This document shows, piece by piece, positions 1-64,000 of a stretch of DNA of 64,000 nt. The notes beneath the pieces were generated by a model that was not told the DNA's origin, did no database searches, and was given only the letters and a program-made list of their open reading frames with translations. Numbering within the stretch: position 1 is the first letter of the stretch; each line of letters begins with the position of its first letter. The stretch covers positions 3,584,001 through 3,648,000 of the forward strand of contig OZ242296.1 of assembly GCA_965207735.1 (NCBI GenBank), given 5' to 3'. This DNA is from Candidatus Versatilivorator sp. (GTDB taxonomy: Bacteria; Acidobacteriota; Terriglobia; Versatilivoradales; Versatilivoraceae). Both the position numbers and the translations under genes were made by a program.

Positions 1-47
1 GTGCCGGACGTACAGGCAAGTCCGGGGAAGATTCAGCGGGGTAGCCG

Positions 48-836
48 ATGGCAGCAACCAGACTGAGATTGGAGAACAAGGTGGCCCTGGTCACGGGAGC
101 CTCTCGCGGCATAGGCCGGGCGATCGCCTTGGCCTTTGCCGAGGAGGGTGCCGCGGTGGCCGTCAACTACGCCGCCAATGGCCGCTTGGCCGAAGAGGTG
201 CGTGACGCCATCGCTTCGGCCGGGGGACGCGCCCTCTGCGTTCAAGCCGACGTGGGAGTTGCCGGAGAGGTGGACTCCATGGTCCGGCAGGTACTGCAGG
301 AGTACGGGCGAATCGATATCCTGGTCAACAATGCCGGGCTTCTCAACCAGGAGCCGTCGCTGGAGGCGACCGGGGACGGGTTCGACCGGATGGTGGACGT
401 CAACGTCAAGGGGGTCATCCGCTGTGCCGCGGCGGTGGTGGAGGGCATGAAGCAGCGAGGCCACGGGAGGATTATCAACGTCTCCTCCATTGCCGCTCTG
501 GGCACTTCCATGCCCGGAGTGACCGGTTACGCCATGACCAAGGCTTCGGTTAACATGTTTACCCGACGGCTCGCCAGGGAACTGGGTCCCCACAACATCA
601 CCGTGAACGCCATTGCGCCGGGATTTATCCTCACAGACATGTCTCGGGAGGGCGCCCGAGCCAGCGGGACCTACGTCGACGGCATCGCCGAGCGGACCAT
701 GCTGCGTCGTGTGGGCGCGCCGGTGGACATCGCGGGGGTGGCCCTCTTTCTGGCCTCGGACGACTCGTCCTTCATGACGGGGCAGGTGCTCACCGTGGAT
801 GGCGGGCGCATCGACTATCTCACCCACTCGGTGTAA
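48..836 (+). CDS. Short-chain dehydrogenase/reductase (FabG-like SDR)
   Basis: TGASRGIG Rossmann motif, NNAG, YAMTK catalytic YxxxK, C-terminal TGQVLTVDGG. Confidence 0.9.
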   Translation: MAATRLRLENKVALVTGASRGIGRAIALAFAEEGAAVAVNYAANGRLAEEVRDAIASAGGRALCVQADVGVAGEVDSMVRQVLQEYGRIDILVNNAGLLNQEPSLEATGDGFDRMVDVNVKGVIRCAAAVVEGMKQRGHGRIINVSSIAALGTSMPGVTGYAMTKASVNMFTRRLARELGPHNITVNAIAPGFILTDMSREGARASGTYVDGIAERTMLRRVGAPVDIAGVALFLASDDSSFMTGQVLTVDGGRIDYLTHSV

Positions 837-905
837 CCGGTCCGTCAGGCCCCGGGCGCCTGGGGGCTTCGGACGGAATCCCGAGTCAAAGGGAAAGAAT
901 CTTTC

Positions 906-1886
906 ATGCAGCCTGAACGGATCGTATCCATCGCTCCCATCGATCGGATAGCCATCGACATCCTGCAACAGGTGGCTCCGGTGGAGATCTCTTCCTCTCC
1001 GGACGAATCCACCATGCTCACCCTGCTGGAGGGGACCATCGGGCTGGTGGCCCGAGGCACCGAAGGCGGCATTACCCGGAAGATCATTGAAAACTGCCCG
1101 GGCTTGCGGGTCATCGGTCGACCCGGGGTCGGCTACGATACGGTGGACGTGGCCTTTGCCACCGAGCGGAAGATTCCCGTGGTGTACGCTCCCATCGGAG
1201 GGTTCGCCGTCGCCGAGGCCGCCCTGGCGCTGCTGATGGCCATCGTCAAGAAGGTCCAGCTGGCCGACTCCATCCTCAAGCAGGGGCAGTGGCAGCGACG
1301 CTACCAGTTGAGCACGGGGGATTTGACCGGGCACACCCTGGGGATCATAGGACTGGGTCGGATCGGCGGGCGGCTGGCCCGGCTGGTGCAGAATTTCGAG
1401 ATGGAAGTGCTGGGATACGATCCCTTCCTGACGGCGGATACCGCCAAGGGAATGGGAGTCGAGCCGGTGCCGCTGGATGACCTGCTGCGGCGTTCGGATT
1501 TCGTTTCGGTGCACGTCCCCCTGGGGGAGCAGACCCGCGGCCTGATCAACCGGGAGCGGATCGCACGCATGAAGCCGGGGGCCGTCTTCATCAACACCGC
1601 CCGGGGCGGAGTGGTGGAAAGCCTGGATGTCCTGGCCGACGCCCTGGAGAGCGGCCACCTGGGAGCGGTGGGTCTGGATGTGTTTCCCACCGAACCCCCC
1701 GACACCTCCCACCGACTGTTCAAGCACCCCCACTTTACCGGGGCTCCCCACTTGCTGGGAGTGAGCCGCTTGGCCATGGAGCGCATTTACCGCTCCATGG
1801 CTACCGACATGGTGGCGGTTCTCCAGGGACAGCGGCCCCGGTACTGCGTCAATCCGGAGGTTTGCGAGGAACTGTTCGAGTCTTGA
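906..1886 (+). CDS. D-isomer-specific 2-hydroxyacid dehydrogenase (SerA-like, no ACT domain)
   Basis: GIIGLGRIG, INTARGGVV, GLDVFPTEP and APH motifs. Confidence 0.88.
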   Translation: MQPERIVSIAPIDRIAIDILQQVAPVEISSSPDESTMLTLLEGTIGLVARGTEGGITRKIIENCPGLRVIGRPGVGYDTVDVAFATERKIPVVYAPIGGFAVAEAALALLMAIVKKVQLADSILKQGQWQRRYQLSTGDLTGHTLGIIGLGRIGGRLARLVQNFEMEVLGYDPFLTADTAKGMGVEPVPLDDLLRRSDFVSVHVPLGEQTRGLINRERIARMKPGAVFINTARGGVVESLDVLADALESGHLGAVGLDVFPTEPPDTSHRLFKHPHFTGAPHLLGVSRLAMERIYRSMATDMVAVLQGQRPRYCVNPEVCEELFES

Positions 1887-1902
1887 GGGAAGGAAGGAAA
1901 CT

Positions 1903-2868
1903 ATGAGAATCGTGGTGCTTGACGGATACACTCTGAATCCGGGAGATCTTTCCTGGGAAGGCTTGGAAAAGCTGGGAACCACCGAGGTTCACGATCGAAC
2001 CGAACCCGAGCTCACCTTTGAGCGTGCTCGGGGCGCTGAGGCCGTGTTGACAAACAAGACCGCCCTGGACGCCGGGATGCTGCGCCGGCTGCATGGCGAG
2101 GGGCTTCGCTACGTGGGCGTGCTGGCCACGGGATACAACGTGGCGGATATCCAGGCGGCCCGGGAACTGGGAATCCCCGTGACCAACGTGCCTACCTACG
2201 GGACGGCCTCGGTGGCCCAGTTCGCCTTCGCGCTGCTGCTGGAGCTCTGCCACCATGTGCAGCTCCACAGCGATGCCGTCCGGGGGGGAGAATGGTCCGG
2301 CAGCATCGACTGGTGTTTCTGGAAGACCCCTCTCATCGAGCTGTCCGGGAGGACCATGGGGATCGTGGGATTTGGCCGCATCGGGCGCCAGGTCGGCCGG
2401 ATCGCCGACGCCATGGGCATGCGGGTCATCGCCCATGACGCCATCACCGTCAATCCTCCCGACTACGACGGGTTCCGCTGGGTTGGAGTGGAAGAGCTGC
2501 TGCAGGAAGCCGATGTGGTCAGCCTCCACTGCCCTCTGTTCCCCGAGACCCAGGGAATGATCAACGCCGAGCGGCTGGCGATGATGAAGCCTACCGCTTT
2601 TCTGCTCAACAATTCCCGGGGGCCCCTGATCGTCGACCAGGACCTGGCCGATGCCCTCGATGCGGGTCGGATTGCCGGGGCGGGGCTCGATGTGCTGTCG
2701 GTAGAACCTCCCCTGGATACCAATCCCCTGTTGTCGGCCAAGAATTGCCTGGTGACCCCCCACATCTCCTGGGCGACCCGGGAGGCCAGGTCACGGCTGA
2801 TGGACACCGTGGTTGGAAACGTGCAGAGTTTCCTCGAGAACCGGACCCGGAACGTGGTGAACCCCTGA
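1903..2868 (+). CDS. Glycerate dehydrogenase / hydroxypyruvate reductase family
   Basis: [19 protein letters not shown]-terminus, [22 protein letters not shown]; purine-rich RBS upstream. Confidence 0.88.
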
Positions 2869-2912
2869 GTCTTGGGCTGGAATTGCCGAACCGCCGGCAG
2901 CAGGAGGACATG

Positions 2913-3920
2913 ATGGCCCGAATCCGTTTACCGTTGCAGAACCTTTCTCGCGCATTCCTCGAAGTGGTTGAACAGTCTGCCATCGCCGCTGCCCGGACCA
3001 TGGGCATAGGCGACCGAGAGTTCTCCGATCAGGCCGCGGTAGAGGTGATGCGGAAGATCATGGACAGCGTTCCCATGAAGGGGACCATCGTGATCGGAGA
3101 AGGCGAGAGGGACAAGGCCCCCATGCTCTACATCGGGGAAAAGGTGGGCAAACAGAAGGACATCGCCAAGGGCGAGCAGGTTGCCCATGAGGTGGACATT
3201 GCCGTCGACCCGCTGGAGGGCACCAACCTTTGCGCCACCGGTGCGCCGGGGGCCATCACGGTGCTGGCCAGCTCCGAGAAGGGCGGCCTGCTGAATGCGC
3301 CGGACTGCTACATGGAGAAGATCATCGTCGGTCCCTCCTCCAAGGGAGTCATCGATATCGACGCTTCGGTCAAGGACAACCTGCGGGCCATCGCCAAGAG
3401 ACTGGACCGCGACGTGGAGAACCTGGTGGTGGTGGTTCTGGACCGCCCGCGGCATGCTCAGCTGATCCAGGATATCCGGGCCGCCGGCGCCCGCATCCGG
3501 CTCATTACCGACGGCGACCTTTCGGCGGGCATCAGTGTGGCCCTCCGCGGGACCGGAGTCCACGCGGTCATGGGGATCGGCGGCGCTCCGGAAGGGGTGT
3601 TGACGGCGGCGGCGCTGCGCTGCCTGAACGGAGAGATCCTGGCGAGGCTGGTGGTCAAGGACGAGGAACAGGCCGAGCGGATGAAGGGCATGGGCATCGA
3701 GGACCCGAGCAAAGTCTACGCCACCACCGAGCTGGCCTCAGGCAAGAATATCATCTTCGCGGCTACCGGCGTCACCGACGGCACCCTGCTGAAAGGCGTG
3801 CGGTTCTTCGGAGACGGCACCCGGACGCAGTCGCTGCTGATGAACCTGGCCAACCGGCACGTCCGCTTCGTGGACACCGTCCACCTGGCTCAACGTCCCG
3901 ACATCAGCGTCCGCCTGTAG
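2913..3920 (+). CDS. glpX: Class II fructose-1,6-bisphosphatase
   Basis: [38 protein letters not shown]; AGGAGG RBS at 2902-2907 places the start at ATG 2910/2913 rather than 2745. Confidence 0.93.
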
Positions 3921-4000
3921 CCCGGCAACGATCTGCCGGCGGTCGCCCGAGTCGTTCCTTCCTCTCATTCAGAGCTTGAATCCAACTTCTGATCGATGGC

Positions 4001-4942
4001 GTGTCCTTTGGATGCCCCCCTTCTTCCAGGAGGTCCGGCTTGGGAGTCCTGATCAGCGTCCTGATTGCCGCCGCCGTCGCCCTTTTCCTGCCGGAGGCCG
4101 TCCTGCGGTTGCAACCGCTGCTGGCGCCTGCCTTCGCGCTGACCATGGTCCTGATAGGAAGCCTGGTGCGGGCGGAACACAGGGAGAGCTTTCGGCGAGC
4201 TCCCCTGAGACCCATCCTGGGCCTGATCTGTCAATACACCGTCATGCCCTTGACCGCCTGGCTGATTTCCCTGGCCTTCCAGGAACCGGCGCTCCGGATC
4301 GGTATCGTGCTGGTGGGTTGCATGCCCGGCGCCATCGCTTCCAACGTCATGACCCTTCTCTTCAAGGGCGACCTGATTCTCTCCATCACCTTGACCACCC
4401 TGGCCACCTTGACCTGCCCGGTGATCCTGGCCTTCTGGCTGCCGCTCCTGGCCGGCGCCAGCCTCGAGGTTCCGGCGGGCTCCCTGGCCGTGAGCGCGGT
4501 TTGGATGGTGTTGCTGCCGGCCGCCAGTGGGATTCTGCTGCGAAAGTTCCTTCCGGAATTCCCGCCCTGGTGGGACCGGATGGCCACACTGGTGGCCTCG
4601 ATGGCCATCGTCCTGATCATCATGGTGGTGGTGGCTGCCAATCGGGAAAGGCTGGCCGATACCGGCCCCCTGCTGATGGCGGCCCTGGTGACCCTGAATC
4701 TGAGCGCCTATGGAGTGGCTTACCTGGCGGGCGGCCTGCTGGGCTGGCCCTCGGCTCAGCGCAGGACCCTGGTGATCGAGGTAGGCATGCAAAACGCCGG
4801 ATTGGGGTCCGTCCTGGCCATGGCTCATCTGGGCCATGCGGCCGCCATTCCGAGCGCGTTCTATACGGCCCTTTGCGTGTTGACCGCCGCCATGGGTCTG
4901 CCGCTGCAGCGGCGGCTGGAGGGACAGCGCTCCATTCGTTGA
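4001..4942 (+). CDS. Bile acid:sodium symporter (BASS) family transporter
   Basis: Multiple hydrophobic helices; QYTVMP, GCMPGAIASNV and IEVGMQNAGL motifs. Confidence 0.88.
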   Translation: MSFGCPPSSRRSGLGVLISVLIAAAVALFLPEAVLRLQPLLAPAFALTMVLIGSLVRAEHRESFRRAPLRPILGLICQYTVMPLTAWLISLAFQEPALRIGIVLVGCMPGAIASNVMTLLFKGDLILSITLTTLATLTCPVILAFWLPLLAGASLEVPAGSLAVSAVWMVLLPAASGILLRKFLPEFPPWWDRMATLVASMAIVLIIMVVVAANRERLADTGPLLMAALVTLNLSAYGVAYLAGGLLGWPSAQRRTLVIEVGMQNAGLGSVLAMAHLGHAAAIPSAFYTALCVLTAAMGLPLQRRLEGQRSIR

Positions 4943-4967
4943 CAAATCCCCATGAGATCTATAGAGT
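4939..4967 (+). promoter_or_regulatory. Putative sigma70 promoter for the PPC/DUF1549/DUF1501 cluster
   Basis: TTGACA (4939-4944), 17-nt spacer, TAGAGT (4962-4967). Confidence 0.4.
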
Positions 4968-5099
4968 TAGGCTTCCCACTGAGGAGTGTCTCCTCATCAG
5001 ATACAGGTAGGCCCCGGGGCCTTGCCGACAAAGCTCTTTCTCCAGTTGTGAATTGTGCGAGAGTTGTTGGAAAAGGCCGCTAGAGCCGAGGAGCAGAGC

Positions 5100-7103
5100 A
5101 TGGCGCTTCACAGATTCAACCGTTTCATGGTCGGCTTGTTGCTGCTGGGCCTGGCTGCCGGGTTGGCGGCCGGCGCCGACCGGCTCAAGCCATCCTACTC
5201 CGAGCCCGAACTGCACACGCTGGCTCCCCTGGGCGGCGGGGTCGGCTCAAGCCTGGAGGTCGAAGTTCGAGGCAAGTTCCTGGCCGGGGCCTCCGCGATC
5301 TGGACGGGTCACCAGGCCTTTGAAGCTCGGGTGACCTCGGTGGAGGCGGTTACTTCCCCGGCGGCGGAAAGCGATGACAAGGCTGAGTCAAAGGACGACG
5401 GCGAGTACCGGGTCAGGCTTCAGGTCGACATCGCCCCCGATGCCGCCCCGGGTCCGCACCCGCTGAGACTGGTGGCTGCAGGAGGAGTCTCCAACCGGCT
5501 CTACCTGCAAATCCACCAGGACCCCGTCATTGCCGAGTCACCCCGACCCCACCAAAAACCTGACACGGCACAGCCGGTCGCCGTTCCCGTGGTAGTCAAC
5601 GGCACCATCTCAAGGCAAGGGGAACTGGACTACTACAGCCTGGAAGCGTCCAAGGGGCAGGAAGTCGCGTTCGAGGTCATTTTCAGCCACGAAACCCTGA
5701 CCAAGGGCTTTCGCCCGCAACTGCGAATCTATGAGACCACGGGCAGTTGGCTGGGATCTCGTCAGCTCACCCAGGTGGCTTTTCACAGTGAAGTCCATGG
5801 AGAAATCAATTTGAGCCCGGGCGAAGCGGGACCGCCTCCCGGCACCACGCCGATCAACTCGGGATTGAAGTACCGGTTCGGCAAGGCCGGCCGTTACCTG
5901 GTGGAAGTGGCTTCAGAGCGATTTCAAGGGAAACCGGAGTACGCCTATCAGCTCCGAATGGCGCCGGTCGGAGCGGACTACCAGAGCCGCCTCAAGGACT
6001 CGGAGTGGGGCCGAACCTTCACCCGCAGGATCGGCGCCGACCGTTTGGAGGCCCTTTGGGCGCGCACGGTCACGTCCAATCGCCCCACCGATCCGGCGTC
6101 CGATGGGCAGCCCGCTTCCGGCAGTCCCGATCCGGAAACCGCCTACGACAACCAGCAGGGGAAGCGCCCGGCTCCCATTCCCAACCGAGTGACCCACTGG
6201 GCTGAGAAAGAACCCAACGATGAATCGGGTCGAGCCACCGAGGTGGCCCTGCCCGGACTGATTCAAGGGTCCATCGACCGGCCGGGAGACGTGGATACCT
6301 ACCGATTCAAGTTGTCGTCGGCTCAACGCCTGGCTTTCGAGATCCAGACTCCCGGCTTGAGTCCACCCCATTTCACTCCCCGGTTCGAGGTCAAGGACGC
6401 GGCGGGTCGGTCCATGGTGACCAACCTGCACAAAGTGAAGTCGACGCTGAGCGAGGGTCAGTGGGTGGTCAAGGACGTTGAGTCCAAGGTGATCGAGACC
6501 TTTGACCAGGAGGGAGAATACACGGTCGAGGTTCGCGACGTGACCTCCAGAAGCGGCAGCCGGGAATGCCTGTACCGACTGCTGATCAGGCCGCAGATTC
6601 CTCACTTGGGAGAATTCACCGTGGAAACCCTGAAACGGGGGACGGAAGACCGCCGGGTCGACCCGTTGCGGATCAATCTCGCTCCGGGAGAGGCCAAGAG
6701 CTTGATCATAACGGCGCGGATCGAGGAGATCGACGCCAGGATCACCGATTCTCTGGGTGAACGGGCTTTCGACTGGGGAACCGGAGACATGATCCTGCAG
6801 GCAGAGGGGCTTCCCCGGGGAGTCAAGGCGCTGCCGGGGACCGGTATCCTGAAGATCAAGGGGAAACCGCGCTTCGAGACCCTTCTGAAATACAATTATC
6901 TTCCCGACGTGCTGCAGGCGGTGATGGTGTTCCATGCCGAAGACGACGCCCAGTCTATGGCCCTGCCGGAGTCAGTCCGCCTCACGGCCCGACCCTTGAT
7001 CGGGGGCAGGCCCGGTCCAACCATTCCGGTGGCGGATGTGCCCCTGATGGTGGTTGCCGGATCGGTGGCAAAGGCCGTTCCCGGGGAAGCGGTCGGGGAG
7101 TAG
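5100..7103 (+). CDS. Secreted PPC (pre-peptidase C-terminal) domain protein, Planctomycete type
   Basis: Signal peptide; two repeated modules (E..P....AQ.V..P..VNGTI...GELDYY and EKEPND...A..V.LPG.IQG.I..PGDVDTYRF); GAGGAG RBS before ATG 5100; adjacent DUF1549/DUF1501 genes. Confidence 0.7.
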   Translation: MALHRFNRFMVGLLLLGLAAGLAAGADRLKPSYSEPELHTLAPLGGGVGSSLEVEVRGKFLAGASAIWTGHQAFEARVTSVEAVTSPAAESDDKAESKDDGEYRVRLQVDIAPDAAPGPHPLRLVAAGGVSNRLYLQIHQDPVIAESPRPHQKPDTAQPVAVPVVVNGTISRQGELDYYSLEASKGQEVAFEVIFSHETLTKGFRPQLRIYETTGSWLGSRQLTQVAFHSEVHGEINLSPGEAGPPPGTTPINSGLKYRFGKAGRYLVEVASERFQGKPEYAYQLRMAPVGADYQSRLKDSEWGRTFTRRIGADRLEALWARTVTSNRPTDPASDGQPASGSPDPETAYDNQQGKRPAPIPNRVTHWAEKEPNDESGRATEVALPGLIQGSIDRPGDVDTYRFKLSSAQRLAFEIQTPGLSPPHFTPRFEVKDAAGRSMVTNLHKVKSTLSEGQWVVKDVESKVIETFDQEGEYTVEVRDVTSRSGSRECLYRLLIRPQIPHLGEFTVETLKRGTEDRRVDPLRINLAPGEAKSLIITARIEEIDARITDSLGERAFDWGTGDMILQAEGLPRGVKALPGTGILKIKGKPRFETLLKYNYLPDVLQAVMVFHAEDDAQSMALPESVRLTARPLIGGRPGPTIPVADVPLMVVAGSVAKAVPGEAVGE

Positions 7104-7141
7104 GTTTGATTGGTCGAGGTGAAGGGGAAATGGAGGCGGTC

Positions 7142-9730
7142 ATGACGAGAGGGAAAGCAGAGAGGCGACGCAGCCATTGGCGGTTGCCGATTGCGGGAGC
7201 CGTCCTGCTGGCGGGATCGGTGCTGGCGGCCTTGGCGCTGCCCGGCGTGTCCGTTGCTGAAGAGACTCAGCCGGTGGAGTCGCTCCGACTGCTTCCCGGC
7301 AATCCCCATATCTGGGGGGCTGATGCTTCCCAGCAGTTCCTGCTGCTGGCCCGGTTTGCCGATGGCCTGGAGCGGGATGTCACCGACCAGGCGCGCTACA
7401 ACCTTTCCGATCCGCGGGTGGCCGAGGTCGATGCGGCCGGCAAGGTGGTGGCCCGTTCCAACGGAAGGGTCGTCCTGACGGCCGCCTTTGAGGACCGGAC
7501 GGCCAGCACCCCGGTCGTGATCGACGGGATCTCCGAGGAGAGGCCCTTCAGCTTTGCCCGGGATATCGGAGCCATCTTCACCAAGACCGGATGCAACAAC
7601 AGCGAGTGCCACGGGGGCGTCAAGGGACAGGGAGGCTTGAAGCTGTCGGTGAACGCGCTGTTTCCCAAGGAGGATTACCGCTGGATCACCGAAGGGGGGA
7701 TCTACCAGGTGATGTCGGCGGAGGCCGCCGGGGAGAAGAAGCCCCGAATCGATCTGCAGGATGCGGAACAGTCGCTGCTGTTGCTGAAGCCCACGCTGGC
7801 GGTGCCCCACGGAGGAGGCCAGCGGCTCAATGCGGAGTCCTCCAGTTATCGCATCTTGTTACGCTGGATCCGGAACGGGGCGCCCTACGGCGAGGAGGGC
7901 AGCGAAGAGAGCGCCCGCATCGAGCGGCTGGAGGTCCTGCCCCGAGAGGTGGTCCTGGACCGCAAGGGGCGGCACCGTCTGCTGGTCACCGCCCATATGT
8001 CCAACGGACGCCGCGAAGACGTCTCCGAGCAGGTGCTCTACGAGTCCAACGACCATGAGATCGTGGAGGTGGACGAGGCGGGAGTGGTGACCGCCAAGGG
8101 GATCGGAGAAAGCGCGGTGATGATCCGCGCGGCCGGGCAGGCCACCAGCGCCCGGTTCGGGGTGATTGCCAGGCCCCTGCCCCGGTATCCCGAGGTGGCG
8201 AAAAGGAACTACGTCGACGAGCACGTGTTTGGAAAGTTGGAGCGCTTCAACATCATTCCCTCCGAAACCTCCACCGACAGCGAGTTCCTGCGGCGCATCT
8301 GCCTGGACCTGACCGGAACCCTGCCGCCGGGCGACAGGGTCCGTGAGTTCCTGTCGAGCCGGGATCCCGAGAAGCGGGATGCCCTGATCGAGACGCTCCT
8401 GAACTCGCCCGAGTACGTCGAGTACTGGACCTATTTCTTCAGCGAGATTCTCAGAGTGTATTCCGGGGCGACCCTCAATGCGGAGCATGCGCTCATCTAT
8501 GAGGATTGGGTTCGGAAGAACATTGCCGCCAACGCTCCCTACGACCGGATGGCGAGAGAGCGGCTGGCTGCCCAGGGCTTCAGCGGTCCGGCCTGGTCCT
8601 ATTGGACCTTTCGGGACCTGACCCCGGTTCCCGAAATCGCCACCGAGCAGATCCGGGTCTTCCTGGGACGGAGGCTGGGGTGCGCCCAGTGCCACAACCA
8701 TCCCTTCGAGAACTGGAGCCAGGATCAGTTCTGGGGGCTGGCGGCCTTCTTCGGCGACATGACGCAGATCATGGAGGTCGAGAAGATACGGGGACCCTAT
8801 TTCGTCATTGACGACATCGAAGGACATGGTCGGCGCAAGGATCGAAGTCCGGCCAAGATCCTGCATCCCAGGACCAAGGAGCAGGTCCGGCCCAGCTTCC
8901 CCGACGGCAGCCTTCTTCCCGACAGTGAGCGGCGGGATCTGCGCATGCGATTGGCCGAATGGATGACCGCGCCGGAAAACCCCTACTTTGCCGAGGCCAT
9001 TGTCAATCGCATCTGGGGTCACTTCTTCGGACGGGGCATCGTGGAACCGGTGGACGACTTTCGTGCGACCAACCCGCCCACCCATCCCGAACTGCTGAAG
9101 GAGCTGTCCCGGGATTTCGTGGACCACGGCTACGATCTGAAGCACCTGTTGCGAACAATCCTGCGCTCTCGAACCTATCAGTTGTCGGGACAGGCCAACG
9201 AGACCAACCGGGACGACAAGGTCAACTATTCCCGGGCCTTGCCCCGCCTGCTGGAAGCGCCGGTGCTGCTGGATGCCATCACTCATGCCACGGGAGTGGA
9301 TTCGGAACTGGTTGTCTCCGACAAGCCCGATGCCTCCAGCGGCGCTCCTCCGGGCACGCGGGCCATCAACCTGATTCCGGGGATGGTGCCGTCACCCTTT
9401 TTCGAGGTCTACAACCGCAACGATCGCCGGGGCGTGCCGGAAAACAAGCCCCAACTCACCCTGCTGCAGAGCTTGCACCGGCTGTCGGGACCGACCTTTA
9501 CCAGCCGTCTGACCCAGGAAGGGAGCCGGGTGGACCGTCTGCTCAAGGAAGGGGCCGGCGATCGTCAGATTATCGAGGATCTCTATCTCTCGGCTTTCAC
9601 TCGCTTTCCCACGGACCGGGAACTCTCCGGGCTGGAGGCCATGCTGGCACAGCAGCCGTCGCGCCGGGAAGGGTTGCAGTCTCTGACCTGGGCGCTTGTC
9701 AGTTCGCGGGAATTTGTCCATAATCACTGA
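7142..9730 (+). CDS. DUF1549/DUF1553 (PSD1-type) protein with Ig-like domains and putative heme-binding motifs
   Basis: EFLRRICLDLTGTLP, LGCAQCHNHPF, NPYFAEAIVNRIWGHFFGRGIVEPVDD, NPPTHPELL, SRTYQLS; GCNNSECHG; signal peptide; GGAGG RBS before ATG 7142. Confidence 0.88.
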   Translation: MTRGKAERRRSHWRLPIAGAVLLAGSVLAALALPGVSVAEETQPVESLRLLPGNPHIWGADASQQFLLLARFADGLERDVTDQARYNLSDPRVAEVDAAGKVVARSNGRVVLTAAFEDRTASTPVVIDGISEERPFSFARDIGAIFTKTGCNNSECHGGVKGQGGLKLSVNALFPKEDYRWITEGGIYQVMSAEAAGEKKPRIDLQDAEQSLLLLKPTLAVPHGGGQRLNAESSSYRILLRWIRNGAPYGEEGSEESARIERLEVLPREVVLDRKGRHRLLVTAHMSNGRREDVSEQVLYESNDHEIVEVDEAGVVTAKGIGESAVMIRAAGQATSARFGVIARPLPRYPEVAKRNYVDEHVFGKLERFNIIPSETSTDSEFLRRICLDLTGTLPPGDRVREFLSSRDPEKRDALIETLLNSPEYVEYWTYFFSEILRVYSGATLNAEHALIYEDWVRKNIAANAPYDRMARERLAAQGFSGPAWSYWTFRDLTPVPEIATEQIRVFLGRRLGCAQCHNHPFENWSQDQFWGLAAFFGDMTQIMEVEKIRGPYFVIDDIEGHGRRKDRSPAKILHPRTKEQVRPSFPDGSLLPDSERRDLRMRLAEWMTAPENPYFAEAIVNRIWGHFFGRGIVEPVDDFRATNPPTHPELLKELSRDFVDHGYDLKHLLRTILRSRTYQLSGQANETNRDDKVNYSRALPRLLEAPVLLDAITHATGVDSELVVSDKPDASSGAPPGTRAINLIPGMVPSPFFEVYNRNDRRGVPENKPQLTLLQSLHRLSGPTFTSRLTQEGSRVDRLLKEGAGDRQIIEDLYLSAFTRFPTDRELSGLEAMLAQQPSRREGLQSLTWALVSSREFVHNH

Positions 9731-9772
9731 GTCTTGCGTTCCGGCTTGGCCGGACACAAACAGGAGAATCCG

Positions 9773-11104
9773 ATGAAAAGGCAAGGAAGGGTCCAAGAAG
9801 CTTGGCCGCATCTCCGGGGGAGACGGGAATTCCTGAGGGTGGGCGCCTTGAGCTATCTGGGCCTCGGCCTGAGCGATTATTTCCAGTTGTCCAACCTCAT
9901 GGCTTCCCCCAACGCCAAAAAGGCCAAGGCACAGTCCTGCATTCTCATCTGGATGCACGGCGGACAGAGCCATCTGGATACCTGGGACGTGAAGGGAAAC
10001 AGCGGCTTCAAGCCCATCTCCACCAATGTGCCCGGAATCCAGATCTCGGAGCTGCTGCCCCGGGTGGCCAGGCAGATGGACAAGCTGTCGATCATCCGCT
10101 CCATGAAGAACGAGTCCAACGCCCACTCGGAAGGATCCTACTACGCCATGACGGGTCACATGCCGACCACCACCACCCGCTTTCCCAGCGTGGGCACCGT
10201 GGTCGCCAAGGAATTGGGCACGCGCACCAGCGTTCCGGCCTATGTGACCACCGGACGGGGTCGACTGAACTGTCGCAGCGCCGGGTTCGTGGAGCCCCAC
10301 TACGAACCTTTCATCATCCCGGAGCCGGGAGCCAAGGATTTCAAGGTCACCGACCTGGTCTTGCCCGATGAGGTCTCGGCGGACGCCCTCCATGCCCGAC
10401 ACGCTTTCTTGAAGCTGGTGGACGAACGCTACCGGCAGATGGAGAACCACGCCAACTTCGCCAAGGTCGACTCTTTCAACGAGAGGGCGCTCAATCTCAT
10501 TACCTCACCGTCGGTCCGCAACGCCTTCGATCTCACCCAGGAATCGGAAAAGACCAAGGAGGCCTACGGGCCCGGAAGGTTTGGACAGGGGACGCTGCTG
10601 GCCCGCCGGCTGGTGGAAGCGGGATGTCGATTTGTGACCATCGACGGCTGGAACAAGGAAGCCAAGCACGATTGGGACACCCATTACAGGAACGACTACT
10701 ACGTGAAGGAACAGCTCGTTCCCCCCTTGGACCGGGCCCTCTCCACCCTGCTGGTTGATCTCAAGGAACGAGGACTGTTCGAGTCGACCATCGTTCTGGT
10801 GATGGGTGAGTTCGGCCGCACCCCCAACATCAATCCGGGCCGTGGGCGAGACCATTGGGGTCACTGCTGGTCCCTGGTGCTGGGAGGCGGCGGCATCAAG
10901 GGAGGCCAGGTGGTGGGAGCCAGCGATGAGCGCGGGGCCTATGTGGCGGAACGTCTCGTCACCATCGGGGACCTCTTCGCCACCGTCTACAAGGCCCTGG
11001 GCATCGATTGGACCAAGACCTACACCGGTCCCGGACGCCGGCCCATCTACATCGCCAACTCCATCGGCGACAAGCAGGGAGAGCCCGTCCACGAGCTGGT
11101 TTGA
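9773..11104 (+). CDS. DUF1501 family protein with Tat-like signal
   Basis: RREFLRVG, IWMHGGQSHLDTWD, LLARRLVEAG.RFV, WDTH, MGEFGRTP, GRDHW; AGGAG RBS. Confidence 0.9.
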   Translation: MKRQGRVQEAWPHLRGRREFLRVGALSYLGLGLSDYFQLSNLMASPNAKKAKAQSCILIWMHGGQSHLDTWDVKGNSGFKPISTNVPGIQISELLPRVARQMDKLSIIRSMKNESNAHSEGSYYAMTGHMPTTTTRFPSVGTVVAKELGTRTSVPAYVTTGRGRLNCRSAGFVEPHYEPFIIPEPGAKDFKVTDLVLPDEVSADALHARHAFLKLVDERYRQMENHANFAKVDSFNERALNLITSPSVRNAFDLTQESEKTKEAYGPGRFGQGTLLARRLVEAGCRFVTIDGWNKEAKHDWDTHYRNDYYVKEQLVPPLDRALSTLLVDLKERGLFESTIVLVMGEFGRTPNINPGRGRDHWGHCWSLVLGGGGIKGGQVVGASDERGAYVAERLVTIGDLFATVYKALGIDWTKTYTGPGRRPIYIANSIGDKQGEPVHELV

Positions 11105-11114
11105 CAACGCAAGG

Positions 11115-12374
11115 CTACGTTCCGAAGTAAGTTTCCCCTTCCATCAGGTATTTTCGGGTTTCCTCTTCGTCCAGCTCCACCCCCAATCCCGGTCCCTCGG
11201 GAATATCGATAAAGCCGTTGCTGATTGTGGGCCGGTATCCCTTGAGGATGCGGTCCCAACCGGGCATGGCGTGGAACTCCAGCGCCAGCAGGTTGGGCAT
11301 GGCGGCGCAGGAGTGAACGGCGGCGGCAATGCCGATGGCGCTGGAGGCGTTGTGAGGACAGGTCTGCAGGTGGTGGATGTCGGCCAGGTCCGCAATCTTC
11401 TTGGATTCGGCAATGCCGCCGCTGACCTGGATGTCGGGGGCGACCATGCGGGCGGCCGACCGCCGGAAGAATTCCAGGAACTCGTGGCGCAGGTGGAGTC
11501 CCTCCCCCACCAGTGTCGGGGTGTGCGAGGATGCCGTCAGGGTCGCCCAGGCCTCGACGTCGGTAGCTGGGATTGGATCCTCCACCCAGGTGAGGTCGAA
11601 GGGCTCCACGGCCTTGAGGTAGCGCATGGCGTTGGACAGGGTTCCGCAGCGGGCCTCGACCGAGATCTCCACCTCCTCGCCGACTTCCCGCCGAATGTCC
11701 TCGATCTGACGGACCAGCCGGCTCAGGCCCTTACGCGTCAGGTGACGGTCCATGACGGCGCCCGGGACCCCAAACACCTTGGGAGGCGTGGCATCGAATT
11801 TCAGACAGGTGATGCCCAGCTCCCGATAGACGTCGGCCATGCTCTGATAATCCTGCAGGTCTCCCACGCAGCAATAGAGGCGCACCCGGTCCCAATGCTT
11901 TCCCCCCAGCAGCTTGTATACCGGCGTGCCCAGGGCTTTCCCGGCAATGTCCCAAAGGGCGGTTTCCACGCCGCTGGCGGCATGGGCGGCCACGCCGCTG
12001 TCGAAATGGGCGGCGCCGAAATTGCTGTAGGCCCGCCCCATCATCCGTCTAAACAGCCTCTCGACGTCGGTGGGATCCTCGCCCAATAGCAACTGGCGGT
12101 AGCCCAGCACATGGGCTCGGGCGGATTCATTGGCCCAGGTGTCGCCGTAGCCGCTGATCCCCTGGTCGGTATCGATGCGGATCAACATCCAGCGCCGCCG
12201 CCAGCCCCAGTCCACCTCCAGCATGGTGGTCTTCACGTCGGTGATGCGAATCTCGGGCTTCGGCTCGGTTCCCGCGGCATGAATGGAATTCCGATCGTGA
12301 CCGGAGCCCACCATCAGGGCGCCGGCCGCACCGGTTAGCGATGACAGAAAGTGGCGGCGATCGAAGGCCAGCAT
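11115..12374 (-). CDS. Mandelate racemase/muconate lactonizing enzyme family (DgoD-like acid-sugar dehydratase) with Tat signal
   Basis: ETALWDIAGKALGTPVYKLLGG, WVEDP, GE, CPHN, GPGLGVE; N-terminal DRRHFL. Confidence 0.87.
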   Translation of the reverse strand: MLAFDRRHFLSSLTGAAGALMVGSGHDRNSIHAAGTEPKPEIRITDVKTTMLEVDWGWRRRWMLIRIDTDQGISGYGDTWANESARAHVLGYRQLLLGEDPTDVERLFRRMMGRAYSNFGAAHFDSGVAAHAASGVETALWDIAGKALGTPVYKLLGGKHWDRVRLYCCVGDLQDYQSMADVYRELGITCLKFDATPPKVFGVPGAVMDRHLTRKGLSRLVRQIEDIRREVGEEVEISVEARCGTLSNAMRYLKAVEPFDLTWVEDPIPATDVEAWATLTASSHTPTLVGEGLHLRHEFLEFFRRSAARMVAPDIQVSGGIAESKKIADLADIHHLQTCPHNASSAIGIAAAVHSCAAMPNLLALEFHAMPGWDRILKGYRPTISNGFIDIPEGPGLGVELDEEETRKYLMEGETYFGT

Positions 12375-12559
12375 GACAGTCCTCCTATGGTTGGATTAAA
12401 GACGGCCGGCCCTCTCCGGGGTGCCCCGGCCGGATTGGCTTCCCCCTGAGGATGCGGCATAATTCAGCGGTGTAACTTCCAGCCTAGGTGGCCGCGTTCC
12501 ACAACGGGGCCTCTCTCGGGTAACCAAGTACCTGCAAGAATCGATCATCAGGAGGAATC

Positions 12560-13837
12560 ATGCAAGCGAGAAAAGGAATTCCCGGTTTGACTCTGGGTCT
12601 GATTCTGGTCTGGGGCGGTTGCTCGGGACCGAATCCGCCGGTTCGGAGCCAGCCCGTGGTGGAAGTGGGAGTCAGCCGGGTCATTCCCAGGGCCGCGTCA
12701 GAGGGCCGATGGAGCGTGGGACCGCTGTTGTCGCTTCAGGACGGAGCACTGGTTCTGGGTGACTCCGGGTTTTCCCATCGGTCCACCGATGGAGGGCGTA
12801 CCTGGTTGCAGGCGCCGCAACTTCCCAGCCGCCAACTGCTGCAGCTTCGAGATGGATCCCTTTGCGTGCTGGATCCCCTGACCCGGCATGCCGGGGAGCG
12901 CGGACAATTCGTGGGCCGCCGTCTGGAACTGACCGATCTGGATGACCCCTCTTCCTGGACCGAGGATCGGTGGATGGAACTGCCGGTGAGGGTGGAGCGC
13001 TGGACCGACCTGCACGGCGACGACGGGCGGCCCGTCACCACCTTCAGGTTTGGCGGCCCGATGCTGGAACTGGAGGACGGCACTTTGCTGACCGCCAAGG
13101 GCGGGAATTTCGTGGGCGACACGGCGCCCATGCCGGGGTTTATTCCGACCAAGGGGGAGAAGTGGTTCAAATATCGCACCTTCCTGCTGGCATCCACCGA
13201 CCGCGGCCGGAGCTGGCACTATCGCTCCACGGTCGCCTATGACGGCGTCAGCGGGCAAGAGAGCTTTTGCGAGCCGGCCCTGGTGGCTCTGGGCGGGGGC
13301 GAGCTTCTCAGCGTCATGAGGACCGGGCGCTACGCACCCATGTACCAGGCGCGCTCTCTGGACGGGGGAAAGACCTGGGGACCGCCGGAACCCTTGAAGA
13401 CCTTGGGGCTCTCTCCCATGATGGTGCTTCTACCCAATGGCGCCCTGGTATGCAGCTTCGGATGGAGGCCCTTCAAGGCCATCCCCTCCCAGGTGGACGG
13501 CGGGGCCTACGTGGGAGCCCTCCGGGACTACGGGCAGCGGTACCGGTCGCTGGTCGGCATCGAGGATCCCTCCGCGGCCGCCGGGGACTACGTCATGGCC
13601 AGCTTCGACAAGGGACACACCTGGAGCAGGCCGACCAAGGTTGCCGACCCGCTCACGGTGGGCTATACGCTGCTGGCGCCGACCGGTCCCGATACCTGCC
13701 TGCTATTGTCCCGCCGAATCGTGATCGAAGGGCTTTCGAGAGAGGAGGTCCTTCAGAAGTGGGAGAGCGAGTGGCACGATTGGAACGATAAATCCGGCGC
13801 CGTCATTGAAGCTCGCGAGATCCGGGTGACCCGGTGA
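12560..13837 (+). CDS. BNR/Asp-box repeat (sialidase-like) probable lipoprotein
   Basis: Four Asp boxes (STDGGRTW, STDRGRSW, SLDGGKTW, SFDKGHTW); lipobox-like VWGGC; AGGAGG RBS. Confidence 0.75.
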   Translation: MQARKGIPGLTLGLILVWGGCSGPNPPVRSQPVVEVGVSRVIPRAASEGRWSVGPLLSLQDGALVLGDSGFSHRSTDGGRTWLQAPQLPSRQLLQLRDGSLCVLDPLTRHAGERGQFVGRRLELTDLDDPSSWTEDRWMELPVRVERWTDLHGDDGRPVTTFRFGGPMLELEDGTLLTAKGGNFVGDTAPMPGFIPTKGEKWFKYRTFLLASTDRGRSWHYRSTVAYDGVSGQESFCEPALVALGGGELLSVMRTGRYAPMYQARSLDGGKTWGPPEPLKTLGLSPMMVLLPNGALVCSFGWRPFKAIPSQVDGGAYVGALRDYGQRYRSLVGIEDPSAAAGDYVMASFDKGHTWSRPTKVADPLTVGYTLLAPTGPDTCLLLSRRIVIEGLSREEVLQKWESEWHDWNDKSGAVIEAREIRVTR

Positions 13838-13870
13838 GCTGAAGCATTTGAGGGACTGACCACAAAGGCA

Positions 13871-13935
13871 AAAAGAGTTATCCAGGAAGTTACACGAAGG
13901 AGGAAGACGGGCCACGAAGAAAGACAAGAAGGGGA
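13871..13935 (+). repeat. Intergenic 'TTATCCACGAAG' repeat family, copy A
   Basis: AAAAGAGTTATCCAGGAAG...GGGCCACGAAGAAAGACAAG aligns with 19742-19803. Confidence 0.7.
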
Positions 13936-13998
13936 ACGACGTACAACCTTGACTGGGTGGGTTGCGTCGCCGAGAAGCGGCGGCAAGGAACCGGTTCG

Positions 13999-14769
13999 TC
14001 ACACCTGAATCGAGAAACCGCCATCGACCGGAATGGCCGCGCCGGTTACGAAATCGGAGGCGGAAGAGGCCAGGAAAACGGCCGTTCCCGCACAGTCCTT
14101 CAGGTTTCCCCAGCGGCCGGCCGGAGTTCTCTTCAAGACGTGATCATGCAGGGTGGGAACGTCCCGGCGGCCCTGCCGGGTGAGGTCGGTGTCGATGAAG
14201 CCGGGAAGGATGGCGTTGACCTGAATGCCGTCCATCGCCCAGGCCGTGGCCAGCGACTTGGTGAGTTGGACGACGCCTCCCTTGCTGGCTCCGTAGACCG
14301 GGCTGAAGGGCGCTCCAAAGATGGACATCATGGAGCCGATGTTGATGATCTTGCCGCTGCCTGCGCTCTTCATGGCCGGGTAAGCCGCCCGGGAGCCGAG
14401 AAAGGTTCCGGTAAGGTTGACCTGCAGCACCTCGGACCACTCCGGCAGGGTCAGTTTCTCGGGAGTCTTGCGGATGTTCATGCCGGCGTTGTTGACCAGA
14501 ATGTCCAGGCGCCCGAAGTGGTCCACGGTGGATTGCATCAGGGCTTCGACCGAGGACTCGTCACCGACGTCCACGCTGACCGCCAGCGCCTCTCCCCCTT
14601 CCTCTTGAATCTTCTGGACCACCTGCCGGGATTTTTCCTCGTTCCTGGCCGCCACAACCACTCGCGCCCCCGCTTCGGCGAGACCCCAGACGATCCCCAG
14701 GCCGATGCCTCGGTTGCCTCCGGTGACTACGGCGACTTTTCCACTCAGGTCAAACGACGCATATATCAT
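13999..14769 (-). CDS. SDR, KduD/gluconate 5-dehydrogenase-like
   Basis: FDLSGKVAVVTGGNRGIG, NNAG, YGASK, RTPAGRWG; start ATG 14769 (longer ORF extension looks spurious). Confidence 0.85.
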   Translation of the reverse strand: MIYASFDLSGKVAVVTGGNRGIGLGIVWGLAEAGARVVVAARNEEKSRQVVQKIQEEGGEALAVSVDVGDESSVEALMQSTVDHFGRLDILVNNAGMNIRKTPEKLTLPEWSEVLQVNLTGTFLGSRAAYPAMKSAGSGKIINIGSMMSIFGAPFSPVYGASKGGVVQLTKSLATAWAMDGIQVNAILPGFIDTDLTRQGRRDVPTLHDHVLKRTPAGRWGNLKDCAGTAVFLASSASDFVTGAAIPVDGGFSIQV

Positions 14770-15038
14770 GGTTCGGGGAGCTCCAGTTGGGAAAGGGCGC
14801 CGGAATCGAAAGGGACCTGTTCGTGGCAACGCGACGAGAAATACGGGCCAGGGCCGGCAGTTCTTCAAGAGCCCGGCCTGTGCGCCGATCGCGTGTGCGC
14901 AGGTAGGTACCACAGTCCAAAAAGGGTTGTCAAAGGCAAATATTGCCCGCCAAGGGCGCCTGGGACCGTGCCGGCGACCGTGATATAGTCTGCTGCGCAT
15001 TTCACTTGCCGCTGCCGCGGGTTCAGGAGGCCGCCTCA

Positions 15039-15560
15039 ATGGATGACTTCAAGTCGCTGATTCGTCACGTTCCCGATTTTCCCAAGAAGGGCATTCTCTT
15101 TTACGACATCACCACTCTCCTCAAGCAGAAAGGGTCCTTGAAGGAGGTGACCGAGCGGCTGGTGGATCTCTACCGGGACCGGGCCATCGATCTGGTGGTA
15201 GGGATCGAGTCCCGGGGGTTCATTTTTGCTCCCACCGTGGCCTGCGAGCTGGGCGCCGGCTTCGTTCCGGTCCGGAAACCGGGGAAACTCCCGGCCGAAG
15301 CCATCGTGGAAACCTATGACCTGGAGTATGGCCAGGACAGCCTCGAAGTCCACCGGGATGCCATCCGTGAAGGTCAGCGGGTTCTGCTGGTGGACGACCT
15401 TCTGGCGACCGGGGGAACAGCGGCCGCCGCCGTCCGGCTGATTCGGCGGTTGGGGGGTCAGTTGGTGGGCGCGGCCTTCCTGGTGGAGTTGGAGTTCCTC
15501 AACGGCCGCAGCCGCCTGCCGGACGTCGAGGTCCGCTCCGTGCTGCAGTACCAGGAGTAG
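15039..15560 (+). CDS. apt: Adenine phosphoribosyltransferase
   Basis: [42 protein letters not shown]; AGGAGG RBS. Confidence 0.96.
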
Positions 15561-15609
15561 CGCCGCTCACCTTCCCGACCTTTGGCAGATCCCGCTTGAT
15601 CGTTCTGCA

Positions 15610-15632
15610 CCCCTTCGTGGATCACTCTTTTT
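15610..15632 (-). repeat. 'TTATCCACGAAG' repeat family, partial copy C
   Basis: Reverse complement reads AAAAAGAGTGATCCACGAAGGGG. Confidence 0.5.
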
Positions 15633-15660
15633 CTTTTGTTTCAGACAAACGTGGGCCCGG

Positions 15661-16704
15661 CTACCGCCGCCCTTGGCCTGCAGCCAGCATTCCGTCGATC
15701 TCCTTTTGAAGGGTTGGGGCAATGGGGGAGTCGGGGTGGTGTTGGAGGAACTGGTCCAGGTAGAACTGGGCCTGGTTGGGATCCTTGTTGAGCAGATGTA
15801 TCTTCACCAGCAGTCCGAATGAGGGCGCTGCCCTGGCGGGCGCCAGCCGGGTGGCCGTTTCCAGGTGCTGCTCGGCGGCGTAGGAGCGACCTTGCTGAAA
15901 ACGGGCTTCTCCCAGGGCCTGGTGGACTTCGGCGAAGCTGGGGTCGTATTCCAGGGCCTGCTGGTATCGCTGGATGGCCTGGTCGAGCTTCCCCTGGTTG
16001 TGGTAGATGACCCCCAGATTGAAATTGGGCCGGGCCGTATTTTGCCGGAGCTCGATGGCCCTCAGGTAAGCCCGGGTGGCATTCGCCCACTGTTCCAGAG
16101 CCTGATAGTGCACCCCCAGGTTGTAGTGGGCCTCGAAGAATTCGGGTTGCGCCCGCACGGCCTTCCGGAGGTGCCGGATGGCCTTGGCCCGGTCTCCCTT
16201 GGCAGCTGCCGCCGAGGCCTTCAGGTAAGCCTGACCCGCCTTCCTGCTGACTTTCTTTGACCCTTCTTCGGTCTTGCGATCGGAGGGTAGGGAGCCGTAG
16301 GCCTTCACCACCTCCCGGAAGGAAGCGGATTCGTTGCCCTTGAGCCGGATATCGAGGACCACCGTACGGGGTTCCTTGTAGTTCCGGATCTGCAGGGGGC
16401 GGCCGACGGATGCGAAGTCGGGTCGTTCGATGGTGAGAAGATACTCCCCCGAGGTCAAGGAGCCGAAGCCAAAAGAGCCGTCGTACCCTACCGTCTTGCG
16501 ACCAACCTGGCTGCCGTCCTCCCTGGAGAGAACCACGCTGATGTTCTGGCTGGGACGCCCGTCTTGAGTGAGGACCCGTCCAGCCACCGAATGGTGGATG
16601 GGCTCCTCCCGTCCGTCTGTCTTCTGGGCCGCGGCTGTCGCTGGCACAAGGGCGAGAAGCGCCGGCAGGATCAATGGCCAGCGCATTTGACGACGATTTC
16701 CCAT
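15661..16704 (-). CDS. Secreted TPR protein with N-terminal carboxypeptidase-regulatory-like beta domain
   Basis: Signal peptide (ATAAA), G.V...DG.P...GSF.F..L..G.Y.L pattern, several TPR repeats (AHYNLG, NFNLG, HQALG). Confidence 0.75.
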   Translation of the reverse strand: MGNRRQMRWPLILPALLALVPATAAAQKTDGREEPIHHSVAGRVLTQDGRPSQNISVVLSREDGSQVGRKTVGYDGSFGFGSLTSGEYLLTIERPDFASVGRPLQIRNYKEPRTVVLDIRLKGNESASFREVVKAYGSLPSDRKTEEGSKKVSRKAGQAYLKASAAAAKGDRAKAIRHLRKAVRAQPEFFEAHYNLGVHYQALEQWANATRAYLRAIELRQNTARPNFNLGVIYHNQGKLDQAIQRYQQALEYDPSFAEVHQALGEARFQQGRSYAAEQHLETATRLAPARAAPSFGLLVKIHLLNKDPNQAQFYLDQFLQHHPDSPIAPTLQKEIDGMLAAGQGRR

Positions 16705-16828
16705 TCCCCTGCTCCTGCCTCTGCCCCTGAATTTAGACTGAAGCTTGCCTCTCCGGAAATTCTAGGGTGCCGCCGGTGTCAAAGTCAAAATCGCCTGTTC
16801 CGCTGTTCAGCCGCCTCCGGCACGTCCC

Positions 16829-16858
16829 TTGACGGTCATTCCCCGGCAAGTCTATGAT
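16829..16858 (+). promoter_or_regulatory. Putative sigma70 promoter of uvrA
   Basis: TTGACG (16829-16834), 18-nt spacer, TATGAT (16853-16858). Confidence 0.5.
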
Positions 16859-16903
16859 GACAGGTTTCGATCGAGTCCCGGTTTCATTCCTGGGTCGACC
16901 ACC

Positions 16904-19714
16904 ATGGGTCTAGACAGCATTGTCGTCCGGGGAGCCCGGCAGCACAACCTGAAAAACATCACGGTTGAGATCCCCCGCCGCCGGCTGACGGTGATCACCG
17001 GCCTGAGTGGGTCCGGCAAGTCGAGTCTGGCCTTCGATACCATTTACGCCGAGGGTCAACGTCGCTACGTCGAGTCCCTGTCCGCCTATGCACGACAGTT
17101 CCTGGATCAGATGGAACGTCCCGACGTGGATTCCATCGAGGGCCTCAGCCCGGCCATCTCGATCGAGCAGAAGACCACCAGCCGCAGTCCGCGCTCAACT
17201 GTAGGCACCATCACCGAGGTCTACGACTATCTTCGTCTGCTCTATTCCTCCATCGGGGTCCCCCACTGCCACCGCTGCGACCGATTGATAGCCCGGCAGT
17301 CCATTCGGCAGATTCTGGAGCGGGTTCGAGAACTGCCCGCGGGCGAACGCATCATGGTGCTGGCTCCGGTGGTGCGCGGCCGCAAGGGAGAATACCGCCA
17401 GTTCCTGGAAGACCTGGCCCGCCAGGGATTTGTCCGTGCCCGGATCGATGGCCGGCTGAGGATGCTGGATGAGGAGATCCAACTGGAGAGGCACAAGAAC
17501 CATACGATTGAGGTTGTGGTCGACCGCCTTTTGATCAAACCCAGCATCGAGCGTCGGGTGGAGAGCGCGATTCAGACGGCCATGAAGTTGACCTCGGGCA
17601 TCGTGCTGATCGCGGTGGTGAACGGTCCGGAGCGACTCTATTCGGAGAGGCTGGCTTGCGTCGATTGCGGCATCTCCATCCCGGCGGTTGAGCCCAGGAC
17701 CTTCTCCTTCAACAGTCGTTACGGTGCCTGCCCGAGTTGTTCCGGTCTGGGCACCCGTATGGAGCTGGATCCGGCCAAGATTGTTCCGGACCCATCCAGG
17801 TCGCTGCTCAACGGGGGATTGGCCCCCTGGAGCAACAGATTGCCCGTGAGGCTGAGGCGATTTCTCAAGGGAATCGCCACCCATTTCAAGGTGGATATGA
17901 GCCTGCCCTACCAGAGCCTGCCGTCCAGGGTGCGTGCCGGCGTCTGGAATGGTGTGGGGGACTCGGCTGCTCTGGGCGCGGGAATTCTGCAGCAGCTCAA
18001 GGAGTGGGGCTACGACCAGGAGACCCAGCCGAAGCGGCTGGCGGCCTTTCTGACTCCCAGGCCCTGCTCCGCATGCGGGGGGCGGCGCTTGCGGCCCGAA
18101 AGCCTGGCTGTCAAGATTGCCGAACTGTCCATTGCGGACCTGACTGCTTTCCCCCTGGGGAGGACCCTGCAGGTGATAGGGAACCTCAAGCTGACCTCCC
18201 GGGAAGACCGCGTCGCCGGCCGGGTGGTTCAAGAGGTGGTCGACCGCATCGAGTTCCTGTGCGCTGTGGGTCTGAAGTATCTGAGTCTCGACCGTTCCGC
18301 CTCGACCCTCTCCGGAGGGGAAGCGCAGAGAATCCGGCTGGCCACCCAGATCGGGTCCAGGCTTCGGGGAGTGCTCTACGTGCTGGACGAGCCCTCCATC
18401 GGGCTGCACCACCGCGACAACCGGCGCCTGCTGGCCATGCTGCAGCAGCTCAGGGACCTGGGCAATACCGTGCTGGTGGTGGAGCATGACGAGGACACCA
18501 TCCGGCGGGCCGATTTCGTGGTTGATCTGGGCGCGGGAGCCGGCAAGGCCGGAGGCGATCTGATTGCCAAGGGTACTGCCGCGGAGATATCGCACAATCC
18601 CCGCTCCCTCACCGGGCGTTACATTTCAGGAGACCTGGCGATACCGGTTCCCCTCCAGCGGCGAAAGGGCGACGGCAAGGCCGTGATCGTCCGGGGAGCC
18701 CGCCAGAACAATCTGAAGGGAATCAACGTGCGGTTCCCGCTGGGCTTGCTTACGGTCGTCTCCGGAGTCTCCGGTTCCGGCAAGTCCTCTCTGGTCAATG
18801 ACATCCTCTACCGTGCCCTGGCCCAGCGGCTTTACGGCTCGCTGGCCGAGCCCGGCCGGCACCGGAGTATTTCCGGCGCTGCTTTGATCGACAAGGTCAT
18901 CGAGATCGACCAGCAACCCATCGGGCGGTCGCCCCGCTCGAACCCGGCCACCTATACCGGCCTGTTTACAGCCATCCGTGACCTCTACGCCTCGCTGCCG
19001 GAATCCCGTGAGCGTGGCTACAAACCGGGCCGATTCAGCTTCAACGTCAAGGGAGGCCGTTGCGAGGCTTGCCGGGGGGACGGGCTGAGACGCATCGAGA
19101 TGAGCTTTCTCCCCGATGTCTACGTCCAGTGCGACGTTTGCCGGAGCCGCCGCTACAATCGCGAGACCCTGACCGTCCGCTACAAGGGGCGCTCCATTGC
19201 CGATCTGCTGGAGAGTTCGGTGGACGAAGCACTCGAAATCCTGGCCAATGTCCCCTCGATCCGGATGAAGCTGCAGACGTTGAGCGACGTCGGACTGGGG
19301 TACGTCCAGCTGGGACAGTCGGCGACGACCCTGTCCGGCGGCGAGGCCCAGAGGATCAAGCTGGCTCGGGAGCTGAGTCGAAGGGCGACGGGCCGGACCC
19401 TCTACATCCTGGACGAACCCACCACCGGGCTGCATTTCGAGGACGTCAAGAGGCTCCTGGAGGTGCTCCACCGCTTGACCGATCTGGGCAACACCGTGAT
19501 CGTCATCGAGCACCAGATCGACGTCATCAAGACTGCTGACTGGGTCATCGACCTGGGTCCGGAGGGTGGCGAAGAGGGCGGACGGATCGTCGCCCAGGGG
19601 ACCCCGGAGGAGGTGGCCCAGGTTCCGGACTCCCATACGGGCCAGGCGCTGGCGCCGTTGCCGGGGCTGTCCGGGCTCAAGGCGGCCGAGCCGGCCGAGG
19701 CCTACTTGCATTAG
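16904..19714 (+). CDS. uvrA: Excinuclease ABC subunit A
   Basis: Two ABC ATPase modules ([27 protein letters not shown] twice), zinc fingers, GARQHNLK. Confidence 0.98.
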
Positions 19715-19741
19715 AAGAGCGGGACCGTCCATCCAGCAAGG

Positions 19742-19803
19742 AAAAGAGTTATCCACGAAGGGCCATGAAGGACGACGAAGGGCCAAGAAGAAAGACAAGG
19801 GGA
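19742..19803 (+). repeat. 'TTATCCACGAAG' repeat family, copy B
   Basis: Aligns with 13871-13935; roughly 10-nt periodic GAAG units. Confidence 0.7.
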
Positions 19804-19874
19804 TTCCTCTATTGAGGGCGGTCAGGGGTGAATTACGGCGACCCGTCATTCGGTTTGGCGGCCTCCTCTTCTCC

Positions 19875-19903
19875 TTGACACCTCCTTGGTGGGGGAACAT
19901 AAT
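19875..19903 (+). promoter_or_regulatory. Putative sigma70 promoter upstream of NIPSNAP/LLM genes
   Basis: TTGACA (19875-19880), 17-nt spacer, CATAAT (19898-19903). Confidence 0.6.
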
Positions 19904-20036
19904 TCGCTGCCCTAAGGGGTGACCCTGATCAGCCTTCCCCTCAAGATTCGCGAGGGAGATGGGTCGCCGGTGCGGGCCGTGGCTCTGATCGATTAGTTCA
20001 GCCCCCCTTCCCTGTGGCCGCGAAAGGAATCCCAGG

Positions 20037-20348
20037 ATGATCTACGAACTCAGAATCTACCGCTTTCACCCGGGGCGCAAGCCCACCTTCCTGAGGTACT
20101 TCAAGGTGGCTCGCACTTTTATGGAGAAGTACGGCGTCACCTTTGTCACGGCCTGGGAAAACCTGGAACGCGAAGACGAGTTCATCTGGATGCGTTCCTT
20201 CTCCTCGGTGAAACAGCGGCAGAAGGCCATCGACGCCTATTACGGTAGTCCGGAGTGGCTCGAGATCGTGGGCAAGATACGACCCACCATCAGGCGGCGG
20301 GAAGTGCGCCTCATGAAAGCCCGCCCGGGATCCGGGTTGCCTCAATAA
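20037..20348 (+). CDS. NIPSNAP family protein
   Basis: MIYELRIY start, about 100 aa, F.W...F.S......A...YY..PEW pattern. Confidence 0.8.
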   Translation: MIYELRIYRFHPGRKPTFLRYFKVARTFMEKYGVTFVTAWENLEREDEFIWMRSFSSVKQRQKAIDAYYGSPEWLEIVGKIRPTIRRREVRLMKARPGSGLPQ

Positions 20349-20386
20349 CACCTGTCCGACACTGGACCCACAGGAGGTCACGCTCA

Positions 20387-21463
20387 ATGAAGCTGGGAAC
20401 TTTCATGATGCCGCTCCATCCTCCGGAGAAATCCCGGACCGAGTGCTTCGAGGAGGACGTGGAGTACGTTCTGCTGGCCGAAGCCCTGGGCTTCACCGAG
20501 GCCTGGATCGGCCAGCACCACACGCTGGCCTGGGAACCCATTCCCTCCAACGATCTTTTCATCGCCCATGTCCTGCCCATCACCAGCAAGATCCGGCTGG
20601 GGACCGGGGTTTCGATCATTCCCCAGCACCACCCCGCCAACATCGCCATCCGACTGTCGATGTTGGATCACCTCTCGAAGGGGCGCCTCAATTGCGGCTT
20701 CGGTCAGGGGGGCGTGCCCACCGACTGGGAACTGTTCGACCTGCCGGACCCCCAGACCCAGGGCCTGATGACTCTCGAGGGGATCGACATGATCCTGAAG
20801 CTCTGGCAAACGGAGGCACCCTTCGACTTTCAAGGGAAGTTTTGGCGCATCAGGATTCAGAGCCCGAGGCAGGAATTGGGAATCGGGACCATTCTGCAGC
20901 CCTACCAGAAGCCTCACCCTCCCATCGGCATGAGCATCGTGCGAGGAGACTCGCGGGCTGCCTTCATGGCCGGCCAGCGCGGCTATCTCCCCCTTAGCAC
21001 CAACCTGATTCCAGATACCACGGCTGCTCAGCACTGGCACCACTATTGCCGGGGCGCCGAGGAGGCCGGTCAGCCGCCTCCCAGCCGCGACCTCTGGAGG
21101 GTGTCCCGCAGCGTCTACGTGGGCGAATCCAGGGACGAAGCCTGGGATCACCTCATGACCGGCAATGTGGCCCGCTCATTCGAGTATCTCCTGGGGCTGT
21201 TGAAGTCAGCCAAGATGCTTCACCTGGCCAAGCACGATCCCGGGATACCCGACGAGGAGGTGACTCCCGAATATGCCGTGAAGCATCTCTGCATCATGGG
21301 CAACGTCAAGGAGTGCATTCGTCAGCTGGAGGAGGTCTGGGAGGTGACCGGAGGATTCGGGACCCTGTTGATGACCTCCAAGGATTGGGACGACAAGGAC
21401 AAGTGGCGCCGTTCCATGAAACTGTTGGCTGAGGAAGTGGTCCCGGCGCTACCCACCGTCTGA
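20387..21463 (+). CDS. LLM-class (luciferase-like) flavin-dependent monooxygenase
   Basis: MKLGTFMMPLHPP, EAWIGQHH, IRLGTG, LDHLSKGR, PYQKPHPPI; AGGAGG RBS before ATG 20387. Confidence 0.88.
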   Translation: MKLGTFMMPLHPPEKSRTECFEEDVEYVLLAEALGFTEAWIGQHHTLAWEPIPSNDLFIAHVLPITSKIRLGTGVSIIPQHHPANIAIRLSMLDHLSKGRLNCGFGQGGVPTDWELFDLPDPQTQGLMTLEGIDMILKLWQTEAPFDFQGKFWRIRIQSPRQELGIGTILQPYQKPHPPIGMSIVRGDSRAAFMAGQRGYLPLSTNLIPDTTAAQHWHHYCRGAEEAGQPPPSRDLWRVSRSVYVGESRDEAWDHLMTGNVARSFEYLLGLLKSAKMLHLAKHDPGIPDEEVTPEYAVKHLCIMGNVKECIRQLEEVWEVTGGFGTLLMTSKDWDDKDKWRRSMKLLAEEVVPALPTV

Positions 21464-21488
21464 GACAAGGAACCTTGTTCGCGCCCAG

Positions 21489-21559
21489 ATCACTCCCCCC
21501 TTGAGGGGGAGTCGGCAAGAGACAGGGGCGAGGCCCGCAGTCGAGCCGGAGGGGGGCAA
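21489..21559 (+). repeat. Palindromic REP-like element (ACTCCCCCCTTGAGGGGGAGT family)
   Basis: Hairpin core; near-identical to 60663-60732 and inverted at 60495-60561; lies between convergent genes. Confidence 0.8.
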
Positions 21560-21608
21560 ACGCCCGTCTCGTTAGTGAACATAAGCGACCCGTTGAGAGA
21601 GGCGGACA

Positions 21609-22973
21609 CTACACCAGCCGCCGAAAACCCGACTGCTTGACGGGGCATTCCAGGTACTTGACCGGGTCGCCCTCCTCCACCGCCTTTCCCACCACGACCA
21701 GGGCCTCGCCAATCCTTTCCAGGGCTTGATCCAGGTCCGCCTGGGAGTGCTGCATGCAGAAAATGAAGCCCGGCCCGCCAATCACACCTCTCTTGGCGGT
21801 TTCCTGCAGGAAAAGGGTGGTCAGGGCGGCGCTTTGATCGCCGGGAACCCCCTCGAAGACCATGGCGGGAAAGGACGGCAGTCCAATCATCCGGAAGGAT
21901 AGCCCCAGCTCCCGGAAAATCCCGCTCAAGCCTTTCATGAAGCTGCGGCCGATGTCCTGGATGATCCCACTGACGTTTCGGGCGCGGTATTCCTGCAGGG
22001 TGGCCTTGCAGGCTGCCAGGCCGGTGGCTTCCGCCCAGTAGACGCTGCTGATGAAGGAGTCCAGAGCCACCTCCATGATCTCCCGTTTGCCCACCACTGC
22101 TCCCAGGGCAAAGCCGTTGGAAATGCACTTGGCGAAGGTGGCCATATCGGGGACGACCCCGAAAAACTCCTGGGCGCCGCCCAGAGCGGTGCGGAACCCC
22201 GTAACCACCTCATCGAAGATCAGAACCACTCCGTGGTCCCGGGTGAGCCGGCGCACTCCTTCCAGATAGCCGGGGTCGGGGGTGTAGGTGCGAGCCGCTT
22301 CCATGATCACGCAGGCCACCTCACCCCGGTTCTCCTCCAACAGCTTTCGCAACGAGTCCAGATTGTTGTATTCAAAAGCCAGGGTGGTGTCCAGCAGACC
22401 CTTGGGAACTCCCCGCGGGGCGATCCCGTGCATCAGGTGTTTTTCCAGAGCGGCACCCGGGGCCAGATTGGCCGACAGGTACCAGTCGTGCCAGCCGTGA
22501 TAGCCGCAAAAGGCCACCTTGTCCCTGCCGGTAGCTGCCCGGGCGATGCGGACGGCTACCATGTCCGACTCCCCGCCGCCCTTGCAGAAGCGCACCATTT
22601 CGGCGCAGGGAACGATCTCGGCCAACAATTCGGCGGCCTCGATCTCCAGGGGGTGGTTGACGGTCAACCCGGTGCCTCTGGCGGCCTGCTCCTGAACGGC
22701 CCGGACCACGCTGGGGAAGGCATGTCCCAGAAGGACCGAGCCGGCGCCGAGATTGAAGTCCAGGTACTCGTTGCCGTCCACGTCCCATAGTCGGCAGCCT
22801 TGCTGGCGGTGGCTGTAGACAGGCGATATCCCCTGGGCGTGAAGTTCGGCGCGCCTTCCGAACAGGTGGGTGCGACCGGCGATCAGTTGGTCGGCCCTGC
22901 GATAGAGCCGGGTGGATTCGGGGACTCGCGTCCCGAGGGTCAGGGCGCTGCGGCCCTGGGCTGCTGGATTCAT
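21609..22973 (-). CDS. Class III PLP-dependent aminotransferase (glutamate-1-semialdehyde aminomutase-like)
   Basis: WDVDGNEYLD, GYHGWHDW, LIFDEVVTGFR, PDMATFAK (PLP lysine). Confidence 0.85.
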   Translation of the reverse strand: MNPAAQGRSALTLGTRVPESTRLYRRADQLIAGRTHLFGRRAELHAQGISPVYSHRQQGCRLWDVDGNEYLDFNLGAGSVLLGHAFPSVVRAVQEQAARGTGLTVNHPLEIEAAELLAEIVPCAEMVRFCKGGGESDMVAVRIARAATGRDKVAFCGYHGWHDWYLSANLAPGAALEKHLMHGIAPRGVPKGLLDTTLAFEYNNLDSLRKLLEENRGEVACVIMEAARTYTPDPGYLEGVRRLTRDHGVVLIFDEVVTGFRTALGGAQEFFGVVPDMATFAKCISNGFALGAVVGKREIMEVALDSFISSVYWAEATGLAACKATLQEYRARNVSGIIQDIGRSFMKGLSGIFRELGLSFRMIGLPSFPAMVFEGVPGDQSAALTTLFLQETAKRGVIGGPGFIFCMQHSQADLDQALERIGEALVVVGKAVEEGDPVKYLECPVKQSGFRRLV

Positions 22974-23398
22974 CGTTTCACCTCTTCCTCGATAATTTGG
23001 CCATTTTCACGCTTCCCCGGTGAAACAAACGGGCCAACGAATTCCGGCGAGCGGCAGACGGTCGGGCGAGTGCGGATGCCGTGCAGAGTCGCATTGCCGC
23101 CCTTGCTGTCGCCGTTGAGTGTCTTCACCCGCCCTGTGCCGTTCTTGATTCCGGGGCCAAAGATTATATAAATGTTCGTTACGTGATAGATTCTTATTTC
23201 TGGGCCTTGCGCCGAATGACTTAAGTGGGATCTTCCGGTGGCTGGTCCAGACAATAGAGTGGATGTGCCAAGCCGAGTTTCTCTTTGGGGCGCGCTCATG
23301 CGGCGGCCTCGCTTCCCGCGCTCGCCGCTAAGATGTCGCCTCCGGCGAGGAATGCGGCTGAACCGCGTCCGACGTGATTTCAGGGAAAGGTCTTGACA

Positions 23399-23746
23399 AT
23401 GCGCAGACTAAATCAGTTGCCGTGGAGCCCGGATTCCAATTTAGCCAGAAGGGCTTCCCATATATCCGAAAGAGATAGTGCCAACGCGTGTGATCCACGC
23501 GAGCTCAAGCGGTCACCCTCAAGACCGCGTCCGGCTTGGTGGGCGCTCCTCACCTTCTATTGGCTTCTATTCCCGCCGCCGACCTACGCCTACATCGACC
23601 CCGGGACCGGCAGCTACATTCTGCAGGTGGTGATCGCAGGCCTGTTGGGCGCATTGGTTTCTGTCAGGATCTATTGGGCAAGGATCAAGGCCTTCTTCAA
23701 GGGAAACCCGCCATCGGGTGGAAATGATCCGGGCAAGCATGAGTGA
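23399..23746 (+). CDS. Small membrane protein with YIDPGTGS motif (start uncertain)
   Basis: Hydrophobic stretch, then TYA|YIDPGTGS, then a TM helix and basic tail; stop overlaps the next ATG by 8 nt. Confidence 0.65.
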   Translation: MRRLNQLPWSPDSNLARRASHISERDSANACDPRELKRSPSRPRPAWWALLTFYWLLFPPPTYAYIDPGTGSYILQVVIAGLLGALVSVRIYWARIKAFFKGNPPSGGNDPGKHE

Positions 23747-25130
23747 TTCGATCGAAGGCCTGCCTTCCTCCTTTCGCGATCCCAGCGGATTTCTGTTTCT
23801 CGACCAGGGTGTGCTCTACCGGCAGGTCAATCGCAGTTACCGCGAAGACTATGACCACTTCGTGGGCTCCGGTCTGTTCGATAGCCTGGTGGATGCGGGA
23901 CTTTTGGTCGCTCACCGGGAAGTCACGCCGCCGGGGCCGGAGCCGCAGGAACGCTACAAGACTCTCAGGCCGGAGCCGCTGCCCTTCATCTCCTATCCCT
24001 TCGAGTGGAGCTTCAGCCAGCTCCAGGATGCCGCCCTGACCACGCTGGCGATCCAAAAGCGAAGCCTGGAACATGGCATGTCCCTCAAGGACGGCACCGC
24101 CTACAATATCCAGTTCCGGGAGGGGAAACCCCTGTTTATCGATACCTTGTCCTTTGAAAGGTACTCGGAGGGCCGGCCCTGGACAGCCTATCGTCAATTC
24201 TGCCAGCATTTTCTGGCGCCTCTGGCGCTGGCTAGCTACTCCGATATTCGACTCGGCCAGTTGCTCCGGATTCACCTGGACGGGATTCCTTTGGACCTGG
24301 CCAGTCACCTGCTACCCTTTCACACCCGATTCCGGTTTTCCCTGCTGACCCACCTTCATCTTCACGCCAAGGCCCAGACGCACTTTGCCGACAAGCCCGT
24401 GCGCCAAGTCCACCGGTCCGTCAGCCGCAGGGCGCTGCAGGGCTTGATCGAGAACCTGGAATCCTGCGTGGCGGCGCTCAATTGGAACACGCCCCAACAG
24501 GAATGGGCTTCCTACTATGGGGAGACCAATTACACGAGTGCGGCCTTTCGGCACAAGGAGCAACTGGTGGGCGAGTATCTGGACCGAATCAACCCCAAAC
24601 CCGATATGGTTTGGGACCTGGGCGCCAACACGGGACTGTTCAGTCGTCTGGCCGCGAGCCGCGGGATGACCACTATCGCCTTCGATCAGGATCCCGCCTG
24701 CGTTGAGCGGAACTACCGGGTCTGCCGGCAGGAAAGGGATACCAACATCCTTCCCCTATGGGTCGACTTGACCAATCCCAGCCCCAACCTGGGATGGCAC
24801 GGGCGTGAACGAATGTCCCTGTTGGATCGAGGCTCCCCGGACGCGGTTCTGGCCCTGGCTCTGATTCACCACCTGGCCATAGCCAACAACCTGCCTCTAT
24901 CCCGGCTGGCTGGTTTTTTCGGCGAACTGTGCCGCACTCTGGTCATTGAGTTCGTCCCCAAGACGGACTCGCAGGTGCAAAGGCTGCTGGCTTCGAGGGA
25001 GGACATCTTTCCGAACTACACCCAGGAGGCCTTTGAGCAGGCTTTCGGACGTTATTTCGAAATCAGAGCGGTCAGCAAGATCAGACAAACGGAGAGGATG
25101 CTGTATCGAATGGAGAGAAAACGACTGTGA
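23739..25130 (+). CDS. NoeA-like protein: N-terminal kinase-like region fused to class I SAM-dependent methyltransferase
   Basis: SFRDPSG, ISYPFEWSF, LKDGTAYNIQF, FIDTLSF; C-terminal VWDLGANTG SAM motif I, LALALIHH. Confidence 0.75.
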   Translation: MSDSIEGLPSSFRDPSGFLFLDQGVLYRQVNRSYREDYDHFVGSGLFDSLVDAGLLVAHREVTPPGPEPQERYKTLRPEPLPFISYPFEWSFSQLQDAALTTLAIQKRSLEHGMSLKDGTAYNIQFREGKPLFIDTLSFERYSEGRPWTAYRQFCQHFLAPLALASYSDIRLGQLLRIHLDGIPLDLASHLLPFHTRFRFSLLTHLHLHAKAQTHFADKPVRQVHRSVSRRALQGLIENLESCVAALNWNTPQQEWASYYGETNYTSAAFRHKEQLVGEYLDRINPKPDMVWDLGANTGLFSRLAASRGMTTIAFDQDPACVERNYRVCRQERDTNILPLWVDLTNPSPNLGWHGRERMSLLDRGSPDAVLALALIHHLAIANNLPLSRLAGFFGELCRTLVIEFVPKTDSQVQRLLASREDIFPNYTQEAFEQAFGRYFEIRAVSKIRQTERMLYRMERKRL

Positions 25131-25187
25131 AACTGCTGCTCATCCGGGGTGGGGACGAGCGAGCCATGTACGGCCACATGACACTGG

Positions 25188-27734
25188 TTACTTGTCCTTC
25201 ACATTCAGGCTGACTCTCACCATGGCCGCGGCCAATCTTCTGACATCCGATCCACCGCCGATGGATTTGGGGGAGATGGCGTCGGGCAGGTCGAATTCGA
25301 TCGTGATTCCCCTGGAGTCGACCAGTTCCTTTGGGATGGTCGCCTGCAACGTGTGAGTTTTTCTCTCGGTGACTGTCCATTCACCGACCTTGTTTCTGTT
25401 GGCTAAAACACGAATGGTTTGCTTGGGCACCCGCTCTTCTCGCAGGAAGGGCCGGAGCACTGCCTGGAGGACGAGATCATTTTCAGGAACGGGCACCGGA
25501 ATATGGAGGCCGGCGAGGTGTCCGCTGGTCCAGCGGAAATTGTCCTGGGCCGTCTTGCTCCACCCCCTACCCAAGAAGGCGTCAGCGTTACCATCCCTTC
25601 CGAATCGAATCTGTGTCCCGTACTGGTAGCCCGGCCAAGGATGCAGGCTGAGGGAACGCATCAAAATGGCCAATTTTCTGCCGTCGCCTCCGGCGCCAAT
25701 CGACCTGGGTGAAACCGCGTTGGGTAGATGGAATCGGATCTCCATCTCCGAAGAATTAACCAGTGCCTTTGGAATTACGGCCCGGAAATGGTGAGCCCTT
25801 TGTCGACTCGCAGACCAGAGATCGATCTTTGTGCCATTGGTAAGGACGTGAATTTGTTGTTCCGGGACCTCCGTTCTGATGTAAGGCCTGAGAGCAGCCT
25901 TCAAGAGGAGATCAGTCTCAGGTACAGCCAACTTGATCTTCAAGCTTGAGCTGTGGCCATTATTCCAGCAGCCGTGACTCATCGGCGAGCTCCACCCGAA
26001 ACCTAGAAAATCGTCTGCATTCCCCAACAGTCCGAAAGTGATGTCGGTACCGAATTCGTACTGGGGTCTCCTTCTCGATACTGCAACGGCCTCGCCACCG
26101 AGGCATGACGCCGGATCAAAAACGTTGCCTCTAATCAAATACTTGGTAACCTCCGGCTCTCCACTGGACGTGCGGTATGTTACGAAAGGACGACTTCTTG
26201 ACTCTCTCGGGGAGATTTCAAAAATAGGTCGGCCGGAAAACCTTCCATCTACTCCACTCGCTTTCATGATGGTCGTTGCAATGTCCAAGAGAGACGTTTG
26301 AGCCCTCGAAACCGTCAGGTCCCCCGACCTTCCTGGAAGCTTCATCGTTAGTAGTGCAGCAAGCCGGGGGACACAGGTATCGATCGTTTTCCCATCGATA
26401 ACCGGTGCAATCTGGCTGCCATGATCGCCTTGCAGAATAATGAGGGATGAATCGTAGAGGTTCAATTCCTTGAGTCGATTCAATAACTTCAGAAAAAGCT
26501 TCAGGATTGCCCGCGCTTCGTTCCGGTAGTTTTCTCTGGTATTGGGAAGGACACGGCCCGCATAACTTCCGTCAGCCCGGGTGACATAGGGAGGGTGTGG
26601 CGGTATGAGGTGGAGGAAGTGATAGGCCGGTTGGGGATCGCCCACAAAAATGCTCCCCGCGTAGTCATTGAAGAACGCCTTTTTCTGGAAGGAAGAGACA
26701 TTCCTGTGTCCGGCCACCAGCGGTGTGATCAACCAATTGTTGTCGTTGTAGATTCCATAGCGAGCCCAATGGGGAAGTTGCCGAAACAACGCCACATCCA
26801 TGAGGTGGGCGGCGTTGAGTTGAACCACTTCCTCCGGCGAACCCATGTAAACTCTTGGGATGCTGTAGTAGTTCGTGTACTTGCCTTCCCGCATGGACTC
26901 CAAGGGAACCAGGTTCACGTTATATCCTTCATCGTACAGACGGTTTTGAAATCCATTCCGGACCGATTCTCGGTAATAGCTTCCCGGAAGCTGTTTCCCA
27001 TCATAAATCTGACCGGAGAAGATGGCCGGAATCGAAAACGAAGTGTAGGGAGCAACCCCCATGTTGTCTTCGAACAGAACAAAGCCCTCCAGGTCATCTT
27101 CCAGTTGCTGCTCGACCACCAGTTCCCTGAAAACGTCGGTTTGAAAGCTGTCCAAAATAATGTGAACGATGTTCTTTGAAGAGGAATAGCCAAGCAACTC
27201 GGTTGGAACTCGGTGCTGGGCGGTGTACTCCTTCCACCACAGTCCTCCTTCGGAAGTGAGGCTTAGTGTCAACATCAAAACCGATTGGAGACCAATCAGC
27301 GTCCAGCTGGCATGTGAGGTGATGTTGATCAGGTAGCGTGAAAAACCCAGGCCGGCTGCCAAGACCAGGACCCATAGCGACGCATCCATCCAACCTCGCA
27401 GGCCAAACTGCGACCAATCGATTCCTCTTCCATCGAAGACTCCGTAGGTTCCCACCAGAAAGCTTCCTTGAACCCAGAGCAGTAGTCCGAGGCAAAAGAT
27501 TGTGCACACGAGTCCCTTTACGGCTCGGCTCGGAATCATGAAGCCGATCAGAAGGAATGCGGCAGTGAACAGAAGACTGGAAAGACCGTATATGGGGAGG
27601 AGGCTCCGATAGCCTACTTCGAACTCCTCGAGGTTCCCCCGGTATACGGAAAAAGTCCCGAAAACAAATAGATTGGCGGAAACCAATAGAGAGGGAGGCA
27701 GTACTTGTTTCAGCCTGTGCATTGGTCGGAGCAT
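25188..27734 (-). CDS. Membrane alkaline-phosphatase/sulfatase-superfamily transferase with duplicated C-terminal beta domain
   Basis: About five N-terminal TM helices, ILDSFQ, PYTSFSIP (Thr at the nucleophile position), HPPY, GDHG; two ~140-aa C-terminal repeats containing GWS...W. Confidence 0.75.
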   Translation of the reverse strand: MLRPMHRLKQVLPPSLLVSANLFVFGTFSVYRGNLEEFEVGYRSLLPIYGLSSLLFTAAFLLIGFMIPSRAVKGLVCTIFCLGLLLWVQGSFLVGTYGVFDGRGIDWSQFGLRGWMDASLWVLVLAAGLGFSRYLINITSHASWTLIGLQSVLMLTLSLTSEGGLWWKEYTAQHRVPTELLGYSSSKNIVHIILDSFQTDVFRELVVEQQLEDDLEGFVLFEDNMGVAPYTSFSIPAIFSGQIYDGKQLPGSYYRESVRNGFQNRLYDEGYNVNLVPLESMREGKYTNYYSIPRVYMGSPEEVVQLNAAHLMDVALFRQLPHWARYGIYNDNNWLITPLVAGHRNVSSFQKKAFFNDYAGSIFVGDPQPAYHFLHLIPPHPPYVTRADGSYAGRVLPNTRENYRNEARAILKLFLKLLNRLKELNLYDSSLIILQGDHGSQIAPVIDGKTIDTCVPRLAALLTMKLPGRSGDLTVSRAQTSLLDIATTIMKASGVDGRFSGRPIFEISPRESRSRPFVTYRTSSGEPEVTKYLIRGNVFDPASCLGGEAVAVSRRRPQYEFGTDITFGLLGNADDFLGFGWSSPMSHGCWNNGHSSSLKIKLAVPETDLLLKAALRPYIRTEVPEQQIHVLTNGTKIDLWSASRQRAHHFRAVIPKALVNSSEMEIRFHLPNAVSPRSIGAGGDGRKLAILMRSLSLHPWPGYQYGTQIRFGRDGNADAFLGRGWSKTAQDNFRWTSGHLAGLHIPVPVPENDLVLQAVLRPFLREERVPKQTIRVLANRNKVGEWTVTERKTHTLQATIPKELVDSRGITIEFDLPDAISPKSIGGGSDVRRLAAAMVRVSLNVKDK

Positions 27735-27833
27735 GATTCTGGGTCGGGGACGAGTTGTACGACTAATTTACTGTTGAGGGTTTCTTCAATTCGTGGGTGA
27801 CTCCTGAACACTGCTTGAAAAGAGAGACTGAAG

Positions 27834-29810
27834 TTACTCATTGCGGAAGATTACTTTCACCCGAGAGAGGTCCAACGAAGAAGTATCGTAGTCGTAGCGA
27901 ACCAGGTGATCGACAATCCGCTGCAGGTCCTCTGCCGGTGAGAAATCATCCGGACAGGGTCTTGTGTGACCGTTGACCTTCGACGCTATAGCCACGTTCT
28001 TGCGCAACTGAAACTCGAAAACCGTGTCGCATCGAATTACCGACAAACGGCCGAGTGAAAAGAACGGTGGAACATTGTGGGAAGGGGTTATCTGCCTGCG
28101 GGCTACCACCCCGCGCCCATGAATCCGATCGGCTGTGAAAATGGTGCGCCCGGGATTCGGATCCCCCGCGATCAAAGATTGCCCCCTCATCCATCCCGGA
28201 CGATCCATTCCCAGGTAGTCAAGCAAGGTAGGAGCAATATCCAGGTTTTGAGTGTTGGAAGACACTCGGCGTAGGCGGTCATCAGTTGGAAATAGAAACA
28301 TCAAAGGAACCCGTTTCCTGTTGCTGTGCTTGACTCCGTGATCGGACGTGATAACCACGATTGTGTCCTTTAGCAGGTCTCGGTGGGCCAATCCCAGGAG
28401 GATCTTGTTCACGTTGAAATCAAATTGCAATATGGCATCGTCGTAGAAGTCCGTCATCCACGGCTCGTCCTGTGTCTTGCCCTCGGAGAAAACGCGTCGG
28501 TCAGGATTGAATTTCGACCCATGGGTCCCCAGCATGTGGAGGTAGACGAAGAAGGGCTCCTCTCCCTCGGCCAACCACCGCCAGAGTTGGACGATTCGCT
28601 CGGTATCGCCTCGCGACTGGTAGGGGCCTCGAACAAGCTGCTCGAATGCGTCACTCATCCTCTCTACATCGAAGACGTGCAGGAGCCGACTCTCGATCCG
28701 GTCGCGAATCTGGGTCAGGAAGTAGGCGGCCCCCTGTCCAATCGCACCAGTGAGCCACTCCGGCATCAGGAAACCCTTCAGTTCCCTATCATTGGCCCAG
28801 TCAAAGGAATGACGCATATTGAGGTCGTAGGCATCGGCATAGTAACGGAGGCCAATGTTGGCGTTGCGGTATCCGAGCGTTTTCAGGATTGACGGCAGGT
28901 GCTGGTAAGCATCCTTTCCCGTCAGGATATCGGGCGGATATATGAGGCGCGTTTCGGTGGGAAGCTTCCCCGTCAGAATGGAAGCAACGGAAGCGGCCGA
29001 AGGTCCGGCATTGGGGAAGTTATTCTCGCAAAGCAGCGATCTTTCGGCCAGTTTCCTCAGGTAAGGGGTCGTGTCCCTGTCGTAACCGTACAGTGACATA
29101 TGCTCGGCCTCGACACCGTCTCCAACGATCAGGAGCATGTTGGGCAGCGCTCGGTTCTTCAGGTGTGTGCCGACCGGTGTGGACGCTGATATCTTGCGAG
29201 TCCCCACGTAGGCGGTCCCGACCAGCGTGATCGAAACCAATGCGGCGCATGCAGTACCGAGTGAACGACCGAGCCTGTGGCGTGAGATGGCCTGTATCGC
29301 CTGCCAGGTCGGCAAGTAGACCGCCACAGCAATCAACAGCAGAAGCGCCTGATACACCAGCAACCCCTCGGCATCCACGTGCCTGATGCCCCAGCCCAGC
29401 ACCGTCAAGGTGAAGTTGTCGACCATCAGAAAGGCGGCCAGAGCCAGCACCCCTGACGGAAGCACGAGACACACGGCAACCCAAAGAGAGTGGAAAAGGA
29501 GGGGAACCTGGAAGCGAGCCAGCGCGAAGCCGCAGCGAATCAAGGCCCCGACCAGCCAGTACAGCACCAGGGGTGCGACCATCGCCACCAGCACTGGACC
29601 GGAGGAAACCGCGAGAATGAGCAGAGACTCCGACAAAGGCAACGAGGACATGAATGACGGCTTGGTAGCAAAGAATAGCCACTCCATGAACACGTAGAAA
29701 TACACGGCCAAGCATGTAAGTCCGACGATTCGTCCCCAAGTTTCAGGATCCGGGAGCCGGACGGCCTTTGAAGCAACCTCGACCTGTTTGCGCCATTCCC
29801 ATTTCATCAT
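27834..29810 (-). CDS. Membrane sulfatase-like hydrolase/transferase
   Basis: N-terminal TM helices, PNMLLIVGDG, YGYDRDTTPYL, SILTGK, YDDAI, TSDHG; lacks C/SxPxR. Confidence 0.78.
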   Translation of the reverse strand: MMKWEWRKQVEVASKAVRLPDPETWGRIVGLTCLAVYFYVFMEWLFFATKPSFMSSLPLSESLLILAVSSGPVLVAMVAPLVLYWLVGALIRCGFALARFQVPLLFHSLWVAVCLVLPSGVLALAAFLMVDNFTLTVLGWGIRHVDAEGLLVYQALLLLIAVAVYLPTWQAIQAISRHRLGRSLGTACAALVSITLVGTAYVGTRKISASTPVGTHLKNRALPNMLLIVGDGVEAEHMSLYGYDRDTTPYLRKLAERSLLCENNFPNAGPSAASVASILTGKLPTETRLIYPPDILTGKDAYQHLPSILKTLGYRNANIGLRYYADAYDLNMRHSFDWANDRELKGFLMPEWLTGAIGQGAAYFLTQIRDRIESRLLHVFDVERMSDAFEQLVRGPYQSRGDTERIVQLWRWLAEGEEPFFVYLHMLGTHGSKFNPDRRVFSEGKTQDEPWMTDFYDDAILQFDFNVNKILLGLAHRDLLKDTIVVITSDHGVKHSNRKRVPLMFLFPTDDRLRRVSSNTQNLDIAPTLLDYLGMDRPGWMRGQSLIAGDPNPGRTIFTADRIHGRGVVARRQITPSHNVPPFFSLGRLSVIRCDTVFEFQLRKNVAIASKVNGHTRPCPDDFSPAEDLQRIVDHLVRYDYDTSSLDLSRVKVIFRNE

Positions 29811-30115
29811 TGGCAAACCATCCCCTCGCTGGCGGCCGGATCAGTCGAGATTCCGAGTAATCTCATTGATAAAGGTTCCGAGTTCAACTTCGAAGTGCAA
29901 TACCCTGGCAGGCTGGAGATGCTTTCCGCAAAAGGGAATCAGTGTAGTCTCAGGAGGCTGGATTTTCAAGGGCGGCAGTTTGGCGGTAGCCGACCTCGTG
30001 GCCGCTCGACTCCAAGCGTGGCGTCATCCTTTCCAAGGGTCCCCGGGAACAGTACTCCGGCCATGTGCTATAGTCAGGCCATCGGTTATCCACGGGCAAA
30101 ACTCCGCTCATCCAC

Positions 30116-30454
30116 ATGCCCACCCTCAAGATCCTGCCGGAAGCGCGAATCAGTCAGGTGGCCAGCGGCACCGGTCTGCTTCAGGCCAGCCTGACGGCCG
30201 GAATCGAGCTGCCTCAGGCCTGCGGAGGACGGGCCTCCTGCACCACCTGCCGGGTGCTGGTCAAAGAGGGTGAGAAGGGACTTTCCGCTCCCCGGCTGGC
30301 GGAACGGGAGATGCTGGTCGAGTCCGGTCTGCTGGGCCGCTACCGGCTGGCCTGCCAGGCCAGGGTCTTGGGAGACGTGGTGGTGGAGCGACCCCAATGG
30401 CCTTGGCTGGATGGTATCCGTCCCACGGCCGGCGAGGGAATCCAAAGTGAATGA
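30116..30454 (+). CDS. 2Fe-2S ferredoxin
   Basis: CGGRASCTTC...RLACQ motif. Confidence 0.9.
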   Translation: MPTLKILPEARISQVASGTGLLQASLTAGIELPQACGGRASCTTCRVLVKEGEKGLSAPRLAEREMLVESGLLGRYRLACQARVLGDVVVERPQWPWLDGIRPTAGEGIQSE

Positions 30455-32129
30455 ACCCCGCGAGCAGTTGGAGGTCGACGTTCTCTTCGTGGGGGCCGGT
30501 CCCGCCTGTCTGAGTGGAGCCCTCCACCTCGCCAATCTGATCCAGAACCACAACCGGAAGTCCCCTCCCGGCGAGCGGCTGGACTCGGTCAGCATCGCCC
30601 TCATCGAGAAGGGCCGGGAAGTGGGAGCCCACACTCTTTCGGGAGCCATACTGGACCCCATTGCCCTGGTCGAGCTGATCCCCGACTATCGGGAAAGAAA
30701 TGCGCCGCTGGGTCCGGAGGTCAGCGGGGATTCCATCTACTACCTCACTGCAGGGAACCGATTCAGGTTTCCCTGGGTGCCTCCCCCGCTCAACAACCAC
30801 GGCAATTCCCTGATTTCGCTCAGTCGGTTCGTCAAATGGCTGGGGGAGCTGGTGGAAGCCCGAGGTGTGGATCTCTTCGCCGGTTTCGCCGGGACGGAGC
30901 TGCTGTTCGAGGGCGAGCGCTTGATTGGAGTCCGCACCGGAGACAAGGGCATCGACCGGGAAAACCACCCCAAGCCTTCCTGTGAGCCCGGCGTCGATAT
31001 CCTGGCCAAGGTGGTGGTCCTGGGGGAAGGGGTCCACGGCTCGCTGGCCAGGCAAGCGGTGAAACGCCTCGGGCTGGACCGGGGCAAGGCCCCTCAGGTC
31101 TATGCCATCGGGGTGAAAGAGGTCTGGGAGCTCCCCGAAGAGTCTCCGGACAAGGGGCAGGTGATCCACACCCTGGGCTACCCGCTCCGGCGGGAGGAAT
31201 TCGGAGGAGGCTTCCTCTACCAAATGGGCCGCACCATCTCGCTGGGGCTGGTGGTGGGATTGGACTACAAGGATCCCTTCCTGGACCCGCACAGGCAGTT
31301 CCAGCGCCTCAAGACCCATCCGCTGATCGCCTCCCGGCTGGCGGTAGCTCGGCTGGCCGCCTACGGCGCCAAGGCCTTGCCGGAGGGTGGCTATCACGCC
31401 ATGCCGAAGAGCTATTTCGATGGCGGGCTGCTCATCGGAGATTCGGCCGGATTGGTGAATTCCATGCGGCTCAAGGGTATCCACCTGGCCATGAAGTCGG
31501 GGATGCTGGCGGCCGAGACCATTCTGGAAGCCCTGCTCAGGGATGACTATTCGGAACGGACACTGAGCCGTTACCCCGTGCTGCTGGGCAACAGTTGGGC
31601 GGGGCGGGAGCTCTACCGGGTGCGCAACTTCCACCAGGGGTTCGAGCGCGGCCTGGGATGGGGGCTCCTCCAGGCAGGGCTGCAGATGGTGACCGGAGGG
31701 CGGGGTTGGAAAGACCCGCTCCCCAGTCGCCCCGGGCACCAGCGAATGCAGCCGTTTACCGCCTACCATGGCGCCGGCGCGGTTCCTCCGAGTCCGCTGC
31801 AGGCCGACGGGAAGACCACCTTCGACAAGCTCACCAACGTCTATTTTTCCGGCACCAGGCACGAGGAGGACCAACCCTCCCACCTGAGAATTGCCGACCC
31901 CCGGATCTGCCAGGAGCGGTGTCCGCAGGAGTTCGGAAGCCCCTGCCAGCGTTTCTGTCCGGCGGGGGTGTATGAGATCGTTCCCCGCGAGGACGGCCGG
32001 GGCAGTCGGCTCCAGGTCAATCCCTCCAACTGTGTGCACTGCAAGACCTGCGACATCATGGATCCCTACCAGGTGATCACCTGGGTCCCCCCGGAGGGCG
32101 GCGGCGGCCCCAACTACCTGAACCTCTGA
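30447..32129 (+). CDS. Electron transfer flavoprotein-ubiquinone oxidoreductase
   Basis: VGAGPA FAD motif, HTLSGA, KGIHLAMKSG, HEEDQPSHL, RFCPAGVYE, NCVHCKTCDI, PEGGGGPNY; GTG start overlapping the ferredoxin stop. Confidence 0.93.
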   Translation: MNEPREQLEVDVLFVGAGPACLSGALHLANLIQNHNRKSPPGERLDSVSIALIEKGREVGAHTLSGAILDPIALVELIPDYRERNAPLGPEVSGDSIYYLTAGNRFRFPWVPPPLNNHGNSLISLSRFVKWLGELVEARGVDLFAGFAGTELLFEGERLIGVRTGDKGIDRENHPKPSCEPGVDILAKVVVLGEGVHGSLARQAVKRLGLDRGKAPQVYAIGVKEVWELPEESPDKGQVIHTLGYPLRREEFGGGFLYQMGRTISLGLVVGLDYKDPFLDPHRQFQRLKTHPLIASRLAVARLAAYGAKALPEGGYHAMPKSYFDGGLLIGDSAGLVNSMRLKGIHLAMKSGMLAAETILEALLRDDYSERTLSRYPVLLGNSWAGRELYRVRNFHQGFERGLGWGLLQAGLQMVTGGRGWKDPLPSRPGHQRMQPFTAYHGAGAVPPSPLQADGKTTFDKLTNVYFSGTRHEEDQPSHLRIADPRICQERCPQEFGSPCQRFCPAGVYEIVPREDGRGSRLQVNPSNCVHCKTCDIMDPYQVITWVPPEGGGGPNYLNL

Positions 32130-32148
32130 GACGGGTCGCCCTCGCTAT

Positions 32149-33207
32149 TCACTCGATCAACATGCAGTCGCCGTAGCTGTAAAAGCGATAGTCCATCTTC
32201 AGGGCTTCCCGATAGGCCTCGAGGACGAGGTCGCGTCCGGCGAAGGCGCAGACCAGCATGAGCAGTGTGGAGCCCGGCAGGTGGAAGTTGGTCAGCAAGG
32301 CTCCCACCCGGCGAAAGCGGAAGCCCGGATAGATGAACAGGTCGGTTTCCCCGCGAAGTTGGGGGTCCGTCTCCCGGAAGGCCGATTCCAGAACACGAGT
32401 CACGGTGGTGCCCACGGCCACGATGCGCTGCCCCGAGGAATTGGCCGTCGAGATGGCCCGGGCGGCCTCGGGTGTCATTTCAAAGGGCTCGGTTTCCATG
32501 CGGTGGTCCTCGATGCGATGGCTGACCACCGGCCGGAAGGTGCCCAGACCCACGTGCAACGTCACCTCGCAACGGGCAATCCCCTTGCGGCTCAAGTCGG
32601 CGAAGACCTGGCGGGTGAAGTGTAGACCGGCAGTCGGAGCCGCCACGGCGCCGCGCTTGCGGGCGTACACCGTCTGGTAGCGGTCGCGGTCCCGGCTCTC
32701 GTCGGGCCGGCGAATATAAGGAGGCAGGGGGACGTGGCCCAACCGGTCCAGGATGGCATCGAAGTCGCCCTGGTATTGGAAGCGCAACACGCGCAGGCCC
32801 CGTTCGCCCCGACCCGCAACCAGGGCCTGCAGTTGGCCGCCGCCGAACAGCAGGCGCTCGCCGACCCGAATCCTGCGACCCGGTTTGACCAGCGCTTCCC
32901 AGGTGTCCGGTCCCATGGGTCTCACCAGCAGCACTTCGATGGGGGCTTTCAGCACCCCTCCCGGGGGTGGCTTGTCGCTGGTCAGTCCGGCGCGGTTTCC
33001 GATCAGGCGGGCCGGGAACACCTTGGTGTCGTTCAGAACCAGCAGATCCCTGGGGCTCAGCAGGTCAGGCAGCTCGGCGAATCGGTGGTGGGAAATCCGG
33101 CCGGTGGCTCGAACCAGTCGCAACAGGCGGGACTGGTCACGCTGTTCAGGGGGGTAGAGAGCAATCCTGTCGCTGGGCAGCGGGTATTCGAACTCGGAAC
33201 GTTGCAT
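32149..33207 (-). CDS. queA: S-adenosylmethionine:tRNA ribosyltransferase-isomerase
   Basis: NDTKVFPAR, PLPPYI, YQTVYA, AAPTAGLHF, TNFHLP, FYSYGD; start ATG 33207. Confidence 0.96.
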   Translation of the reverse strand: MQRSEFEYPLPSDRIALYPPEQRDQSRLLRLVRATGRISHHRFAELPDLLSPRDLLVLNDTKVFPARLIGNRAGLTSDKPPPGGVLKAPIEVLLVRPMGPDTWEALVKPGRRIRVGERLLFGGGQLQALVAGRGERGLRVLRFQYQGDFDAILDRLGHVPLPPYIRRPDESRDRDRYQTVYARKRGAVAAPTAGLHFTRQVFADLSRKGIARCEVTLHVGLGTFRPVVSHRIEDHRMETEPFEMTPEAARAISTANSSGQRIVAVGTTVTRVLESAFRETDPQLRGETDLFIYPGFRFRRVGALLTNFHLPGSTLLMLVCAFAGRDLVLEAYREALKMDYRFYSYGDCMLIE

Positions 33208-33220
33208 CCTCGTAGTGAAT

Positions 33221-33249
33221 CCAGCGACCTGGTGAGAAATGCGGGTTAA
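33221..33249. mobile_element. Solo right end of the MITE family (see 50182-50432)
   Basis: CCAGCGACCTGGTGAGAAATGCGGG identical to 50404-50428, followed by TTAA. Confidence 0.75.
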
Positions 33250-33707
33250 AGCAGGTGTTCGTTCAATTGAGGCCCGGGCTCGGCCTTGGCGTTCGGTCGG
33301 GACAGGGCGGGTACGGGTTGCGCCGGCGTCCCTGTGAGAAAAACCGTCAACTGTTCGGCCGATCCGTCGAACCAGGTCCGGACCATTTCCGCAACCGCCC
33401 GACGACGCGACTCCTCGAAGGAGCATCGGGGGAGATAGTGGTGGGCCTTGCCGCGCCGGGTTCGGGCCAGGAACCCCTTCCGGGTCAATCGGTCCATGAC
33501 CGTCAGGACGGTGGTGTAGGCCAGGGGGTGGCTGGGCTGGAGGGCCTGATGGACGTCCCGCACGGTGCGCGCTCCCTCGAACCAGAGAGCCTTCATGCAT
33601 TTCAGCTCGGCGCCGGTGAGCTTCCCGGTCGCCCGGGAGTCGGAATCGGCCGAAACGAGCCCCGCCCCGGCGGCGGCTTGAGTCTTCCGGTCTGGACGGT
33701 TCATCAT
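33246..33707 (-). CDS. BlaI/MecI/CopY family transcriptional regulator
   Basis: LTGAELKCMKALW, TVRDV, LAYTTVLTVMDRL..KG, FDGS; ATGA overlap with the upstream HD gene. Confidence 0.88.
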   Translation of the reverse strand: MMNRPDRKTQAAAGAGLVSADSDSRATGKLTGAELKCMKALWFEGARTVRDVHQALQPSHPLAYTTVLTVMDRLTRKGFLARTRRGKAHHYLPRCSFEESRRRAVAEMVRTWFDGSAEQLTVFLTGTPAQPVPALSRPNAKAEPGPQLNEHLL

Positions 33708-34657
33708 ACTTTCGAGCCTTTGAAGAGTGGGCGCCCGAACATGGGATAGTAGGCGGTCCACTCCGGGTCGGGGTTGGTATCGCCGACAATCAGATCCTGC
33801 ATGGCGGCCAGCTTGCTGTCCAGGTTGTCGAGGCAATGGAGCACCAGCGCCTCGGGAAACATGGGAAGCTTGGGGCTGCCGAACTCGTATTCGCCGTGGT
33901 GCGAGATGATCAGGTGTTGGATCAAGGTCTTGAGCCTGGGAGGAAAATCCTCGATTTCAGCCACCTTCCGGTTGACGATATCCAGTTCCAGAATCATGTG
34001 TCCGAGCAGTTGACCCTCGGTGGTGTAGGCAAAACTGCGGCTGTAGCTCAACTCCTCCGTCTTGCCGATGTCGTGAAGGACGGCTCCGGCCAGGAGAAGG
34101 TCCTGGTCGAGCCCCGGATAGTGTCGAGCCATCGCTTGGCAGAGTTGGCACAGCGACAGGGTGTGTTCGAGCAGGCCGCCCAGCCAGGCGTGATGGAGGG
34201 ACTTGGCGGCGGGCGCCTGTTTGAACTTGAGGGCGAACTCGGAGTCGTTCAACAGGTTTTCCAGAAGCTTCTTGAGGTGGGGATTCTCGATCCGGCCCAC
34301 CAGCGCAAGCAACTCGCCGAACATCTGCTCCACGTCCCTGCTCGTCTTGGGAAAGTAGTCGCCGAAGTCGACTTCTGATTCCTGACAGCGCCGGATTCGA
34401 TGAACGGTGAGCTGCTGCCTGTTGCGAAAGAGCTGAACCAGGCCCCTCACCTTGACGAAGTCGTCCCTGCCGAAAGTGGGCTCGACCTCGGCCACGTTGT
34501 CCCACATCTTGGCGTCCAGGCTGCCGCTCTTGTCGCCCAGCGTCAGGGAGAGGTAGGGCTCGCCCGTCTTCTTGGCGCGGACCTCCTTGACCTTCACCAG
34601 AAAGGTGGTAGTGATGACTTTGTTGGGCTCGAGGTCGCTGATAAAAAGGTCTTTCAT
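33704..34657 (-). CDS. YhaM-like 3'-5' exoribonuclease (OB fold + HD domain)
   Basis: N-terminal OB fold (YLSLTLGDKSG..DAKMW), PAAKSLHHA..GGLLEH, LHDIGK, ISHHG. Confidence 0.9.
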   Translation of the reverse strand: MKDLFISDLEPNKVITTTFLVKVKEVRAKKTGEPYLSLTLGDKSGSLDAKMWDNVAEVEPTFGRDDFVKVRGLVQLFRNRQQLTVHRIRRCQESEVDFGDYFPKTSRDVEQMFGELLALVGRIENPHLKKLLENLLNDSEFALKFKQAPAAKSLHHAWLGGLLEHTLSLCQLCQAMARHYPGLDQDLLLAGAVLHDIGKTEELSYSRSFAYTTEGQLLGHMILELDIVNRKVAEIEDFPPRLKTLIQHLIISHHGEYEFGSPKLPMFPEALVLHCLDNLDSKLAAMQDLIVGDTNPDPEWTAYYPMFGRPLFKGSKV

Positions 34658-34855
34658 GCCGCTGCGTCCGTTTTCAAGGCATGGGCCGGCCCGCCTTGGA
34701 TCTCGGCCCCGGAGAACTCCCGGCTTTCCTTCCGGCGCGGTCGCCGCCGGCTGAGAGGCGAGAGCCAACGGCCCCTATGGTATACTGAACGGAACTTTCG
34801 ACCGACCCAGCAGGTTGCCCGCCCCAGCTTGAGAGTACTATAGCCAACCCGGCGC

Positions 34856-35509
34856 ATGAAGACAGAAAAAATCTCCGAATTCACCATCAACCGCCTCTCC
34901 ATCTATCTCAGGTGTCTGAATCTGCTGGCCGCATCCGGCGTGACTACCACCTCCTCCCAGGCCCTGGCCGAGCAGTTTCAACTGAACTCGGCCCAGATCC
35001 GCAAGGACTTGACCTATTTTGGCGAATTCGGGGTGCGGGGCGTCGGCTACAACGTGGCGGAGTTGCGGGTCCATCTCAATCAGATCCTGGGGCTGGACAG
35101 GCAGCACAGGATCGGAATTGTGGGGGCCGGCAACCTGGGGATGGCCTTGGCCAACTACCGGGGGTTCGAGCACGAATGTTTTCAGGTTGCCGCTCTGTTC
35201 GACCAGGAGGCCTCCCGCCTGGGGATCACTTCCCGCAGTGGTGTCGTCGTCCACCACATCGACGAGCTCGATGAGGTGGTGGCCCGCGAGCGGATCGTCA
35301 TCGGCGTGGTAGCGGTACCGGCCGAAAACGCCCAGGAGGTGGTCGACCGATTGACCGAGGCCGGAATCAGCGCCATTCTCAACTTTGCGCCGGTGCGTCC
35401 CAATACCCGACCGGGGGTGCAGCTGAAGACCATGGATCTGGCCATTTCCTTCGAGAGCCTGTCCTATTTCCTTTCCGACTCGGGCCTCGCCGGTCCTTCT
35501 CCCTCCTGA
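34856..35509 (+). CDS. rex: Redox-sensing transcriptional repressor Rex
   Basis: RLSIYLR, QIRKDLTYFGEFG.RGVGY, VGAGNLG, ILNFAP. Confidence 0.96.
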   Translation: MKTEKISEFTINRLSIYLRCLNLLAASGVTTTSSQALAEQFQLNSAQIRKDLTYFGEFGVRGVGYNVAELRVHLNQILGLDRQHRIGIVGAGNLGMALANYRGFEHECFQVAALFDQEASRLGITSRSGVVVHHIDELDEVVARERIVIGVVAVPAENAQEVVDRLTEAGISAILNFAPVRPNTRPGVQLKTMDLAISFESLSYFLSDSGLAGPSPS

Positions 35510-35577
35510 CCGGGCGCACTTGCCGAGAGTCCCTTGCCCGCACCAATTTGCCATGCGGCTTCCCCCCGCGACCCCCG

Positions 35578-35606
35578 TTGCTGCGGTTCGGAAAAGTTGC
35601 TAGAAT
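35578..35606 (+). promoter_or_regulatory. Putative sigma70 promoter (extended -10) of the microcompartment operon
   Basis: TTGCTG (35578-35583), 17-nt spacer ending in TGC, TAGAAT (35601-35606). Confidence 0.55.
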
Positions 35607-35667
35607 TCAACGGTTTCGACTTCCTTTCAAGCAGTTCCGGCAGGCGAGCGGTCCGTCGCGAGCGCAG

Positions 35668-36444
35668 ATGAGAAAGACTCTGGAGCAGCACCGCAAGGAC
35701 ATCGTCGAGATCGGCAGGCGCATCTACCAGCTCGGCTACGTGGCGGCCTTTGACGGCAACATCAGCGTGCGTTTGGAGAACGGCAACGTGCTGGCCACGC
35801 CCACCGCCATGAGCAAGGGCTTCATGGCGGAAGAGGACCTGGTCATCGTGGACGCCGAAGGGCGGGCCGTGGAGGGCAAACGCAAGGTCTCCTCGGAAAT
35901 CGCCATGCACCTGCTGATCTACGAGCTCCGTTCCGATGTTCAGGCGGTGGTGCACGCCCATCCCCCTTGCGCCACCGGCTACGCCGCCGCCGGCGTCCCC
36001 CTGACCAAGGCCATCCTGGCCGAGGTGGTGCTGGTCCTGGGCTGCATCCCGCTCACCCGTTACGGAACCACCGGGACTTCCGAGCTGACGGATGCCATAC
36101 GGGAGTACGTTCCCCGTCACGACGCCTTGCTGCTGGCCAACCACGGCGTGGTCACCTATGGAAGCGATCTCTTCCTGGCTCACGCCAAGATGGAAACGGT
36201 GGAGCACTTCGCCCGCATCAGCCTCGCCACCAAGGTTCTGGGTCACGAAAGGCTGCTCAGCGGCGAAGATGTGGACAAGCTCCTGGTTGCCCGCGAAAGG
36301 TATGGGATCAAGGGTCCTTCGCCGGTGGGGGAGGGGTGTCCCACGCTGGGCGAGGGAGAGTCCGAGCCAAGGATAACGTTGACCCGGAGCGAACTGGTCG
36401 ATATCATCCAATCGGCGTTGATGTCTCTGCAACAAGGGAGGTAA
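35668..36444 (+). CDS. Class II aldolase (FucA-like) with C-terminal encapsulation-peptide-like helix
   Basis: GNISVR, TPT, SSE..MH, VVHAHPP, LANHG zinc ligands; Gly/Pro linker followed by amphipathic LTRSELVDIIQSALMSL. Confidence 0.9.
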   Translation: MRKTLEQHRKDIVEIGRRIYQLGYVAAFDGNISVRLENGNVLATPTAMSKGFMAEEDLVIVDAEGRAVEGKRKVSSEIAMHLLIYELRSDVQAVVHAHPPCATGYAAAGVPLTKAILAEVVLVLGCIPLTRYGTTGTSELTDAIREYVPRHDALLLANHGVVTYGSDLFLAHAKMETVEHFARISLATKVLGHERLLSGEDVDKLLVARERYGIKGPSPVGEGCPTLGEGESEPRITLTRSELVDIIQSALMSLQQGR

Positions 36445-36502
36445 CCCGCATTCACCGGGCTGCGCACTGCTGAAGCGTGCAGCCTCCGGCGAGAAACGCG
36501 GG
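36445..36502. mobile_element. Short degenerate copy of the MITE family
   Basis: CCCGCATT--CACC ... GGCGAGAAACGCGGG ends resemble the MITE inverted repeats; internal hairpin GGCTGCGCAC/GCGTGCAGCC; abuts the aldolase TAA. Confidence 0.55.
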
Positions 36503-36619
36503 TTGAGGTCTGTTTCCGAGGAGCGACCGGGTGACGGTTCCCGGTGAGCTGGGCGGACTCGGACCGGGTCGTTCGCAGCAACTGGCTTGTCGACAGATCA
36601 CCATGGAAAGGACGAGAAG

Positions 36620-36904
36620 ATGGGCGAAGCTCTAGGAATGATCGAGACGCGGGGGCTGGTAGCCATGATCGAGGCGTCGGACGCCATGGTCAAGGCAGCC
36701 AAGGTGACCCTGGTGGGATGGGAGAAGATCGGGTCCGGGTACGTGACTTCCATCGTGCGCGGGGACGTGGCCGCGGTCAAGGCGGCTACCGACGCCGGGG
36801 CCGCCGCTGCTCGGCGGGTCGGAGAACTGATCAGCGTTCACGTGATCCCCAGGCCCCATGCCAACCTGGAGGAAGTCCTCCCCATCGGCAAAGCGGGGGA
36901 GTAG
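36620..36904 (+). CDS. Microcompartment shell hexamer (BMC-H; EutM/PduA-like)
   Basis: [34 protein letters not shown]. Confidence 0.96.
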
Positions 36905-36963
36905 CCCGATTTGGTTGAGGAAGGCTGGGCCGGGACCAGCGGTCCAGTCCCTGAGGGTGCCCC

Positions 36964-37233
36964 ATGCTTTTGGGTCGGGTTGTTGGAACGGTTGTCGCCA
37001 CTCGCAAGGACCCGCGTCTGGAGGGCAAGAAACTGCTCGTCGTCCGGACCATCGATCCCTCCGGCAAGGATCTGGCTGGTTACCTGGTGGCCGTGGATAC
37101 CGTGAGCGCCGGCTTCAAGGAAAAAGTACTGTTGGTCTCCGGGAGTTCCGCCCGCATGGCCGGGGACTGCAAGGATTGTCCGGTGGACACGGCGATCGTC
37201 GGCATTGTCGACTCGGTGGAAGTGAGTACTTAG
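36964..37233 (+). CDS. Microcompartment vertex pentamer 1 (BMC-P; EutN/CcmL family)
   Basis: GRVVGTVVATRK, VAVDTVSAG, GSSAR, PVDTAIVGIVD. Confidence 0.95.
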   Translation: MLLGRVVGTVVATRKDPRLEGKKLLVVRTIDPSGKDLAGYLVAVDTVSAGFKEKVLLVSGSSARMAGDCKDCPVDTAIVGIVDSVEVST

Positions 37234-37245
37234 GGAGACGCTGGA

Positions 37246-37515
37246 ATGCAACTGGGTCGGGTGGTCGGACAAGTGGTGGCCACCCGCAAGGACGACGCGC
37301 TCGAGGGCAAGACGCTGCTGCTGATTCAGCCCCTGGACAAACAGGGGCGAGACCGGGGCAGGACCCTGGTCGGAGTGGACGCGGTCGGCGCGGGCGCAGG
37401 AGAGACCATCTACTGGTGCCGCGGCCGGGAAGCCTCCCTGGCTTGGCATCCCCATCATGTCGTGCCGACGGAATGCGCCATCGTCGGCATCGTCGACTCG
37501 GTAACCATCGGTTGA
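37246..37515 (+). CDS. Microcompartment vertex pentamer 2 (BMC-P)
   Basis: GRVVGQVVATRK, VDAVGAG.GE, GREA, AIVGIVD. Confidence 0.93.
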   Translation: MQLGRVVGQVVATRKDDALEGKTLLLIQPLDKQGRDRGRTLVGVDAVGAGAGETIYWCRGREASLAWHPHHVVPTECAIVGIVDSVTIG

Positions 37516-37540
37516 TTCCTGAAGCGGTGGTCCAGCCACC

Positions 37541-37813
37541 ATGCTGATTGGTAAAGTCATCGGCAAAGTCGTCGCCACCCGCAAGCATGCCTCCCATGAG
37601 GGACAGAAGATTCTGTATGTCCAGATACTCAATCTGGACGGCAGCGAGAGGGGCTCGCCCCACCTGGCGGTGGATGCGGCGGATGCCGGGGTGGGAGACG
37701 ACGTACTGATCGCCCAGGAGGGGTGGTCCGCCATGACGTCGGTGGGGAAGCCCTACTCGCCCATCGACATGGCCGTGGTCGGCGTCATCGATCAGGTGCA
37801 TCTGTCGGAATAG
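37541..37813 (+). CDS. Microcompartment vertex pentamer 3 (BMC-P)
   Basis: GKVIGKVVATRK, AVDAADAGVGD.VL, EG.SA, PIDMAVVGVID. Confidence 0.93.
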   Translation: MLIGKVIGKVVATRKHASHEGQKILYVQILNLDGSERGSPHLAVDAADAGVGDDVLIAQEGWSAMTSVGKPYSPIDMAVVGVIDQVHLSE

Positions 37814-37838
37814 TCTCACCAGGGTTGCCGGACCCCCC

Positions 37839-38450
37839 ATGATCGCTCACCTCTCGGGCACGCTCCTTTCCAGGGAACCCCAGCTGGTCGTTATCGATGT
37901 CAACGGCGTAGGCTACGAGGTCCACGTCCCTCTCTCCACCTTTTACGAGGTGGGGGAGGTCGGGTCCTCGGTACGGTTGCGCATACACACCCACGTTCGC
38001 GAGGACACCTTCCAGCTGTTCGGCTTCAAGAGCCTGCAGGAGAAGTCGGCCTTTGAGCACCTGACCTCGGTTTCCGGCGTCGGCCCCAGGCTGGCCCTGA
38101 CCATTCTTTCGGGGATGAGCGTGGAAGAGCTGATCCCGGCCATCCGCCAGAGCAATTCGGCCCGGCTGTGTCTGATCCCGGGGGTGGGGAAGAAGACCGC
38201 CGAGCGGCTGGTGGTGGAGCTCAGGGACAAGCTGGCCCGCACCGCCCCGGATGAACCCCGCACCCCGCAGGTCACCGGGACTGCCTCCCTGCAGGAGGAC
38301 GTGGTCTCGGCCCTGGTGAACCTGGGCTACCCCAAGGCCTTGGCCGCGAGGGCTTTTCAGGAAGCCGCCCGGGAGGCTCCGGCAGAGGAGGGCATGGAGG
38401 TTCTGATCAAGGCGGCCCTGCAGGTCCTCTCCCGACCGAAACGAGGTTAG
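37839..38450 (+). CDS. ruvA: Holliday junction branch migration protein RuvA
   Basis: MIAHLSG, DVNGVGYEV, VRED..QLFGF, VSGVGPRLA, PGVGKKTAER, AL.NLGY. Confidence 0.96.
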   Translation: MIAHLSGTLLSREPQLVVIDVNGVGYEVHVPLSTFYEVGEVGSSVRLRIHTHVREDTFQLFGFKSLQEKSAFEHLTSVSGVGPRLALTILSGMSVEELIPAIRQSNSARLCLIPGVGKKTAERLVVELRDKLARTAPDEPRTPQVTGTASLQEDVVSALVNLGYPKALAARAFQEAAREAPAEEGMEVLIKAALQVLSRPKRG

Positions 38451-38493
38451 GCGGGCCCCGCCGTGCCGAGCGGATCATTTGAGAGTGAAACGT

Positions 38494-38615
38494 TAGCGGA
38501 GGGGTTCGGGAACAGGCAAGATCTGGTTGCCTTTTAGAGGACAGCGCGGAGAGCGACAAGATGCTGAACGCATCGATCGAATCACTATCCACCGACCACT
38601 ATCCACTATTCACTC
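38494..38615 (+). repeat. ~125-bp dispersed repeat ending in CACTATC heptamers, copy 1
   Basis: Aligns end-to-end with 43899-44030. Confidence 0.8.
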
Positions 38616-38695
38616 GCCGCGGCCCCTCCGGTTGAATGGCTTCCGATCATTGTGCTACCGTTGGGGTTTCCTTTCCCGCCGTTCCGAATCTCTCT

Positions 38696-39715
38696 ATGGA
38701 CCAGGATCGAATCATTTCGGGGGCTCCCTTCGAGGAGGAGCAGAGCTACGAGCTCAGCCTGCGCCCCAAGGTTCTGCAGGAGTATATAGGCCAGACCCAG
38801 GTCAAGCAGAACCTGGAGATCTCGGTGGCGGCGGCCCGCTCCCGCGGCGAGGCCCTGGACCACGTGCTGCTCTACGGTCCACCCGGCTTGGGAAAGACCA
38901 CCCTGGCCGCTGTCATCGCCAACGAGCTGGGAGTGGGGCTGAAGACCACCACCGGGCCCATCATTCAGATCAAGGGAGACTTGACGGCCATTCTCACCAA
39001 CCTGCAGGCCAACGACGTGCTGTTCATCGACGAGATTCACCGCCTGCTGCCTCAGATCGAGGAGATCCTCTATCCGGCCCTGGAGGACTTCAAGCTGGAT
39101 CTGATCATCGGCCAGGGGCCCAGCGCCAGAAGCGTGGCGCTCAATCTCCCCCCCTTTACGCTGGTGGGCGCCACCACCCGGGCAGGGCTGATCTCCTCTC
39201 CGCTGAGATCCCGCTTCGGCATCGTGCACCGGCTCGACTACTACACCGAGGAGGAGCTGGGGGTGATCGTGAAACGCTCGGCCGAAATCCTGGGCATCCG
39301 GATCGATGCGGCGGGAACCAGGGAAATCGCCGCCCGGTCGCGCGGCACGCCCCGGGTGGGCAACCGCCTGCTCCGCAGGGTCCGCGACTACGCCCAGGTG
39401 AAGGCCGACGGGGCCATCGACCGGGAGGTGGCTCGCCGGAGCCTGGCCATGCTGGCTATCGACGACACCGGATTTGACGAGAACGACAAGAAGCTGATCA
39501 AGACCATTATCGAGAAATTCTCCGGCGGACCGGTCGGGGTGGCCACCCTGGCGGCTGCCATCAGCGAGGAAGTGGACGCCATCGAGGACATCTACGAGCC
39601 CTATCTGATTCAGCGGGGCCTGCTGCAACGCACTCCCCGAGGCCGGATGGCCACCAAACTGGCCTACGAACACTTCGGTCTGACCCCCACGCCCGGCCAA
39701 CTCCCCCTGCTGTGA
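38696..39715 (+). CDS. ruvB: Holliday junction branch migration helicase RuvB
   Basis: [50 protein letters not shown]. Confidence 0.98.
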
Positions 39716-39754
39716 ATGCACCGGCTGATTTGGCGAAAGCAAAAAAGGCAAAGA

Positions 39755-39770
39755 TGAATACATATATTCA
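39755..39770. promoter_or_regulatory. Palindromic operator candidate for TA autoregulation
   Basis: TGAATA-CATA-TATTCA inverted repeat in an AT-rich stretch 23 nt upstream of the antitoxin ATG. Confidence 0.55.
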
Positions 39771-39793
39771 GCAGACTGCGGAGGACCGGCGAC

Positions 39794-40021
39794 ATGGCGA
39801 CTTCGATTCGACTTGCTCCGGAAACCGAGCAACGGCTTGATTTTCTGGCCTCGCGGACCGGGCGCACCAAGGCCTTCTACCTGCGTGAGATGATTGAGCG
39901 TGGCCTAGAGGATATGGAGGACTACTACCTTGCCGCGGAGGTGCTGGAGCGCCTTCGTCGAGGCACGGAGAAAGTATACTCCTCCGCTGACGTGAGGAAT
40001 GACCTCAACCTGGACGATTGA
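39794..40021 (+). CDS. RelB/CopG-like ribbon-helix-helix antitoxin
   Basis: SIRL..ETEQRLD.LA..TGRTKAFY.RE.I...LEDMEDYYLA; GGAGG RBS. Confidence 0.88.
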   Translation: MATSIRLAPETEQRLDFLASRTGRTKAFYLREMIERGLEDMEDYYLAAEVLERLRRGTEKVYSSADVRNDLNLDD

Positions 40022-40270
40022 GTACACCGCAACCGCTCGAACCCAGCTTGCAAGCTCGACAGGCGGATGGCTCGACGCATTGTCGATACCATGAACGAGC
40101 GGGTTGCTGGACTGGAGAACCCCCGGAGCCTGGGCACGGCGCTGACCGGGCCAATGGGCGATTTGTGGCGTTATCGGGTAGGAGATTGCCGGGTGATCTG
40201 CGACATTCAAGACGATGGTTTGCGTGTCCTGGTGGTGAGGGTCGGTAGTCGCGACAAGGTGTACCGGTAA
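39999..40270 (+). pseudogene. RelE/StbE family toxin, frameshifted near 40050
   Basis: MTSTWTIEYTATARTQL (from ATG 39999) continues in the -1 frame as KLDRRMARRI...NPRSLG.AL.G..GDLWRYRVGDCRVICDIQD...LVVRVG.R..VY. Confidence 0.75.
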
Positions 40271-40316
40271 AGGGGTTGGGTGGCGGTGAGTCGTAGCCTG
40301 CAAATGGAACCCTACC

Positions 40317-40832
40317 ATGGGGCATGGCAGCGCCGGGACCCGGGAAGCAGCCTCGCAGGCGGTTCTGGGTCTCGGCTCCAATGTCGGTGACCGGCGCACG
40401 CAGCTGCGGCGGGCGATTGAGGGCCTGGCTGCCGCCGGGCTGGAGATCCTGCAGACCTCCTCCCTCTATCTCACCGAGCCGGTGGACTATCCCGACCAGC
40501 CCTGGTTTCTCAACCAGGCCCTGTTGGCCCGCACCCGGCTTTCTCCCCACCCGCTGCTGGCCTGCTGCCTCGAGGTGGAGGAGGCGCTGGGGCGGCAGCG
40601 CCGGCTGCCCAAGGGCCCCCGCACCATAGACGTCGACATCCTGCTCTTCGCCGACTGCATCCTCAGCGACTCGAAGCTGACCATCCCTCACCCCAGATTC
40701 CACCTCAGAAGGTTCGCCCTGACGCCGGCGGCCGAAATTGCCGCCGACTGGACCCACCCGAGTCTGGGCCTGTCGCTGGCCGCCTTGCTGGACTGCTGCC
40801 GGGACCCGGCCCAGGTTGTCCGAGTGGAGTGA
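40317..40832 (+). CDS. folK: 2-amino-4-hydroxy-6-hydroxymethyldihydropteridine diphosphokinase
   Basis: LGLGSNVGD, FLNQ, GPRTIDVDIL, IPHP...R.F. Confidence 0.95.
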   Translation: MGHGSAGTREAASQAVLGLGSNVGDRRTQLRRAIEGLAAAGLEILQTSSLYLTEPVDYPDQPWFLNQALLARTRLSPHPLLACCLEVEEALGRQRRLPKGPRTIDVDILLFADCILSDSKLTIPHPRFHLRRFALTPAAEIAADWTHPSLGLSLAALLDCCRDPAQVVRVE

Positions 40833-40938
40833 ATCTGCTAGGCTAGCACTGGCGCCTGGATCGGTGTTCTGACCGGGACGCCCGCCGGACCTTTGGCCCA
40901 AAACAAGCATTCCATACCGATGACAAGGAGCGTATCGA

Positions 40939-41799
40939 ATGAGCGCTACCCCTCCCCTTCAGACCGACAAGGTCACCGTACCCAGCCTCCTCAAGCGCAA
41001 GCACAAGGGCGGCAAGATCGTCTGCCTGACCGCCTATGACTACCCCTTCGCCCGCATCCTGGACCAGGCGGGAATCGATCTGGTGCTGGTGGGCGATTCG
41101 CTGGCCACCACCCGGCTGGGTCAGGATTCGACCCTCCCCCTGAGAGTCAAGGACGTCCTGCCGCACCTCAAGGCCGTTCGCCGGGGTCTGCAACGGGCTC
41201 TGCTGGTGGCCGATCTGCCTTACGGTTCCTACCACTTGAGCAGCAAGCAAGCCCTGAAGAACGCCCTGAAGTTCGTCAAGGCCGGCGCCGAGGCGGTGAA
41301 GATCGAAGGCGGCGCCAGGCGAGGCCGTCTGGTCAGGAAGCTGGTGCGGGCTGAAATTCCCGTCATGGGGCACGTGGGGTTGACCCCCCAGTCGCTGCAC
41401 GTGATGGGTGGCTACCGGGTGCAGGGCAAGAGCCCGGAGTCGGCCGATGCCGTGATGGCCGATGCCCTGGCCTTGCAGGAAGCGGGCGCCTTTGCCGTGG
41501 TCCTGGAGGGCGTGCCCGAGACTCTGGCCTTTCAGGTCACCCAGGAACTGCGAATTCCCACCATCGGCATCGGGGCCGGACCCCACTGTGACGGGCAGAT
41601 CCTGGTCTGCGACGACCTCTTCGGCCTGACCTTCTCTCGAAAACCCAGATTTGTCAGGCAGTACGTCGATCTCAAGGAGATCCTCTCTCGAGCCACTCAC
41701 CAATACGTCAGCGACTGCCTCTCGGGAGACTTTCCCTCCCGCAAGGAGACCTACTATCCGGCTGAGTTCCCCCGCTTGGAAGAGGCGCTGAAGCGATAA
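40939..41799 (+). CDS. panB: 3-methyl-2-oxobutanoate hydroxymethyltransferase
   Basis: LTAYD, LVGDSL, VKIEGG, MGHVGLTPQ, IGIGAG..CDGQILV. Confidence 0.97.
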   Translation: MSATPPLQTDKVTVPSLLKRKHKGGKIVCLTAYDYPFARILDQAGIDLVLVGDSLATTRLGQDSTLPLRVKDVLPHLKAVRRGLQRALLVADLPYGSYHLSSKQALKNALKFVKAGAEAVKIEGGARRGRLVRKLVRAEIPVMGHVGLTPQSLHVMGGYRVQGKSPESADAVMADALALQEAGAFAVVLEGVPETLAFQVTQELRIPTIGIGAGPHCDGQILVCDDLFGLTFSRKPRFVRQYVDLKEILSRATHQYVSDCLSGDFPSRKETYYPAEFPRLEEALKR

Positions 41800-41804
41800 T
41801 CCGC

Positions 41805-42650
41805 ATGGAAGTGGTTCGATCGCTGGAGGTCTTCAGGCGCCTCCGCAAGAGTTGGCCGGATGGAGGCCCGGAGGTCTGCCTGGTGCCCACCATGGGAGCC
41901 CTTCACGCCGGCCACCTCAGCCTGGTCGAGGCGGCCCGGAAACGGTCCGACCGGGTGGTGGTGTCCATTTTCGTCAATCCCACCCAATTCGCTCCCGGAG
42001 AAGACTTCGAGCGCTATCCCCGGCCCCTCGAAGGAGACTTGAAGGCGCTGGAGCGGCTGGGCGTGGGGACGGTCCTGGCTCCCGAGGCCGGCGAGATTTA
42101 TCCGGCCGGCCACCGCACCCGGGTCCTGGTGGAGGGGCTGGACCGGAAGCTGTGCGGCCTAAGCCGCCCCACTCATTTCCAGGGGGTGGCCACGGTGGTG
42201 CTCAAGCTTCTCCATCTGGTGCAGCCACGGGTCGCCTTCTTCGGACAGAAGGATGCCCAGCAGTCCATCCTGATTCGACGAATGGTCCGAGACCTGGATC
42301 TGGACATCGAGGTGGTGGTCTGTCCGACGGTCCGGGAACAAGATGGTCTGGCCGTCAGTTCCCGTAACCGGTACCTGAATCCTGAAGAGAGGAAGGCCGC
42401 TCCGGTCCTGTTTCGGGCCCTGGAATGGGCCGGCCGGGAGGTGGCCCTGGGGGAGCGCAGTGCGCCGGCCCTGCTGGCCGGGGTTCATCGATGCCTTGCC
42501 GCTGAAGCTAGGGTCCGGGTCGACTATGCCGCCATCGTGGACCCGGTCCACCTGGAACCGGTGGATCGGCTGCAAGGGAAATCGCTGCTGGCCCTGGCCG
42601 CCTTCGTCGGGACAACCCGCCTGATCGACAACACCTGGCTCACTCCCTGA
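41805..42650 (+). CDS. panC: Pantoate-beta-alanine ligase
   Basis: VPTMGALHAGH, SIFVNPTQF, RPTHFQGV, FGQKDAQQ, SSRN.YL, RLIDN. Confidence 0.97.
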   Translation: MEVVRSLEVFRRLRKSWPDGGPEVCLVPTMGALHAGHLSLVEAARKRSDRVVVSIFVNPTQFAPGEDFERYPRPLEGDLKALERLGVGTVLAPEAGEIYPAGHRTRVLVEGLDRKLCGLSRPTHFQGVATVVLKLLHLVQPRVAFFGQKDAQQSILIRRMVRDLDLDIEVVVCPTVREQDGLAVSSRNRYLNPEERKAAPVLFRALEWAGREVALGERSAPALLAGVHRCLAAEARVRVDYAAIVDPVHLEPVDRLQGKSLLALAAFVGTTRLIDNTWLTP

Positions 42651-42680
42651 GTCGGGGGCTTCGGCACTGTCCGGGACTTT

Positions 42681-43874
42681 TCACGAGATCCCCCTCAGCC
42701 GACCATAGTTCCTGCCGTAAGTGACCTTGCCCAGGATCGCCGGATGGCGCGCGCCGGTAGCCGAGGGAACGTTGCCGGCAGCCAGCTCGATGGTCTCGTT
42801 GGCCAGCAGGGCGAATCCTATGGCCTCCTTGGCATCGGCAGGTATGCCCAGGGAATCGGTGGGCGCCACCTTCAAGTCGGGCAGCAGCTCATGCAGGCGC
42901 CCCATCAGGTAGGCGTTGTGGACGCCCCCGCCGGAAACCAGCAGCCGGTCCCAGTTGTGGGAGGTCTCAGTGTGGCGCAGCACGGCGTGGCTGACGGTGC
43001 GAGCCGTCAGCTCGGCGGCCGTGCAGACCAGGTCCGGTGTGGCGGCCGACCCGGCCGCCGCCAGCATCCGTTCCACGAAGGCCTGGCCGAACTGTTCCCG
43101 TCCGGCCGACTTGGGAGGCTTGCGGGCGAAGTAGGGATCGGCCAGCAGAGATTCCAGCAGGGCCGGGATGGGCCTTCCCGACAGGGCCAGTCGTCCATCG
43201 GCGTCGAACCCGCGAGAATCTGCGCCCAGGCGCCGGACCAAAGCATCGATCACCATGTTGCCGGGCCCGCTGTCGAAGGCCTGGACCTCGGATATCCCGC
43301 CTGCCGGGGGCAGCAGGGTGAGGTTGGCGATGCCGCCCAGGTTCAGCAGCACCCGTCCCCTCCGGGGATCTCGAAACAGCAGGAAGTCCACCAGCGGAAT
43401 GAGCGGAGCTCCGGTCCCTCCGGCTGCCATATCCGCGGGACGAAAGTCCGAAACCGTGGTCACTCCCGTCTCCTCCGCCAGAACGGCGGCCTCTCCGATC
43501 TGCAGGGTGGAGGCGACCGGTCGGCCGCAGAAGTCGCCGGGGTCGGATTGGTGGAATATGGTCTGGCCGTGGGACCCGATCAGATCCAGCCGGTCGAGGG
43601 GGAGCTCGACGCCCCGGCACACCTCCTTGACGGCTCGCGAGTAGAGGCGCCCCAGCAGAACCCCCAGGTGGCTGATGAAGCCGGCCGCGACCAGCTGGCC
43701 GGAAGCGACCCGCAGAAGCGCTTGGCGGACGTCGTCCGGATAGGGAGTGGAAAGGAAGTGCCTGAGCTGAACGGAGCAGCCCTCACCCGACCGGACGATC
43801 CGCACCAAGGCGGCATCCACGCCGTCCAGCGAGGTTCCCGACATGAGGCCGACCACCAGCTTGGAGTCTTTCAT
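42681..43874 (-). CDS. anmK: Anhydro-N-acetylmuramic acid kinase
   Basis: GLMSGTSLDGVD, GSHGQT, GG.GAPL, NLGGIAN, DSGPGN, KSAGRE.F, AKEA..FA. Confidence 0.96.
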   Translation of the reverse strand: MKDSKLVVGLMSGTSLDGVDAALVRIVRSGEGCSVQLRHFLSTPYPDDVRQALLRVASGQLVAAGFISHLGVLLGRLYSRAVKEVCRGVELPLDRLDLIGSHGQTIFHQSDPGDFCGRPVASTLQIGEAAVLAEETGVTTVSDFRPADMAAGGTGAPLIPLVDFLLFRDPRRGRVLLNLGGIANLTLLPPAGGISEVQAFDSGPGNMVIDALVRRLGADSRGFDADGRLALSGRPIPALLESLLADPYFARKPPKSAGREQFGQAFVERMLAAAGSAATPDLVCTAAELTARTVSHAVLRHTETSHNWDRLLVSGGGVHNAYLMGRLHELLPDLKVAPTDSLGIPADAKEAIGFALLANETIELAAGNVPSATGARHPAILGKVTYGRNYGRLRGIS

Positions 43875-43898
43875 GGGGCCGCCGCTTGGTTGAGTGGC

Positions 43899-44030
43899 TA
43901 GCGGAGCGTTCCGGGAGCAGGCAAGCGCCCGCTGACCTGGTTGCGTTTTTCAAGGACTGCGCCGAGATCTACAAGGGGCTTAACGCATGGATCGAATCAC
44001 TATCCACTATCCACTGACCACTAGTCACTC
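43899..44030 (+). repeat. ~130-bp dispersed repeat ending in CACTATC heptamers, copy 2
   Basis: Aligns with 38494-38615; abuts the mutS stop codon. Confidence 0.8.
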
Positions 44031-46640
44031 TCACAGGCTTTCCTTGAGTCGGTGGATGGCTTGCAGGGCCTGCAAGGGAGTCATCCGGTCGGGGTCCAGC
44101 CTGCGCAACTGCTCCAGCGCCTCGTGCTCGGAGACCACGAACAGGTTGAGCTGCTTGCCGGAGTTGTTCTTCCTGCGCTGGTAGTTCCGGGTCAGATGGT
44201 TGCTGATTTCGTGCTCTCCCTGTTCATGCCCCCGCAGGATCTCCCGGGCCCGCTGGATCACGGGCCGAGGCAGGCCGGCCAGGCGGGCCACCTCGATACC
44301 GTAGCTCTTGTCGGCGCTTCCCGGCTCGACCCGCCGGAGGAATACGATCTCGTTGCCCGACTCCTTGACCGTCACCTGGTAGTTCTTCACTCCGGGCAGC
44401 AACTGGGCCAGCTCGGTCAGCTCGTGGTAGTGGGTGGCGAAGAGGGTCTTGGACTGGTTGCGGGAGTGGAGGTGCTCCACCACCGACCAGGCGATGGAAA
44501 GTCCGTCGAAGGTGGCGGTGCCCCGGCCCACCTCATCCAGAATGACCAGGCTCCTGGGCGTGGCCGAATTCAGGATGACGGCCGTCTCGGTCATCTCCAC
44601 CATGAAGGTAGACCTGCCCCGGGCCAGGTTGTCGGAGGCTCCGATGCGGGTGAAGATCCGATCCACGATGGGCAGCTTGGCCTCCTGGGCCGGAACGAAG
44701 GAGCCCATCTGGGCCATGACCGAGAAGAGCGCTGCCTGGCGGAGATAGGTGGATTTGCCCCCCATATTGGGCCCGGTGATGATCAGAACCTGGTCGGTGG
44801 TGGGGTTCAGATAGAGGTCGTTGGGAATGAACCGACCGGTGGGGAGTTGTTCGCCCAGACGTTCGATGACCGGGTGCCGCCCCCCCTTGACCGTCAACTC
44901 TTCGCCGGTGTGGAGCGTGGGTTTCACGTAACCGAACTGATGGGCGGCGCCGGCCAGGGTGGCCAGGCAATCCAGTTGGGCCAGCGCGCGAGCCGTGTTG
45001 CGGATGCGCCGGCATTCCCGACCCACGGCGGCGCGGAGTTGGCAGAAAAGCTCGTACTCCAGCTCCACCAGGCGCTCCTCGGCCCCCAGCACCCGGCGTT
45101 CGTGCTCCTTCAGCTGGGGGGTGGTGAAGCGCTCCGCTCCCACTAGGGTCTGCTTGCGTTCATAGTCGGGGGGCACCCGTCCCAGGTTGGACCTGGAGAC
45201 CTCCAGGTAGTAGCCGAAGACCTGGTTGAACTTGACCTTCAGATTGGAAATCCCGGTGCGGGCGCGTTCGCCGGCTTCAAGCTCGGCAATGGTTTGCTTC
45301 CCCGAGGAGCTGTCCTTTCGCAGGCTGTCCAGCTCGGCGTTGAGCCCGGGCCGGATCAGCCGGCCCTCGGTCAACACCACCGGAGGATCGTCGTTGAGGG
45401 ACTCTCGGATCTTCGCCGCCACGTCGTCCAGCGGGTCGCTGGCCTGCTCCAGGCTGCTCAGCCGCGCCGCCGCAAGCGGCAGCAGCAGCTGCTTGAGTCC
45501 GGGGATCTGTTCCAGCGACTGCCTGAGCGCGATCAGGTCCCTGGCGTTGGCGCTGGAGAGGGCCACCTTGGAGGCCAGCCGCTCCAGGTCATAGACCTGC
45601 TTGAGCCGCTCCCTGAGCTCCTCCCGCAACACCAGGTCTTCGGTCAGCGCGGCCACTGCCTCCAGGCGGCTCTCAATCTCGGCGAGGTCGATTTCCGGCC
45701 GCAGCATCCAGGTCTTCAGGAGCCGGCCGCCCATTCCGGTGGCGGTGGCGTCCAGGCACTGAAGCAGGGTGCCGTTGCGGGACCCGTCGTAGAGGGACTC
45801 CAGCAGCTCCAGGTTCTTCACCGTCGACTGGTCCAGCAGCATTGCCTGGTCCAGCTCGTAGTAGTGCAGTCTGTCCAGGTGCAGCAACTCGCCGCGCTGG
45901 GTCTCCTGCAGGTAGTGCAGGGCCCCGCCGGCCGCGGCCACGGCCAGGACCCGCCCCTGACAGCCGAATCCATCCAGGCTGGCGACCTTGAAATGGTCGG
46001 TGAGCAGCCGTTGGGCAAAGTCCGAGGCAAAGATCCACTCCTCCACTTCCGTCTTGAGGGCGGATAGATTGGAGGCCCAAGCGGGATTCCGGTCGCTGAG
46101 CCGGGAGCACCAGATCAACTCCTTGGGTCCCAGTCGTTCCAGTTCCGTTTGCAGCATGGATTCCCGGGTACCGTCCCGAAACTCGGTGATTCGAAAATCG
46201 CCGGTGGAGACGTCTACCGAAGCCAGGCCCAGTCCGGAACCGTCCGAGAAAACGGCGCTCAGGAAGTTGTTTTCCCGTGGCTCCAGCAGGTTGCCGTCGC
46301 TCAGGGTGCCGGGGGTGACGACCCGGGTCACTTCCCGCTTCACCAGCTTCCTGGCGGTCTTGGGATTCTCGACCTGATCGCAAACGGCCACCCGGTAGCC
46401 TTTGCGGATCAGCTTGGAGACGTAGGCGTCGGCACTGTGGTAGGGAACCCCGCACATGGGGACCGGGGTCCCTTTTTCCTTGTTGCGCGACGTCAGGGTG
46501 ATTTCCAGCTCGCGGGCGGCCACAACGGCATCGTCGAAGAACATCTCGTAGAAGTCACCCAGCCGGAAGAACAGAATAGCGCCGGGAACCGACTTCTTGA
46601 TCTGATGGTATTGGGCCATCATGGGGGTGGAGGGTTGCAT
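44031..46640 (-). CDS. mutS: DNA mismatch repair protein MutS
   Basis: TPMMAQY, FRLGDFYEMF, TGPNMGGKST, STFMVEM, DEVGRGT, ATHYHEL, SYGIEVA. Confidence 0.98.
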   Translation of the reverse strand: MQPSTPMMAQYHQIKKSVPGAILFFRLGDFYEMFFDDAVVAARELEITLTSRNKEKGTPVPMCGVPYHSADAYVSKLIRKGYRVAVCDQVENPKTARKLVKREVTRVVTPGTLSDGNLLEPRENNFLSAVFSDGSGLGLASVDVSTGDFRITEFRDGTRESMLQTELERLGPKELIWCSRLSDRNPAWASNLSALKTEVEEWIFASDFAQRLLTDHFKVASLDGFGCQGRVLAVAAAGGALHYLQETQRGELLHLDRLHYYELDQAMLLDQSTVKNLELLESLYDGSRNGTLLQCLDATATGMGGRLLKTWMLRPEIDLAEIESRLEAVAALTEDLVLREELRERLKQVYDLERLASKVALSSANARDLIALRQSLEQIPGLKQLLLPLAAARLSSLEQASDPLDDVAAKIRESLNDDPPVVLTEGRLIRPGLNAELDSLRKDSSSGKQTIAELEAGERARTGISNLKVKFNQVFGYYLEVSRSNLGRVPPDYERKQTLVGAERFTTPQLKEHERRVLGAEERLVELEYELFCQLRAAVGRECRRIRNTARALAQLDCLATLAGAAHQFGYVKPTLHTGEELTVKGGRHPVIERLGEQLPTGRFIPNDLYLNPTTDQVLIITGPNMGGKSTYLRQAALFSVMAQMGSFVPAQEAKLPIVDRIFTRIGASDNLARGRSTFMVEMTETAVILNSATPRSLVILDEVGRGTATFDGLSIAWSVVEHLHSRNQSKTLFATHYHELTELAQLLPGVKNYQVTVKESGNEIVFLRRVEPGSADKSYGIEVARLAGLPRPVIQRAREILRGHEQGEHEISNHLTRNYQRRKNNSGKQLNLFVVSEHEALEQLRRLDPDRMTPLQALQAIHRLKESL

Positions 46641-46747
46641 GCCGAAGTCCGCTGAGAGGGGTCGGGAAGAGCGACCCCGAGAGGTGCTGGAGGCGTGCCG
46701 GGTGTGGACCTCCCGGGCAGGAGCGGCACACGCTGGGCTCACTGAGA

Positions 46748-46796
46748 TTGTTCCGTCAAAATCCCGGAGTATATAATCTGCCCCTGGGGGTGTCAA
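46748..46796. promoter_or_regulatory. Overlapping divergent sigma70 promoters of mutS and tsaB
   Basis: Minus strand: TTGACA (46796-46791), 17 nt, TATACT (46773-46768). Plus strand: TTGTTC (46748-46753), 18 nt, TATAAT (46772-46777). Confidence 0.6.
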
Positions 46797-46858
46797 CGAA
46801 CCCCGATCCCTGTTGCAGTCGAGCTTGAGGGCGGTCAGACCGCCGGGAGATCCCAGTC

Positions 46859-47542
46859 GTGAAACTCCTTTGCCTGGATACCTCCGGCAGCGCCGGAAGC
46901 ATCGTGTTGTCGGAGGATGACGCCATCCTGGGCGAGATCAACCTGGATTCCGCCTGCACCCACACCGCTCGACTGCTGTCCGGCATCCGGTACCTCATCG
47001 ACTACGCCGAAATCGGGCTGAACGACATTCAGGCCTTCGGGGTCATCTGCGGTCCGGGTTCCTTTACCGGCGTCCGGATCGGATTGACCACGGTCAAGGG
47101 CCTGGCGGAAACGCAGGAAAGACCCGCCGTGGCCGTGACCGCCTTCGAGGCCTGGGTGGAGAGGTTCCCGGAGTGGCAAGGGGTGATGGTTCCCATGATC
47201 GACGCCCGCCGGGGCGAGGTGTACGCTGCCGTCTTCGAGCGCCGCCGCTCCCGCCTGATTCAGCGGAATCCGGGATTCGTCGGCGCCCCCGGGGAGTTGC
47301 TGAATGCCCTGGACGAGGAGACCGTGCTTTTCCTGGGAGGCGGCGCCCAGAAATATCGGGATCTCATCCGGTCCCGGGGCCGCCCCCGGTGGCGGGTGGC
47401 CCAGACCGACCCCTTTCTGGGGCGTGCCCTGGCCTCCCTGGCGTCCTCCAAGGCGGACCGCGGGGAATGGACCGCGCCGCCGGACCTGCGCGCCTTCTAC
47501 CTGCGCCGTCCCGACGCGGAGGTCAATTGGAAGGGGCCCTGA
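46859..47542 (+). CDS. tsaB: tRNA threonylcarbamoyladenosine biosynthesis protein TsaB
   Basis: LCLDTS, GPGSFTGVRIG, IDARRGEVY, FYLR. Confidence 0.93.
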   Translation: MKLLCLDTSGSAGSIVLSEDDAILGEINLDSACTHTARLLSGIRYLIDYAEIGLNDIQAFGVICGPGSFTGVRIGLTTVKGLAETQERPAVAVTAFEAWVERFPEWQGVMVPMIDARRGEVYAAVFERRRSRLIQRNPGFVGAPGELLNALDEETVLFLGGGAQKYRDLIRSRGRPRWRVAQTDPFLGRALASLASSKADRGEWTAPPDLRAFYLRRPDAEVNWKGP

Positions 47543-47654
47543 GGAATCGCTTGGCCATCCCGTTTTCCATACGGATAGTGTCTGAATCTTCTTGCCGGTC
47601 CGCAGAGGACGAAGTCAGTCGGAGCCCGAGAATAGTCCGGCCACGGGGATTGGA

Positions 47655-48170
47655 ATGATTCTGCAGTGGGTGAAGCACATCCTCATCCTTCCGGGCACCA
47701 TCCTGGTGTACATTCCAGGCGCGATCCTGTGGCTGGTGGCCGAAAGGCCGGGCGCCATTGCTCCGGCAGGACCGGGACAGGTCCGATTCTGGATCGGCAT
47801 TGCCTTGGCGACGATCGGCCTGGTCTTGTCTACCTGGTGCGCCAGGCTGTTCGTGAAGGTCGGCAGGGGCACTCCCGCACCCTGGGCTCCGGCGCCGAGA
47901 CTGGTTGTCCGCGGTCCCTACCGCCATGTCAGAAATCCCATGATTGCGAGCGTACTTTTCCTCCTCGGCGCCGAGTCGCTGCTCTTGGGCTCCTGGCACC
48001 TGGCCGGGTGGATGGCGGTCTTTTTCCTGCTCAAGACGCTCTATTTCCTAAGGTTCGAGGAGCCGGGCCTGGAAACGCGATTCGGAGACAGCTATCGACG
48101 CTACAAGGCCAACGTGCCGCGCTGGTTACCCAGGCTGCGACCGTGGGACCCCGGGGGAGTGACAGGTTGA
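47655..48170 (+). CDS. Isoprenylcysteine carboxylmethyltransferase/PEMT family membrane methyltransferase
   Basis: G.GTPAPW, LVVRGPYRHVRNPM, EEPGL..RFG..Y..Y...VPRW. Confidence 0.85.
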   Translation: MILQWVKHILILPGTILVYIPGAILWLVAERPGAIAPAGPGQVRFWIGIALATIGLVLSTWCARLFVKVGRGTPAPWAPAPRLVVRGPYRHVRNPMIASVLFLLGAESLLLGSWHLAGWMAVFFLLKTLYFLRFEEPGLETRFGDSYRRYKANVPRWLPRLRPWDPGGVTG

Positions 48171-48311
48171 CCGATCGCTCACCGCCAATTGCTGTCCTGG
48201 ACACCGTCATTACCACGGGTCCGCATCGCGCAAACTCGACTGACACACGGTCTCTCCTAAAGAATACGTCTACTCGGAGATGCAGATTGACGCCGTAATC
48301 GGGGGAGGCTC

Positions 48312-48851
48312 TTGAAAGTTGAAATTCGCCGGATGGTGGAGGCGGACGTCGCCCGGGTAGTGGCCATTGAGAACTGCTGGGACTACTTGAGCAAATGGGG
48401 GGAAGAGGGCTATCTGAAGGTGCTCAGGGAGCCCTACCTCTACTGCCCCCTGGTGGCGGAGGTGGAATCCGCCGGCGAATCGTCGCCCGGGGAAACGGCG
48501 GCCTTGGCGGGCGCGGCCGTGTTGGCCCTGATGGTCGATCACGGCGAGTTGTGCAATTTGATGGTTCCGCCCCGGTACCTGGGTAAGCGGGTGGGCCGGC
48601 GGCTCCTGGCCGGGTGCATGGAAGTGGCCCGCCAGCGGCAGTGTTCCCGCATCTTCCTGGAGGTGCGGCAGTCCAACCAGCGCGCCATCCACTTCTACCG
48701 GCAACACGGTTTCCGGATCGTCTCCCGCCGCAGCAACTACTATCGGGATCCGCTGGAGGATGCCTGGGTGATGGAGCGGCCGGTCGCCGCGGGGCCGCTG
48801 TCACCCGGGGGGTCCGGCGTCCTGCAAGGGATGGGCGCCCTGCCGCGGTAG
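48312..48851 (+). CDS. rimI: Ribosomal protein alanine N-acetyltransferase (GNAT)
   Basis: G.RVG..LL, FLEVR.SN..AI.FY...GF...R.NYY..P.EDA..M; near tsaB. Confidence 0.85.
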   Translation: MKVEIRRMVEADVARVVAIENCWDYLSKWGEEGYLKVLREPYLYCPLVAEVESAGESSPGETAALAGAAVLALMVDHGELCNLMVPPRYLGKRVGRRLLAGCMEVARQRQCSRIFLEVRQSNQRAIHFYRQHGFRIVSRRSNYYRDPLEDAWVMERPVAAGPLSPGGSGVLQGMGALPR

Positions 48852-48967
48852 CCTTGCCGCCCCTCGCACCATTCCGCCCGCACCCCGAGCTGGCCTGCCG
48901 TCTCCTCCCTTCGGAGTTGAAAGACACCGGTCTCCGGTCCCCGGGCCTGCACGGGTAATCCCGCGGA

Positions 48968-49402
48968 TCAGTCGGGGTCCGCCGTGCTGTTCCAGGGCCG
49001 CAAGACCAGGTGGGCTCCCAGTATCACAAAGACCAGAAGGGCCGAGAGCAGGCAGTAGTCGCAGTAGGCCTGCAGGACAAATGCCTGCAGGTACAGCAGG
49101 TAGAGGGTCACCAGGAAGGCTGCCAGGCTGGCGATCAGGGTGAAGCGGAACACTTGCCGGAATCCCGACAGGCCGAAGATGCCGGCGGCGGTCACCGCCA
49201 GGTAAAAGGCGAAGCCGAACCAGGCGATGGAGAGGCCGCCCCAGTGGGAATAGGCGCTGTTGAGAACCTGGTCGCAGCCCCCGGCGGGCCCGCAGGGGAT
49301 CAGCAGGCCGGTAAGGCTGTGGAAGCCGACGTAGCCGGAATCGATCATCCCGGCGAACCCGGCCAGCACCATCACACGAATCGGCCAGGGATTGCCGCTC
49401 AC
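48968..49402 (-). CDS. Vitamin K epoxide reductase (VKOR) family protein
   Basis: C....GCDQVLNS.YS, TM helices, YCDYC CxxC; GTGA overlap with the upstream DsbA-like stop. Confidence 0.88.
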   Translation of the reverse strand: MSGNPWPIRVMVLAGFAGMIDSGYVGFHSLTGLLIPCGPAGGCDQVLNSAYSHWGGLSIAWFGFAFYLAVTAAGIFGLSGFRQVFRFTLIASLAAFLVTLYLLYLQAFVLQAYCDYCLLSALLVFVILGAHLVLRPWNSTADPD

Positions 49403-50133
49403 TGGACAGACCGGATGCCGTCGACGATTCTCTGTTCGAACTCGACTTCGTCCCTGCTGTTGGGGATCGGCTTTCCGTTCAGAAAGAAGGCGGGAACTGA
49501 GCGGACCTGGGCCAACTGGGCTTCCAGGATGTCCCGGTTGATCTTTTCCCTCACCTCGGGATTCCAAAGATCTCGCCGGAAGAGCGCCAGGTTGAGCTGC
49601 AGTTCGGCGGCGTAACGGAGAAGGAAGGTTTGGGCATCCGGCACCTTGGCCCACTCGCTCTGGCGCTGGAGGAGCAGGTCGTGCATTTCCCAGAACTTGT
49701 ACTGGCGCCCGGCGGCCTCGGCCGCCTGGGCGGCAATCATGGCATTGCCGTGAGTCCTCTGCATGGGGTGGTGCTTGAAGACGATTTTCAGCCGGGAGCC
49801 GTGCTTTCTGGCGATTTTGGCCACTCGAGTGCTGGCGGCGGCGCAGGCTCCGCACTGAAAGTCGACGAATTCGACCAGGACCGCCTTGGCCAGGCTGTTT
49901 CCCTTGCTCCAGCCCTGCGAGCTGATGGGGGAATGGGTTTTGCTGGAGGTTGGAGCCGGTGCGGAGACCGCCTGATCGTCGGCGCGGCGCTGCAGGTAGA
50001 AAGCCGTTCCCAGGGCAACCGCGACCACTAGGGCCAGGAGGGCCAGGGGCTTGGCGATCGACCGGGCCCTTTTTTTGCGCGGCTTGCCGCGGGCTCCCGA
50101 ACGCGGTTTTTGAGAGGAGGACACCTTGGCCAT
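49399..50133 (-). CDS. Membrane-anchored DsbA/thioredoxin-fold protein
   Basis: EFVDFQCGAC, AAEAAG.Q.KFWEMHD.L, SVPAFFLNG; N-terminal TM helix. Confidence 0.88.
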   Translation of the reverse strand: MAKVSSSQKPRSGARGKPRKKRARSIAKPLALLALVVAVALGTAFYLQRRADDQAVSAPAPTSSKTHSPISSQGWSKGNSLAKAVLVEFVDFQCGACAAASTRVAKIARKHGSRLKIVFKHHPMQRTHGNAMIAAQAAEAAGRQYKFWEMHDLLLQRQSEWAKVPDAQTFLLRYAAELQLNLALFRRDLWNPEVREKINRDILEAQLAQVRSVPAFFLNGKPIPNSRDEVEFEQRIVDGIRSVQ

Positions 50134-50181
50134 CAGTCGATTCTCCAAATCCGGGGCATCTTTCCGATCACTGAAGACGGG

Positions 50182-50432
50182 CTAGCCCGCATTTCTCACC
50201 AGGGGGCATGATCATGGCGCAGGATTTTTCCCTTCAGGGCGTGCTCGCGACCGAAGAGCGTAGCGGTCACTACGCGCGAGGGAGCATGTGCGCGCTGAAG
50301 GGAAAAAGACAAGCCAAGGCATGCCCAGCGCCGTCTGTTACCCGCAAGCCCTTCCCATGGAGCCAATCAACGTACTGAAGATAAACTACTTCTCGTCATG
50401 GCACCAGCGACCTGGTGAGAAATGCGGGCTAG
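50182..50432. mobile_element. MITE (non-autonomous IS derivative) with perfect terminal inverted repeats and CTAG flanks
   Basis: CTAG-CCCGCATTTCTCACCAGG (50182-50203) and CCTGGTGAGAAATGCGGG-CTAG (50411-50432); internal hairpin GCGTAG-CGGTCA-CTACGC; no transposase. Confidence 0.85.
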
Positions 50433-51010
50433 GGGGACAGGGCAATGTCATCTTCGTTCCCCCGGATGCCGTCGGCGCCCGGGGACAGGATCCGCAGACC
50501 CTTCGGACCGGTACGCTGCAGAACGAGGGGGCGTCCCCAGGCGTCGAAGCGAATCGAAGTAGCCATGTGCCGGGGGAACAGCAGATCGATCAGCCCGGAC
50601 AGGTCTCGGGCCCGGGGATACTCCCCATGGGTTTTCTTATACTCCCTGATTCCATCCGCCAGCTTGCTCAGGTCCTGACGGGTCTGTCGGTTTCTGGTCG
50701 TGTCCAGGGCCTGACGCAAGGTGTCGATCCGAACCCAGTTCCCGTCCGACAACCGAACCGCTTCCACCTCCCACTTCCCCCGTGAATTCCGGGAGAGCTG
50801 AAAAACCATCTTCAAGTTGGCTTCGGCAATCGCTTGATTGGTTCCGGGCTGCGAGACTTTTCGGATTTCCAGAGATTTGTCCTCGATTTCCAGCAGCCCC
50901 AGCTTCAGGATTCTCTTTCGGGCGGTCTCGTGGCTGAGCTTGCGGGAGGAGGCACAACCCACAATGCAGCAAACGAGCGCCAGCAACGCAAAGATCCTTA
51001 ACCCGTTCAT
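50429..51010 (-). CDS. Lipoprotein with C-terminal GspG (T2SS pseudopilin)-like domain
   Basis: Lipobox IVGC; L...I.EY....G.YP, DAWGRPL, SPGADG..GNEDDI. Confidence 0.65.
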   Translation of the reverse strand: MNGLRIFALLALVCCIVGCASSRKLSHETARKRILKLGLLEIEDKSLEIRKVSQPGTNQAIAEANLKMVFQLSRNSRGKWEVEAVRLSDGNWVRIDTLRQALDTTRNRQTRQDLSKLADGIREYKKTHGEYPRARDLSGLIDLLFPRHMATSIRFDAWGRPLVLQRTGPKGLRILSPGADGIRGNEDDIALSP

Positions 51011-51035
51011 GGGAAAATCATCCTATCCTGGATTC

Positions 51036-51524
51036 TCAGGGCGTGCCGGCTCTGAGGAGCTGGACGTTGACGGCGCTGTTGACCTGCTGCGAGACCTGCA
51101 GGGCCTCCTGAACCACGGGGCGGCAATTCTGGGGGACCTTTTCAATCGTCTGGATCAGGGAGGCGTTGATCTTCTGGGTGGATTTCAAGAGCGCCTTCAG
51201 GAGTTTCTGACCCTTTTTCTGGTCGGGATCTTCCTTTGCAGCCAGGTCATCGGCTCGGCTCAGGGCCAGGGCGTACCCGGTCAGGTACATCCGAGCCTGG
51301 TCCTGATCGCATTTCCGAACCAGGATTCGGAACTGCTTGAGCCGGTCAAAGGTGATGTCCAGGTATACGCTCAGCTGCTTTCGCGGGGTATTGGCCTTCC
51401 GCAGGGCTTCCTCCTCCGTTGAGGAGAACTTGTCGGGGGAGAAAGCATCCTCGGAGGCCCAGGAATGGTGAGCCAAGCCGAAAGTTACCGCCAATATGCC
51501 GAGGGCAACCAGCCCGCGGACCAA
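51036..51524 (-). CDS. Hypothetical secreted alpha-helical protein
   Basis: Signal peptide ending SWA; co-oriented between citrate synthase and the GspG-like gene. Confidence 0.55.
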   Translation of the reverse strand: MVRGLVALGILAVTFGLAHHSWASEDAFSPDKFSSTEEEALRKANTPRKQLSVYLDITFDRLKQFRILVRKCDQDQARMYLTGYALALSRADDLAAKEDPDQKKGQKLLKALLKSTQKINASLIQTIEKVPQNCRPVVQEALQVSQQVNSAVNVQLLRAGTP

Positions 51525-51561
51525 AGGGGCGCGGAATGGAACAATTGGCGGCAGCAGGGGA

Positions 51562-52686
51562 TTACCTCTCGTTCATGGGAATATAGGGCGCTGGATGAGA
51601 GGGGCCGGTGTATTCGGCTCTGGGCCGAATGAGGCGGTTGTTGTCCAGTTGCTCGAGAACGTGCGCTGTCCAGCCGGAGATGCGGCTGACCGCGAATAGC
51701 GGGGTGAACAGGTCGACCGGGATCCCGAGGTTGTAGTAGACCGTGGCCGAATAGAAATCGACGTTGGCGTTGATATTCTTTTCCCGTTTCACCACTTCTT
51801 CGATCACCCGGGAGGTTTCGAACCACTTGCGGGTGCCGGAACTCTCGGAAAGGTCGCGTGACATGCGGCGCAGATGGGTGGCTCGCGGGTCCTCGGTTCG
51901 ATAAACCCGGTGTCCGAAGCCGCTGATCTTCCGCTTTCTGGCCAAAGCTTCCTTGACATAGGTTTCGGCCCGCTCCGTCTCGCCAATGTCGATCAGCATG
52001 CGCATGACATCCTGGTTGGCCCCGCCGTGCAGGGGGCCTTTCAAGGTTCCGATGGCCGAGGTAATGGCGGAATGGACGTCCGTCAAGGTGGCCACGGTCA
52101 CGCGGGCCGCAAAGGTCGAGGCGTTGAACTCATGGTCGGCGTGCAGGATGAGCGCCACGTCCAGGGCCCGTTCGGCGGTCGCATCGGGCTTTTTCCCGGT
52201 CAACATGTAGACGAAATTGGCGGCATGGGAAAGCCCGGAGTCGGGGCTGACCGGTTCCTGGCCGTTGCGGATGCGGTCGGCCGTGGCCACGATGGTAGCG
52301 ATCTGGCCGGTCAGACGATAGGTCTTGCGCAGGTTGGCCGGTTTGTCGTTGGCGGCGGCGTCGGGGTCGTAATGGGACAGGGCCGAAACAGCCGTGCGCA
52401 GGACATCCATGGGGGGAGCGTCCGGGGGCAAGCTCTTCAGCAACTGAAACACCGGCTCCGGCAGGGCCCGGCTCCGACCCATGACCGCTGTCATTTCGTC
52501 CAGTTCCGCCTGCTGGGGGAGGCGGCCGAACCACAACAGGAAGCAGACTTCCTCAAAGGTCGAATGTTCCGCCAGATCGTGGATGTCTATGCCTCGATAA
52601 GACAGAATCCCCTTCTGTCCGTCGATGTAGCATATGGATGAGGTCGCCGCCACTACATCCTGCAAGCCTTCCTTAAACCTGGACAT
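51562..52686 (-). CDS. gltA: Citrate synthase (short dimeric type)
   Basis: LHADHEFNASTF, GPLHGGAN, GFGHRVY..EDPR, NVDFYS; GGAG RBS. Confidence 0.93.
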   Translation of the reverse strand: MSRFKEGLQDVVAATSSICYIDGQKGILSYRGIDIHDLAEHSTFEEVCFLLWFGRLPQQAELDEMTAVMGRSRALPEPVFQLLKSLPPDAPPMDVLRTAVSALSHYDPDAAANDKPANLRKTYRLTGQIATIVATADRIRNGQEPVSPDSGLSHAANFVYMLTGKKPDATAERALDVALILHADHEFNASTFAARVTVATLTDVHSAITSAIGTLKGPLHGGANQDVMRMLIDIGETERAETYVKEALARKRKISGFGHRVYRTEDPRATHLRRMSRDLSESSGTRKWFETSRVIEEVVKREKNINANVDFYSATVYYNLGIPVDLFTPLFAVSRISGWTAHVLEQLDNNRLIRPRAEYTGPSHPAPYIPMNER

Positions 52687-52877
52687 TCACCACTCCTTCT
52701 CCACCCCTCAAGTAACCGTGCGATGTGTTTCCTGCGAGAAAACCGGCGGGGCCAGCCTGAAACGGGACACGCGGTCTGTTAGCGAGGCCGGAATTCTAAA
52801 CCAAAGCCCGCGGTTGTGGGAAGGAAATTCGTGAGCGGCAGGTGGCTTCCGGCATAAGCGCAGTCCATGGCTAGCCC

Positions 52878-53411
52878 TCAAAACCACCAGGCTTTCAAGA
52901 GGAGCAGGGCCAGGGCGGCGGTGAATCCCAGCACAGCCCGATATTCGCGGTTGCGGCGGTAGTGTTGCAGGCTGAAAGGGGCCGGGCCGCTGCTGTCCGG
53001 CCAGCGGGTGGGGAGAAAGAAGGGGACGGTCTTCCGGTAGTCGGGATAGCGCAGGGGGAAAAGTTGTCTCAGGCGCTCTTCCTCGGCCCGCATGGCCGGT
53101 CCGTACAAGAGGAAAAAGCAGGTCAGAAACAGGGCCAGGATGAGCAGACTGCGCCCGGCCAGGCTGAATCCCAGCCCGATCACGAAGCTTCCCAGGTAGA
53201 GAGGATGGCGGGTGAAGGCGTAGGGCCCGGAGACGGCCAGTTGGTCGTTCTTGCGGACGTGGCCGGCGGCCCATCCCCGAAAGAGCATTCCCAGGAAGGC
53301 CAGAGCGATTCCCGCCGGCCAGAGAGGCCAGGTGGGGTGGGCCAGCAAGAAAAAGAGGACGGCCAGGAGAAAGCCGGCGGGGACGCGGAGGCGGGTGAGG
53401 ATAGGCAGCAT
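52878..53411 (-). CDS. ICMT/PEMT-family membrane methyltransferase (LmtA-like candidate)
   Basis: RGWAAGH..K...L...GPYAFTRHPLYLGS, EE..L...F...Y..Y...VP; 13 nt downstream of waaC. Confidence 0.8.
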   Translation of the reverse strand: MLPILTRLRVPAGFLLAVLFFLLAHPTWPLWPAGIALAFLGMLFRGWAAGHVRKNDQLAVSGPYAFTRHPLYLGSFVIGLGFSLAGRSLLILALFLTCFFLLYGPAMRAEEERLRQLFPLRYPDYRKTVPFFLPTRWPDSSGPAPFSLQHYRRNREYRAVLGFTAALALLLLKAWWF

Positions 53412-53424
53412 GAGGCGTTTGGGC

Positions 53425-54495
53425 TCAGTCGGCCCGGAGTGGAAGCGCAGCCTGGGAACGGGGTCGTTCCAGCCGCCTCACCACCGCATCGAACACTTGG
53501 TCCACCGTGACCAGGGTCATGCACTGGCAGCGGTACTTCCAGCAGGTCCTCTTGTAGCAGGGCCCGCAGGGAACCGGGTGGAACACCGCCAGGTCCTCCG
53601 GATGGGGGGACCCGTTCCTTCCGGGGTCGGTCGGACCGAAGATCGCCACCACCGGCGTGCGGCAAGCCGCGGCCAGGTGCAGCGGTCCGGTGTCTCCACC
53701 CACGAACAGGCGGGCTCTCCGGGCCAGGGCGATGAACTGGGGCAGGGTGGTCGAAAAGGTCGGTGGCGGGTCGCCCGGACAGGCCGCCGTCACTTCCCGT
53801 ACCAGGTCCTCTTCTCCCGGTCCCCAGGTCAGCACCGTCTTCAGACCCAGCTCCCGCCTGATTCGATGGTGGAGAAGGCCATAGTTGGAGGGAGACCAGT
53901 TCTTGGTCACCCAGCCGCCGCCGGGGTTGAGGATGATGAACTCCTCCAGGCGGCGTTGGGCCAACTGGGTTTCGATGTAGGCCCGGTCCGACTCTTCCAC
54001 TCCCAGTTTGAACCCCCCTTGGCCGCGGGTGGCACCCTGGCTGCCCGCCAGCGCGCGATGCAGTTCACTGACGTGGGGGGTCGCGGGGTGCGGTGACACC
54101 CGTTTGCCATAGAGGATGCGGCAACCGGGTTCCTTCAGGTAGGGCTTGTCGAACCCGACCAGCAACCGGGAGCGGGAAAAGAGGCCGAAGGCCGCCGACT
54201 TCCACAGTCCCTGGAAGTCAAAGGCCACCTCGTACCGCTGCCGCCGCAGTTGGCTCAAACAACGGAAAATCTCGCGCCAGGTGCCGGGACGCCACAGCGC
54301 TCGCCTCCACCCGCGGGTATCGAGTTCAATCACCCGGTCGAGCCAGGGATGGTTCTTCAGCAGGACACCGGCCTGCCTCTCGACCAGCCAGTCGATCCGG
54401 GCTCGGGGGAAGGAGGTCCTCAAATCCGCCAGAGCGGGAAGCGTGTGGACCACGTCTCCGATCGAACCCAGCTTGATGATCAGGATCCGATTCAT
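53425..54495 (-). CDS. waaC: Lipopolysaccharide heptosyltransferase I (GT9)
   Basis: [41 protein letters not shown]. Confidence 0.85.
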
Positions 54496-55004
54496 CGGTC
54501 CTTCTTCCCGGTGGAGGGAGGCGGCCCCTGGGGCTGCATCAGTCCCTTCAGCAGGCCGCGGGTGGAATGGTCCTTGGGGTCTCCGGCAATAGCGATCCGT
54601 CCCCCGTAGGAGAGCACCACCTCTCTCTCGGGAACCGTCTGCTCGCTGTAGTCGGTTCCCTTGCAGTGTATGTGGGGCTGCAGCCTGCGAAGTACCCGTT
54701 CCACGTTCAATTCCTCAAAGACCAGCACGTAGTCTACGCAGGACAGGGCGGCCAGGATTTCCGCCCGTTCCTGTTCGGGCATCAGGGGGCGGGGAGGCCC
54801 CTTGAGCGCGCGCACGGAGGCGTCCCCATTGAGGGCCACCACCAGGCAGTCCCCCAACTGCCGCGCCTCCTGCAGGTAGCGGACGTGGCCCACATGGAGC
54901 CAGTCGAAGCATCCGTTGGCCAGCACTACCTGGCGGCCACGCTCCTTCAGGTCTGTCACCAGAGGCTGCAAGGCCTCCAGGGAGAGGATCTTGGCGCTAT
55001 CCAT
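54492..55004 (-). CDS. Heptose 1-phosphate adenylyltransferase (RfaE domain II)
   Basis: [36 protein letters not shown]. Confidence 0.92.
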
Positions 55005-56013
55005 GAGAAGCTCGGTCCCGGGCCACCGCCTCCTTGAGCTCCTGGCGGGTCACCGTAGCGGTGCCGTGCTTCATCACCACCAGTCCGCCGGCGTAGTTGG
55101 AGAGCCGGGCCGCCTCCTCGAAGCTGGCTCCCACGGCCAGGGCCAGGGTAAAGACGGCAATGACGGTATCGCCGGCGCCGGTGACGTCCGCAACCTGGTC
55201 GCTCCCGAAAATGGGAATGGAAAAGGAGGGCTTGTGGGGAGTGAAGAGCACCATGCCGTCCCGCCCGCGGGTGATGAGGACCGCCTCCGAATTCAGCTTC
55301 CTCAACAGGCGCCTGCCCGCCTTTTCGAGCCTGGCCTTGTCGTTTCCGATCTCGTACCCTAACAGGGCCTCCACCTCGGGCTCATTGGGGGTGGAGGCGG
55401 TCAGCCCGGGAAACTGCAGCAGTTGGTACCTGGAATCCACCGTGATGGGGAACTCCTCTCGCATCCGGGCCAGGCGGGCCACCAGCGCGGGGCTCACGTA
55501 ACCCAGCCCGTAGTCGGAGATGATGAGGCCTTGGCAGGAAGCCAACAGAGGCGCCAGGCGGGTCCAGACCGTCTGTTCGGTCTCCGGGGTGTGTCGAAAG
55601 CGGCCCTCGCGGTCCAGCCGCAGGACCTGATGCCGGGTGGAGTGGGCCGAGCCGGCCACGAAGCGGGTCTTGACGGGAGTCGGGTAGTCCCTGTCCCTTT
55701 CGATCGTGGGAATGGAGAGCTCTGTGCCTTGGAGTTGCCGGTGGAGTTCCTCTCCGGCGGCATCCCGGCCCAGGATTCCAACCGGGACGGGGTGGGCCTC
55801 CAGCGCCGTCAGATTGTTGATGGCGTTGCCCGCGCCCCCGGGAAGAATGCGCGACTCCTTGTGCTTGAGGATGAGCACCGGAGCCTCCCGCGAAATCCGC
55901 GAGAACTCTCCGAACACGAACTCGTCCGCCACCAAGTCGCCGTAAACGACAAGGGGACAGCCGGGGAAGCTGTCGATGATCTCCGCGTAGCGGCGGGCGT
56001 CAGGGGCAGTCAT
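54997..56013 (-). CDS. Heptose 7-phosphate kinase (RfaE domain I, PfkB family)
   Basis: [35 protein letters not shown]; start ATG 56013. Confidence 0.92.
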
Positions 56014-56582
56014 ACCGTCTCCAGCACGACGCGGCTGGCCTCCAGCAGATTCTCCACCACCCACTCCGGCTGAACTTTCCACTGGTTCCTCTGGTGTTCG
56101 TAGGCCCCTCGGCCGTATCCCGAAAGGACAAAGACGGATCGGGCGCCGGCGTTGTGCGCCAGCTCGATATCGCTGTAGCGGTCTCCGATCACGAAGGATT
56201 TGCCGACGTCGACGCCGAATTCCTCGACCGCCCGCCACAACATGCCCGGCTTGGGTTTGCGGCACTGGCACACCTGGCGATAGGGAGGTTCGCCGGCCGT
56301 GGGATGATGGGGACAGTAGTAGACAGCGTCGAAATAGGCTCCGGCGTGCTCCATTTCCCTGCGAAGCCTGGTGTGGATCTGATTAACCAGATCTTCGCTG
56401 AAGTAACCCCGGGCCACCCCGGCCTGGTTGGTCACCACGATGGATTTCAACCCCCGCCGATTGAGCCCGCGAATGGCCTCGGCAGTCCAGGAGTAGACCT
56501 GAAAGCGGGAGAGATGGTTCACGTATCCGACCTCTTCGCTGATGGTGCCGTCTCGATCGATAAAGGCCGCAATTTCAGCCAT
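56010..56582 (-). CDS. gmhB: D,D-heptose 1,7-bisphosphate phosphatase
   Basis: FIDRDGTI, VTNQAG, YCPHHP, CRKPKPGM, IGDR.SD. Confidence 0.93.
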   Translation of the reverse strand: MAEIAAFIDRDGTISEEVGYVNHLSRFQVYSWTAEAIRGLNRRGLKSIVVTNQAGVARGYFSEDLVNQIHTRLRREMEHAGAYFDAVYYCPHHPTAGEPPYRQVCQCRKPKPGMLWRAVEEFGVDVGKSFVIGDRYSDIELAHNAGARSVFVLSGYGRGAYEHQRNQWKVQPEWVVENLLEASRVVLETV

Positions 56583-56742
56583 GGGCGAGATGTCTAGCTA
56601 GAGCAGGGCAATCGAAGTGGAGATCAGTTGAGGCTCGCGGGGAGATCGTTGGCGGGGTTGCCGTTCCCCTGAGCCCGCGGGAGGGGCGAGCATGGCCCCC
56701 AGGGTTGACGGAAACGGCCGTTCCTCCGAGCAACGGCGTCCC

Positions 56743-57825
56743 TCAGCCACCTGCCCGGAGCATCCGCACTGCCTCCTGGAAGACTTCGTCAACCGTGATC
56801 CGGGTCATGCAGCGGTGATCGATAGGACATTCTCGCAGAAGGCACGGACTGCATTCAACGTTTTTGTTCAGGACCACGGCGGCGGGGCCGAGGGGCCCGG
56901 TGGCGACTTGGTCGGTGGAGCCGAACAGCGCCAGGGTGGGGATTCCCAGCGCGGCCGCCAGGTGCATGGGCCCCGAATCATTGGTAATGAAGAGGTCGCA
57001 GCAGGCAATCATGGCGATCAGCTCCGAGAGGCGTGTTCTGCCCGAAAGAACCAGCGGGCGAGCGGCCATGTGCCCGCAAATGGACTCAGCGATGGGTCGC
57101 TCCTGCCGGGAACCGAACAGGATCGCTTCCACTTCTTGGGTGCGGATCAACCGATCCAGGACCTGGGCGTAACGGTCTCCCATCCAGCGCTTGGCCGAAC
57201 CGAAGGCGGCGCCCGGGTGAACGCCGACCACCTTGCCTTGAAATCGAACGCCCTCCTGTTCCAGTCGCTGCCTGGCAAGAGCGCGGGCCTCGGGCTGCAG
57301 CGGCAGCACCGGCGTCGTCTTCTCATGGCCCGGCGAGCGGGCGTCAAGGACTCTCTCCCGGCCCGCCAGCCGTTCCACCAGGTCGAGGTAGTAGCAGGTC
57401 TGATGTCTCGCCTTCAGTCGTGGATCGATCGAAACGGCATGGGTCAGGAGCCAACCGCGCCCATCCCTGCGGTAGCCGGCTCTCAGGGGAATGCGGGCCA
57501 GCCGGGTCAGGAAAGCGGCCTCGAAGGCATTCTGCAGGAGCAGAGCGGCATCGAAGCCGCCTCGGGCGAGCTTCCGAACCAACCGGAGCCGCCCCGCCGT
57601 CCCCGCATGCCGGCCGTCGCGATCGTAGAGCCAGACGGTGTCCACCCAGGGGCTGCCCTGGTAGATATCGCTGACCCAGGGCAGCACCAGCAAGGTGATG
57701 TGAGCCCGGGGAAGGAGCCGCCGGACCTCTCGTAGCGCGGGGATGGCCATCACCGAGTCCCCCACCCAGTTGGTTCCCCGAATTAGCAGCCGTCGGATGT
57801 GGTCGCCTTCCAGAAATGTCTTCAC
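56743..57825 (-). CDS. waaF: Lipopolysaccharide heptosyltransferase II (GT9)
   Basis: NWVGDSVM, HPGAAFGSAKRW, TNDSGPMHLAAA, FGST; GTGA overlap with the lpxK stop. Confidence 0.9.
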   Translation of the reverse strand: MKTFLEGDHIRRLLIRGTNWVGDSVMAIPALREVRRLLPRAHITLLVLPWVSDIYQGSPWVDTVWLYDRDGRHAGTAGRLRLVRKLARGGFDAALLLQNAFEAAFLTRLARIPLRAGYRRDGRGWLLTHAVSIDPRLKARHQTCYYLDLVERLAGRERVLDARSPGHEKTTPVLPLQPEARALARQRLEQEGVRFQGKVVGVHPGAAFGSAKRWMGDRYAQVLDRLIRTQEVEAILFGSRQERPIAESICGHMAARPLVLSGRTRLSELIAMIACCDLFITNDSGPMHLAAALGIPTLALFGSTDQVATGPLGPAAVVLNKNVECSPCLLRECPIDHRCMTRITVDEVFQEAVRMLRAGG

Positions 57826-58865
57826 CGGAATTTTTTCCCCAACGTTTGCATCAGCAAATCCCGCAGGCCGTCTCCCACGAACTCGAACGAGACCCGGGCG
57901 ATCAGTACCCGAAGCGCCGGTGGATGCAGGGAAGCGGGCGGTAGATTCTCGGCGTCCTTTTCGGTGGTGATGGCCGCCTCTACCCGCAACTCCCGGCAGC
58001 GGGCTCCAATGGCGCTCAACTCCCCGGTGGAATAGCGATGGTGATCGCCGAAAGGAAGGGCTTGTACCAGTTCCACCCCGTGGCGTCTCAAAGAGTCGAA
58101 AAACTGCTGCGGGTTGGCAAGCCCGGCGAAGGCCAGGGCTCGACATCCTGCCAGCGGCGCCTCCACTCTTTCTCCCCGGGCCGTCCTGCAGGCGACCGGC
58201 TCCAGGATCTGGGTCGAGCGGAAGCAGGGCAGATCCGGGTTGAAGCGCCGGAGTTCATGGGTCAGCGGGTCATAGTCCTGTCCGGTGCGCGTGCGGGTCA
58301 GGATGACGGCGTCGGCCCTGCCGAGGGCTTCCGGGGGCTCCCGCAGCTGACCCGAGGGGACTATTCGCCCCCCTCCGAAGGGGTTGGTCACGTCCACCAG
58401 GACCAGGTCCAGACAGCGATGGAGTTGCCGGTGCTGGAAACCGTCGTCCAGCAAATGCAGGTCGGCGGCGTCCCGACCTTCAATCCAGCGGCCGGCCCCG
58501 GCACGGTTCTTGCCTACGGTGACCATTGCACCGGGAAGGTTCCTGGCAATGACCAGGGCTTCGTCACCCGCGAGATCGGATTGGCTCCGGATGCGTCGAC
58601 CGTCGGAGACCGGCAGCGGTCCTCCCCGGTGGCGTCCCTTGTAGCCCCGCAGCAACACCGACACCGAGTAGCCTGCGCCTTGAAGCATTTTGCCCAATGC
58701 GATGACGGTTGGAGTCTTGCCGGTGCCTCCCAGGGTCAGGTTGCCGACGCTGATCACCGGCCGGGCGAGGTGTTGGACCTTGAACCAGCCGGCATCGTAA
58801 CCTCGGTTGCGGAGGTGGACAACCTGCTCATAGGCGGTGGAGACCAACTGCGATGCCGTGATCAT
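57822..58865 (-). CDS. lpxK: Tetraacyldisaccharide 4'-kinase
   Basis: ISVGNLTLGGTGKTP, RGY, GDEA, LDDGFQH, G.LRE, DHH.Y, TTEKD. Confidence 0.96.
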   Translation of the reverse strand: MITASQLVSTAYEQVVHLRNRGYDAGWFKVQHLARPVISVGNLTLGGTGKTPTVIALGKMLQGAGYSVSVLLRGYKGRHRGGPLPVSDGRRIRSQSDLAGDEALVIARNLPGAMVTVGKNRAGAGRWIEGRDAADLHLLDDGFQHRQLHRCLDLVLVDVTNPFGGGRIVPSGQLREPPEALGRADAVILTRTRTGQDYDPLTHELRRFNPDLPCFRSTQILEPVACRTARGERVEAPLAGCRALAFAGLANPQQFFDSLRRHGVELVQALPFGDHHRYSTGELSAIGARCRELRVEAAITTEKDAENLPPASLHPPALRVLIARVSFEFVGDGLRDLLMQTLGKKFR

Positions 58866-58940
58866 CCCTTGAGATCCCCGGCCGGGAGCCCCCGGCCGGA
58901 GCCGTTTGCCCACCGGCATGTGCACTGATCCTTGCCGGGC

Positions 58941-60245
58941 TCAGCCGGGGGGCAGGCACTTGGCGATCCGATCCAGGATTCTGGCTCCGGCCCCTTGATG
59001 GGTCCGGATAATTCGGTAGCCGTTGCCGCCCAGGCGCCTGCGGGAGCCGGCGTCCCGAAAGAGCTCGATGAATCGCGCTCCCAGCTCGACTTCATTCTGA
59101 ACCATTATGCCGGCCTCGGCCTGAATAAAGTGTAGGGCCATCTCACGAAAATTGTTCATATGGGGGCCGAACAGCACCGGCTTCCTGAACAGGGCCGGCT
59201 CCAGCAGGTTATGTCCGCCCCATGGGATCAGGCTTCCTCCCACGAAGACCAGATCGGCCAGGGCGTAAAGCACCGGCAGTTCTCCCAGGGTGTCCAGCAA
59301 GATGACTTCGGCGGGCGGGTTCTCGCCTGCGGGTATTACATTGTTGGACAACTCTGATCGCTTGACGAAGTCAAAGGATTGGGAGGTCAACAACTGCGCC
59401 ACTTCCGCGCAGCGGCCGGGGTGCCTGGGAGCCAGCAGCAGTCGGGCCTGGGGACACTCCTGCTGGAGCGCCCGGAAGGCATTCAGAACGGGCCTCTCCT
59501 CGTTGCTGCGGGTGCTGCCGGCGACCACCAGGAAGGGCGTGGAGGAGAGTCGCATCAGGGCGCGAAATTGAGCCAGCCTGGACTGAAGCCGGCCTGGCGG
59601 TTCGATGTCGTATTTCAGGTTGCCGCACACCTCCACCCTGTCGGGAGGCGCTCCCAGGGAGACAATCCGTTCCCGATCCACCGGGTCCTGCATGCAGCAG
59701 CAGTCGAACAGGCTCACCGACCGCCGCAGCCACCGGCGGAAGCGGTGGTACTTTCTGAAGGAGCGGTCGGAGATTCGTCCGTTGGCCAGGCAGACCGGGA
59801 TCCCCCGCTGGCGGCATTCATGAAGGAAATTGGGCCAGATCTCCGTTTCCAGGACCAGGACCAGCCCGGGTCGCACCCGGTTGAGGCTGCGCCGCACGGC
59901 GAACTTCCAGTCCAGGGGGAAGTAGAAAACGCCCGCCAGCCCCTGCCGGTTCATGCGGGCCAGTTCCTGACCGGTCCTTGAGGTGGTCGAGAGGAACAAG
60001 GGGCGCCCGGGCCATCGTCGGCGAATCTGCCTGATCAGGGGCAGCACCGACAGCACCTCGCCTACCGAGACGGCGTGGACCCAGATGCCGCCTGCCGGAC
60101 CTGTTCCGATCTCCCGGGGGAGGATGCCCAGGCGCTCGGGAAAGCTGGAGAGATACTTGCGATGCCTGAGGGCTTGAATCAGAAAGTAGGGCAGCGCCAG
60201 AAGGAAGGCCAGCGTGAAGCCCAGGCTGTAGAGTCGCCGAATCAA
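58941..60245 (-). CDS. waaA: 3-deoxy-D-manno-octulosonic acid transferase
   Basis: WVHAVSVGE, PLD, ETEIWPN, GNLKYD, APRHP, DTLGEL, GGHNLLEP. Confidence 0.96.
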   Translation of the reverse strand: MIRRLYSLGFTLAFLLALPYFLIQALRHRKYLSSFPERLGILPREIGTGPAGGIWVHAVSVGEVLSVLPLIRQIRRRWPGRPLFLSTTSRTGQELARMNRQGLAGVFYFPLDWKFAVRRSLNRVRPGLVLVLETEIWPNFLHECRQRGIPVCLANGRISDRSFRKYHRFRRWLRRSVSLFDCCCMQDPVDRERIVSLGAPPDRVEVCGNLKYDIEPPGRLQSRLAQFRALMRLSSTPFLVVAGSTRSNEERPVLNAFRALQQECPQARLLLAPRHPGRCAEVAQLLTSQSFDFVKRSELSNNVIPAGENPPAEVILLDTLGELPVLYALADLVFVGGSLIPWGGHNLLEPALFRKPVLFGPHMNNFREMALHFIQAEAGIMVQNEVELGARFIELFRDAGSRRRLGGNGYRIIRTHQGAGARILDRIAKCLPPG

Positions 60246-60274
60246 GGCCTGCCCATTCTGCCGTCGACCAAGAG

Positions 60275-60366
60275 CCCGTACTTCTCACCGGGTCGCCGGA
60301 TGCATGAGAGAAGAGGGTTTATTGCCAGCAACCTGTCGGTCCGATTGTGATGTCTTGCGGTTGCCG
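60275..60366 (-). mobile_element. Degenerate inverted partial copy of the MITE right end
   Basis: CCCGTACTTCTCACCGGGTCGCCGGATGCATGAGAGAAG...TTTAT aligns with the reverse complement of about 50336-50428. Confidence 0.6.
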
Positions 60367-60494
60367 AGGTCAAGAACGGCTGGATGGGAGCGTCCGGCGC
60401 CCGAGGCCGGCGTGCGCCCCCCACCGCAACCGACGCACGCCGGTGGTTACCGCTACGGCGCACAAGATCTCGCCCTTGGCTCGCCTTGTGCGAA

Positions 60495-60561
60495 CCCCCC
60501 ACCGCATCAGCCTTCGCCATTCGGCTCGACTTCTGCGACTCCCCCTCAAGGGGGGAGTGAT
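60495..60561 (-). repeat. REP-like element, inverted copy
   Basis: CGACTCCCCCTCAAGGGGGGAGTGAT is the reverse complement of the core at 21489 and 60663. Confidence 0.8.
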
Positions 60562-60662
60562 ATCCGTGTTATGAAGAGGGAACGGAGTTTATGCGGTAGA
60601 CCGGGAACATGGTTTACATCCTGCCCAGGAATGGGGCAAGGCGCCTGATGCAAGCCTCAAGT

Positions 60663-60805
60663 ATCACTCCCCCCTTGAGGGGGAGTCGGAGAGACAAGGG
60701 CGCCAGCCCGCAGTCGATCCGGAGGGGGGCAAGCTCGGCGCCCCGAGAGCGACTACCAAAGGCTCCGCCCGCCGTCGATCCGGAGGGGGGCATACTCGGC
60801 GCCCC
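60663..60805 (+). repeat. REP-like element plus duplicated ~32-bp tail
   Basis: Matches 21489-21559; GTCGATCCGGAGGGGGGCA..CTCGGCGCCCC occurs at about 60713 and 60774. Confidence 0.8.
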
Positions 60806-60875
60806 GTGAGTGACTACCAGTGGCACAGCCACCAACGCCGCTTGCCGGCTCTGGAGCTCAACTTTTGTGCGTGTG

Positions 60876-60900
60876 TCTTCGGGTCCCTTCGTGGATAATC
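60876..60900 (-). repeat. 'TTATCCACGAAG' repeat family, copy D
   Basis: Reverse complement reads GATTATCCACGAAGGGACCCGAAGA. Confidence 0.55.
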
Positions 60901-60908
60901 CCTCTCTA

Positions 60909-62099
60909 ATGAACAAGCTCTCCATTCGCGATTTGGACCTGGACGGCCGCCGGCTCTTCATACGAGTGGACTTCAACGTCCCGCTGGACGGTTCTGGCCG
61001 GGTTGCCGACTCCGCCCGGATTCAAGCCAGCCTGCCCACCATCCGCTACGCGCTGTCCCGCGGAGCCCGGGTGCTGCTGGCCTCACATCTGGGACGGCCG
61101 CGGGGCCGGGTCGATCCGAGCCTGAGCCTGAAGCCTGTCGCCGCCGCCCTGGAATCGGCCATCGGCCGGCCGGTGAGCATGGCCGGGGATTGCGTGGGGG
61201 AAGCGGTCGAGAGGCAAAGCGCTCGACTGCGGTCGGGCCGGATCCTGCTGTTGGAGAATTTGCGCTTCCACCCGGAGGAGGAGGGCAACGGGGAATCCTT
61301 CTGCCGGGGGCTGGCCCGCCTTTGCGACTGCTATGTCAATGACGCCTTCGGCGCCGCTCATCGAGCCCACGCCTCGACGGCCGGCATGGTTCGGTTCGTC
61401 GGAAAGGGGGCGACCGGCCTTCTGATGGAACGGGAGCTCTCCAATCTGGGCAAGGCGCTGTACAGTCCCGATCGGCCCTTTATGGCCGTTCTGGGCGGCG
61501 CCAAGGTATCCGACAAGATCGAGGTCATGGAGAACCTGCTGGAACGGGTCGACGGGATGCTGGTGGGTGGAGGCATGGCCTACACTTTCTTGAGGGCCCT
61601 CGGGTTGGAGGTGGGGCGGTCGCTGGTGGAGACCGACAAGATCCCCCTGGCAAGCGGACTCCTCCGGAAAGCGGAGCAGGCGGGCCTTCCCCTGCTCCTC
61701 CCCGTCGACCACGTCGTGACCCGCACTCTGGAGCCCGACGCACCCAGCCGGGTAGTTCCCGTTGGGGAAACCGGGCCGGAGTGGATGGGGGTGGACATCG
61801 GCCCTGAAACCCGTTCCCAATTTCAGCAGGTGCTCTCCAGGGCGGCAACCATTCTATGGAATGGTCCGGTGGGCGTGTTCGAGATCGATCGCTTCGCCGG
61901 AGGCACCCTGTCCCTGGCCAAGGCCGCGGCGGCCGGCACGGCAACCACGATCGTGGGCGGGGGTGACTCGATTGCAGCCGTCCGGCGGGCGGGTGTCGCC
62001 GACCGGATCACCCACATTTCGACCGGCGGCGGGGCGTCGCTGGAATTCTTGAGCGGCCGCAAACTGCCGGGTGTGGAATCGTTGGGCGACAGGCCCTGA
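60909..62099 (+). CDS. pgk: Phosphoglycerate kinase
   Basis: [50 protein letters not shown]. Confidence 0.98.
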
Positions 62100-62128
62100 G
62101 CCACCGCCGGCTTCGGAGGAGCAGTCTC

Positions 62129-62902
62129 ATGGAATCCCCAACCCCGGGTAGGCGACCGGTCATTGCCGGGAATTGGAAGATGCACCGGACGGTCCGGGAA
62201 AGTGTGGAGCTTGTCGACCGACTCAAGCCTTTGGTGGAGGCCTCGGGCCATTGCGACATCGTGGTGGCGCCCCCCTTCACCGCCCTCTGGGCCGCGGCCC
62301 AGGCCGCTGAGGGCTGCCCCATCGCCATCGCGGCTCAGGATCTCTATTGGGAAAGCCAGGGGGCCTATACCGGAGAGGTATCGGCAGCCATGGTGGCCGA
62401 GGCCGGCTGCCGCTACGCCATCCTCGGTCACTCCGAGCGCCGGAGCCTGTTCGGCGAGACCAGTAGGGCCGTCAGCCGCAAGGCCGCGGCGGCTCTCGAA
62501 GCGGGTCTCACCCCCATCGTCTGCCTGGGAGAGACGCTCTCAGAGCGCGAGTCGGGCCGGACCGAAACAGTCATCGGAGCCCAGTTTCGGCAGTCGCTGG
62601 CCGGCTTGACAGAGGATGCCCTTTCCCGTACGATGATCGCGTACGAACCGGTGTGGGCGATCGGCACGGGGCGGGCGGCAACTCCGGAGATGGCCCAGGA
62701 TGTCCACGCCTTGATTCGAGGCTTGGCTGCAGAGGTTTTCAGTCGGCAGGCGGCAGAGCAACTGCCCATCCTCTACGGGGGCAGCGTCAAGCCTGAAAAC
62801 GTGGACGGGTTGATGGCCCGGGCCGACATCGACGGCGCCCTGGTTGGCGGGGCAAGTCTGAAGGCTGAATCCTTTGCCGCAATAGTCAACTTCCAGGTCT
62901 GA
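62129..62902 (+). CDS. tpiA: Triosephosphate isomerase
   Basis: AGNWKM, GHSERR, AYEPVWAIGTG, YGGSVKP, LVGGASL. Confidence 0.98.
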   Translation: MESPTPGRRPVIAGNWKMHRTVRESVELVDRLKPLVEASGHCDIVVAPPFTALWAAAQAAEGCPIAIAAQDLYWESQGAYTGEVSAAMVAEAGCRYAILGHSERRSLFGETSRAVSRKAAAALEAGLTPIVCLGETLSERESGRTETVIGAQFRQSLAGLTEDALSRTMIAYEPVWAIGTGRAATPEMAQDVHALIRGLAAEVFSRQAAEQLPILYGGSVKPENVDGLMARADIDGALVGGASLKAESFAAIVNFQV

Positions 62903-63285
62903 TGGCACTGTTACTGCAAATCATCCATGTGGTCGTCTGCGTGCTTTTGATCCTGATTGTGCTGCTGCAGTCGGGGAAGGGGGCGGACCTGGCAGGCGCC
63001 TTCGGTGGGGGCGGTTCCCAGACGGCCTTCGGAGCCAGGGGGACGGCCACGTTTCTTTCGAAGCTGACCACCGGTGCGGCCATCGTCTTCATGGCTACCT
63101 CCTTTACTCTATCGCTGCTGACGTCCCAGGACGAAGGTCGCTCCATCATGCAGGACGCGGCCGCGACTGCTCCCCAGGAAGAGGCTCCCCCTGAGAGCCC
63201 CGCGGCCACTCCAGTCCCTCAGTCGTCGGAGAGCCCGGCAGCACCGGACCAGGAGGACGAATCCGGCTCCCAGCGGGCGGAATAG
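62902..63285 (+). CDS. secG: Preprotein translocase subunit SecG
   Basis: VLLQSGKGADLAGAFGGG..FG, two TM helices; follows tpiA. Confidence 0.95.
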   Translation: MALLLQIIHVVVCVLLILIVLLQSGKGADLAGAFGGGGSQTAFGARGTATFLSKLTTGAAIVFMATSFTLSLLTSQDEGRSIMQDAAATAPQEEAPPESPAATPVPQSSESPAAPDQEDESGSQRAE

Positions 63286-63317
63286 AACACGCCCTTCCAG
63301 GGAACGCAGTCTGGCGT

Positions 63318-63402
63318 GCGGAAGTGGTGGAATTGGCAGACACACCATCTTGAGGGGGTGGCGGCGCAAGCCATGCGGGTTCAAGTCCCGCCTTCCGCAC
63401 CA
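63318..63402 (+). tRNA. tRNA-Leu (anticodon GAG)
   Basis: GCGGAAG/CTTCCGC acceptor stem, D loop GGAATTGG, anticodon arm CCATC-TTGAGGG-GGTGG, long variable arm, TTCAAGT T loop, encoded CCA; conserved position after secG. Confidence 0.97.
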
Positions 63403-63563
63403 TCACTTGGTCGTTGCATTTCTCCGCGCAACCCGCCCGCACAGAATCGACCGTTTCAATCCCCTGCCCATCGAATCGGTTGCTCGTAAAGCGGTGAACC
63501 CGCGCCGGCCGTCGATCCCCCCGGAGATGGTTTCACCCGCGGCGGTCGCCGTTATGTTCCAGG

Positions 63564-63989
63564 TCAATTCTTGAAGAGCGCGTCGAAGGCTTCCCGGGCC
63601 GTCTTGGGGCCGGGAGCGGCAGGAGTGAAGGAGGTCGTTTGTCTTTCGATGGTCTTTTTGGCCACGAACAGGCCGCATTGGTTGCGTACGCTTTTTCGGG
63701 GAATGCGCTCGGGGATCTTCTGGGTGCATTCCAGACGTGCCGAGGTGTCGAAGAATACGCACTGCCGGCAGGTATGAAGGTCGGCTCCGCACTTGGGGCA
63801 CCGGGTTTCCATCCCGATATCGGGTGAAGTGGTCGCCCCGCACATGGTGCAGCGCACCACATCCTGAAAGCCCGGCATGGGCTTGGCGCGGAACTCGGGG
63901 GCGCCTCGGGGCTTGGAAGGCTTTCGGACCCGGGGCCGCGACTCCCGTTCGTTGTCCTGATACCCGGGTTGGCGGTATTTTCTCGACAT
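63564..63989 (-). CDS. Hypothetical Cys-rich (putative zinc-binding) protein
   Basis: CTMC...CPKC...HTCRQC..FD...C...NQC..F, ends AFDALFK. Confidence 0.65.
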   Translation of the reverse strand: MSRKYRQPGYQDNERESRPRVRKPSKPRGAPEFRAKPMPGFQDVVRCTMCGATTSPDIGMETRCPKCGADLHTCRQCVFFDTSARLECTQKIPERIPRKSVRNQCGLFVAKKTIERQTTSFTPAAPGPKTAREAFDALFKN

Positions 63990-64000
63990 CAGGTTCTCGC

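Follow-up and report, generated by a model that had tools for sequence, protein, structure and literature searches.

A YIDPGTGS micro-membrane protein of the NoeA/NoeB module as a possible tyrosine shuttle for surface modification

Why does a short reading frame with the motif YIDPGTGS overlap the gene of a NoeA-like enzyme in Candidatus Versatilivorator sp. (Acidobacteriota), and what could its product do there? The window, which is the whole stretch of DNA analysed, comprises 64,000 nucleotides of contig OZ242296.1, and the features of interest are collected in Table 1. A sequence-only reading had described the product as a leader, a TYA cleavage-like site, YIDPGTGS, a transmembrane helix, and a basic tail, and had suggested that the peptide is an acceptor, carrier, or scaffold in an undescribed surface-modification system. 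This anatomy was confirmed in the sequence, as was the 8-nt overlap with the next gene, which arises because the next ATG lies at 23739.

Table 1. Positions of the microprotein gene, its parts, and its neighbours in the window.
Feature	Position	Strand	Remarks
YIDPGTGS micro-membrane protein	23399..23746	+	115 aa precursor; mature form 51 aa (predicted)
Leader	23399..23590	+	n-region long and variable; h-region AWWALLTFYWLLF; PPPTYA as predicted signal peptidase I site
YIDPGTGS motif, Tyr1 invariant	23591..23614	+	from sequence and homologue alignments; Tyr1 codon at 23591
NoeA-like protein, 463 aa	23739..25130	+	kinase-like domain and class I SAM methyltransferase
NoeB-like membrane transferase of alkaline-phosphatase (ALP) fold (EptA/LtaS-like), 848 aa	25188..27734	-	Pfam Sulfatase; Thr nucleophile position intact
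Second membrane ALP-fold protein, 660 aa	27834..29816	-	Pfam Sulfatase; HHalign 96.8% to the NoeB-type alignment over the catalytic domain

The microprotein ORF (ATG to TGA) translates into a leader ending in AWWALLTFYWLLFPPPTYA, followed behind the putative cleavage site by YIDPGTGS-YILQVVIAGLLGALVSV-RIYWARIKAFFK-GNPPSGGNDPGKHE. The transmembrane helix comprises 17-19 hydrophobic residues (hydropathy 2.0 over 19 residues), and the h-region of the leader, placed after a 45-residue n-region, reaches only 1.1 over 15 residues. Judged from the sequence, the signal would be cleaved directly before Tyr1, and the mature peptide is predicted to hold its N-terminal tyrosine outside, to span the membrane with one helix, and to keep its basic, amphipathic tail on the inner side. 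Eight of the nine genus loci share the position of the ATG and a purine-rich stretch upstream of it; most relatives also have a second ATG 21 codons in, where the ORF of the window has ATA. A sigma-70-like promoter was looked for at the locus and none was found.

By conservation the ORF is a real gene, and its core is under purifying selection. The motif is present in a single copy in the source genome (G000; 5.26 Mb, 62% GC, 100% complete), and the ORF was matched in all 13 genomes of the same genus and in 24 of the 41 genomes searched, the close homologues being named as Acidobacteriota. The dN/dS values, obtained from nine of the ten fetched genus loci (L005 was missed by the exact-motif filter), are 0.14 for the motif with the transmembrane helix, 0.24 for the h/c region, 0.79 for the n-region, and 0.69 for the tail. 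RNA-library contigs of relatives (below 95% identity, three studies) span the microprotein gene into noeA, such contigs being unable to show transcription. Between the convergent stops (window positions 25161-25198) the relatives' contigs have 180 other bases in place of 36.

The family to which the microprotein belongs is large. A profile of 24 members matched 13,952 clusters at 50% identity (E up to 0.001), and the exact pattern AY[IL]DPGTGS was confirmed in at least 549 stretches of GTDB from many phyla. With a profile of the 38-position core, matching genomes amounted to 5/201, 17/201, 19/201, 14/251, 17/201, and 1/9 in six samples by phylum, with one centre genome per sample having been picked for the motif; two HMM matches, L248 and L290, were discarded as spurious. 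The module also reaches the archaea, with a Woesearchaeota record annotated with a fused form. The family has no match in Pfam, NCBIfam, PHROG (24 members searched in these three), or among PDB sequences, and in the ESM Atlas the homologue P0054 leads to hypothetical clusters only. Viruses contribute one locus, compared with the at least 549 genomic stretches; it is a viral contig of 40.8 kb (L372). The HMM and the tabulation of neighbours across genomes, which had been proposed together with the sequence-only reading, yielded both homologues and a recurrent neighbourhood.

Tyr1 is the only invariant residue, and no member seen has phenylalanine instead. It is found in all 52 loci selected through NoeA and, in two sets biased towards the profile, in all 140 anchored top HMM matches plus three unanchored ones and, of 80 motif-centred matches, in every one of the 78 true rows (two of these rows are one copy). 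In the 52 NoeA-selected loci D3 is kept in 48, P4 in 38, G5 in 46, G7 in 43, S8 in 47, and Q12 in 51, position 6 is T in 14, S in 32, A in 5, and V in 1, and position 9 exchanges freely (Y 20, L 16, F 9). A helix face made of Q12-A16-G20-F23 is conserved as well, together with K26/W29. At Thr6 and Ser8 several members have residues without a hydroxyl group, which makes these two positions unlikely acceptors; among the exposed Tyr/Thr/Ser suggested earlier, the tyrosine is the one that does not change. Ala precedes Tyr1 in 133 of the 140 anchored homologues. Tyr1 is placed at or near the N-terminus, either because an AxA-type site immediately precedes it or because a start Met is no more than 12 residues away (76 of 81 TagF fusions). 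Since the tyrosine would come to lie at the N-terminus by AxA-type cleavage or by a leaderless start, a free alpha-amine on it is not required, and what seems to be needed is a short N-terminus ahead of Tyr1. Four Planctomycetota copies (L339-L342) have no clear signal peptide and no partner in 11-14 kb, and in two of these four genomes NoeA was found elsewhere. A truncated remnant lacking the Tyr motif directly follows a NoeB-like gene in L365 (G002:C1 near 3485000).

The NoeA-like protein has no clear transmembrane helix and shares 37% identity with S. meliloti NoeA over 98% of its length (E 4e-62). Its N-terminal kinase-like domain, a kinase according to PMC9758233, contains R28, D118, N123, and D135, and its C-terminal methyltransferase domain contains D293-x-G295; the kinase residues and the SAM motif are invariant or nearly so in 46 sequences. 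The AF2 model of a NoeA homologue (pLDDT 93) has WbdD as top Foldseek match, and the top six by Z include three phosphate O-methyltransferases, MePCE, BCDIN3D, and WbdD, in ties with unrelated methyltransferases (Z 16-18.5). The fold matches cover the methyltransferase half only, and for the kinase half no fold match was found in the structure searches.

The pairing of microprotein and NoeA is widespread. Of the best 80 GTDB loci, 74 have a NoeA-like gene (directly downstream in 69) and 54 an ALP-fold membrane protein, in agreement with the methyltransferase and sulfatase-like neighbours that the sequence-only reading had named; only L061, at a contig edge, has neither. Independently of the motif, NoeA alone was searched for in three phylum samples (8/201, 39/201, and 14/151 genomes), and 52 of the 62 matches were fetched, three of them from centre genomes that had been picked by motif. 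In all 52 loci the microprotein is no more than 1.5 kb away from NoeA (49 found by HMM, three divergent ones by eye). Five further NoeA loci lack an adjacent microprotein, these genomes having been picked since their copy lies elsewhere, and NoeA was not found in three of the ten genomes tested for it. Within the genus the microprotein-noeA pair is fixed and the ALP-fold neighbours vary, and in P0081 NoeA is fused to the module. The proposed translational coupling to the NoeA-like enzyme is supported.

The 848-residue NoeB-like gene is convergent with the noeA-like gene, and its product is assigned by HHalign at 98% to the NoeB alignment, transmembrane part included. Relatives of the 660-residue protein adjoin NoeA in two other loci (L034, L268). 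The best matches of a NoeB-type model (pLDDT 90) are full-length EptA and MCR-1. NoeB-like proteins share with EptA, MCR-1, and LtaS the combination of a transmembrane and an ALP-fold domain, the Thr/Ser nucleophile, and the metal ligands; however, NoeB is only 10-11% identical to them, and those enzymes use phospholipid donors and need no microprotein. The nucleophile is T or S in 45 of 45 NoeB sequences, about half of the sequences ending at a locus edge. All five genus genomes lacking a downstream ALP-fold gene have a homologue elsewhere. The GC content of window positions 25000-30000, which hold the two ALP-fold genes, is 0.50-0.59 compared with about 0.62, and this low GC together with the presence downstream in only some genus genomes suggests an exchange of ALP-fold genes. 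A second, unlinked paralogue of the 848-residue protein (29% identity) is encoded at G000:C1:1973058-1975184.

By sequence comparison the window locus is a member of the NoeA/NoeB module, as it combines a kinase-methyltransferase NoeA homologue, an ALP-fold NoeB homologue, and a small signal-bearing ORF. NoeA and NoeB have been host-range genes since 1995, and we know of no chemistry assigned to them. The nod box n5 operon nodL-noeA-noeB of S. meliloti likewise has NoeA and a NoeB of ALP fold, and in Sinorhizobium a 71-residue YLDPGTGS ORF lies between nodL and noeA (strain 1021, E. canadensis). Unlike this operon, the window lacks nodL and has two ALP-fold genes in convergent orientation. The listed rows of the S. 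meliloti 2011 Ribo-seq CDS table (PMC10117765) have nodL and noeA in consecutive rows and contain neither the coordinates of the 71-residue ORF nor the motif. The noeA and noeB genes of pSymA are among the highly expressed genes of the nodule fixation zone, according to PMC10945364, and this expression may point to a role in the bacteroid envelope.

The trio had already been recognised in 2022, by bioinformatics, as a set of genes conserved around a NoeA-like kinase (PMC9758233). There, the Lani_1193-1194-1195 neighbourhood has a hypothetical neighbour in 65% of 816 neighbourhoods, ten of the 17 homologue rows among those listed in the supplement carry a Sec/SPI call, and the small neighbour gene is termed a likely effector, with neither motif nor chemistry given. 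Based on position, size, and signal, Lani_1193 would belong to the microprotein family. Therefore, the system is not undescribed as far as the trio with its small hypothetical neighbour is concerned; its motif, family, and chemistry were not found in the literature searched. Searches for YIDPGTGS, DPGTGS, and YIDPGSGS returned no relevant paper, most subscription papers lying outside the reach of the search. The present analysis contributes the linkage in 52 of 52 loci found without using the motif, the invariance of the tyrosine, the module's fusions to outside enzymes with an anchor of their own, the count of partner classes, and the finding that ALP paralogues vary.

NoeA is not the only partner. 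In a hand tally of the 78 motif-centred rows, which include kin and shared operons as non-independent samples, NoeA accompanies the module in 44, a TagF-like protein in 9, an NPP-like phosphodiesterase in 8, an aryl-sulfotransferase (ASST) in 3, a sulfotransferase plus ALP-fold protein in 1, phosphonate genes only in 1, an ALP-fold protein only in 6, and none of these, judged within the fetched DNA, in 6. Among longer proteins 86 matches were found, mostly TagF-like PF04464 proteins beginning with the module, but also one NoeA fusion and ASST fusions. Of 79 metagenome TagF-fusion loci, 70 encode a YidC-plus-ALP protein of roughly 900 residues, 48 a nucleotidyltransferase (representatives are PntC-like, transaminase-fused, or heptose-type), and 13-14 PEP mutase plus decarboxylase. 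The YidC-ALP nucleophile is T in 70 of 70, an HHalign comparison of NoeB with the YidC-ALP fusion yielded nothing significant, and 15 of the 53 TagF loci with full-length YidC-ALP have two to three copies. A split version with free microprotein, separate TagF-like gene, and ALP-fold gene is present in four loci (L334, L336, L345, L347). No CDP-alcohol phosphatidyltransferase was found on the same contig in any of the five phosphonate genomes tested, and no relevant paper joining phosphonate, YidC, and glycerophosphotransferase was found. Model YidCs have a canonical groove Arg, and its loss (S/T/N in 70 of 70) was considered as a special trait of the fused YidC domains; this idea was dropped because the housekeeping YidC of the source genome (L271, G000:C1:3544401) also has Asn there.

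Sulfate-type surroundings recur, too. A PAPS sulfotransferase together with an ALP-fold gene lies near the microprotein in L251, NPP-like fusions lie beside cysD/cysN in L331 and L332, and Tat-type NPP genes adjoin APS kinase in L256 and L259. Ten of the eleven ASST/NPP fusions have their own second transmembrane anchor that puts the enzyme on the side of the tyrosine, and thus the module is not needed as an anchor there; the ASST fusion L329 has a single transmembrane segment. No PAPS sulfotransferase was seen beside the three ASST-fusion loci. In L328 (6710-9423) two ASSTs and in L256 (3949-8214) two NPP-like proteins plus APS kinase flank the module, and in each case one enzyme lacks a clear export signal and the other is predicted to be outside; such pairs of the same fold are possibly inside-outside relays. 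Carbamoyltransferase genes occur near sulfate-type loci (L251:1259-3007, L257:8073-9836). The source genome encodes two NPP-like genes (G000:C1:3145494-3149882 and 2312815-2314668) that have no microprotein motif nearby and are both about 41% identical to the microprotein-fused NPP domain.

Across these loci the same set recurs: an inside enzyme that handles an activated anion, a microprotein with an irreplaceable tyrosine, and at least one outside ALP-fold or ASST enzyme. The suggestion that the genes modify the envelope and that the peptide serves there as a carrier or scaffold is supported as probable. We favour, at a confidence slightly short of even, that the microprotein is a DltX-like tyrosine shuttle for surface modification. 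The NoeA-like enzyme would first place a phosphate on Tyr1 and next a methyl group on that phosphate, giving methylphospho-Tyr; from this aryl diester the NoeB-like enzymes outside would pick up the methylphosphate with their Thr nucleophile and pass it to a surface glycan or lipid. To meet the cytoplasmic enzyme, Tyr1 might either be loaded before export, in a single use, or flip by way of a membrane groove, either of YidC type or in NoeB; the YidC domain dedicated to the TagF loci fits such flipping. Elsewhere the cargo of the shuttle would be aminoethylphosphonate, where TagF-like and PntC-like genes are present, or sulfate, where there are genes for ASST, sulfotransferase, and APS. Directly underlying this reading are the gene anatomy, the invariance of Tyr1, the inside and outside partners, the intact catalytic motifs, and the fusions to both; that NoeA makes a methylphosphate diester is suggested by analogy to WbdD, and we further infer that Tyr1 bears the group, that the N-terminal segment reaches the cytoplasm, and that a surface glycan or lipid is the final acceptor.

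By established chemistry, outside enzymes of the ALP-fold and ASST kinds work well with aryl phosphodiesters and aryl sulfates as donors. ASSTs use aryl sulfate donors (PMC13426309), and shuttles with an invariant tyrosine are established for acyl groups in DltX and PatA, as PMC12148441 describes. Together, established acyl shuttles and good aryl donors favour a tyrosine shuttle, and by analogy the microprotein probably works like DltX. The C-terminal FXYXXF acyl shuttle of DltX/MBOAT systems (DltB/DltX/DltD, PatA/PatB) also has one invariant tyrosine in a membrane microprotein or fused module, and there the tyrosine links an inside donor to an outside transferase with a Ser/Thr intermediate (same source). 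However, the tyrosine is N-terminal here and not C-terminal, the motif Y[IL]DPG[TS]GS is unrelated to FXYXXF, an MBOAT or SGNH core partner and a known loading tunnel are missing, and the predicted cargo is phospho, phosphono, or sulfo instead of acyl. SGNH genes near the microprotein are lone ones in L254 and L330 only, the recurrent partners being NoeA, TagF-like, and ALP-fold proteins.

The main weakness of the shuttle is that Tyr1 is predicted outside and NoeA inside, and the NoeA loci contain no MBOAT-like tunnel protein. The invariance of the tyrosine could also reflect a binding pocket, and Q12 is nearly as conserved in the NoeA type. The closest folds of NoeB, EptA and MCR-1, use lipid donors, and the fold matches of the methyltransferase model are ties among many unrelated methyltransferases. 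The ASST loci lacking a PAPS sulfotransferase, the single-helix fusion L329, the microprotein-free NPP genes of the source genome, the six partnerless rows, and the three genomes in which NoeA was not found also speak against it.

In the main rival reading, which we regard as doubtful, the microprotein is an adaptor of a lipid-donor pathway that tethers the inside enzyme to the membrane and brings it into contact with the membrane transferase. NoeA would make a lipid methylphosphodiester (phosphatidylmethanol-like or polyprenyl) with Tyr1 as a binding determinant, the lipid would cross the membrane, with YidC-like domains as scramblases in the TagF loci, and NoeB would use it as EptA uses phosphatidylethanolamine. 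The matches of the NoeB model to full-length EptA and MCR-1, the conserved helix face with K26/W29, and the fixed microprotein-NoeA pair amid varying ALP-fold neighbours are in line with this, as is the N-terminal module being the only transmembrane segment of the TagF-like and NoeA fusion proteins. A scramblase activity of YidC has been published (10.1101/2023.09.01.555937, PMC11997395). However, it is hard to reconcile an adaptor with a tyrosine that never changes to phenylalanine and is strictly placed at a short N-terminus, and with modules fused to outside enzymes that are already anchored. In addition, a linked phosphatidyltransferase is absent in all five phosphonate genomes, and by established chemistry an alkyl sulfate lipid is a poor ASST donor.

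Improbable, in our view, is that the peptide itself is the final acceptor, with the NoeB-like enzyme modifying Tyr1 outside and the product serving as a signal or surface tag. The topology problem would vanish, since Tyr1 is predicted to face the same side of the membrane as the active site of the ALP-fold enzyme, and the invariance of the tyrosine would fit. However, several exchangeable ALP paralogues per single microprotein suggest that the acceptors differ and the donor is shared, the loci are often found among glycosyltransferase genes, and the donor of NoeB would be left unexplained.

There is equally little chance that NoeA acts in the manner of WbdD and directly adds methylphosphate to a glycan or a Nod-factor-like molecule while this is in the cytoplasm, with the microprotein replacing the membrane tether of WbdD and the ALP-fold protein editing or removing the group. 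WbdD (E. coli O9a), the top Foldseek match, also unites kinase and SAM methyltransferase in one chain, and it phosphorylates a sugar (mannose) and then methylates the phosphate (PMC3482155); a modification of the Nod factor by NoeA/NoeB has been suggested in print. In contrast to WbdD, NoeA has the reversed domain order (kinase first, methyltransferase second), no coiled coil in the model, and 15% identity, and it travels with a microprotein and an outside transferase; the arrangement of WbdD-type terminators (methyltransferase-kinase order with a coiled-coil ruler beside an ABC-transporter O-antigen locus) was not found. Capping would also leave the invariant outside tyrosine and the fusions to outside enzymes unexplained, there are microprotein-NoeB pairs without adjacent NoeA (L020, L023, L028, L031), and the family occurs in many phyla without Nod genes.

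A structural peptide of pilin, phage-coat, or sortase type, polymerised or transpeptidated at xPxTG, for which size, the leader-helix-basic layout, and the DPGTG word speak in the sequence, and to the first two types of which the sequence-only reading had likened the layout, is largely refuted and thus very improbable: the type IV pilin class III signal, G/FxxxE with cleavage after G, is replaced by an SPI-type Ala at -1 and a mature start Y[IL]DP, the 24 members have no PHROG match to inovirus major coats and the family no other profile or PDB match, phage context is confined to the single viral locus, xPxTG is not conserved (T6 in 14 and P4 in 38 of 52), the complete source genome has no sortase (PF04203), and no pilus or phage genes are among the recurrent neighbours. 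The microprotein is thus no member of the pilin, phage-coat, or sortase-substrate families, nor of the DltX family.

Returning to the tyrosine shuttle, its extension to a general cross-membrane route for activated phosphate, phosphonate, and sulfate by a one-helix microprotein with N-terminal tyrosine is speculative and on balance unlikely. The tyrosine would be loaded in the cytoplasm, the N-terminus would cross a YidC-type groove, and ALP-fold or ASST enzymes would unload the group onto surface polymers. PMC6697681 describes as unknown how activated phosphonates are passed on to cell-surface polymers, and such a route would supply the missing tailoring steps, a natural aryl donor for some ASSTs, and the chemistry of NoeA/NoeB, as a phosphoryl counterpart of DltX.

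One unannotated module of 50 residues thus links the chemistry of NoeA/NoeB with the problem of surface phosphonates, and an overlooked copy of the family sits inside the host-range operon nodL-noeA-noeB of the alfalfa symbiont. In this model symbiont the module permits a test by a single residue, the exchange of Tyr for Phe. Should the shuttle hold true, enzymes of the EptA/LtaS fold can use a peptide instead of a lipid as donor, and this peptide donor would be present in thousands of protein clusters from many phyla including some archaea.
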